The notes below the pieces were generated by a model. That model saw only the letters and a program-made list of their open reading frames with translations. It was not told where the DNA came from and did not search any database. The position numbers and the translations under genes were made by a program. Source: a virus (Duplodnaviria; Caudoviricetes). Taken from it: a stretch of DNA of 36,502 nucleotides. The stretch lies in the IMG/VR virus record IMGVR_UViG_3300020044_006674, positions 1 through 36,502 of that record. One strand, written 5' to 3'. Positions 1-36,502 of this stretch are shown piece by piece (position 1 is the stretch's first letter; every line of letters begins with the position of its first letter).

Positions 1-312
1 AATCGGGTTCTCAATCGCAATTCGCGGAATGTCAGCCTTTGCCAGCATCATGAAAAAAGCCACTGCGCTTTGTTGACGTCCGTCTTTGCGCTTTTCCTCA
101 AAGTGCCTAGCACCGCTGACAGATAGGTGTGTGCATGGGGGGTGAGCAATCATCAAATCAAACGGATAATCCAAAACATCCCTGATGTCGCCCTGGTAAT
201 GCGGGCCGGGTACGTCAGTCGGCAACAGGTCGCAACTCATGGCATCGTGGCCCAGTGCGATAAAGGCATCACGCACCGCGCCGGAATACTCGCAAGCAAT
301 CAATACTTTCAT
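1..312 (-). CDS. Phage C5-cytosine DNA methyltransferase-like protein, truncated by the window edge
   Basis: Not in the ORF track. Manual translation MKVLIACEYSGAVRDAF...AHPPCTHLSVSG...IAIENPI shows the catalytic PPC motif and an ENP motif; AAGGAG RBS upstream. Confidence 0.8.
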   Translation of the reverse strand, partial: MKVLIACEYSGAVRDAFIALGHDAMSCDLLPTDVPGPHYQGDIRDVLDYPFDLMIAHPPCTHLSVSGARHFEEKRKDGRQQSAVAFFMMLAKADIPRIAIENPI

Positions 313-324
313 GCCTGTGTCTCC

Positions 325-411
325 TTAAGGTGTTTTGTCTCTACTGTGTAGTGCGCTTTGATAGCCTTGCTGCGGATTCCAGAGGCGAAGGGTTAGTGTG
401 TGTTCAGTCAT
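325..411 (-). pseudogene. Probable ninB N-terminal remnant (28 aa)
   Basis: MTEHTLTLRLWNPQQGYQSALHSRDKTP*; the first ~20 aa resemble NinB-family N-termini as I recall them, and it lies in the nin region. Confidence 0.35.
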
Positions 412-544
412 CCTTACCCCCTGCCATTACCCAATCTTCATAAGCCTCTTTTGGCGTCCAGCCAACTCCAAAGTTACCTAGCCAAGAATTGCGATGCACA
501 GAGCAACACCAAAACCCAAGTAATTTTCTGATGACCGGCTTCAT
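404..544 (-). CDS. Small hypothetical protein (46 aa)
   Basis: ATGA overlap with the ninG stop; MKPVIRKLLGFWCC...GVGWTPKEAYEDW; similar to 13974..14126. Confidence 0.6.
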   Translation of the reverse strand: MKPVIRKLLGFWCCSVHRNSWLGNFGVGWTPKEAYEDWVMAGGKDD

Positions 545-1113
545 TGCGCAGCCTCCAACGCACGCGCCTTGGCTGCGTATTCCCGCTTGAGTGCGATCAG
601 CGTATCAACCGTGTCCCGGCGTGGTGCGTGGTGGCCTTCTAGCCACTCCACAAGCTCAATCCCAAGCTTTGCAAGCAGTCCACGGCGAAACAACACTGCG
701 TTGCCCGATAGGTGCGTGTTACATGGTGCGCACTGTTTATGCACATTGCTCTCGGTAAACCGAAGCTCTGGCCGTGCGCCAACTGAAAGGTAGTGCCCTG
801 CGTGATATTGGCCGGTGTGCCAGCGCCCGCAACTGATGCACGGCTGGTCAGCATCACGTAGGCGGATAAAGCGGTTGAACTCAGTCTGCGCTTCCTTGGC
901 CCATTGCGCCTTACTTTTCATCTTTTCCCGCTTCTGCCGTGTCAGAGCCTTGTCCACCTTCGCAGCCATCAGAGCCCGCTTTGCGCTTGCCCTGGCGCTC
1001 TTTGCTGCCTGAGCTTGTGCGTAATCGTCAATGCAGGCGGGGTGTATGCGCTGGCCGGTGTCCATCTTCTTTTTGCAGTGTGGGCAGCGGGCCGGCTTGA
1101 ATTGAATGCTCAT
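541..1113 (-). CDS. ninG: NinG/Rap recombination endonuclease
   Basis: AQTEFNRFIRLRD, PCISCG, YHAGHYLSVGARPELRFTESNVHKQCAPCNTHLSGN are typical NinG motifs. Confidence 0.92.
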   Translation of the reverse strand: MSIQFKPARCPHCKKKMDTGQRIHPACIDDYAQAQAAKSARASAKRALMAAKVDKALTRQKREKMKSKAQWAKEAQTEFNRFIRLRDADQPCISCGRWHTGQYHAGHYLSVGARPELRFTESNVHKQCAPCNTHLSGNAVLFRRGLLAKLGIELVEWLEGHHAPRRDTVDTLIALKREYAAKARALEAAQ

Positions 1114-1316
1114 GATTTCATCCCGAAAATATTCATCAGATCGTCAACAGTTACCGGCTTTTCGCTGGCTTTGTACTGACTGCCTGATGCTGGTTTGCAA
1201 GCGATACCATCAGCAAAGCACTGATCTCCATAGGCCAGTAATTGCGCCCGCGTGTAGTAGAGCTTGCCGTGTACGGTGTCATCACGATCTATGCCGCGTG
1301 GGACTGGGTTGCTCAT
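1110..1316 (-). CDS. Hypothetical protein
   Basis: ATGA overlaps with neighbours on both sides. Confidence 0.65.
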   Translation of the reverse strand: MSNPVPRGIDRDDTVHGKLYYTRAQLLAYGDQCFADGIACKPASGSQYKASEKPVTVDDLMNIFGMKS

Positions 1317-1723
1317 GGCTTGAACTCCAGTACAGACTTGATCGCTGCTTCGCTGATTCTGTAGGCGCTTTCCTCAGTCCAGTGTGTCGGGTACATGCCG
1401 CCCATGTCATCTCGAAACTTTGCTATCAGGGATATCTGCTTCAATGTGTATTTCGAAATCGAACCTGACGGACTCATGCGAGCCATGTCGCGCAGCTTTT
1501 CTTCCATGGCTACCTTGGCAATCATCATGGCTGCGGCTGCTGGTGCTGTTGCTGGCGTCACATCGTACTCATAGCGGCGGCTTCCATCAGCGTAGGCGTA
1601 AGTCAGTCTAAAAGTATTGACAGCCTGACGGTCTTTTGTGACGGGCTCATCCCACTGAGCAGCGACCGGCACATATTTGCGCCCGACTTTTTTGTAAAGC
1701 GCTGTGGCTTCTGTTGTGCTCAT
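1313..1723 (-). CDS. Hypothetical phage protein
   Basis: 136 aa ORF coupled by ATGA overlaps. Confidence 0.75.
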   Translation of the reverse strand: MSTTEATALYKKVGRKYVPVAAQWDEPVTKDRQAVNTFRLTYAYADGSRRYEYDVTPATAPAAAAMMIAKVAMEEKLRDMARMSPSGSISKYTLKQISLIAKFRDDMGGMYPTHWTEESAYRISEAAIKSVLEFKP

Positions 1724-1869
1724 TTCACCGCCTTGAGCGCATCACGCACGCCATCATTGAGTTTCATGTCGGGCAATAGCGTGTTGTATTGCGCCAAGGC
1801 TGCGCGGGCGTAGTTTTCGTCTAGTTGTTTCATTTTGAGAATATGGGTAATGAGTTGTTCGCGGGTCAT
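1720..1869 (-). CDS. Small hypothetical protein (49 aa)
   Basis: MTREQLITHILKMKQLDENYARAAL...; fills the gap exactly with ATGA overlaps at both ends. Confidence 0.65.
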   Translation of the reverse strand: MTREQLITHILKMKQLDENYARAALAQYNTLLPDMKLNDGVRDALKAVK

Positions 1870-2840
1870 GTAGGACGGTGCGGGAAGTTGGGGAAGAACA
1901 TCACGGGGTCAAACTTTTCGCCAATGAACTGCTGGCTGTCCCGGTCAAACCAGAGATTGATCTTTGGCTCGTCCTCGCCATTGCGCTGCTTTCGGCAAAT
2001 CAGAAAACAATCGGCGTCGTCTTTTTTGGCACTGTTCTGGCCCTTAGCCGCAATGTCATCCGCCTTTTCCTTGTTGCGGTGAACAACAAAAAAGTTATCA
2101 ACTAGGTCGGTAATCGCCCCCGATCCTTTCGCGTCGTACTTGCCGCATACGGTGTACTCGCCGCCCGCTGGCTTTTTCATGTGGTGAATCAGGTGAATGT
2201 GGATCTGGTTGTCGCGGGCAAGGGATGTGAGTTCGTCAACAAAATCCTTTTGCTGGTTGTAATCGTCCTCCCCCTTGCTGCACTTCATAAGGCTGTCAAT
2301 CACAAAATGTTTGATCCCCAACTCTTTCGCGCAGTACCGTGCAACCGCTACCACTTGATCACCCGTGACCGTGCCTTGTTGGTCGTATAACCAAAGCCTC
2401 CCGTCGCTCCACTCTCCAAACTCGCCATAGAGCCCCGTCAAGGCCTCTATTCCGGCTTCAGATTGATATTCGTAGCTAAATGGATTAGTACCCGCATACA
2501 TGCGCGCCATTCGCTGTAGCGTCGTTACAGGCTTCATCTCAAAACTGGCAATGCACACCTTCTCGCCCTGACCCATTAGGCTTAGAGCGACTTGGGATGT
2601 CACCAGCGATTTACCGTGCCCGTTTTGCCCGGCCCACATCGTCACTTCACCGTCCCGAAAATTGAAAACGTCACGCGCCTTTTCCCACGGCATGTATATT
2701 TTTCTTGTTTGGTCAGGGTGGCGAAGTTTGTGCACCAGTTCGTCAACCCACATCGATGCTGGCTTGACTTTGGTAGATGCCTCGGTTTCGCGCAGGTAGA
2801 GCGAAAAGTCGATCAGGTCATCAGTAATCATTTCTGCCAT
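1866..2840 (-). CDS. DnaB/T7 gp4-like replicative helicase
   Basis: Walker A GQNGHGKS, SFEM, Walker B HFVIDSL, KGSGAITD, RKQRNG; start chosen at the ATG after GGAGG. Confidence 0.85.
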   Translation of the reverse strand: MAEMITDDLIDFSLYLRETEASTKVKPASMWVDELVHKLRHPDQTRKIYMPWEKARDVFNFRDGEVTMWAGQNGHGKSLVTSQVALSLMGQGEKVCIASFEMKPVTTLQRMARMYAGTNPFSYEYQSEAGIEALTGLYGEFGEWSDGRLWLYDQQGTVTGDQVVAVARYCAKELGIKHFVIDSLMKCSKGEDDYNQQKDFVDELTSLARDNQIHIHLIHHMKKPAGGEYTVCGKYDAKGSGAITDLVDNFFVVHRNKEKADDIAAKGQNSAKKDDADCFLICRKQRNGEDEPKINLWFDRDSQQFIGEKFDPVMFFPNFPHRPT

Positions 2841-3175
2841 GACAACATCCTCCATGCACGGTCTAGCAGCATCTCGTGATGTGCATCGATACCAACCATC
2901 CCGGCCCGGCAAGCGAGAAACAGTGCTGCCGGTTTAGCAGCTTCAACAGCTTTGATGGTTTGCTTGAAAAGTTTGGCGTGTTTGCCGATTTCGTAGATGG
3001 TCACATCCAACATCACAAGCGAACGAAAGTCGATATGTGCAGGTTGATCAGTGGGTGCAATGCGGATCATGTCGATTGATGGCTCTACGAAGCGCGGGCA
3101 GTCACCTACGATCAACCAAACTAGCTTAGGAGCACTACCACCTAGGCGAAGGTCTTTAAGGGCTTGTAGGCTCAT
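2828..3175 (-). CDS. Hypothetical protein in the replication module
   Basis: ORF between initiator and helicase; start MSLQALKDL follows the upstream stop by 2 nt. Confidence 0.7.
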   Translation of the reverse strand: MSLQALKDLRLGGSAPKLVWLIVGDCPRFVEPSIDMIRIAPTDQPAHIDFRSLVMLDVTIYEIGKHAKLFKQTIKAVEAAKPAALFLACRAGMVGIDAHHEMLLDRAWRMLSWQK

Positions 3176-3177
3176 AT

Positions 3178-3855
3178 CTAAATCGCCCCCGCCATTACGC
3201 TTGCATAGCTTGAGGTATGCGCTGTCTCGCCATCCTCCCAACGACGCTGATTGAGGTATGTCGCTGGATTGGGGATGTACTTGCCGTTTTCCTTTGTCCA
3301 GTCATCAGACTGTTTGCGGGCATCAATGTCTGTCAGGATGGATTCAATCTCTCCTGCATTTAGCTTGGCTGCTTTGAACTTGGCTAATGCTGCTGGCTTG
3401 GCTATCTTCTTTGGATATGCTGACCAAAACGAGGCGAAGCCGATTTCCGCTGCATCTGTGTTTATATCTGTATTAGTTAGTGATTTGCCCTTACGGACAA
3501 TTCCATTTGCCCCACAGGGCAGATGGTGCGCCCCACAGGGCAGAGGGTTTTTTGTCAGGAATTCATCGGTGAAAGCAAACCACGATGTCCGGTCGTATGT
3601 GTTTTGGTTGTAGTTGCCGCGCAGCAATACACCATCACTGACAAGCCTATCAATAGACCTTCGGATTTGCTTGTGCGATAGGTATGGGAAAACGAACTCA
3701 AAAGCACTGACGCTGTTGTATGTCCATGTTCTCCCATCGTAGTTGTGGCGCTTGTTTCCGATGTTCTTGAGAATCCAGAACTCGAAATTGTTTATCAGGA
3801 TGGCTTCATTCAAGCCGTACTGAGCAGCATGAACTATGTCAAATGAGTGCTGCAT
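3178..3855 (-). CDS. Phage replication initiation protein (replisome organiser-like)
   Basis: N-terminal winged-helix-like region (WTYNS...FPYLS.KQIRR); C-terminal FWSAYPKK...YIPNPATYLNQRRWED; lies upstream of the helicase. Confidence 0.8.
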   Translation of the reverse strand: MQHSFDIVHAAQYGLNEAILINNFEFWILKNIGNKRHNYDGRTWTYNSVSAFEFVFPYLSHKQIRRSIDRLVSDGVLLRGNYNQNTYDRTSWFAFTDEFLTKNPLPCGAHHLPCGANGIVRKGKSLTNTDINTDAAEIGFASFWSAYPKKIAKPAALAKFKAAKLNAGEIESILTDIDARKQSDDWTKENGKYIPNPATYLNQRRWEDGETAHTSSYASVMAGAI

Positions 3856-4142
3856 CAGACGGCCTGCCATTCGCGTTGGTCACGGCCAGAGTCGCTTTTA
3901 ACCATGAACCCGGTTAACTCAACCTCGCCGCGATCATGTAAAGCCTTCATGCGCTTGCCAACAGCGTGAGGCTCAAGCCCCGTGTGCCATGCAATCACAT
4001 CGACTCCCATAGCCCCATTGGCCGAGAGAGTTTCGACAATCTTTGCCTCATGCGATCTGATGAAATCCTTGGCGCTGTCTGCCGCCTGAAAGCTGGTTAA
4101 CGGGTCGTTTCCCCGTGCTAGTGGTAACATTGCGTGAATCAT
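3855..4142 (-). CDS. Winged-helix DNA-binding protein
   Basis: ARGNDPLTSFQAA motif followed by an HTH-like segment; common position upstream of the initiator. Confidence 0.65.
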   Translation of the reverse strand: MIHAMLPLARGNDPLTSFQAADSAKDFIRSHEAKIVETLSANGAMGVDVIAWHTGLEPHAVGKRMKALHDRGEVELTGFMVKSDSGRDQREWQAV

Positions 4143-4169
4143 TTTTTCCTTGGTAGGTTCAATGGTTAG

Positions 4170-4207
4170 AAGCCCGCGCAGCTCGTAACTGACGCGGGTT
4201 TTGTTTT
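4170..4207. terminator. GC-rich hairpin, possible terminator
   Basis: cccgcg...cgcggg stem with a T-rich tail on the + strand. Confidence 0.4.
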
Positions 4208-4232
4208 GGGCTTTTGAAAGCTGCCCATGCGC

Positions 4233-4385
4233 TTAAACAGTCGCAAACCGTGAGCTAGCGACATGAATCTGTTTTGATGGCACTGGCGACAACGTGAAGT
4301 TGTGCGTATGGCCGCGCCGTGGTGCCAAGATGCGTGCAGTGCGCTCAGCGGGCGAAAGGCTTGTGATGGGCGTCTTGGCTTTCAT
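4233..4385 (-). CDS. Small hypothetical protein (50 aa) downstream of cro
   Basis: ATGA overlap with the cro stop; MKAKTPITSLSPAERTARILAPR... Confidence 0.45.
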   Translation of the reverse strand: MKAKTPITSLSPAERTARILAPRRGHTHNFTLSPVPSKQIHVASSRFATV

Positions 4386-4573
4386 GCTGCAACCCGGTAC
4401 TTGTCGCACTCAGGCTCAGCGCGAAGCTCGCCGCCCGTAAGTGACTCAATTTGAAGTTGACGAAGCTCAGGCGGGTACTCCCCCCAAACAGCAACAGAAG
4501 GTTGCTTGATTCCAAGCGCGGTGGCTACGGCATGTTGATTGCCGAATTTCTCGATGACAGTTTGTGTTTTCAT
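4382..4573 (-). CDS. cro: Cro-like repressor
   Basis: 63 aa; FGNQHAVATALGIKQPSVAVWGEYPPELRQLQIE..TGGEL is a P22/N15-type Cro pattern; divergent from cI. Confidence 0.88.
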   Translation of the reverse strand: MKTQTVIEKFGNQHAVATALGIKQPSVAVWGEYPPELRQLQIESLTGGELRAEPECDKYRVAA

Positions 4574-4580
4574 AGCCCTT

Positions 4581-4622
4581 AATATAGCAGCATCTATGTT
4601 GAAGATCAATAGATGCGTCTAT
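4581..4622 (-). promoter_or_regulatory. PR promoter with two OR operators
   Basis: Minus-strand TTGATC-17bp-TATATT; ATAG-N6-CTAT palindromes at 4584-4597 and 4609-4622. Confidence 0.8.
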
Positions 4623-4694
4623 AGCCCGTTCATTACGAACCGTCAAAATGTTTGTCACCAGGGAGAACAAGATAAGGTTAACTGGGGAAGCGCA

Positions 4695-5081
4695 ATGGAC
4701 ACAATCGGGAAAAGGGTCAAAGCACTACGGACAAGCAAGAGGCTAACGCAAGTCAGACTTGCTGAGATGATCGGGTTAAAGCAATCAAGCATTGCCTACA
4801 TTGAGAACGATAGGACAGAGGTTCCCAAAGGGGAAACGCTCAACGGTCTATGTAAGGCGCTGGACACAACACCCGACTTCATTCTTTATGGGAGTGATGA
4901 AAAAGACCATGAGAATGCCATGCAAGAAGCTGAACTAATGTCGATCTGGCGCAAGCTGAGCCCGTTCGATAGGTCGCAATTACTGCGATCTGCACGCGGC
5001 CTGATGGCAACAACGCCACCACAGCACATAGCTCTAAAGCCAGCAATCAAGCCGCAAAGAGCAACGGCACAGGCTCACTAA
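4695..5081 (+). CDS. CI-like XRE-family HTH repressor without an S24 peptidase domain
   Basis: MDTIGKRVKALR...LTQVRLAEMIGLKQSSIAYIE...LCKALDTTPDFILYG; divergent from cro and flanked by operators. Confidence 0.85.
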   Translation: MDTIGKRVKALRTSKRLTQVRLAEMIGLKQSSIAYIENDRTEVPKGETLNGLCKALDTTPDFILYGSDEKDHENAMQEAELMSIWRKLSPFDRSQLLRSARGLMATTPPQHIALKPAIKPQRATAQAH

Positions 5082-5124
5082 AACGAGCTAATTCCACACT
5101 CAGCAGTTTTTATTTGAAATAAAT

Positions 5125-5166
5125 ATAGATGCTGCTATTGCTTGTGTTTATAGATCGTGCTATATT
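5125..5166 (+). promoter_or_regulatory. PL promoter with two OL operators
   Basis: TTGCTT(5138)-17bp-TATATT(5161); ATAG-N6-CTAT at 5125-5138 and 5150-5163. Confidence 0.8.
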
Positions 5167-5230
5167 TCACACATGCCGAAACGATGACGAATCGCAAAGC
5201 ACCGGTTGAAAGCATCGCCCTTCAGTCACC

Positions 5231-5243
5231 GACTCATTAACAA
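5231..5243 (+). promoter_or_regulatory. boxA-like antitermination signal
   Basis: GACTCATTAACAA resembles the boxA consensus YGCTCTTTAACAA, about 60 nt downstream of PL. Confidence 0.5.
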
Positions 5244-5646
5244 CACAACGCCCGTAGCGACAGCAATGTTTAGCAGGGCAAGTACACCGCCACTTGAGCG
5301 CGGTTGAGGTGGCTACTGAAAACCAACAACAGCAAAGAGCAAGGGCAATCATGAGGTGCCCGACTGAGAGAAGGAATTTACCCATGCGTCCAAACGGGCG
5401 CATCAATAAGTTTTTAAGAGGTGGAAATGGCGGTTGTATTGCATAAGCCGGAGCCGATGAGTTCCGTTAGCCTTTCGATTGAACATGCTTATGAATGCGT
5501 TTCCCATGTGGCTGGTACCACTCCACCCCACCATTTCGACAAGCAAACAGCGCGAAATCTTAGCCGCTTCGTATCCATTTAAAGACCGTGTAAGTCAAAA
5601 GCAAAAACGCTGCTTCATGCGATCTGCTTGCTTGTCAATTCAATAC

Positions 5647-5665
5647 GCACTTCGGTGCTTTTTTT
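5647..5665 (+). terminator. Intrinsic terminator (tL1-like)
   Basis: gcac-ttcg-gtgc followed by T7. Confidence 0.6.
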
Positions 5666-5678
5666 ACGACTGGAATTT

Positions 5679-5924
5679 ATGCGAACACATGAAACAAATA
5701 TCGGTGAAGGCGATGCGCCAGTCACATGCCACTACGAGTTTGACAGCGACGGCGACTTAGACGCGCTGCAGGTCATGTTTAACGGCGTTGACATTGTGGA
5801 CGCATTGAGTGATCAGCAAATGGGCCGGCTTGAGGACATATGCCGAGCCGCTGCCAAGGCTGATTACGAAAACACCCGCTATGACGCCGAAATTGATAAC
5901 TACATCGAAAGGACAACAGCATGA
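5679..5924 (+). CDS. Acidic hypothetical protein
   Basis: First clear ORF of the PL operon; ATGA overlap downstream. Confidence 0.7.
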   Translation: MRTHETNIGEGDAPVTCHYEFDSDGDLDALQVMFNGVDIVDALSDQQMGRLEDICRAAAKADYENTRYDAEIDNYIERTTA

Positions 5925-6124
5925 AGACACTTATCAACAATTTCGCAGGCGGTGCGCCAATCGAAATCAATGCAAATGTGCATCCCGAGATTGGCCCGCT
6001 TGTGAGCATCGTGCAGCGAATGGGCGCACTGAGCTTTCAGCACAGCATGACACCGCAACAAGCGCGTGACATGGCTGCAAAGCTACTCGTTTTGGCGAAC
6101 AGCTTTGACGAGGTGACAGCATGA
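5921..6124 (+). CDS. Hypothetical protein
   Basis: AAGGA RBS; ATGA coupling. Confidence 0.7.
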   Translation: MKTLINNFAGGAPIEINANVHPEIGPLVSIVQRMGALSFQHSMTPQQARDMAAKLLVLANSFDEVTA

Positions 6125-6294
6125 ACAGCAATTACACAGGGCGCATTGCCCGCAACCTAAACCAAGCGTTCGGCCCATATTGCAGCCCTTACGTTAGCCC
6201 CATGCCCGAGCCTATCCACACACACGACAAGATTGTTCTGGTGGCATGTGCATTGGGCGCTGTAGCAGTCCTTTTCGTTCTGGTGCTGCTATGA
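6121..6294 (+). CDS. Small membrane protein (57 aa)
   Basis: MNSNYTGRIARNLNQAFGPY...IVLVACALGAVAVLFVLVLL; GAGG RBS; ATGA overlaps. Confidence 0.65.
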   Translation: MNSNYTGRIARNLNQAFGPYCSPYVSPMPEPIHTHDKIVLVACALGAVAVLFVLVLL

Positions 6295-6455
6295 CACCCG
6301 CGCTACTGATTCTGATAGTAGTGATAGCGGCTGGCGCGTGTTGCCTTGTGGCGGTGTTTGAGAGCATTGCAAACGGCACGCCAGCCGAGCGCAAAGCATA
6401 CCGCGACAAGCGTGCTAAGGACGATATGGAAGCACTACTGCGGGGTGATGCATGA
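6291..6455 (+). CDS. Small membrane protein
   Basis: N-terminal hydrophobic helix; ATGA overlaps. Confidence 0.6.
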   Translation: MTPALLILIVVIAAGACCLVAVFESIANGTPAERKAYRDKRAKDDMEALLRGDA

Positions 6456-6670
6456 AAGACGCCATCAGCATTTACAAGCTCTACAGACGCGCAGGCAACA
6501 GCGTATCAGTGGGCATCAAAGCGGGGCTGTCAGCATGGCGCAGGACGTAAAGCTAGAAGGCATCTTGTATGCCATAGGGATGGAGAGCCGCGCAGGTTAC
6601 AGGCATATGGAAATGCTGTGTGATCTGCTTGCTGTGCCGTTTCCACCGAGAAATAAACCAAAGGAAAAGA

Positions 6671-7351
6671 ATGTCAATTGCGACAATGATCCTGGGCCAA
6701 AGCGGCACAGGGAAAACAACCAGCCTGCGCAACCTGAACCCGGACGAGGTGCTGCTGATTCAGGCGGTAAAAAAGCCCCTGCCTTTTCGTTCTGCTAAGT
6801 GGGTGCCATGCACCAAGGCAAACCCGGCAGGCTCAATTCTGGTGACTGACAACGCTCAGACGATTGTGGGCGCAATGAGCCGCACCAAGAAGCCAATCAT
6901 CATCATTGATGACTTTCAATACATCCTTGCCAATGAGTTCATGCGCAGGGTGCTTGATCAAGCGAAAGGAAATGAAGCCTTCGCAAAGTACAACGAGATT
7001 GCCCGCAACGCTTGGGACATTCTGATGTGTGCGGGCGGTAGCGGTGAAAACAAGATACCCGACAGCAGCCGTGTTTACATCCTTGCGCACACTCAAGAAG
7101 ATGACGGCGGCCATGTGAAGGCGAAAACAATCGGCAAGCTGCTGGATGAAAAAATCACTATCGAGGGATTGCTGACTATCGTCATGCGGACCACGGTGAT
7201 CAATGGGCAATACCTGTTCAGCACTCAGAACAGCGGACTCGATACCGTGAAAACACCGCTTGGAATGTTTGACGACATTCATATCCCAAATGATATAGCA
7301 GCCGTTGACGCTGCGATCTGTTCCTACTACCAAATCAACCAACCCGCTTAA
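6671..7351 (+). CDS. Sak4-like (AAA_24) ATP-binding recombination protein
   Basis: ILGQSGTGKTTS Walker A, IIIDDFQY Walker B, KTIGKLLDEK, KTPLGMF. Confidence 0.85.
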   Translation: MSIATMILGQSGTGKTTSLRNLNPDEVLLIQAVKKPLPFRSAKWVPCTKANPAGSILVTDNAQTIVGAMSRTKKPIIIIDDFQYILANEFMRRVLDQAKGNEAFAKYNEIARNAWDILMCAGGSGENKIPDSSRVYILAHTQEDDGGHVKAKTIGKLLDEKITIEGLLTIVMRTTVINGQYLFSTQNSGLDTVKTPLGMFDDIHIPNDIAAVDAAICSYYQINQPA

Positions 7352-7361
7352 AGGAAAAACC

Positions 7362-8003
7362 ATGTACGCATTAGACAAACAAGGCGCAGAAGCCGCTAAA
7401 AAATCAGACGCTGGTGGAGGTTCCATCAAAGAGATGGGTAAATATGTTGGAGCCTTTACCCAGGCTGTAGACCTTGACACGAAAAAAGGCGGCAAGGGAA
7501 TCGCTTTTTCGTTTGTGAGTTCATCGGGACAAAAGGCCAATCTTGCTATCTACACCAAAGGCGCTGACGGTTCGCTATATCAAGGATATAAGCAACTGAT
7601 GGCAATCATGGCTTGCATGGGCCTGCGCAACATCAACGCCAAGGACGGCGATTACACCAAGTACGACTACGACACCCGCAATGATGTGCAAGTGCATGGA
7701 ACCCTGTTTCCAGAGCTTTGCAAGCCCATTGGTTTGCTTCTTGAGACTGAGGATTATGAGAAGCAAGACGGAACCACAGGATCACGGGTTGTACTAAAAA
7801 ACGTATTTCAGGCAAACACCGAACTTACAGCCACCGAGATTCTCGACAGAAAAACAGTGCCTGTGCAGCTTGAAAAAATGGTGGAGGGTTTGCGGCATCG
7901 TCCAATGAAAGGCGCATTGAAACATGCACCAATGCCGACGCGCAACAGTGGCGCGAATGATTACCCCGATGCGCCTTTTGATTCCGACGAAATACCTTTT
8001 TGA
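7362..8003 (+). CDS. Phage single-stranded DNA-binding protein-like
   Basis: Follows the Sak4-like gene; acidic C-terminus DSDEIPF; AAGGA RBS. Confidence 0.7.
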   Translation: MYALDKQGAEAAKKSDAGGGSIKEMGKYVGAFTQAVDLDTKKGGKGIAFSFVSSSGQKANLAIYTKGADGSLYQGYKQLMAIMACMGLRNINAKDGDYTKYDYDTRNDVQVHGTLFPELCKPIGLLLETEDYEKQDGTTGSRVVLKNVFQANTELTATEILDRKTVPVQLEKMVEGLRHRPMKGALKHAPMPTRNSGANDYPDAPFDSDEIPF

Positions 8004-8060
8004 TCAACCACACCGCATAGCGGCTAGCGGGTGAAATGCCCGCGTAACTTTGGAGTCTGT

Positions 8061-8576
8061 ATGGCAATCACAAAAAAGATGGTTATGGATTGCATGAGGC
8101 GTGAAATTGCCCTATCGCTTCCGGTTAAAAAAAAGACAAATCATCACCACCAACGCCCTCTTTGGGCTTGGATGCAGGGCGCAAAACTAAGCGCAGGCCC
8201 ATCTAGGATTGAAGCTGTAATAGCGAATCAATGTAGGTGGCCGTGGAGAACATTAAATGCATCTGGTCACACGTTTGTGCATCGGGTGTTTAAGAAAAAG
8301 ACGCTGCCTTGGCTGCAAAAAAACTGGCTGCTTGATTTCATATCTAGGCGGTATCAAGGCAGCTACGGATATTCAAGATTTCAGATTTGCCACGATCACA
8401 ATTTCAAAACCAATAAGTTGCTAGATGCAAATGAAGCTTCATTGAAAACTTGGCAATTCTTTGAATCTTGCTTGGATAAATTGGGTGTCAAATATTTTGA
8501 TGTTCCTTTGCGACTAATTTTATCGGCTGAACTTTCAGCACTAATCAATCTTAAATTTATGGAGTATTACAAATGA
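8061..8576 (+). CDS. AT-rich hypothetical protein
   Basis: GGAG RBS; visibly lower GC than its neighbours. Confidence 0.6.
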   Translation: MAITKKMVMDCMRREIALSLPVKKKTNHHHQRPLWAWMQGAKLSAGPSRIEAVIANQCRWPWRTLNASGHTFVHRVFKKKTLPWLQKNWLLDFISRRYQGSYGYSRFQICHDHNFKTNKLLDANEASLKTWQFFESCLDKLGVKYFDVPLRLILSAELSALINLKFMEYYK

Positions 8577-8836
8577 AAGCACCAAAAACAATGCCTGAGT
8601 TGCGCGAAGCACTGGCCTTCATCATGGCGGGCGCAATCAATGGCGACATCAAGCAAGACGAGGGCCGGATGGCTCTAAACGCCGCCACTCGAATCATTGA
8701 ATCTGTGCAGGCTGAAACAAGGGCTAGAGCTTTGGCGTTCGCTACCAATCAAGTGATTGAGCCGACCATGCAACTCACGGGAAACATTTTCACCCTCCGG
8801 CCAGTTGAGGATATTCAGATTGGTTTGAAGTCGTGA
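8573..8836 (+). CDS. Hypothetical phage protein
   Basis: GGAG RBS; overlap coupling with neighbours. Confidence 0.7.
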   Translation: MKAPKTMPELREALAFIMAGAINGDIKQDEGRMALNAATRIIESVQAETRARALAFATNQVIEPTMQLTGNIFTLRPVEDIQIGLKS

Positions 8837-9339
8837 GTACATCACTTTTCACACTCACAAACCAATATCTGCAACTCGCCCAAACGCTTGCAGACGGTGA
8901 CTTTGATCTGACAACAATCGCAGACACGATTGAGGCTAGCGGGTTAACCGATGACATTGCCGTCAAAGCTCAAAATCTGGAATATGTCGCCCGCAGTGCT
9001 GAGACATACCTGCCAGCGATTGACGCTGAGATAGCCCGCCTGACAGCGTTAAAGGCCCATCGCGTGAAGGTTGCGCAAGGGCTGCGAGACTATCTGATGA
9101 GCAGCATGGTAAGGATGCAGATTGAGCGCATCGAATGCCCAATGTTTGCGATAAGCATCAGAAGCAACCCGCCATCTGTTGATGTGTTTGACGCATTGCA
9201 GATACCCGCTGAGTTCATGGTGACGCCTGAGCCACCGCCAGCGCGGCCAGATAAGAAGGCAATCGGCACAGCGCTGAGAGTCGGCCATGAGATACCTGGC
9301 GCTCGTTTAACACAAGGGCAAAGGCTGGTGATCAAATGA
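8833..9339 (+). CDS. Siphovirus Gp157-family protein
   Basis: SLFTLT..Y, IDAEIARL, SIRSNPPSV, IPAEF, PDKKAI, IPGARL. Confidence 0.88.
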   Translation: MSTSLFTLTNQYLQLAQTLADGDFDLTTIADTIEASGLTDDIAVKAQNLEYVARSAETYLPAIDAEIARLTALKAHRVKVAQGLRDYLMSSMVRMQIERIECPMFAISIRSNPPSVDVFDALQIPAEFMVTPEPPPARPDKKAIGTALRVGHEIPGARLTQGQRLVIK

Positions 9340-9530
9340 GTAAGCCATTAAAAGCGCGTGAGTTTGCCAGAAAGCATGTTGAATTCTGGCAGCGCACAAA
9401 CGACAGGGAGGTTAGCGAAGGCCGGCCCGCTTACTCACTTGAGCACATGCTTGGTGCAGCGTGGCGCACTGGCTACGACGCTGGACAAAACCACCAGCGC
9501 AAACTGCAAAGAGAGAAGGTGATTAAGTGA
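9336..9530 (+). CDS. Hypothetical protein
   Basis: ATGA coupling. Confidence 0.6.
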   Translation: MSKPLKAREFARKHVEFWQRTNDREVSEGRPAYSLEHMLGAAWRTGYDAGQNHQRKLQREKVIK

Positions 9531-9700
9531 CACGCTTTGCCAAGCCATCCGACACGCTCACCGAGAACCAACTCGCAGGCGTGCGCAGCTTAGGCGAGTC
9601 GCACAGCCGCCCAGCCAATGCCGTGCCGCACCGTTTGATTGTGGGGCCGATGAAAGCACCGCGCTACAAGCCGCCCAAGTGGGTAGCGCCAATCCGATAA
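9527..9700 (+). CDS. Small hypothetical protein (57 aa)
   Basis: GTGA overlap with the upstream stop; ends just before a terminator. Confidence 0.4.
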   Translation: MTRFAKPSDTLTENQLAGVRSLGESHSRPANAVPHRLIVGPMKAPRYKPPKWVAPIR

Positions 9701-9706
9701 ACACAG

Positions 9707-9728
9707 CCGCACCCGATGCGGTTTTTTT
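9707..9728 (+). terminator. Intrinsic terminator
   Basis: ccgca-cccga-tgcgg followed by a T run. Confidence 0.6.
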
Positions 9729-9741
9729 ACGAGTATTCACA

Positions 9742-12561
9742 ATGAGCAACTACGACGATTTCATCAAGCGCAAAGCGACTGAGGATGTCGAATCAGGTTT
9801 TGAACCTTCGCAGCTTGGCGATCATCTATTTGATTTTCAGGCATCAATTGTGGAGTGGGCGTGCAAGCGTGGCCGGGCTGCAATCTTCGCTGATACCGGC
9901 CTTGGCAAGACTGCCATGCAAACCGAGTGGGCACGCCAAGTGTCTGAGCATACTGGTGGGCGCGTATTGATTGCGGCCCCTCTATGCGTGGCACAGCAGA
10001 CCGTCGAGGAAGCTGCCAAGTTTGGCATCCACATTCAGTATTGCCGCCATCCGTCAGAGATTGGTAGCAGCACAATGATTGTGATTACCAATTACGAGAT
10101 GATTGAGAAGTTCGATCCGGCTGAGTTCGTCGGCATTGTGCTAGACGAGTCATCCATTCTCAAAAGCCACACCAGCAAGACCCGCGCACTCATCATTGAG
10201 ATGTTTCAGCGCACGCCCTACCGCCTAAGTTGTACCGCTACGCCATCTCCTAATGACCACATGGAGCTTGGCAATCAAGCCGAGTTCTTAGGTGTGATGA
10301 CCAGCGTTGAAATGCTCGCCATGTTCTTTGTGCATGACGGTGGCGACACTTCGCAATGGCGACTAAAGGGCCACGGAAAGACTCGGTTTTGGGAGTGGAT
10401 GGCTACTTGGTCAATCTGCATCCGTAACCCTGCTGATTTGGGATTTGATGGCGCACGCTACAACCTGCCTGGACTCAAGATGCATGAGCATGTTGTCGAA
10501 TCTGGCGAGCCTTTGGATGGGCAGCTATTCGCAGGCATTGCGCAGACGTTGACAGAGCGCAGAAAAGCAAAAAAAGACTCAATGGATGAGAGGGTTGAAA
10601 AAGTTGTATTGCTAATTAAGTCTGAAAATGCTAAACTGGCAGCACTTTATAAGGATGCTGAAAATGGCTTGGAAACCAGAATACACAGAGAACCGCAAAG
10701 CGCGAGAGGCTGCGAATCCGGATCTAAAAGAAAAGCACTTGGCGTCTGCAAAGCAGAGCCAGGAAAAGAACAGGGATGCTCGCAAGGAATACATGAAGGC
10801 GTATTACGCTGCGAACCCAGAGAAGTTTACAAAGCGCAAACCGGAGAATCAGGCGAAGCACAACGCGAAACGCAGGCTGGAATATTTGGAAAATCCAGAG
10901 TTGAGGGAGAAGATCAAAGCACAGGCGAGAGAGTGGAGCTTGGCAAACCCAGAGAAGAAGAAGGATCAAAGACTTCGATTGACTCACGGAATAAGCCGGA
11001 TGGATTTTCTAGAGATGCTGGCGATTCAGAACAATTGCTGCGCGATATGCGGTTACACAGCGGAGAAGCACGGGACGATGTGGCCGGTAGTGGATCACTG
11101 CCATGTGACTGGGAAAATACGCGGACTGCTTTGCATGAATTGCAACCAAGCACTCGGGAAATTCAAGGACAACTATGCCAACATTCTGACGGCAGCCATG
11201 TATCTACAAAGAAATTTATAGTCTGGTGTCACCTTAACTCAGAGCAGGATGCCATCTTCTCTGAGTTGAAAAAAGCAGGAATAAGCGCCGTATCAATCCA
11301 AGGGTCTACGCCATCCGATAAGCGAATCGAGTGGGAGCATGACTGGCGCGCGGGGAATACACAAGTCCTGATTTCAAAGCCATCTGTTTTTGGATGGGGG
11401 ATGAATTGGCAGCATTGCAGCGATATGGTTTTTGCGGGCTTGGATGACTCTTACGAGAGCTTTTATCAAGCCATCCGGCGCTGTTACCGATTCGGGCAAT
11501 CCAAGATTGTGAATGTGCATCTTGTGTCTGCTGAATCAGAAGGCGCAGTTAAAGCGAATCTTGAGCGAAAACAAGCGCAGGCCGACGATATGGCGCAAAG
11601 CATGGTTGACCACATGCGCGAATTGACAAAGCAAAAAATCAAAGGATTGACGATGGAAAAGAGCGAGTACAAGCGCGAAGTGGCGCAGGGCGAAGGCTGG
11701 ACGGTGCACCTTGGGGACTGCGTAGAGGTGGCGCGGGAGATGCCTGATAACAGCGTGGATTACAGCGTGTTTTCACCGCCATTTGCCAGCCTCTACACAT
11801 ACAGCAACAGTGACCGCGACATGGGCAACTGCAAATCAACCAGCGAGTTTTACGATCATTTCCGGTTCTTGGTGAAAGAGTTGCTACGAGTGGTCAAGCC
11901 CGGTCGCCTGCTGTCGTTTCATTGCATGGACTTGCAGACCAGCAAGTTCCGGGATGGTGTGATTGGCTTGCATGACTTCACCGGCGAATTGACGCGCATG
12001 TTCACCGAAGAAGGATGGATTTATCACAGCAAAGTGACGATCTGGAAAGATCCGGTAACAGCCATGCAGCGCACGAAGGCACTTGGCCTGCTTCACAAGA
12101 CAATCCGCAAAGACAGCAGCATGAGCCGCCAGGGTATTGCTGACTACCTTGTGACGGTGCGAAAGCCAGGTGATAACGCTGAACCGATCAGCCACACACA
12201 TGAGACGTTCCCGGTTAGCAAATGGCAAAACTATGCTTCTCCCGTTTGGATGGATATCAACCCATCGCGCACATTGCAATTCAAGACTGCCCGCGAATCA
12301 GATGACGAGCGCCACATTTGCCCGCTACAGCTTGACGTCATCGAGCGTGCGATGGAGCTTTGGAGCAACCCCGGCGATCTGGTGTTTTCACCATTTACCG
12401 GCATTGGCTCAGAGGGGCATGTGTCTATTGAGATGGGACGCCGGTTTGTCGGTAGCGAGTTAAAGCGCAGTTATTGGGAGCTGGCAAAGCGCAACTTGAG
12501 CGAAGCCCGCGAGACACAAGCATCAGGATTGTTCGCAGCCGAAGAACTGGAGGCCGCATGA
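9742..12561 (+). CDS. SNF2/SF2 helicase fused to an N4C/N6A DNA methyltransferase, with an ~196 aa in-frame insert
   Basis: DTGLGKT, LDESS, TATP, FIVWC, GWGMNWQ, QAIRRCYRFGQ; C-terminal GDC, SPPF, HICPLQ, SPFTGIGS (beta-class motif order). Confidence 0.88.
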   Translation: MSNYDDFIKRKATEDVESGFEPSQLGDHLFDFQASIVEWACKRGRAAIFADTGLGKTAMQTEWARQVSEHTGGRVLIAAPLCVAQQTVEEAAKFGIHIQYCRHPSEIGSSTMIVITNYEMIEKFDPAEFVGIVLDESSILKSHTSKTRALIIEMFQRTPYRLSCTATPSPNDHMELGNQAEFLGVMTSVEMLAMFFVHDGGDTSQWRLKGHGKTRFWEWMATWSICIRNPADLGFDGARYNLPGLKMHEHVVESGEPLDGQLFAGIAQTLTERRKAKKDSMDERVEKVVLLIKSENAKLAALYKDAENGLETRIHREPQSARGCESGSKRKALGVCKAEPGKEQGCSQGIHEGVLRCEPREVYKAQTGESGEAQRETQAGIFGKSRVEGEDQSTGERVELGKPREEEGSKTSIDSRNKPDGFSRDAGDSEQLLRDMRLHSGEARDDVAGSGSLPCDWENTRTALHELQPSTREIQGQLCQHSDGSHVSTKKFIVWCHLNSEQDAIFSELKKAGISAVSIQGSTPSDKRIEWEHDWRAGNTQVLISKPSVFGWGMNWQHCSDMVFAGLDDSYESFYQAIRRCYRFGQSKIVNVHLVSAESEGAVKANLERKQAQADDMAQSMVDHMRELTKQKIKGLTMEKSEYKREVAQGEGWTVHLGDCVEVAREMPDNSVDYSVFSPPFASLYTYSNSDRDMGNCKSTSEFYDHFRFLVKELLRVVKPGRLLSFHCMDLQTSKFRDGVIGLHDFTGELTRMFTEEGWIYHSKVTIWKDPVTAMQRTKALGLLHKTIRKDSSMSRQGIADYLVTVRKPGDNAEPISHTHETFPVSKWQNYASPVWMDINPSRTLQFKTARESDDERHICPLQLDVIERAMELWSNPGDLVFSPFTGIGSEGHVSIEMGRRFVGSELKRSYWELAKRNLSEARETQASGLFAAEELEAA
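10609..10655 (+). promoter_or_regulatory. Candidate internal sigma70 promoter and RBS for the nested endonuclease
   Basis: TTGCTA(10609)-17bp-TAAACT(10632) with extended-10 TG at 10629-10630; AAGGA at 10651-10655. Confidence 0.55.
10664..11221 (+). CDS. Endonuclease VII-family (His-Me finger) putative homing endonuclease, nested in the +1 frame of the helicase gene
   Basis: HGIS...QNNCCAIC...VVDHCHVTGKIRGLLCMNCNQALGKFKDN...AAMYL; basic N-terminal repeats ending in NPE. Confidence 0.9.
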   Translation: MAWKPEYTENRKAREAANPDLKEKHLASAKQSQEKNRDARKEYMKAYYAANPEKFTKRKPENQAKHNAKRRLEYLENPELREKIKAQAREWSLANPEKKKDQRLRLTHGISRMDFLEMLAIQNNCCAICGYTAEKHGTMWPVVDHCHVTGKIRGLLCMNCNQALGKFKDNYANILTAAMYLQRNL

Positions 12562-13064
12562 TCCACCACGCCACCCAATCCCACACACCAGCCCGCCGCG
12601 CCAATGAGGGCTCATCATGCATAGTTTGGCAAGGTGCTCACAGCCACGGCGCACCCGCCGTATGGGCCAACGGGAAAACACAACTGCTTAGGCGCGTTAT
12701 TTGGCAAAGCGGGAAAGGCGATATACCAGAAGGCATGGTTGTTCGAATGAGGTGCGCCACGCAATCATGCGTAAACCTTGAGTGCATGGAATTGATGACA
12801 CGCGGCGAAATGTCAAGAATTGGCGGCATCAAGGGGGCGATTGATAAGCCAGAGTCACTCGCCAAGCGCGGCCAAGAGCTACCCCACTCAAAGCTACTTG
12901 ACATCGACGTTATCAGCATCAGAAGCGCCGTCAGACAGCGCCAGAACTTGCTGACGTACATCAGAGACAACCTGAGCAATGATGCGCTGTGCAAGCAGTA
13001 TGGCGTGTCTGAGCATGTGATTTCAAGGACAGTGAGTTATCAGAGTTACGGGCATATCGCATGA
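12558..13064 (+). CDS. Degenerate HNH-fold protein with a C-terminal HTH-like region
   Basis: CIVWQGA...IPEGMVVRMRCATQSCVNLECM retains the HNH_3 scaffold but lacks the His residues; GGAGG RBS. Confidence 0.65.
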   Translation: MIHHATQSHTPARRANEGSSCIVWQGAHSHGAPAVWANGKTQLLRRVIWQSGKGDIPEGMVVRMRCATQSCVNLECMELMTRGEMSRIGGIKGAIDKPESLAKRGQELPHSKLLDIDVISIRSAVRQRQNLLTYIRDNLSNDALCKQYGVSEHVISRTVSYQSYGHIA

Positions 13065-13393
13065 GAAAGCAATACACAAGCCCATTTTGGCCGAGCGCCG
13101 AAAAGATGGAGCTAGACAGGCAGCTAAGCAACTACTTGATCTGGATGCACATGCTAGATGAAGGCCAGCCAGTAGGTGATGGCTTTGTGATGCTGCGCGT
13201 ACTGTGCGAAGCTTTTAAAGCGCCATGCACGGCAGCAGCAATCAAAGTGATGGACGAGGCGAAAGAGCGTGGCACATGGCACAAGGCTGACTTGCTGCCA
13301 CTTGTGACAGCGATCAATTTAATTCACGGCAGGCCAATGTTGAGCAAGCAAGACGCTCAGCGGGTGCTGAAGATTCAAGGACTAGCAACATGA
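13061..13393 (+). CDS. Hypothetical protein
   Basis: ATGA coupling. Confidence 0.65.
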   Translation: MRKQYTSPFWPSAEKMELDRQLSNYLIWMHMLDEGQPVGDGFVMLRVLCEAFKAPCTAAAIKVMDEAKERGTWHKADLLPLVTAINLIHGRPMLSKQDAQRVLKIQGLAT

Positions 13394-13977
13394 CAGAACA
13401 AGAAATAGAACAAGCCCGCGCTGATGTTGACCAGCTTGATATCGAGCAATTGCGCTGTGGCGTGTTGCTGCAACTGCTGCACATCGAGGCGATCAAAAAA
13501 GAGCGTGACGAGTGGTTGGCAAGGCACGCAGAGTGCTGCCGTTTGATGGGCGAGTGTATGCAAGACCGAGCGGATATGGCAACAGAGCGTGACACCCTCG
13601 CTCTTGAAGTCGATCAGTGGAGAGTTGACTTTCACGAACTGAGCCTTGAGCGTGACGCACTGGCAGAAGACGCAGCTCGGTATCGCTGGCTGCGATCCAG
13701 TAGACACAACGATGCAACAGTGATGACGTATGTTGACGGACTTGATGATTGGGTTGCGTGGGCTGACGGTGAAGATGTTGACACCTCAGTCGATACGGCA
13801 ATGAGTCAGGCGGGTGTGTCGGTAGAGCGTGACGCACTTGCAGCGGCTGCAAAGCTGGCACTTGATTCTGCTGTAGACGTATACGCTACATGCGATCGGT
13901 ATGGAAATGGCGATCAAAAGGCAATGGAGTCTCTATCAAAAGCTATCACAGCACTACGTCAGGCGGGTGTGCAATGA
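13390..13977 (+). CDS. Mosaic coiled-coil accessory protein (Ead/Ea22-like)
   Basis: Repeated ERD heptads and a DAARYRWLR motif. Confidence 0.7.
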   Translation: MTEQEIEQARADVDQLDIEQLRCGVLLQLLHIEAIKKERDEWLARHAECCRLMGECMQDRADMATERDTLALEVDQWRVDFHELSLERDALAEDAARYRWLRSSRHNDATVMTYVDGLDDWVAWADGEDVDTSVDTAMSQAGVSVERDALAAAAKLALDSAVDVYATCDRYGNGDQKAMESLSKAITALRQAGVQ

Positions 13978-14126
13978 AACCCCGCATAACCAAAGAAATG
14001 TCGGCACTCTACCGTTGCCAAATGTGGTTTTGCCGTGGCGCTGGCTGCCTTGGCGTAGCCCGCGACCCAACTCTAGCCTACTGGGACTGGAAGTGGCGCG
14101 TTAACGAGAAAGCGAGGATGCAATGA
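13974..14126 (+). CDS. Small hypothetical protein (50 aa)
   Basis: ATGA overlaps; MKPRI...WFC...G...P..AY.DW. Confidence 0.65.
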   Translation: MKPRITKEMSALYRCQMWFCRGAGCLGVARDPTLAYWDWKWRVNEKARMQ

Positions 14127-14323
14127 GCTTGCCGACCCTATCAAGAAACAAAGCACTAGAGCAAGCCTGCGGGTTTGATGCCCTTCACTATGGCGAAGCA
14201 CTGGCTTACGGCCAAGCCTGCCGAGATGCTGCACTTGAAGAAGCTGCAATGGCCGCTGAAAACGGTTTTAAATATGCACTCGATGGCTATCAGATTGCCG
14301 ACAAAATCAGGAGCTTGAAATGA
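14123..14323 (+). CDS. Hypothetical protein
   Basis: RDAALEEAA...IADKIRSLK motif; coupled to neighbours. Confidence 0.7.
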   Translation: MSLPTLSRNKALEQACGFDALHYGEALAYGQACRDAALEEAAMAAENGFKYALDGYQIADKIRSLK

Positions 14324-14604
14324 CAGAGCACAGCGACGAATTTAAAGCGTGGCACGCAAAGCGATCTGCATCTTTAATCAAAAGCGCGGATGAGTTGGCC
14401 GCTGAGTATGTAAAAGATGGCTTCAACGACTCAGGCGCGACCAGAAGAACCGCGCTTTTAGAAGTCTTTGGAGCGGCGGATGGCAGTGGCTGGAGCGCAT
14501 GGCAGGCGGGCCGAGAGTCTGCCCTGCTGGACGCCATGAACGCCACTCTCGCATTTGGAAAAACCGGAGCCGTGATAGCGGCTGCAATCGGAGCATTGAA
14601 ATGA
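14320..14604 (+). CDS. Hypothetical protein
   Basis: AGGAG RBS; coupled to neighbours. Confidence 0.7.
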   Translation: MTEHSDEFKAWHAKRSASLIKSADELAAEYVKDGFNDSGATRRTALLEVFGAADGSGWSAWQAGRESALLDAMNATLAFGKTGAVIAAAIGALK

Positions 14605-14903
14605 CACCACTAGAAAAGCTAAACCGGCGAGAAGCAAAGCCAATGCTGATTGCCCGCCTGATGACAGAGGCTTGCGGCAAAGCGCATCACGTAAGTCTGC
14701 CCGATGCACTGGAGTTTAGGCGCGATCAGTACGGGCTTTCAGCAAAGGAATTTGGGATGCTGATTAACCTATCGCAGTCGCATTACAGCGAAGTAATACA
14801 CGGATTGAGGGATTTGCCCATCAAGTCTGTAAAGCGTGCATTTGCAATCGGAGTACCAGCCGAAGTTCTTTTGTCACCATCACCACTCCGGGGGGAGATA
14901 TGA
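14601..14903 (+). CDS. XRE/HigA-like HTH protein
   Basis: DALEFRRDQYGL...SHYSEVIHGLRDLPI...GVPAEVLL. Confidence 0.7.
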   Translation: MTPLEKLNRREAKPMLIARLMTEACGKAHHVSLPDALEFRRDQYGLSAKEFGMLINLSQSHYSEVIHGLRDLPIKSVKRAFAIGVPAEVLLSPSPLRGEI

Positions 14904-15403
14904 CACCCCTACAACAAGCAGCACAAGCAGTCATAGCCCGCTGGGAATCGCCAAAATGGAAAGACGAAGCACCCACTGCGGTTGTGATCGGCGCACTTCT
15001 GAAGGCATTGACTGACGAGCAAGCTCAGTCGGTGGAGCCTGTGGCTTGGATGCACCCTAGTCGTGATCCGCATTTACTCAGCCACAGCGCCTATACCTAC
15101 GGCAGCGCGTCAGTGCCTCTATATCTGCACCCATCCCCACCAGCCGGTGAGCGTGTGAAGGTTGGAGATAGTCAATTTGAAAGCTGGTACTCCGAACTGC
15201 AACAAGCAGGCAAAGGCAGCAAGCAAATTGCGAGAGAGGCTTACGAGGCAGGACTAAATGAGGCGCAGCAAGTAGCAGTGCCGATGACTGAGGCTCAAAT
15301 ATTCGCTTGCGACCCAGTTCCTCACGTCATGTTTGATCAGCAGCGCATTGATTTTGCCCGCGCCATAGAAGCCTTCCACGGCATCACGGGAGCAAAGTCA
15401 TGA
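14900..15403 (+). CDS. Mosaic hypothetical protein
   Basis: EPVAW, PLY and FARAIEA.HGI modules typical of lambdoid accessory genes. Confidence 0.7.
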   Translation: MTPLQQAAQAVIARWESPKWKDEAPTAVVIGALLKALTDEQAQSVEPVAWMHPSRDPHLLSHSAYTYGSASVPLYLHPSPPAGERVKVGDSQFESWYSELQQAGKGSKQIAREAYEAGLNEAQQVAVPMTEAQIFACDPVPHVMFDQQRIDFARAIEAFHGITGAKS

Positions 15404-15618
15404 CCTCGACAGAAGAAATCTTGCTCAACGAAATGCGCTATATCGCGTCAATCAGCACAGGGCAAGTCAAGCGAACAGCCAAAAATGCACTGGCAATAGT
15501 CGCTGCGATAAATACGCCGCCTGCCACGAAACCAGATTCACGGCCACAAAACTGCGGCAGCAATCATTGCTCATGTATTGAGTGCCCGTATCCAAAAACC
15601 GACTGGAGTGCAGCTTGA
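15400..15618 (+). CDS. Hypothetical protein, Cys-rich C-terminus
   Basis: ATGA coupling; NCGSNHCSCIEC. Confidence 0.6.
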   Translation: MTSTEEILLNEMRYIASISTGQVKRTAKNALAIVAAINTPPATKPDSRPQNCGSNHCSCIECPYPKTDWSAA

Positions 15619-15620
15619 GC

Positions 15621-16040
15621 ATGCTGAAAAATGAAATACCCGCCGCTTTAGCGAAGCACGGACCCCAGTCAAACGAGGGCTTGCGGCAGGTGTGTCCGGG
15701 CGCTTCAAGAAGTGGCGTTCACCGGGTGCTGCAAGAAATGAAAGACGCCCGTGCAATACACATCGTCGGGTATGTGCGATCAAACGACCGAGTGGGCGGG
15801 GCGCATGTCCCGATCTACGCGCTGGGCAATCTGCCCGATGTCGCAAAGCCAGTGACTAGGAAAGAGCAGCAGGCTGCACGCAAGATTGAGGCGCTGATAA
15901 AGCCCGAGAAGATCAAGCCAGCGCCAAAGGACACCGGCAGGCCGGTAATACTGCGGTTTGCAATAAAGCCAATGGCAAAGCCTGAGCCAATGCGGGCAAG
16001 GCCGCAACCTGCTGGTATGTGGTCGGGGCTGATGGCATGA
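15621..16040 (+). CDS. Winged-HTH-like hypothetical protein
   Basis: HTH-like N-terminus, IHIVGY...PIYALG, basic tail. Confidence 0.6.
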   Translation: MLKNEIPAALAKHGPQSNEGLRQVCPGASRSGVHRVLQEMKDARAIHIVGYVRSNDRVGGAHVPIYALGNLPDVAKPVTRKEQQAARKIEALIKPEKIKPAPKDTGRPVILRFAIKPMAKPEPMRARPQPAGMWSGLMA

Positions 16041-16243
16041 CGCACAAGCTGAGCAGCGATGGCGCGGCAGTGGTTGCGCCCGAGTTCCACTGGTTGCCGA
16101 TTGACGAACACACGCCACGCGGTAAGAGCGTGCTGCTGATCAATAAAGCATCCGGCGTGCTTCAAAAAGGGCAGCACAGCCCGGGCGAAACATTTTTCAC
16201 GCATTGGGCACCAAACCCGACATTTAAAAAGGATAGCAAATGA
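16037..16243 (+). CDS. DUF551-like hypothetical protein
   Basis: WLPIDEHTPRG..VLL...FTHWAP.P pattern. Confidence 0.6.
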   Translation: MTHKLSSDGAAVVAPEFHWLPIDEHTPRGKSVLLINKASGVLQKGQHSPGETFFTHWAPNPTFKKDSK

Positions 16244-16446
16244 ATTTTCCGTGTTGGCACAAATGGGGCAAGTACAGCGACCCGGTAAACGGGATTGCTT
16301 CCACAACAAACTCAAGCCACGGCTATTTCAAAGTTCTGCAAATGCGAACTTGCGACAAATGCGGAATCGCGCAGATCAGGCCACTCGGAAACATGCGCAG
16401 CATTGACTCGCTGCGAGACGAATCACAGAATAGGACATTCAAATGA
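16240..16446 (+). CDS. Small putative Zn-binding protein
   Basis: CWHKW...RTCDKCG. Confidence 0.6.
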   Translation: MNFPCWHKWGKYSDPVNGIASTTNSSHGYFKVLQMRTCDKCGIAQIRPLGNMRSIDSLRDESQNRTFK

Positions 16447-16754
16447 GTTACGGCAAATACGAAATGAAGGTTTTGCAATGGGGCATGGATCGCGGCATCG
16501 TGCAGCACGGCAAGCCAATCGGCCAAGCAATCAAGACGCTTGAGGAGGTGACTGAGTTACTTGACGCGATCAACCGGGGTGACATGCCAGAGATCAAAGA
16601 TGCTGTCGGTGATGTCGTTGTCACACTCATCATGTGCTGTGCAACCTTGGGCATTGATCTGACAGAGTGCTTGGCGGGTGCTTATGACCAGATTAAAGAT
16701 CGGCGGGGCAGGCTTACGGCTGAAGGCGTGTTTTTGAAAGAGGTGGCGGCGTGA
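16443..16754 (+). CDS. MazG-like nucleotide pyrophosphohydrolase
   Basis: KTLEEVTEL...IKDAVGDVVVTL...AYDQIKDRRG. Confidence 0.85.
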   Translation: MSYGKYEMKVLQWGMDRGIVQHGKPIGQAIKTLEEVTELLDAINRGDMPEIKDAVGDVVVTLIMCCATLGIDLTECLAGAYDQIKDRRGRLTAEGVFLKEVAA

Positions 16755-16975
16755 TTGAAAATTGCATGGTTTGCAAATTCTATCGAGTGGATGATTCAGA
16801 AAGTCATAGGCAAGGGCTTGGCCTGGATACCGCCACATGCATGAGATTTCCACCCCAATACTCTCCATCTGACGAATATTTGGAATCGCCAGATTCCCCG
16901 GTGATGTGGTATCAACCAACCGTTATCTGGGATGGCTGGTGTGGAGAGTTCAAAGCAACAGGGGAGGGCGCATGA
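16751..16975 (+). CDS. Cys-rich hypothetical protein
   Basis: CMVCKFY...CMRFPP...WCGEF; GAGG RBS. Confidence 0.65.
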   Translation: MIENCMVCKFYRVDDSESHRQGLGLDTATCMRFPPQYSPSDEYLESPDSPVMWYQPTVIWDGWCGEFKATGEGA

Positions 16976-17160
16976 CGTTACTCAGCCTTGATGACATTGC
17001 GGAGATCGTCAAAGAACCGCGTGAGTATGTCAGAACCTCATTGGTGAGGCGTCCCGACTTTCCCCGGCCTGTGCTGGTGTTGAGCCAGAAAATCCGAAAA
17101 TGGGCAGCGCATGATGTGGATGCTTGGCTCGAAGCGCAGCGTAGAAAGTGGGCTAGGTAG
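16972..17160 (+). CDS. AlpA-like excisionase (recombination directionality factor)
   Basis: LLSLDDIAE...PDFPRPV...RKWAAHDVDAWL; adjacent to attP. Confidence 0.78.
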   Translation: MTLLSLDDIAEIVKEPREYVRTSLVRRPDFPRPVLVLSQKIRKWAAHDVDAWLEAQRRKWAR

Positions 17161-17384
17161 CCCCCAAAAATCCCCCATTTTTGCGCTGTAGCTATGGTGT
17201 CGAGTCCGGCCTCGGGCACCAAGTAGGGTAAACCCTAAGCCCTTGATTCATAAGGATCAAGGGCTTTTTCATTGGGGAAACGCTGATTTAGCACCGTGTG
17301 TGTTTTGCGTGATTGCGTGGCATTTGGTGGCATTTGGGTGTAGCATCCCCCAAAAATCCCCCACGAAAATCAGAGAATCCCCCA
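17161..17384. mobile_element. attP with tRNA-derived core and arm-type repeats
   Basis: Core TCGAGTCCGGCCTCGGGCACCA (17200-17221) reads as a tRNA T-loop, acceptor strand and CCA; CCCCCAAAAATCCCCCA repeated exactly at 17161-17177 and 17347-17363. Confidence 0.85.
17236..17269 (+). terminator. Intrinsic terminator after the att core
   Basis: aagcccttgat...atcaagggctt followed by Ts. Confidence 0.75.
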
Positions 17385-18316
17385 TGTATATCGAAAAGCA
17401 CGCCAAGGGTTATCGCTGCCATGTCCAGAAAAACGGTGTGCGCAAGTCTGCTGTCTGGGCAACCAAGCGCGAGGCGACGGAGTGGGGGAGGGTGGTCGAG
17501 GCTGAACTGTCGGCGCCAGAATCAGAGCCAACGGAAGGCAGTCACACCTTTGGCGAGGCGACGAAGCGGTATGCCGATTCAGTCAGCGTTACGAAAGCGG
17601 GCGAGAGGTGGGAGAGATTTCGCCTGGGCGTGATGCTGGAACACTTTGGGGATGTGCCTCTATCAGAGATTGACACCCCGCAAATAGCTGAATGGCGCGA
17701 TTCACGGCTAAAACAGGTCACAGCGTCAACGGTCGTGCGAGAAGCAAACCTGCTGCGAAACCTGTTCAATCTTGCTCGCAAAGAATGGAAATGGATGGAT
17801 CATGCCCCGTTTGATGGCGCGAAGATGCCAAAAGAGAATGCGCCACGGCATCAGGTGTGGGGCTGGCGACTCATCAAACGAGTGCTACGGGCCGAGCGCA
17901 TGGGCAAGACTGCCGAGATGCAGGCCGCGTTCCACATTGCTCTTAGGACGGGTATGAGGCTGGCCGAGGTGTTGCAAGCGCCTGAACACTTTGATGCTGT
18001 TCGCCGGGTGGTGGTCATCAAGACAAAGACCGAGGCGAGAGCGCAGATACCGATTGGGCGCATTGCTGCCAAGCTGCTCATCCGGCCAGCGTTTGCCGTT
18101 GGCGCGAATGAGGGAAGCACCCTGTTTTCAAAGCTGTGCAAAGAGCTATTGATTGAAGGCTTGACGTTCCACGACACCCGGGGCACGGCTTTGACGCATT
18201 TGAGTCGGAAGGTTGACGTGCTTACGCTCGCCAAAATCAGCAGACATAAGAACCTTTCCCTTTTGAGCAATGTTTATTACCGGGCGAGTCCTGAATCCAT
18301 TGCTGCCAGAATCTAA
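17384..18316 (+). CDS. int: Tyrosine integrase
   Basis: TGMRLAEV, FHDTR, SRH, VYY catalytic residues. Confidence 0.92.
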   Translation: MYIEKHAKGYRCHVQKNGVRKSAVWATKREATEWGRVVEAELSAPESEPTEGSHTFGEATKRYADSVSVTKAGERWERFRLGVMLEHFGDVPLSEIDTPQIAEWRDSRLKQVTASTVVREANLLRNLFNLARKEWKWMDHAPFDGAKMPKENAPRHQVWGWRLIKRVLRAERMGKTAEMQAAFHIALRTGMRLAEVLQAPEHFDAVRRVVVIKTKTEARAQIPIGRIAAKLLIRPAFAVGANEGSTLFSKLCKELLIEGLTFHDTRGTALTHLSRKVDVLTLAKISRHKNLSLLSNVYYRASPESIAARI

Positions 18317-18747
18317 CGCGGCCAAGCATCCCGGAACATCAGGGCGTCACTTTGCCAGTTGTCAGCAGTTGCTCCCATCGCTTGATATTCTGCTGAACAC
18401 TGGTTGAGTGCGACACTAAACCGGGTTGTTGATGCAAGGCAGGCATCATGGGAGGTTCTGGCGCTTTGCAGGGCTGCTTCTGATTGTGTGCGCAGCCCGT
18501 CAAGAGCATTACGGGCACTGTCAGCGTCACGGCGTAAAGCAGTCTCGCGTGTGCGTGCCACATTTTGCGCAGCGATAACATTGCTACTGCGCTTTTGCTC
18601 CAGAGCATGTAGTTCGCGTTGTTGAGCCGCTGCCTGTTCGATTGCCTGTTTTTCATGCGCATCATGTCTCCATTGGTTGACGGTCCAGCCGCTGTAAAAA
18701 GATAGGCTGGCAGAAAGAATGGCGGTGGCTACGTGGGTGTAAATCAC
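18313..18747 (-). CDS. i-spanin (Rz-like)
   Basis: N-terminal TM helix plus coiled coil; downstream of the endolysin; GTG start after GAGG. Confidence 0.8.
   Translation of the reverse strand: MIYTHVATAILSASLSFYSGWTVNQWRHDAHEKQAIEQAAAQQRELHALEQKRSSNVIAAQNVARTRETALRRDADSARNALDGLRTQSEAALQSARTSHDACLASTTRFSVALNQCSAEYQAMGATADNWQSDALMFRDAWPR
18339..18581 (-). CDS. o-spanin (Rz1-like lipoprotein) embedded in Rz
   Basis: Alternate frame; signal peptide with lipobox LLTG-C, then a Pro-rich segment; start uncertain (18581 or 18563). Confidence 0.75.
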   Translation of the reverse strand: MLSLRKMWHAHARLLYAVTLTVPVMLLTGCAHNQKQPCKAPEPPMMPALHQQPGLVSHSTSVQQNIKRWEQLLTTGKVTP

Positions 18748-18797
18748 TTGCCACCTCGCCACCAGTACCACACCATGGCCCACCAGATCGCGTTCAT
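18744..18797 (-). CDS. Trp-rich micro-ORF (17 aa)
   Basis: MNAIWWAMVWYWWRGGK*; ATGA overlap with the endolysin stop and GTGA overlap with the Rz start. Confidence 0.55.
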   Translation of the reverse strand: MNAIWWAMVWYWWRGGK

Positions 18798-19291
18798 GCC
18801 AGCGCCTTTACTGCCGGCATAGGCTTGAGGCATAGGTCACGCTCTGCCATGCGCCGATTCGTCAGCCCTCGCACCTCTTTCCCGCCTGCGCGGTTCCACC
18901 TGGGCAATTGATTGCAGGCTGAGGTGTATTGCCCTTGGTTCAGCAGCTTGACCAGCGTCGAGCCACATGCGGCCCCCACGCCCACATTGAACGTCCAGCT
19001 CGACAGGGCATCAAACTGATTCTGATTCAAGGGCACAGTCACGCACTTGAGCAAGCCAGAGCCATGCTTTTCCAGATTGCGCACCAGCACAGCATCACAC
19101 TGCGCTTTGGTCCACACGTCCCCCACCTTCACGTCAGGCCCGGTATGCCCGTTGCAGACCGTAGGCAAGCCATAGGCCAGCTTGTCAGCGTAGGCGGTGC
19201 GCTCGTCACCCTCCCAATTCGCCACAAAAGCCATCAGGGAGGCAGCAGCCAGCGTCACGCCAGCGGCAACTACATTGCGATCAGAGGCCAT
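18794..19291 (-). CDS. GH24 lysozyme, probable SAR endolysin
   Basis: Ala/Gly-rich N-terminal helix, then WEG...YAD...TVCNGHT; NQFDAL, FNVG, GLTNRR. Confidence 0.92.
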   Translation of the reverse strand: MASDRNVVAAGVTLAAASLMAFVANWEGDERTAYADKLAYGLPTVCNGHTGPDVKVGDVWTKAQCDAVLVRNLEKHGSGLLKCVTVPLNQNQFDALSSWTFNVGVGAACGSTLVKLLNQGQYTSACNQLPRWNRAGGKEVRGLTNRRMAERDLCLKPMPAVKALA

Positions 19292-19343
19292 GCTCTGCCC
19301 GCCACATATCCCACCAGTACATCAGCACCACGCAGCACATCAT
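19281..19343 (-). CDS. Trp-rich micro-ORF (20 aa)
   Basis: MMCCVVLMYWWDMWRAEHGL*; ATGA overlap with the upstream stop; ends 11 nt into the endolysin gene. Confidence 0.45.
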   Translation of the reverse strand: MMCCVVLMYWWDMWRAEHGL

Positions 19344-19672
19344 TTGTACCCGCCCTTCAGCGCATACCATAACGTCACAGCCGGTGCAGCCAACAGCATG
19401 CACCACTTAATGACGCCGCCGAACCAGCCCACCACTTTAAAGAAGCCTTTGCCGGCGTGCAGGATGTCGAGCACTTCCTTGGTGTCACCGGAGTTCTGGT
19501 CCAACTTGGCCTTGATGGACGCCACATCGGCTTGTGTGTTGTCCAGCGTGACCTTCAGTTCATCGACAATCTTTGACCTCTCCAGCATTCGTTTCTCAAG
19601 CTCATTGATAGCGCGATCCACCTTGCGGCGATCGTGTGGAGTATGAGGGGGTGTTAGTGTGGCGTCTGTCAT
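19340..19672 (-). CDS. Membrane protein, holin/antiholin candidate
   Basis: Coiled coil plus C-terminal TM helix; just upstream of the endolysin. Confidence 0.55.
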   Translation of the reverse strand: MTDATLTPPHTPHDRRKVDRAINELEKRMLERSKIVDELKVTLDNTQADVASIKAKLDQNSGDTKEVLDILHAGKGFFKVVGWFGGVIKWCMLLAAPAVTLWYALKGGYK

Positions 19673-20157
19673 TGCGCCGCCCTTGAGTTGAAAAAATCTG
19701 TCGTTACGTCTTGCCCGATTGACAGACAAATAGCGGCAAAGTGGTGCGGCCCAAAGCTGCCCGACGCCTTGAGATAGGGCTGACCCACCCAGCGGTTACA
19801 AAAGTAAGCGGTATTTGATGGCCTGCCGGGTAGCACGGTTGCCAGCGCCCCGCGCAAGTCATACGGCCAGCCCCTTGTGCGCTCCAGCAGCAACACCGAC
19901 TGGGCAACATCCCACTGCCACACGTCCGTGATGATCCAATTTGAAGGGTTGAGCTTTACCCGCTTGGAGCGCACGCCGCCATCTCTCAGGCTTGCACTGG
20001 CAATGACCACCGAGCCGTCAGTGTTTTCAGTGTGTATGGCTTCAGTGTGCGTGATGTGGCCGTATGGCCCCTTTTGACCGAGCCGGGCAAGCATCACGCC
20101 AGCCCTCGTCGTCCAATGCTCTCCAGCGTGGTCGCCTGTATAGTGAGCAATCAGCAT
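19669..20157 (-). CDS. Permuted papain-like (NlpC/P60-type) protein
   Basis: THTE before YDLRG and YFC, i.e. His-before-Cys order. Confidence 0.55.
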   Translation of the reverse strand: MLIAHYTGDHAGEHWTTRAGVMLARLGQKGPYGHITHTEAIHTENTDGSVVIASASLRDGGVRSKRVKLNPSNWIITDVWQWDVAQSVLLLERTRGWPYDLRGALATVLPGRPSNTAYFCNRWVGQPYLKASGSFGPHHFAAICLSIGQDVTTDFFNSRAAQ

Positions 20158-20552
20158 TACAGCCCCGCTGCGGTGACGAAAAGCGCATCCAGTTGGGCAT
20201 CAGTCAGACCAAGCGCGGCGCTCAACAGCAGTACAAAGCCGCGATTGCGCTCGACCGTTTGGCTGTATTCCCACTCGATCTGTGCCGCCTCTTTTTGCGG
20301 GCTTGGCAGTGTGTTGATAGCTGCCGTGACGCTTGCCAATTTGCCAGCACCCAGCAAGGCTAGACGGGCTTGGCGCATGGTGACGGATTGGGGCACACCC
20401 GCAGGCGGGATGCTGGCTACCCCGTCAATCACCACATACTCACTCAGGCGGGCCGGGTCAAAGCCCTCGGGCGCGTCGATGAAAGCGTCAGGCCCGGTGT
20501 AAGCGTCGGTGGCTGTACCGGCAATGCGGTTGTTTTGGATGATGAGTTTCAT
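20157..20552 (-). CDS. Tail fibre-associated/assembly protein
   Basis: VPQSVTMRQARLAL...IEWEY...LGLTDAQLDALF. Confidence 0.65.
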   Translation of the reverse strand: MKLIIQNNRIAGTATDAYTGPDAFIDAPEGFDPARLSEYVVIDGVASIPPAGVPQSVTMRQARLALLGAGKLASVTAAINTLPSPQKEAAQIEWEYSQTVERNRGFVLLLSAALGLTDAQLDALFVTAAGL

Positions 20553-20561
20553 TGATGGCCC

Positions 20562-21215
20562 TTAAACATCGCAGCGCACCGTGCCGACAAACCACGTCCA
20601 GCCGGCGCCGGTGTTGGACACGGAAAACGGCGTCACCATGGGCATGGCAGCGGGGAAAGTCAGACCGTTTGAGGCCGTCGTGCCGGTTGCGGCTTGGAAC
20701 ATCGACACAGTGGAGCCACTGCGGCGCGTCAGCACATTGACCCCAGCGCTGCTGCCGTTGCTGGTGCTCAGGCCAACAACGATGTAGGAGCCGGCGGCGT
20801 TCAGCCCAGCGATTGCACCGGCGGTGCCGGCAGAAAGCTGGTATTGAGACGATGCACGCATGGCGGTCAGGGCCGTGGAGCTGGCAGCAATCGAGGCGAG
20901 TGCGGTATCGCTGTTGAAAATCGCCATTTTGGCCGTGGTGCTTGCAGCTACTGCGGTCATTGCGGTAGAGCTTGCAGCTACTGCGGTCATTGCGGTAGAG
21001 CTTGCAGTTACTGCGGTCATTGCGGTAGAGCTTGCAGTTACTGCGGTCATGGCGGTATTGCTCTCAGTCATCGCCCGCGCCTGACTGCGCGAATTGATTG
21101 CCTGCACAAAGCTAGCCAGATTGGCCCCGGTGCCCAGATAGGTTTGCAGTTGCGCACCACTGAGGGTGCCTGCGAGCAGGTTGTTGATGATGCTGATGCC
21201 GTTGACGATGCCCAT
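20562..21215 (-). CDS. Ala/Ser/Thr-rich tail-associated protein with 10-aa repeats
   Basis: Repeated TAMTAV(T/A)ASS units; located in the tail-fibre region. Confidence 0.7.
   Translation of the reverse strand: MGIVNGISIINNLLAGTLSGAQLQTYLGTGANLASFVQAINSRSQARAMTESNTAMTAVTASSTAMTAVTASSTAMTAVAASSTAMTAVAASTTAKMAIFNSDTALASIAASSTALTAMRASSQYQLSAGTAGAIAGLNAAGSYIVVGLSTSNGSSAGVNVLTRRSGSTVSMFQAATGTTASNGLTFPAAMPMVTPFSVSNTGAGWTWFVGTVRCDV
20941..21057. repeat. 30-bp coding tandem repeat x4
   Basis: cttgcag(c/t)tactgcggtcattgcggtagag repeated four times. Confidence 0.95.
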
Positions 21216-21225
21216 GATGATGTCC

Positions 21226-22137
21226 TTACTGTTTGATGACTAAAACTTGCCATGTACTCGCACTCAAGGCGGCTGTGGCGGCTGATGCGTTGCGGATGGT
21301 GACGGTGACGGTGTTGGCGGCTGACACATAGGCCACATAGGACAAGCGCCCTTGGTCGGCTGTGCTGGTGCCAAATTGGTCGCCGGGGTTGACGATGACC
21401 GAATCGCCCACTGCGGCCCCGGTGACGGTGACGGTAAAGCTGCTGCTGGCGACGGTTGCCAGCGAGGTGAGCGACATGGTAAAGCTGCCCCGCAGGAATT
21501 TGCCGCTCAAGGTGCTGACGGTGGCATCTAGGGTCGACACACTCCCGCTTAGGTCGTCCATATCCGCAAGGGTGGCCGCATAGACATAATCAGGATCAGC
21601 AGCGGCCAAGAGCCATTGGCCTGACGCAGTGGAGAAGGCGGTTTCGTCGTCGTCCAATAGCACAGAGCCTGCAAACCAGTTGAATAGCCCCAGCCCCACC
21701 ACGATCACAGCGTCCCCGGCTGCGGGGGACAGGGTGCGTAGCGTGGCGCGGGAGGTGTAGGGGTAGACTTCGGCGCCCGTTTTTATCTTTGTCCACACAG
21801 CGGAGACGCCGGGGACGGCTGTGGTGACGTTAGCCAGCGGCGTGTTGAGCGCCCAAAACGCGCCCAGATGGGCCACGCTGGCGGGCATAGCCAGCGCGCC
21901 GGTGAGCGCAGACCAGTTGCCCTTGAAGTTGGCCCCTGATGCGCTGGTGGCGGCTGTGTTGGCGCTGGATAGGGCGGCTGCGGCACTGCCTACCGCGCTG
22001 GCTTCTTTGGCGTTGACATTGGCGTTAAGCGCGTTCATTTCAGTCTCAAATTGCGGTAACGCGCCCAGAAACGCATCGCCACGATCCGCAAAGAGTGCGG
22101 GGCCGTCAGAGCGCAGGGGTGGTGTAGGCAAACTCAT
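21226..22137 (-). CDS. Tail fibre/receptor-binding protein candidate
   Basis: PTPPLRSD..F..R.DAFL N-terminal anchor, NFKGNWS..G.L..PASV.H motif, beta-rich C-terminus. Confidence 0.65.
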   Translation of the reverse strand: MSLPTPPLRSDGPALFADRGDAFLGALPQFETEMNALNANVNAKEASAVGSAAAALSSANTAATSASGANFKGNWSALTGALAMPASVAHLGAFWALNTPLANVTTAVPGVSAVWTKIKTGAEVYPYTSRATLRTLSPAAGDAVIVVGLGLFNWFAGSVLLDDDETAFSTASGQWLLAAADPDYVYAATLADMDDLSGSVSTLDATVSTLSGKFLRGSFTMSLTSLATVASSSFTVTVTGAAVGDSVIVNPGDQFGTSTADQGRLSYVAYVSAANTVTVTIRNASAATAALSASTWQVLVIKQ

Positions 22138-23060
22138 GTCAAGCCCTCCACCTGGAGTGACAGGTTGCCGAATGAGTAGTTGTCAATGCTGATCTCCCAA
22201 TCTTTGTAAAAGCCATAAATGATCATGCTGGTGTAGAGGTTGCCCGCGCCTACCCACACCAGCGGGGTGCTGCGGTACTGGGCCAGCAGGCGCGATACGT
22301 TGTCGATGTCGTTTTTCATAACGGCGACTTTGGCATTCATGCGCTTGGAGTAGGCGCGTTTGATGACGGTGGTATTGCCAAACACGTTAGTGTCTTTGCG
22401 GCTGTAGTCGATGATGCCGATGGTGGGCTGGTACTGCGTGTCTCCCAGCTCTGCGTACAGGCCCACAATCAGCGCGCCAATGGAGACGGTGCCGCTGGTT
22501 TTGGACAGGGTGACTGTAAGCACGCCCTCGGAGTAGGCGGGGATGTCGAGCAGGCTTGCGTCCACGAGGTCGGTGATGACCAGGGCGTCTTGCTGGTAGA
22601 CAGGCTCATAGAAATACTGATACCAGTCGCCTACCGCGTTGCCGGTGGTCATGTTGACTGAGGCTGTGTACACGGGTGCGCCTGAGACGGTGAGCGTGAC
22701 GGTGATTAACCCGGCATCGACTTGCATCAGGGCTAGGCTGTTAAACCTGCCCGGTGCCAGCACCACGGTCAGGGTGTCGGTGGCGCTTGTGGCAGTGCCG
22801 ACCAGCCCGTCAAACATGGCCCAGCGGTTGGTGGGCGATACCTCCAGCCAGCGGGGGGTGGCGCCGGTGGTGGCTAGCTCGGGCAGTGTGGCGTTGACGC
22901 CTGCAATCAGGCACTCATAGATGCGGTGCGTGGTGGTGCGTATGACGCGCTGGCCTACGGTGTAGCTGGTGGCGGCAAGCCATGCGGCGTGGTCAGTCTC
23001 GGGCGCGGTGCTGCTGGTCAGGCGGGCGTCTGTGATGGTGGTGGGTCTGATAAATTTCAT
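22134..23060 (-). CDS. Tail tip/baseplate structural protein
   Basis: Directly after the tape measure; PTNRWAMFD, IIDYSRK..FGN, IYGFYKD. Confidence 0.7.
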   Translation of the reverse strand: MKFIRPTTITDARLTSSTAPETDHAAWLAATSYTVGQRVIRTTTHRIYECLIAGVNATLPELATTGATPRWLEVSPTNRWAMFDGLVGTATSATDTLTVVLAPGRFNSLALMQVDAGLITVTLTVSGAPVYTASVNMTTGNAVGDWYQYFYEPVYQQDALVITDLVDASLLDIPAYSEGVLTVTLSKTSGTVSIGALIVGLYAELGDTQYQPTIGIIDYSRKDTNVFGNTTVIKRAYSKRMNAKVAVMKNDIDNVSRLLAQYRSTPLVWVGAGNLYTSMIIYGFYKDWEISIDNYSFGNLSLQVEGLT

Positions 23061-26000
23061 GTGTAGACCTCGGTGAGCAGGGCGCGTCCACCTTCGGATG
23101 CGGTTTCGAACTGCTGGGCAAATTTGCGGGTGTTGGCTGCAGTGGCATCACCTGACGCTTTGAGGTTTGCGACCTCTTGGCGCAGGGCGCGGATTTCGGC
23201 AATCAGTTCGGCGTTGTTGTTGCCCGGCTTAGATGCATTGGGGTTGTACGGGTTGTACGCCTTGGGGATGATGGCCTCCCCTTCGTGCAGGTAGGCCAAC
23301 CCCTCTTGCGTGTAGTTGGTGCCTTGCGCAAATTTTGGGATGCCAGCACCCAAGAAAAACTCACTTACCGCATCTGTAGACCAGCCGATTGCCGCTGCAA
23401 TCTCAGCTTGTGTGGTGCCGACTTGCATGGCTTTGCCATAAATGGCTTGGGCAAGTGTTGCGCCCGACATGGTGGCCTGAGCCATCGTGATGTAGTCGCG
23501 GATGGCCTGTGCCCTTGCTGCTGACGTGGTGGCGGCGTTGGCCGCTGTGTTGGCCGCTGTGTTGGCTGATCCCACTGGCGTGGTGCCTGCAATCGTGGTG
23601 GCAGCACCTGCCAACGTATCGGCGCTTATGCCGTAGTTGTTTTGCGCGGATACGGCAAGGTTTGCAGCGTCGCCACCTTTTGCAAAGTAGTCAATGAGCG
23701 CGGCTGATACCTCTTTTAGCGTGTATCTTTGCGCCGCCGCACTGGTGCCGCCTGTGGCAAAGATGCTTTGTGATGCCAGTGCAAGGTCAACGGCTTTCAA
23801 GTGGGCATTGCGCACAATGTCGAGTGCGGCCTGATCTGCCTGAAATTTCTCAATAGCGTCTTTGACAGACAGAACCGAGGCATTGAGGTCGATAAACCCG
23901 CTGACTTGCGTGTCAAGCTGTTGCAGGGATAGCTCGGCAAGGCTTGCTTGCGTGTTGGCAATGGCGGCTGTGGCTGTAGCTGAGTTGGCCAGCTTGGCGA
24001 TTTCTCGCTCTGCTTGCTCCCGCGTGCCTGAGCGGGCGATGATGCTTTCCTTCAACTGCCCTCCCACGCTTACGGCTTTGGCTGCTGCGTCAGTGTCGCC
24101 CAGCCGGGCCATGTCGTTCAACCGGGCGTACTCAGCACTCAGGCGCTCGAATGATTGAGCCGGCGTGTCAAGTGAAGATGCAAGGCTGCTGGCGAAGTCT
24201 GCAAAGGTCTTGCCGATGCTGGCGAAGCGTTGCTGTGTGGCCTTGAGCGCCGCCGACTCTGCATCGTAGGCTGTCTTGATTCCTGCGCGGGATGTGTTGA
24301 TCATTTGCTCTGCGCTGGCAACGTCAGAGGCGAGGCGTGACACCATGCCCGATAGCAGCGAAGAGATTGATTCCCTCATGGATCGTGCGGCATCGGCAAG
24401 TGCGCGAGAATTTTCTTCTGCTACTTTTGTGGCCTCGGTTGCTGCTGTGTTGAGGTCTTGCTGTGCGTACACCTGACGCATGATGGCGCGGGTACTTTCG
24501 TCTGCGGCGTCCCGCAGGGCAATGCTTCGGTCTGTTTGAGCGCCGGTGAGCACGTCTAACTGGTCTTGCCATCCTTGGTTGGTTTTGGCGAGTGCTTCGG
24601 CGGCTGCTTTGGATGATTCTGCTACCGCGTCAAATGCCGGGGCCAGCTCGTTCATGGGGCCTTGCAGGGCCAGCAGGCTGGCGTAAGCTGTGCGGTTAGC
24701 CTCGACGCTCATATCTTGACCAGCAGCAAGCTCAACCATGCTCCGATAGGCGGCGCGGGCACCACCGTCCAGCACGGGCATGGTCTTGCCAAGTGCTGTG
24801 AATGCCTCGCTCGTATTTTCAATGAGCTTGGCGCGTTGTTCTTCTTGCGTGTAGAAGTTTTGGTAATACGCGCCCATTTGCGCTGCGTAGCGTTCAGCAC
24901 CCCCGAAGGCGTCAATCAGCAGGCTGGCGGTGTTGGCGCCTTTGAGGCCTACTTCTGTCAGTTTGTTGCCGAGCAAGTCCGAGTTGGCGTTGACAAGCGT
25001 GATGCTGGTGGCAAGGCGTTGCAGGGTTTGCGAGGCGGTTTCGCCGTCCCGTGCGAATTCGCTTGGCGTGTAGGTGCTGGTCTTAACCTGTCGCTCTACT
25101 TGACTGTAGGTAATGTCGCCGCCTTCGCCGCCTCCACCGCTGATGATCTCATCGATGACGGTGGCAACGGTTTCTTTGTAGCTGCCGATGATGGTGCGGG
25201 CCAAATCCTCAGACACACCTGACATGTACTCTTTGTAGAGCGCTTCGTCCTTAGCCTTGTCGCCGGTGAAGGTGAGCCGGATGGCTTTGGAGAAGCCGGC
25301 CACACTGTCAGCAGACAAGCCCAATGCACTAGCTGCGCCTTTGGCGGCAGTCTTGATGGCGTCAAAGTCTGTATTGATGGCCTTTGCCATCGTGGCGTCG
25401 AGCGCCTTCAGCTCGTCCCAATACTTAGGGCCACCGAACAAATAGCCCGATTTGCGCAGTTCCGTAAAGCTGCTCAGGCTCTGGTTGTCGCCGCCTAGCG
25501 TGCCGGTGATGCCTTCTCCGATTTTCTTTGTGGTGCGGAATGCGCCAAAGGCTGCAAGGGCTGCTACTGCCGCCATGGCGTATGGTGCCGCTGCGCCTAT
25601 CGAGCCTGCCGTGCTTGCGCCCGCCGCACCACCTGTAGCCAAGATGCCCGCTGCTCCACCACCCGCAATGGTAGACCCACCAAGGGTAGCCATAAAGCCA
25701 GCGCCTGCTGCTGTGCCCCATGATGCAGCGGTAGCCGCAAAGCCCGCCAGAGTACCAGCCAAGCCTGTTGCCGCGCCGCCTGCAACTCCAGTGGCTGCAC
25801 TGGCCGCACCAGACAAGCCCATGGCACCTGTGATTGCGCCAGAGATAGGCGACATCACAGCACTGATGATGGGCCGTAGCACCATCGTTTTAAACATGTT
25901 AACCACGGTGTCGCGCAGGGTTTTTGCAAAGCCTTTGCCGGACTCGAAACCGCGCATGAGGGCGTCGGTCAGGGTGCTGTTGATGCTGTCGCTGGTGCGC

Positions 26001-28015
26001 TTCCATTCAGCGGCGGCGTCTGCTGCGGATTTCTTCACAGATTCGCGTGCGTCTTTGGAGTCGATAGCGTTTGCCAGCAACTTGCGCTGCTCAATCTCGC
26101 GGGCAATGGCTTGCGCGGCTGCATCGTTGTTGCCAATCAACTCCATCACGCGCTTCTCTTCTAAGCGCTTAATCGTGATGCCTTCAATCGCCTGCGCTAG
26201 ACTGATGTTTTGCTCTTTTGATATGCGCAGGGCTTGTTCTTCAATCTCCAGATTGAGCAACTTGGCTGCGATTGCGTCAGCCGACTTATTCAGGCTTTCA
26301 ACATATTTATCATTCGCTTTTGATGACTCCTCAAGCATTTTTTGGTATGCGTCGTTGGCGTCCTCTACCGCTTTACCGTCGGCAATAGCAAGGGCTCGAC
26401 TTAGCTTGATTCGCTCGTCTTGAATGCGCCGTGCGTCGGTGTTTTCTTTGATTGCTGCCGTGGATTTCTTGGATGATTCCTCAAACTTCTTTTGGATGCC
26501 CTCCACCTCTTGTGCGTACCTAGCAAGGTTCTCCGGCGTCTGTGAGACTTTGGCAAAGCGCTCTTGTGCGGCTGCAATAGCCTGCTGCATTTGTACGGCT
26601 TTGCTCAAGTACTTGCCTGATTCTTTGTCAAATTCAACCTGCGACTTCACCGACTCGGTGCGCTCTGCTGCGTACTTGGCAGACAGTTGCTGATTCTTTA
26701 AAAGCTCTTGATAGCCTTTAAGTTGGTTTTCAGCCTCACTCAGTTTCACCAAGTCGGATGCGTTGCCGTAGATAGAGTTGGCCGCTTGCTTGCGAATGTC
26801 CACCATCTTTTGTGCGGCTGCAACTTGGCCTTCCAGCCCAGCATCACGGCCAATGCCTTTGATGGCGTCCCATGTTTCCACCACGGCAGATTTGACGCTC
26901 ATCCAAGAACGCTGAACAGTGCCAAGGTTCTTTTCCATGTCGCCAGCCATTGACGCGGTGGCCTTGTTGAATTCTTCTTGTGCAAGCGCTGCGGCATCCG
27001 TAACGCGGCCCTGCTCTGTCAATGCCTTGATCTGGTCATAGACAGTCTGTGTAAGGTAGCCCATTGTTTCGTTGAGCTTCAGCGTGGCCTCAAGCGGTGC
27101 CTTACGCAGTTCCTCGAACTTCTTAACGGTGTCGCCGATAGCTGTGCCGGTGACTTTCTCAAACCGAATAGCAGTGAGCGTGAATTGCTCCAGATTCTCA
27201 GCGCCAATTTTTCCAGATGCTGCGAACAGTCCGAGTGCTTCAGCGGCTGCGCCTTGCGTGCCGGAGATTTGATCAATGCTTGACGCCATAGCCATCAATT
27301 GGCCTGTTGTGACACCAGCCTGATTGCCTGACAGGATCAGAGCGCTATTGAATGCGCGTGACTCAGCCGCGCCCTGTTCATAAGCAATGGCAAGGCCCGC
27401 GACTGTACCCGCTGCGAGTGTGTAGGGGTTGATCAGGCCAAGCACATATCCGCCGAGAGCCTTAGCAGCGTTGCCAGCCCCGCCGAACATATCCTTGAGT
27501 TGTCCACCTTGCTGCAAGAACACCGTCAATGGTGCTTGCCCGCCTTGGATAGATGTCACGATGTCGGTGAACTGAGCTGGTACACCGCGCAAAGCGTTTG
27601 CCGTAGCAGCAGCAGACATGCCGATCTTGTCCAGTGACTGTGATCCAGTCAACATAGCCGCCGCCGCCTGTGCCTGCTTTGCCTTAACGGCATCCAACTG
27701 GTCAAGGTAAGGCTTCAGCACGTTCGTATCAATGCCGCGCTGGTTTGCCAGTGCCTTGTAATACTCGACGCTTCCACGTGCGCCTGAGTCCATCACAGCC
27801 GTGGTGCGCTGAATACTTTGGATCATCGACTTGGTGGCCGATTCAATTTTCTGTGCTGATTGCGCCGTGCCGTTACCCATCCCGCCAAGCTTGTCGCCCG
27901 TGTCTTTTGCGGTGTCGCTAAGCTCTTTCAGCTTTGTTTTGACGGTTTTCGTTGTTTGTTCAAACGATCCGTCAAGCGCTGCGCCGACTTTTAACTGTGC
28001 TGTGGATTCGGACAT
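23057..28015 (-). CDS. Tail tape measure protein (lambda gpH family)
   Basis: 1652 aa, Ala-rich; LRGVPAQFTDIVTS...LQQGGQLKDMFGG; C-terminal FAQGTNY..LHEGEAIIP. Confidence 0.93.
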   Translation of the reverse strand: MSESTAQLKVGAALDGSFEQTTKTVKTKLKELSDTAKDTGDKLGGMGNGTAQSAQKIESATKSMIQSIQRTTAVMDSGARGSVEYYKALANQRGIDTNVLKPYLDQLDAVKAKQAQAAAAMLTGSQSLDKIGMSAAATANALRGVPAQFTDIVTSIQGGQAPLTVFLQQGGQLKDMFGGAGNAAKALGGYVLGLINPYTLAAGTVAGLAIAYEQGAAESRAFNSALILSGNQAGVTTGQLMAMASSIDQISGTQGAAAEALGLFAASGKIGAENLEQFTLTAIRFEKVTGTAIGDTVKKFEELRKAPLEATLKLNETMGYLTQTVYDQIKALTEQGRVTDAAALAQEEFNKATASMAGDMEKNLGTVQRSWMSVKSAVVETWDAIKGIGRDAGLEGQVAAAQKMVDIRKQAANSIYGNASDLVKLSEAENQLKGYQELLKNQQLSAKYAAERTESVKSQVEFDKESGKYLSKAVQMQQAIAAAQERFAKVSQTPENLARYAQEVEGIQKKFEESSKKSTAAIKENTDARRIQDERIKLSRALAIADGKAVEDANDAYQKMLEESSKANDKYVESLNKSADAIAAKLLNLEIEEQALRISKEQNISLAQAIEGITIKRLEEKRVMELIGNNDAAAQAIAREIEQRKLLANAIDSKDARESVKKSAADAAAEWKRTSDSINSTLTDALMRGFESGKGFAKTLRDTVVNMFKTMVLRPIISAVMSPISGAITGAMGLSGAASAATGVAGGAATGLAGTLAGFAATAASWGTAAGAGFMATLGGSTIAGGGAAGILATGGAAGASTAGSIGAAAPYAMAAVAALAAFGAFRTTKKIGEGITGTLGGDNQSLSSFTELRKSGYLFGGPKYWDELKALDATMAKAINTDFDAIKTAAKGAASALGLSADSVAGFSKAIRLTFTGDKAKDEALYKEYMSGVSEDLARTIIGSYKETVATVIDEIISGGGGEGGDITYSQVERQVKTSTYTPSEFARDGETASQTLQRLATSITLVNANSDLLGNKLTEVGLKGANTASLLIDAFGGAERYAAQMGAYYQNFYTQEEQRAKLIENTSEAFTALGKTMPVLDGGARAAYRSMVELAAGQDMSVEANRTAYASLLALQGPMNELAPAFDAVAESSKAAAEALAKTNQGWQDQLDVLTGAQTDRSIALRDAADESTRAIMRQVYAQQDLNTAATEATKVAEENSRALADAARSMRESISSLLSGMVSRLASDVASAEQMINTSRAGIKTAYDAESAALKATQQRFASIGKTFADFASSLASSLDTPAQSFERLSAEYARLNDMARLGDTDAAAKAVSVGGQLKESIIARSGTREQAEREIAKLANSATATAAIANTQASLAELSLQQLDTQVSGFIDLNASVLSVKDAIEKFQADQAALDIVRNAHLKAVDLALASQSIFATGGTSAAAQRYTLKEVSAALIDYFAKGGDAANLAVSAQNNYGISADTLAGAATTIAGTTPVGSANTAANTAANAATTSAARAQAIRDYITMAQATMSGATLAQAIYGKAMQVGTTQAEIAAAIGWSTDAVSEFFLGAGIPKFAQGTNYTQEGLAYLHEGEAIIPKAYNPYNPNASKPGNNNAELIAEIRALRQEVANLKASGDATAANTRKFAQQFETASEGGRALLTEVYT

Positions 28016-28017
28016 TG

Positions 28018-28338
28018 TTAATCAGTCTTTTTGTTCATGATGGATAAGGCTTCGGCTTCGATGATGCGAATGTCATCAAACAAGATTTCGTAATCGTCAG
28101 GGTGCAGTCTCATGCGATCCATGCGCAAAAAGAATGGCGAGTAATCCAGCCCAGTGCAACCGGCAGCGCCCACGCGCCATTGGGTTGACAGGGTAGAAAA
28201 CAGGTTGATTGCGCGCTCGTTTTCTGGCCAGAGTTCTACGGGCTCATCGTCTGCGTAATCCTCAACCGTGAAGCCTGTGCCTTCAAGCTCAGCCGCTGTT
28301 GGGGTGCGTGAGTAAAGCGCACCCGCAGCGGCCCTTAG
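28018..28338 (-). CDS. Tail assembly chaperone gpT part (DUF1799-like), expressed by -1 frameshift
   Basis: No ATG start; LRAAAGALY...LWPEN...TQWRVGAAGCTGLDY...IEAEAL; preceded by slippery AAAAAAC. Confidence 0.8.
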   Translation of the reverse strand, partial: LRAAAGALYSRTPTAAELEGTGFTVEDYADDEPVELWPENERAINLFSTLSTQWRVGAAGCTGLDYSPFFLRMDRMRLHPDDYEILFDDIRIIEAEALSIMNKKTD

Positions 28339-28646
28339 TTTTTTGTGCGTGCTGCTGTCAGTTCGGACAGGTAGGCTTCAATGATTGCGCGGGCTGCACC
28401 TAGATAGTTCTGGGTGAGTAGTTCGACGTTTTCACGATCAAAGGCGTCTTCCAAGTCCCAGCCGCTTGCAATGTCAAGAATGACATCTACATCCTCGCGA
28501 TCAGTCAAGCCCTCAATGAAGGCTTTGAAGGCTTCGCGAGTTCTGGCCTTGAAGGTGAATTGCACGGTTGCGGCTTTGTCGCCAGCCACCGGAATTGATA
28601 CCTTGCTCAAGAATGTAGGTTTAGCGATTAAAGACAATTTAGCCAT
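28335..28646 (-). CDS. Tail assembly chaperone gpG
   Basis: PTFLSKVSIPVAG...GWDL...ARTKN; between the tail tube and tape measure genes. Confidence 0.85.
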   Translation of the reverse strand: MAKLSLIAKPTFLSKVSIPVAGDKAATVQFTFKARTREAFKAFIEGLTDREDVDVILDIASGWDLEDAFDRENVELLTQNYLGAARAIIEAYLSELTAARTKN

Positions 28647-28750
28647 GATAATTTTTCTTTCGTAGGGTGAGAAATGCCCATACCCACACCAGCCGCCCTA
28701 CGAAGGCGAACTGATGCGGGCGGTGCTTGGGTGCCGGATGGCAGAAACAG

Positions 28751-28775
28751 AAAAGCCCTCGCTTGGAGGGCTTTG
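28751..28775 (-). terminator. Terminator after the major tail gene
   Basis: aaagccctc...gagggcttt. Confidence 0.65.
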
Positions 28776-28777
28776 GG

Positions 28778-29425
28778 TTACGCTGCGTAACGTGTCAAAC
28801 GGTTGTTGCCGTTGAAGGCTGCTTTGACCTTGTTGATCTGGCCGTCAGAGAATGAAACCGACTCATTCAGCGCCAAGGTGCAAGGAATCAGCATGATTGA
28901 ACCAGAGCGCATGTTGATGCGGAGGATCGTGTCGGTCTGCACATCGGTCAGGTTCTTCAAGGCGGTGTAGCCAGCAGAACCAATCGAATCAGCATCCAAT
29001 TCCATGCTGTAGCTGGTAGCACTGAAACCGTCGTTGATCATGTATTCAACGTCAGATTCAATGAACTTGTACGTCACAGTTTTAGGGTCGCCACCGGATG
29101 ACGAAGGAGCCATGACGGTAGTGATCTGAGTGAACGTAGCCACCTTGCGCACGGTGCCAGTGCCGGTGCCGGGAGGGTAGAAGGCGGTGCTTGTGGTGTC
29201 AGCGCCTTCCAGCACAAACGATGCCGTGCCAGATACCGACTTGATACGGAATGCCCGCTTATTCAAGCGACCCCAACCAGAGGTCATTTCCACGATGTCA
29301 CCATTGGCGAAATCGTGGGTTCCTGTAACGAGTGCTTCGGCAGCGTTGGAAACGGCAGTAACTGTTTTTGCTACGCCGAAAGAAGATGCAACGTGAAATG
29401 TCGCGCCTGTGGGTACTTGTGCCAT
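28778..29425 (-). CDS. Major tail tube protein
   Basis: AVSNAAEA, GDIVEMTSGWGRLN, LEGADT, SSSGGDPK; synteny. Confidence 0.85.
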   Translation of the reverse strand: MAQVPTGATFHVASSFGVAKTVTAVSNAAEALVTGTHDFANGDIVEMTSGWGRLNKRAFRIKSVSGTASFVLEGADTTSTAFYPPGTGTGTVRKVATFTQITTVMAPSSSGGDPKTVTYKFIESDVEYMINDGFSATSYSMELDADSIGSAGYTALKNLTDVQTDTILRINMRSGSIMLIPCTLALNESVSFSDGQINKVKAAFNGNNRLTRYAA

Positions 29426-29488
29426 ATTGGCCTTTCATTTGGACGAAAAAAAGCCACATTGCTGTGGCCGGTTGCGCCCAGTGGGCGT

Positions 29489-29522
29489 AAAAAAACCCGC
29501 CTAGATTGCTCATGGCGGGTTG
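29489..29522 (-). terminator. Intrinsic terminator
   Basis: aacccgcc...ggcgggtt with a U tail on the minus strand. Confidence 0.6.
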
Positions 29523-29537
29523 TTGGTTTGGTGCTAT

Positions 29538-29894
29538 CTACCTCGTAGAAAACACGCTGAAATTCTGTGTACTTGAATAGATCTTTACCTCGTCGGCATA
29601 GTCGCTAATCGGCGCATGTATCGCTGTTGACTGAAACACGGTAGCCGCTGCCAACACGCCCTCAACCTGCAAAGCAACGGCTGCACATGCCGCCCTGCTA
29701 TCGGCATACACACTCACTTCAAAGCGCCCGTGCTTCTTGTCGGGCAACGTGCCATCAAGAAAGCTCAGAGCCTCGCCGCCTACTTGCTCAAACGTAATGA
29801 ACGGGCGAACTGTTCCAAGTGGCGCGAAGTCTGGAAAGCAGCGATTGCTTACCAAGCCTTTCAAAATTCCGTAGAGGTCTGATTCAACCGTCAT
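29538..29894 (-). CDS. Tail terminator (DUF3168-like)
   Basis: RCFPDFAP...PFITFEQVGG; synteny. Confidence 0.8.
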   Translation of the reverse strand: MTVESDLYGILKGLVSNRCFPDFAPLGTVRPFITFEQVGGEALSFLDGTLPDKKHGRFEVSVYADSRAACAAVALQVEGVLAAATVFQSTAIHAPISDYADEVKIYSSTQNFSVFSTR

Positions 29895-30358
29895 GATGTT
29901 TTCATCCTTTGATCAAACTCTTTCGACATAGCGTCGATTGCGCGTTGTTTAACCGTCTTTTCAGCCTTGCCAATGAAGTCGTTAGCCTTTGCCCCGCCTT
30001 TCGTACCCAAGGCCACCATGAAGCCATACGGCACTTTTCTGTGATTCCAAGCAACGTGATATTCGGCCTTGTCTTTGCTGCTGCCTGACTTTGAAAACAC
30101 TTGGTAAACAGCGCCCTTGAGTGAGCCTGACTCAAACCAGTAGCTTGCTGCGCGCTTTGCCGCCGGTGTGCTTGCCGCTTTTGCTGTGGTTCCTTGAAAC
30201 CAGTGGCCGCGCTTTGACGTTGGCACAGTCTCCAAAACAGCTTCGTAGTAAACCTGTGCGCCTGCCTGCGCTGCTGGCCGGATAGCCGTTTCAGCCTTCG
30301 TCTTGAGCGCGTCGATCTGATCTGTCAGAACCTTGGCGTCAAAGTCAAACGTCAGCAT
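29891..30358 (-). CDS. HK97 gp10-like tail completion protein
   Basis: RPAAQAGAQV, GSLKGAVYQ, PYGFMV..GT. Confidence 0.78.
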   Translation of the reverse strand: MLTFDFDAKVLTDQIDALKTKAETAIRPAAQAGAQVYYEAVLETVPTSKRGHWFQGTTAKAASTPAAKRAASYWFESGSLKGAVYQVFSKSGSSKDKAEYHVAWNHRKVPYGFMVALGTKGGAKANDFIGKAEKTVKQRAIDAMSKEFDQRMKTS

Positions 30359-30665
30359 TTAAGACTCGCGCCACGCAATCCACATACTCGCGCTTGCCAT
30401 CAGGCAGCACAGCGTCAATCTCAAACACCTCATTGCCATAAACAATGCGCTGGCCCGCGTTAACGGCCCGCTGCCTCATGCGAATTGAGCATTTAGTCAC
30501 CGATACGTCAGCACCTGATTTGATGGCACTGAGGCCGCTTAGATAGCGCACATCAGCCCAGACGGTCGCCGTTGTTAGCCATGATGTAGATGGCTGGCCT
30601 ATGTCGTCAACAGTGTCAACACGGCTTTGCAATGTGACGCGGTGGCGAAGCATCCCAGCCTTCAT
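30345..30665 (-). CDS. Head closure (head-tail adaptor) protein
   Basis: MKAGMLRHRVTLQ...D.IGQP...TVWADV. Confidence 0.85.
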   Translation of the reverse strand: MKAGMLRHRVTLQSRVDTVDDIGQPSTSWLTTATVWADVRYLSGLSAIKSGADVSVTKCSIRMRQRAVNAGQRIVYGNEVFEIDAVLPDGKREYVDCVARVLNADV

Positions 30666-31117
30666 GCGTAGCACCTGAACGGGCTCAGCAAGTCTTGTGC
30701 AGCGCGTGGCACCTCAGCATCATCTTCCCTTACTTCAAACAGTCGCCCCAATATCAACAGCATGGCCGCGATGATTAGCTCATTGATCACAACACCCTGG
30801 CGCGTGCGTGTTGCTGCGTAGACTGCCCGCATGTAGAGGCTCATTGCGTGAGCTTGCTCTATCAGTGACAAGTCAACGTCCTCGATAGCGGCTGCAACAA
30901 TGTACGCTGCGTCATATGCCACCTTGGCTGCTGCGAGTGTGGCTGGCACGGCTGCAATGGCGGTGTCGAGCGCGGTTTGATCGGCGTAGACGTTGCACTG
31001 TAGATACTCAATTGCGGCACGCTCAGCGGCTGCGATCTTGAGCGTCAAATCGGTGTCGCCGTCAGTGTCATCAATGCGTAGGTGCGCTTTGGCGGTGGCT
31101 AGGGTGAGAAATGACAT
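30662..31117 (-). CDS. Head-tail connector (HK97 gp6-like)
   Basis: TLATAKAHLRID...AAMLLILG.LF..RE...LLSPFR. Confidence 0.88.
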   Translation of the reverse strand: MSFLTLATAKAHLRIDDTDGDTDLTLKIAAAERAAIEYLQCNVYADQTALDTAIAAVPATLAAAKVAYDAAYIVAAAIEDVDLSLIEQAHAMSLYMRAVYAATRTRQGVVINELIIAAMLLILGRLFEVREDDAEVPRAAQDLLSPFRCYA

Positions 31118-31127
31118 TGTTTAGGCG

Positions 31128-31156
31128 TAAAAAAACCGCCACTAGGACGGTTTGTT
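31128..31156 (-). terminator. Intrinsic terminator
   Basis: aaaccg...cggttt with a U tail on the minus strand. Confidence 0.55.
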
Positions 31157-31174
31157 ATTGTGTGTGTTATCTAC

Positions 31175-31453
31175 CTACCCAGCAAACACCCGTGTCGGGG
31201 TAGCTGGCACCACCACAAACGGAAGCAACTCATCGGGCAAGTTGCCTGCGACGTTGACGTGGTAGCCGGGGATCGCAGCCATTTCTGGGTACTCCATACC
31301 ATCCTCACTTTGCAGCATCACGCCGGTGGGCTTGTGGATGGTGCCTACGAGGTCGAGGGTCAGACCTGCTGGAGTGGGTTGCTCGATGTCAAAGGCGTAA
31401 GGCATCAGGGTTTGTGCTTGGGCTTCGTTGGTGAATTTGAGGTAGGTGGTCAT
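31175..31453 (-). CDS. Hypothetical protein, partner of the fibre gene
   Basis: MTTYLKF...DLVGTI...GYHVNV...P.TP.RVFA; ATGA overlap. Confidence 0.7.
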   Translation of the reverse strand: MTTYLKFTNEAQAQTLMPYAFDIEQPTPAGLTLDLVGTIHKPTGVMLQSEDGMEYPEMAAIPGYHVNVAGNLPDELLPFVVVPATPTRVFAG

Positions 31454-32700
31454 GGTGCGCTCAGTGATCGAAGGGTCGCATTGGGTAAACGCGAGGAATA
31501 AAATCTGATGCTGCGGATGTGGCCGTTCCAATACGCTGCTACAAAAGACTTGCCAATCCACAATTCGTTCACGGTAGGTGGAGTACCGGACACATCGGTA
31601 ACGGCGGAACCACCGTTCGAGGCTGCTGCGAAATCGTTTAGCTTATAGGCAACTGCACAGGAGTCCTCTCCAAGGCCCGTATTTGCACCTTGCGTAAGAA
31701 CTGCTTGCGCTACACCTCCCACAATGATGGAGGGGTTAAGCACATTACCTGAACTGCCTGTGCCTTGACTCAGCCGATTGTTGTTAGTTCCGTCATCTGA
31801 CTGGAACACATTTCCGTCAGCTATCGCCGTCGGCGGTCTGGACTGCCTACTAACAAACGTCCCCTCGCTCTGGTTGTACCAGCTTGAGAAGTTCGTCCCG
31901 GTCATCACAGCTACATCTGCTGCCCTTGTTGCGGCTGCTGTGCCGGTGGGGATGTAGCTTGTGGGGAAGCTGCCTGCTTCGAGTTGGGCGCCCCATAAGT
32001 AGAGGCCGGAGGTGCCGTTACCTGTGTAAACAGTGTTGGTGCCTATTGATAGTTGCTGACGAAACACAGCCCCTCCGGTGCCGGTTGCTGTGTACACAAT
32101 CCAGCAACGCCACCATCCATTTCCAGCAGAACTACTGCCGAAAGAAATAGCACCTCCAATTAGAGTGCCGCTACCTGTTTCAAGATCGAAAGCAACATTC
32201 GCTGGGCCTTGGGCACCAGTTCTCACGCACACCCGCCGGGCCTCCCCTGTCAAGCCAAGCTTGGCATAAAACGACCATGTATATGTGGTTCCCGCAGTAA
32301 CGGCCACAACTCTGTCACCCGCATAATGCTCACCATTACTTGTGTCTTCTCGAAAGAAATCAGCCAAGCTGCCGTCAGGTGCCGTAATCTGATTAGCAAC
32401 GACCACACCTCCAGTCCCACTTAATACCTCGCCTGAGTCTAGTGCCAAGTTCGTCCGCTGTTCCTCAATCAGCAAGCCCAACGGTACACCTGCGGGGCTG
32501 TAGTCGAAGCGGGGGGCGTCAGTCGCCACCGTCTCAATCAATCCGGCGCTGTTCGTGCGGGTGGCACCACTGGCGCGGGTGAAGGTGATGCGGGGGTCGA
32601 GGTGTGAGCCATTGGTGAAGTTGAGGGATAGCTTCAGGGCGCGTTGGATTAGGGTGCGGCCACCTACCGCGCCCAACTTACCGACAGGCTTGCCAAACAT
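31450..32700 (-). CDS. Head spike/fibre protein with LamG/ConA-like C-terminus
   Basis: FTRASGAT, PRFDY, GLLIEEQRTNL, WGAQLEAGSFPTSYIPT, WNGHIRSIRFY. Confidence 0.75.
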   Translation of the reverse strand: MFGKPVGKLGAVGGRTLIQRALKLSLNFTNGSHLDPRITFTRASGATRTNSAGLIETVATDAPRFDYSPAGVPLGLLIEEQRTNLALDSGEVLSGTGGVVVANQITAPDGSLADFFREDTSNGEHYAGDRVVAVTAGTTYTWSFYAKLGLTGEARRVCVRTGAQGPANVAFDLETGSGTLIGGAISFGSSSAGNGWWRCWIVYTATGTGGAVFRQQLSIGTNTVYTGNGTSGLYLWGAQLEAGSFPTSYIPTGTAAATRAADVAVMTGTNFSSWYNQSEGTFVSRQSRPPTAIADGNVFQSDDGTNNNRLSQGTGSSGNVLNPSIIVGGVAQAVLTQGANTGLGEDSCAVAYKLNDFAAASNGGSAVTDVSGTPPTVNELWIGKSFVAAYWNGHIRSIRFYSSRLPNATLRSLSAP

Positions 32701-33008
32701 CAGGCAGACGCCACCACAGCCACTTTGAAGCCACTGTTGGGCGGCACGCTGAAATACTCGACGCTGTCAGCCACAAGGCGAACAGTTGTTTGCGTAGCCG
32801 TTGGGTTGGTGCCGATCTTCTTGAAGCAGTTGGCATCAGACACCACGCGAATCAGTCGGGTAGCGGCGTTCAGCGTAGCCGATTGGGCACTGGTGCCGGT
32901 GAAGGCAATGGCTTGATCTGCCAGGCTTGGTGTGGCTGCGCAGTTCATCGAGCCTTCGTATGGGCTTGACTGGATACCGGCGAATTCTGTGATGTAGAGG
33001 GTTGGCAT
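32700..33008 (-). CDS. Capsid-associated (decoration/spike base) protein candidate
   Basis: Small beta-rich ORF right after the capsid gene. Confidence 0.55.
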   Translation of the reverse strand: MPTLYITEFAGIQSSPYEGSMNCAATPSLADQAIAFTGTSAQSATLNAATRLIRVVSDANCFKKIGTNPTATQTTVRLVADSVEYFSVPPNSGFKVAVVASA

Positions 33009-33039
33009 TTTGCGTTCCTTTTGTGGGTAGGAGTTAAGA

Positions 33040-33065
33040 GAAGCGCCCTGTTTCCAAGGCGCTTG
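33040..33065 (-). terminator. Hairpin/terminator after the capsid gene
   Basis: aagcgcc...ggcgctt. Confidence 0.5.
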
Positions 33066-33074
33066 ACTTAGCTT

Positions 33075-34346
33075 TTAGGTTGCCGAGATGCGGAGCAGCT
33101 TGATTGCTTGTGTATTTCGAAGTTTCCCGCCAACACGCTTGCGCACATAGAACTTGACGAAGCCCGGTGTGGTGATTTCGTCGCGTGTGATGCGCTGGCC
33201 TACACGATCAGCGATCAGGTAGCCTTCGCGGAAATCGCCGAACGCCAGCGGGAAATTGCCAGCGCCAACAATCGGCATATCTTCAGCTTCGGTGATGCCG
33301 TAGCCTAAGAACGTAGATGGCTGGCCTGCGGAAACCGCTGGTTGCCACAAGTAAGCGCCGGTCGTGTCCTTGTACTTTCGCAGCGATGCGATCACCAGCT
33401 TGTTTGTCAACCACTGAGCGTTTGCGCGGTAACGGGCACGCAAGGCGTAAACCATATCAAGGTAAACGTCAGCGCTGGCAGGCAAAGCAGCAGCACCGCC
33501 AGAAGCGATGTATTGCAGCGTGCCAAATGCGCGGGTAGCATCAGCGGTCACAACGGGAGTGGGGCCAGCCAGCATTCCGGTGGGCTTTTTGGTGCCGTTG
33601 CCGCTGATAAACGCAGCGCCTTCGCCTGCATACATGGCTTCAGCAGCACTTGAAACCAACCAATCTTCCACATTGAAAAACAGGTCATCAAGCGACTCTT
33701 CCGACGCTTGCGGCTTAGCGGATGCCATGCCGAATGTGGGCGCGACTTCAGCCAGATCAGGCGTGTTGGTCTGAGCGCGGGTGTCGGTTTCGCCAACCCA
33801 CTCAAAAGCAGCGCCGTTCACATCAAACAGTTCTTTATAGTCAGGGCTTCCGACTGTGCGAACGGTTGCAATGCCACGGATAGGGGACATATCAACACCC
33901 AATCGAGCAATGGCACGTTCGATCACTTCAGGCAACGCGAAGCCGCCAGCAGCATTGGTCGATGTCACAGCCTGTGTCGAGCGTGTTTCCATGCTGAGGT
34001 GTTTGGCTTCAAGCTGCTTTTGTGCGATTGCGGCCTTTTGTTGGCGCTCGTGATCACCTGGCGCACGCATCCACTCGGTGAAGGCGTGACGATATTCGGC
34101 GGCTTCTTTGATTTCGCCGTCTTGATTTTCACCAGCAAACACGCCAGGGCGGTTCAGTTTGGCTTCAAGCGCGTCTTGCTTGGCCTTGGCCTCGTCCATC
34201 ACGGCGTCCATGCGGGCCAGTTTGGCTTCCAGTTCGGCAGTGCCTTGACCGGCTTTGACCGATTCAATGCGGGCATCGTTGGTCTTTTTGTACTCGTCAA
34301 ACGCGGTAGCGATACCATCAATGATGGATTTGATTTCTTGTGTCAT
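33075..34346 (-). CDS. Major capsid protein, HK97 fold
   Basis: N-terminal coiled-coil delta domain, GGFALP, WVGE, FISGNG..KP.G, FGDF, KRVGG. Confidence 0.95.
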   Translation of the reverse strand: MTQEIKSIIDGIATAFDEYKKTNDARIESVKAGQGTAELEAKLARMDAVMDEAKAKQDALEAKLNRPGVFAGENQDGEIKEAAEYRHAFTEWMRAPGDHERQQKAAIAQKQLEAKHLSMETRSTQAVTSTNAAGGFALPEVIERAIARLGVDMSPIRGIATVRTVGSPDYKELFDVNGAAFEWVGETDTRAQTNTPDLAEVAPTFGMASAKPQASEESLDDLFFNVEDWLVSSAAEAMYAGEGAAFISGNGTKKPTGMLAGPTPVVTADATRAFGTLQYIASGGAAALPASADVYLDMVYALRARYRANAQWLTNKLVIASLRKYKDTTGAYLWQPAVSAGQPSTFLGYGITEAEDMPIVGAGNFPLAFGDFREGYLIADRVGQRITRDEITTPGFVKFYVRKRVGGKLRNTQAIKLLRISAT

Positions 34347-34364
34347 GGGGTTTCCTTTAGACGT

Positions 34365-34390
34365 AAAAAAGGCACCTCATGGGTGCCTGT
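34365..34390 (-). terminator. Terminator-like hairpin between protease and capsid genes
   Basis: aggcacc-tcatg-ggtgcct with a U tail on the minus strand. Confidence 0.55.
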
Positions 34391-34408
34391 TGGTGAGTGA
34401 TTCGGAGA

Positions 34409-35053
34409 TCAGGAGAGTTTTGATTGCAGCGCCAGAAGCGATGCTTTCAGTTCCCCCATGTCATCGGAATCACTCCGACTCGATAGGGTTTTGACGCGCG
34501 ACACGAATGCCAACGCGTCTTGCTTGGAGAATCCAGAATCTCTCAGGACTCTCTCGGCATCTTTGAGGGTGACAATCTCATCAGAAGATTTCACGCCGGT
34601 AATTCTTGCTTTGGTGTTGGCCGGGAATGTGACTAGGCTTGTCTCGACTAGCTCAACGTCTTTGATGGTGCGAATATCGCTCTTTGCGTCATAGTCTGAG
34701 TCGCGGGTCATGAACCCGATGCTCAAGCCTTTGAGTGCGCCCAACTTCAGGAGCGAATGGGCTTCTTTTCCCTTTACCGTATCCATAGCGAGTTTCCCGC
34801 GCATGAACAGTCCGTTGTCATCCTCTCGCATTTCCAGCCAAACGCCGCACGGCGAATCGCTGCGGTGCTGCCAGAGCAAAGCAGGCATAGAGCCAGCGGC
34901 CTTGTGCTCGCGGATGCTGCCGGAAAACGAGCCCTTAGCTACGATGTCTCCGTAGCTGTCCTTATTTCCGAATACTGAACCATAGCCTTCGATAGCGCCA
35001 TCTTCACCTATGGCCTTTACTTCAAAGCCCATGTCAATTCGTTTTGTTTCCAT
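34409..35053 (-). CDS. HK97-family prohead protease
   Basis: EGYGSVF, LLWQH, GLSIGF, ETSLVTFPAN. Confidence 0.95.
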   Translation of the reverse strand: METKRIDMGFEVKAIGEDGAIEGYGSVFGNKDSYGDIVAKGSFSGSIREHKAAGSMPALLWQHRSDSPCGVWLEMREDDNGLFMRGKLAMDTVKGKEAHSLLKLGALKGLSIGFMTRDSDYDAKSDIRTIKDVELVETSLVTFPANTKARITGVKSSDEIVTLKDAERVLRDSGFSKQDALAFVSRVKTLSSRSDSDDMGELKASLLALQSKLS

Positions 35054-35060
35054 AAGTTCC

Positions 35061-35822
35061 TTATTGCGCTAATAGTCGCTTTGCATCAGAGTTGGCGCGC
35101 CTTGTCGCCCACTGCTTTTCGATACTTTCTTTGCTCATTACGCGGCCTGTTGATGACCGCCGCAGGTTTTCCTTGTGCTCTGTAGTCATAACTCTTCCAA
35201 GCATTGCAGCCCTGATCTTTTCAACTTCGTGCGGCGGCCTTACCCTTCCGGTGCTGGCAACTCTTAACTTTTCAATCTGATCCGGGGTTTGCCTGCGCCC
35301 GGTGTTGGCTATGCGTATTTTTTCTATGGTCTTTTCACTGGGCTTTTTGCCCTTCATGTGACCAAGCCTCGCGCGTGACTCAGGAGTCCAAACCGCAGTT
35401 TTATGTGAGGCACGCATCTTTTCTATGGTCGATTCGCTATGCTTTTTCCCAAGGTTTGCTTGGCGCAATAGCTCTCTAGTTTCTGGCGTTGGGACAACTC
35501 CAATCACGCCTTCTCCGCCTGCGGATAAGTTGTAACCACCATTGCCCTTGGTCCCGTAAAGCTCGATCACCAGCGGCTCAATAAACAGCAAATAGTCCCA
35601 CGTTGCGGAAAGCAATGTTTCAACGACAACCGATTGATGCCCATATTTAGTTATGGCTCTGCTAACCGCGATACCCCGACCACTGGCTGCGTTTTTGCAG
35701 TGTTCTTTAAATCTCGCTTTTGCTGTCCTACTGGTAATCCCAATGTAAGCCTTACCGTTTGGGAAAGTCAAACGGTACAAAAATCCAGAAGGATTGTTTT
35801 TCGATAGAATTGATTCAGCCAT
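35061..35822 (-). CDS. Free-standing GIY-YIG homing endonuclease with NUMOD3 repeats
   Basis: GFLYRLTFPNGKAYIGIT, RFKEH, GYNL..GGEG, repeated GKKHSESTIEK-type units. Confidence 0.9.
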   Translation of the reverse strand: MAESILSKNNPSGFLYRLTFPNGKAYIGITSRTAKARFKEHCKNAASGRGIAVSRAITKYGHQSVVVETLLSATWDYLLFIEPLVIELYGTKGNGGYNLSAGGEGVIGVVPTPETRELLRQANLGKKHSESTIEKMRASHKTAVWTPESRARLGHMKGKKPSEKTIEKIRIANTGRRQTPDQIEKLRVASTGRVRPPHEVEKIRAAMLGRVMTTEHKENLRRSSTGRVMSKESIEKQWATRRANSDAKRLLAQ

Positions 35823-35894
35823 GATGACCTCTGATACAGGTTGATTGGTTAGAGCCTGATTGGTGGTGGTACACCTTTCAGGCTTGCCTATTTT
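35817..35894 (+). ncRNA. Putative SymR-like cis-antisense RNA
   Basis: -10 TAGAAT at 35805-35810; two-stem structure covering the ATG and RBS of the endonuclease. Confidence 0.5.
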
Positions 35895-36502
35895 ACTACT
35901 TCGTCGGGCTTTTCACCGGTTTCTGTACTCATATTTAACGGAACCAACGGTTTATCAAGTCCTTCCAGCGGGTCAAGCCCTTCAAAGTCGCGGATCTCGT
36001 TGCGGGTGTAGATGCCCATTTCAACCATCGTGCGGGACCATTGCGCACGGTCTACCATGCTGCCTTGTGTCAGGTAGCGGGTGTCGAACTCAGCGAACAG
36101 CGGGCCGCTACCGTCCAGCAGCATTTCATCAATGCGCTGGCACCATGCGCGGTGCCACGGTGCGAGGGTGTGCTTAACGTGAGCCGAAAAGAAAGCTTCT
36201 GAGCTTGCAAACGTGCTGGCCTTGTCGCTGTGCCCCACCATGATCGGAAACACACCATAAGCCCGGCAAACCTCTTCAATTTGTAGGCGGCGGGTTTCAA
36301 CATGCTGCGCATCGACGCCAGTAATGGCTGTGCTTTGCCATTTGGCGTTGCGATCCAGCACCAGCGGAGTGCCTGCGTTATCGGGGCCTGACTTGCGTTT
36401 CAGCCATGCTGTGAGCCGGTCATGCGCTTCGGGGTTCAGTGTGCCGTCAACCGAGTAGGTGCCGCTAGTTTTCAAGCCGTTAGCGTGCATAGCCGATTGA
36501 CT
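35888..36502 (-). CDS. HK97-family portal protein, C-terminal part (truncated by the window edge)
   Basis: DAQHVETRRLQIEEVCRAYGV.P, TLAPW, TRNEIR..EGLDP. Confidence 0.92.
   Translation of the reverse strand, partial: SQSAMHANGLKTSGTYSVDGTLNPEAHDRLTAWLKRKSGPDNAGTPLVLDRNAKWQSTAITGVDAQHVETRRLQIEEVCRAYGVFPIMVGHSDKASTFASSEAFFSAHVKHTLAPWHRAWCQRIDEMLLDGSGPLFAEFDTRYLTQGSMVDRAQWSRTMVEMGIYTRNEIRDFEGLDPLEGLDKPLVPLNMSTETGEKPDEVVK

Follow-up and report, generated by a model that had tools for sequence, protein, structure and literature searches.

How does a phage helicase gene stay readable from end to end when a nuclease gene lies inside it in another frame, and what kind of element would put it there? 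The question is raised by a 36.5-kb virus record (the window, meaning the whole stretch of 36,502 nucleotides that was analysed) with integrase, repressor, recombination, portal, capsid and tape-measure genes, which we therefore regard as a temperate tailed phage. Its host gene, as we call the gene holding the insert, spans 9742..12561 (this and all other features lie on the + strand) and encodes a SNF2-like superfamily 2 helicase fused to an N6/N4 DNA methyltransferase, with domain matches to SNF2/DEAD, Helicase_C and N6_N4_Mtase. A preliminary description of this DNA had reported that the 939-aa frame stays open through an interval whose +1 frame encodes an intact endonuclease VII, with a TAG just past the point where helicase sequence resumes. 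Both observations hold: there are no internal stops between 9742 and 12561, and the +1-frame ORF at 10628-11221 (197 aa) matches Pfam Endonuclease_7 (E=3e-18) and seven PHROG endonuclease VII families, its TAG (11219-11221) overlapping the host codons for KFIV.

The nested nuclease and its insert

We reset the start of the nuclease to Met 10664 (MAWKPEY) because about 60 close relatives are mostly 180-188 aa long and begin M-x-W-K, which gives a gene at 10664..11221 encoding 185 aa (197 aa if read from ATG 10628). The protein combines a helical N-terminal region with a C-terminal zinc/His-Me domain, and its predicted model shows seven helices followed by a beta-beta-alpha domain (mean pLDDT 91.4). 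The DHHRN pattern (CX2-4C, D-H-x-H, R, CX2C, N) is present, and C138, C141, D156, H157, H159, R165, C169, C172 and N173 (P0002) are invariant across 61 family sequences. By its sequence, then, the protein is a DHHRN nuclease, with putative cleavage activity. A Foldseek search returned nothing at E<=0.001; the top rows, Hpy99I and T4 Endo VII, were weak, at E about 0.02.

Alignment with insert-free alleles, hereafter empty alleles, gives a host protein of 742 aa and a net insert of 197 codons. The closest empty alleles are 91-92% identical to the window overall and 92-95% identical across the first 296 residues, and a long insert occupies the window's site in 9 of the best 120 host-protein homologs, being absent in 111. 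Read in the host frame, the insert (10624..11214) specifies a predicted disordered peptide of ~197 aa between the two RecA domains, which we call the shadow. AlphaFold2 pLDDT is about 23-27 for host residues 311-480, within the shadow, in a host model that is poor throughout (mean pLDDT 48.4, 17 sequences), and this modelling is suggestive of disorder. The shadow peptide has no match in NCBIfam.

Two insertion sites are used in this family. Site A, before IVWCHLN, is occupied in 22 loci in the window's phase and in 11 in the other phase, and site B, about 12-16 codons before the host motif GMNWQH, in 9 loci (all among the matches listed). The shadow peptide is wholly different between the two frame classes.

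The absence of an intein signature and of room for a ribozyme core, both remarked on previously, is borne out. A group I or group II intron was rejected, as an Rfam scan of 10300-11600 gave only PAGEV (E=0.38), with no ribozyme core or domain V, and the nuclease ORF leaves less than 50 nt of the net insert uncovered. An intein was likewise rejected, since neither Pfam nor NCBIfam found a domain and the junctions have no motif (Hint, N-terminal C/S/A block, or terminal HN before C/S/T). Deletion between the two GMNWQH-like stretches described below was considered as a clue to splicing and discarded, because it would shift the frame and lose a conserved helicase motif.

Stop avoidance and selection in the two frames

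Related loci were collected with nuclease motifs alone, in scans that covered 7, 8 and 37 of 64 parts, and with a pattern for the junction (29 of 64), and the counts given are those of samples; a locus search that used one protein as its query had found 2 distant loci only. In at least 441 records there were, among the matches listed, 350 with a nuclease match, 48 of them inside a helicase homolog, and the removal of 6 duplicates left 42 distinct nested loci. The host frame is open over the checked span in 40 of these 42 (among the matches listed; 9 are partial at the 5' side), and in 21 of the 23 loci found by motif only (again among the matches listed). The two nested exceptions among the matches listed are L093, a split gene, and L090, which has one host stop. 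Among the non-nested controls listed, the corresponding shifted frame is open over 450 nt in 9 of 184 and in 0 of 102 below 55% GC, and at least one of the 9 open-frame controls is itself nested, in a terminase gene.

In the window, synonymous shuffling of the nuclease leads one to expect 11.0 host-frame stops under host codon usage or 7.4 under its own, compared with the 0 observed, and none of 2000 shuffles was stop-free under either usage. The uniform-codon estimate of about 1e-4 offered earlier thus understates the case. The avoidance is also visible in codon choice. Across 22 loci in the window's frame, T-ending codons precede AA, AG or GA in 0 of 851 cases, as opposed to 504 of 1861 elsewhere. 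Before these dinucleotides, T ends 161 of 825 codons in the 19 loci of the other frame and 2482 of 7375 in 271 genes that are not nested (all these counts among the matches listed). The zero itself follows from the frames being open, and it is the controls that establish frame specificity. The 19 other-phase loci, for their part, shun their own stop-forming contexts (1/74 vs 90/329, among the matches listed). The open host frame is therefore selected and not a product of chance, and the avoidance is specific to the frame.

Such avoidance fits translation through the insert, and would not be required by an intron or a ribosomal bypass; a ribosome hop, raised earlier as an alternative, was rejected because it offers no reason for it. 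More generally, one might suppose that the insert is removed by unrecognised RNA splicing, ribosome bypass or protein excision, with the open frame being incidental or needed only for excision, and general knowledge of superfamily 2 helicases does suggest that a loop of 130-200 aa between the RecA domains could be costly. Nevertheless, we consider removal very improbable. Introns and bypassed gaps need no stop avoidance, yet here it is complete and frame-specific; Rfam finds no intron, and the nuclease occupies nearly the whole insert; and junction residues are not conserved, intein domains are absent, and the frame classes encode different shadow peptides.

Selection on the two frames differs. 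Between the nuclease of the window and that of L003, dN is 0.10 and dS 1.56, whereas 42% of shadow residues differ, in a dN/dS analysis that covers three pairs. Fourfold sites are about equally divergent in the nuclease (26/52 differing) and in the host sequence (64/107), and this similarity, together with the 42% change in the shadow, indicates that the shadow is constrained little beyond staying stop-free. The nuclease is thus under purifying selection while the shadow peptide drifts. Separately, one locus (L083) has a premature stop in the nuclease and a host frame that is still open.

Taken together, these data lead us to consider it highly probable that the element is an unspliced homing cassette, without intron or intein, that is read through in the host frame, so that the host protein would be translated straight through the insert as a predicted disordered loop of 197 residues. 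The preliminary description had already proposed a splicing-independent homing element that keeps its host frame open, and frame-specific stop avoidance, patchy distribution, purifying selection and the lack of intron or intein signals all speak for it. None of the observations named beforehand as counting against the proposal was made: host-frame stops are rare in related alleles, Rfam shows no ordinary intron, and most of the best homologs do not carry the segment.

Exchange between alleles and the likely target

The 197-codon net insert agrees well with the ~196 aa that had been assigned to 10609..11225, but the unit exchanged between alleles is larger than that interval, extending over 10563..11409 (847 nt, in place of 256 nt in the empty allele, a net difference of 591 nt). 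In run X8, an empty allele (contig 28, depth 121) swaps 10563-11409 for 256 nt, with a carrier alongside at depth 7.5. DNA identity to empty alleles falls from ~10563 and recovers at ~11398. The unit contains, besides the insert, a short upstream host tract (10563..10623), common to other carriers and unlike that of close empty alleles, and a downstream host tract of ~56-60 codons (11215..11397), which starts at IVWCHLN and stops just short of GMNWQH. In the tract windows, identity to five empty alleles drops to 30-43%. In pairs matched at 70-97% upstream identity, the 56-residue tract is 37.1% identical between carriers and empty alleles (34 pairs) vs 77.0% between empty alleles (267 pairs), and identity on either side of the tract is ~80% in both kinds of pair. 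A divergent helicase piece of ~56 codons thus travels with the insert. The carrier-type tract is also found in the empty allele L267 and in Pacc40, and so is not confined to carriers.

Phylogeny bears on mobility in a similar way. In a tree of the host flanks, from which insert and tract were excluded (96 rows, 8 near-identical empty alleles being omitted), the sister of the window is an empty allele, and three other carriers are each paired with an empty allele with high support. Forcing six carriers into a single clade on the host flanks is rejected by the AU test (p=1.65e-56, on 27 rows picked after the first tree), and in a tree of the tract the six carriers cluster together with one empty allele, L267. 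In the nuclease tree, starred branches number 8 of 69, and the origins of the frame classes are not countable from such a tree. Carriers are thus interleaved with empty alleles, and repeated loss could account for part of the patchiness.

We give very little credence to the possibility that the nuclease is a domesticated phage function, such as a resolvase or competition factor, that is vertically inherited and often lost and does not home. The available part of a report on F-CphI (PMC6083498) places endonuclease VII motifs in resolvases and restriction enzymes as well, purifying selection is compatible with either role, and the host-flank tree contains a divergent clade made up of 8 carriers and no empty allele. 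Carriers are, however, sisters of empty alleles, and the tract tree contradicts the flank tree; as in F-CphI, a long helical region precedes the catalytic domain, which sits at the C-terminus; and the divergent subfamily probably has empty alleles, since Pacc40 lacks an insert at site A.

For a homing cassette, the next question is what it cuts. The carried tract ends at the host GMNWQH codons (11398..11415), and both insertion sites lie upstream of them, which makes these codons a candidate binding site and, as a prediction from sequence, the likely target of the nuclease. During a mixed infection or an encounter with a prophage, the nuclease would cut an empty allele at the GMNWQH codons or a little before them, some 180 nt away from where the insert sits in carriers. 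At 37% amino-acid identity, the sequence separating cut from insert is too divergent for pairing, and repair would therefore have to transfer the tract along with the nuclease gene. The GMNWQH codons of the window itself are intact (28.9 bits), so immunity would have to reside in nearby bases of the tract, where carriers would be missing a determinant needed for cleavage. The exact empty-allele sequence GFGMNWQHC is kept in 2 of 9 carrier proteins.

A second stretch of interest lies at the 5' junction, where the bases over and after a predicted -10 box spell N-W-Q-H in a shifted frame, resembling the host GMNWQH codons. Scored with a codon matrix (PWM) built solely from 71 empty alleles, this copy (10628..10645) reaches a modest 6.7 bits (p=0.035) and is a candidate operator overlapping the promoter. 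Among the matches listed, the 5' junction scores at p<=0.05 in 17 of 36 carriers and 19 of the 36 have no mimic, and 8 bits are reached in 4 of 36 carriers vs 0 of 228 controls; the scoring window of L090 was placed by hand. One carrier, L380, has an 18-nt near-consensus match, and the mimic tracks the W/F variation of the host motif. The mimic and the -10 box share four letters.

If the GMNWQH codons are the binding site, the 5' copy would be an operator through which the nuclease represses its own synthesis. The accessible part of a review of T4 endonucleases gives a precedent in I-TevI, whose operator overlaps its own promoter (PMC2988022). We regard the chances that the copy limits nuclease synthesis in this way as evenly balanced.

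Homing and read-through could also be correct with the 5' motif being no more than a promoter together with a remnant of duplicated host DNA, and with the target at the insertion point itself (the WCHLN codons). We give this arrangement serious weight, if slightly less than even. The carriers among the matches listed that lack the mimic (19/36), the letters common to mimic and -10 box, and the fact that the start of ShiLan inserts likewise resembles host sequence further downstream (PMC11855218, section 3.1) are all in keeping with it. It accounts less readily for a tract that is lopsided and ends at GMNWQH, for two insertion sites that flank the same stretch, for the near-consensus mimic in L380, or for a mimic that follows the host's W/F variation.

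Predicted expression of the nuclease and relation to known systems

The nuclease may be expressed from an internal extended -10 promoter of its own. The window has a predicted one, TG-C-TAAACT (10629..10637), written in host codons, with a predicted start near 10644. A standard sigma-70 scan, which requires a -35 box, found no promoter and no -35 box. Of 33 carriers, 10 have a TG-extended -10 box ahead of the start and 16 lack a -10 match; such a box occurs in 4 of 454 windows of shifted host sequence and in 20 of 234 genes that are not nested (all among the matches listed). The split locus L093 carries TGTTATAAT at the promoter position, and the cultured phages Malisha and Squiddly, neither of which was used in defining the motif, have TGC-TAAACT followed by 6 nt and ATG.

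A -10-like hexamer lies exactly 6 nt before ATG or GTG in 9 of 18 hand-picked loci, which is the spacing of a leaderless message. Thus, the nuclease message may be leaderless in many relatives, while in the window it would have a short leader and a Shine-Dalgarno site, the candidate being TAAGGA (10650-10655), upstream of ATG 10664. A small hairpin of -6.7 kcal/mol is predicted over TAAGGA (10640..10660), and its 5' arm would be incomplete in RNA initiated at the internal promoter. The window, L003 and L004 each have a small predicted hairpin, differing in sequence, that covers the ribosome-binding region, and truncation to the predicted start frees that region in the window and L003, not in L004. 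The 141-nt region overall folds no better than shuffles (z 0.39).

A fuller reading, which we hold tentatively and a little short of evenly balanced, would be that of a self-governing cassette written in host codons, comprising a promoter, an operator copied from the target, translation control, the nuclease and a carried helicase piece that forces co-transfer. On the same tentative reading, this nuclease lineage would have solved overprinting for either shifted frame, at each of two sites, and also in another host gene, that of the terminase large subunit. If this is true, the target of such hidden nucleases would be readable from the operator copy.

The suggestion that this might be an undescribed system finds no support, as the architecture was published in 2025 for the ShiLan domain, with an HNH nuclease and including Pacc40 gp60, a member of the same host family (Arsenault, Gosselin, Gogarten 2025, PMC11855218). 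In both cases, a stop-free, in-frame insertion of ~200 codons in a phage methylase-type gene contains an out-of-frame beta-beta-alpha-Me nuclease, there is no intron or intein, the distribution is disjunct, and the loop is predicted to be disordered. Pacc40 gp60 is a homolog of the host gene at 30-40% identity with a different insert at a different site, after residue about 233, whereas that of the window lies in the linker before IVWCHLN. The window nuclease is, moreover, of the endonuclease VII/DHHRN type and not HNH, and its family uses two sites and both shifted frames. The narrow ShiLan features, an HNH domain with flanking zinc fingers and a site in the methylase, were not found here: Pfam and PHROGs return nothing but endonuclease VII, and the insert interrupts the helicase portion of the gene. 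Judged by sequence, the element shows every testable feature of a ShiLan-type insertion but is not the ShiLan domain itself.

As far as the available part of PMC11855218 goes, its authors found no ribosome-binding site, and neither a promoter inside the insert nor a tract carried along with it is mentioned there, nor a target, nor any test for the avoidance of stops. Relative to that part, what would be new here is a nuclease of this family that occurs without an intein, the co-travelling tract and the predicted internal extended -10 promoter; the survey of inserts in that paper may hold such cases. Our literature search, which was thin on subscription journals, brought up no report of an endonuclease VII gene nested in a helicase gene without an intein.

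Other known systems share parts of the arrangement, each of them described here from the accessible portion of its source. F-CphI, a DHHRN enzyme, has the same CX2C, DHxH, R, CX2C-N pattern in its C-terminal domain, but it is not nested in the frame of another gene, and its DNA cleavage has been shown, whereas the window nuclease is known from sequence (PMC6083498). Out-of-frame endonuclease VII genes occur inside inteins (10.1101/2025.01.02.630785), as does an out-of-frame LAGLIDADG gene with frame-dependent selection (10.64898/2026.09.14.751524). There too a nuclease gene overlaps a host frame that stays open, and selection acts on the frame of the nuclease, but the shadow peptide is removed by protein splicing, and the window has no splicing domain. 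The free-standing and intron endonucleases of T4 provide examples of intronless homing, distant cutting with co-conversion, a promoter overlapped by a copy of the homing site, and a hairpin at the ribosome-binding site, and the split nrdA of Aeh1 resembles the split-gene state of L093; these endonucleases, however, lie in introns, between genes or between split halves, and none is read through in the host frame (PMC2988022).

Read-through, expression of the hidden nuclease and the cut site were left open in PMC11855218. The family of the window supplies statistical support for the first, a concrete promoter for the second and a predicted target for the third, and all three can be tested in the Gordonia phages Malisha (gp71) and Squiddly (gp64), which are cultured on a laboratory host and carry an unannotated member. 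The family further shows that annotated phage helicases hide uncalled nuclease genes, and that homing can carry a functional piece of an enzyme between distant lineages.

A second host gene and a split form of the first

Nesting of an endonuclease VII gene was also found in a terminase large subunit gene at locus L140 (3-1892, plus strand). There, the nuclease gene (458-973) lies out of frame between the segments encoding the terminase ATPase and nuclease domains, the terminase reading frame remains open across it, and Pfam detected no intein domain in the terminase gene.

A split form of the helicase gene occurs at locus L093 (1382-2000) at site A, the insertion point before the IVWCHLN codons. 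The end of one helicase half is followed by the nuclease, for which both TGTTATAAT and a Shine-Dalgarno site are present. The second helicase half then begins anew at an ATG that overlaps the end of the nuclease, and stops abound in both of the shifted frames.

Gordonia phage members and neighboring genes

Unannotated endonuclease VII family members were found in genes annotated as DNA helicase in Gordonia phages Malisha (gp71; L443:1712-2239) and Squiddly (gp64; L444:1706-2233). These two carriers have GMNFQH as their own host motif, whereas Gordonia phage GMA1, which is empty, has GMNWQH.

Besides the nested gene, the window encodes two nucleases, one HNH_3-like and directly 3′ of the helicase-methylase gene (12474-13064, plus strand), and the other GIY-YIG/NUMOD3, between the portal and prohead protease genes (35061-35822, minus strand). 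Neither Pfam nor PHROG gave a match for an ORF of 181 aa (8031-8576, plus strand), which lies between the ssDNA-binding and Gp157 region genes. In a carrier at site B, ~12-16 codons before the GMNWQH codons, a further gap of ~1.7 kb separates the helicase and methylase matches (L086:3365-5082).

Junction copies, decay and a tract without nuclease

The NWQ-like motif, a candidate operator copying the host GMNWQH codons, occurs in two tandem copies 5′ of the nuclease start at three loci (L084, L085, and L090). Decay takes different forms: in L083, the nuclease has a premature stop and the host frame is open, while in L090, the nuclease is shortened and a host stop falls at the conserved Trp. An empty allele, L267, lacks the nuclease but has the carrier-type tract, the divergent helicase piece that travels with the insert, and may reflect either nuclease loss or transfer of the tract alone.
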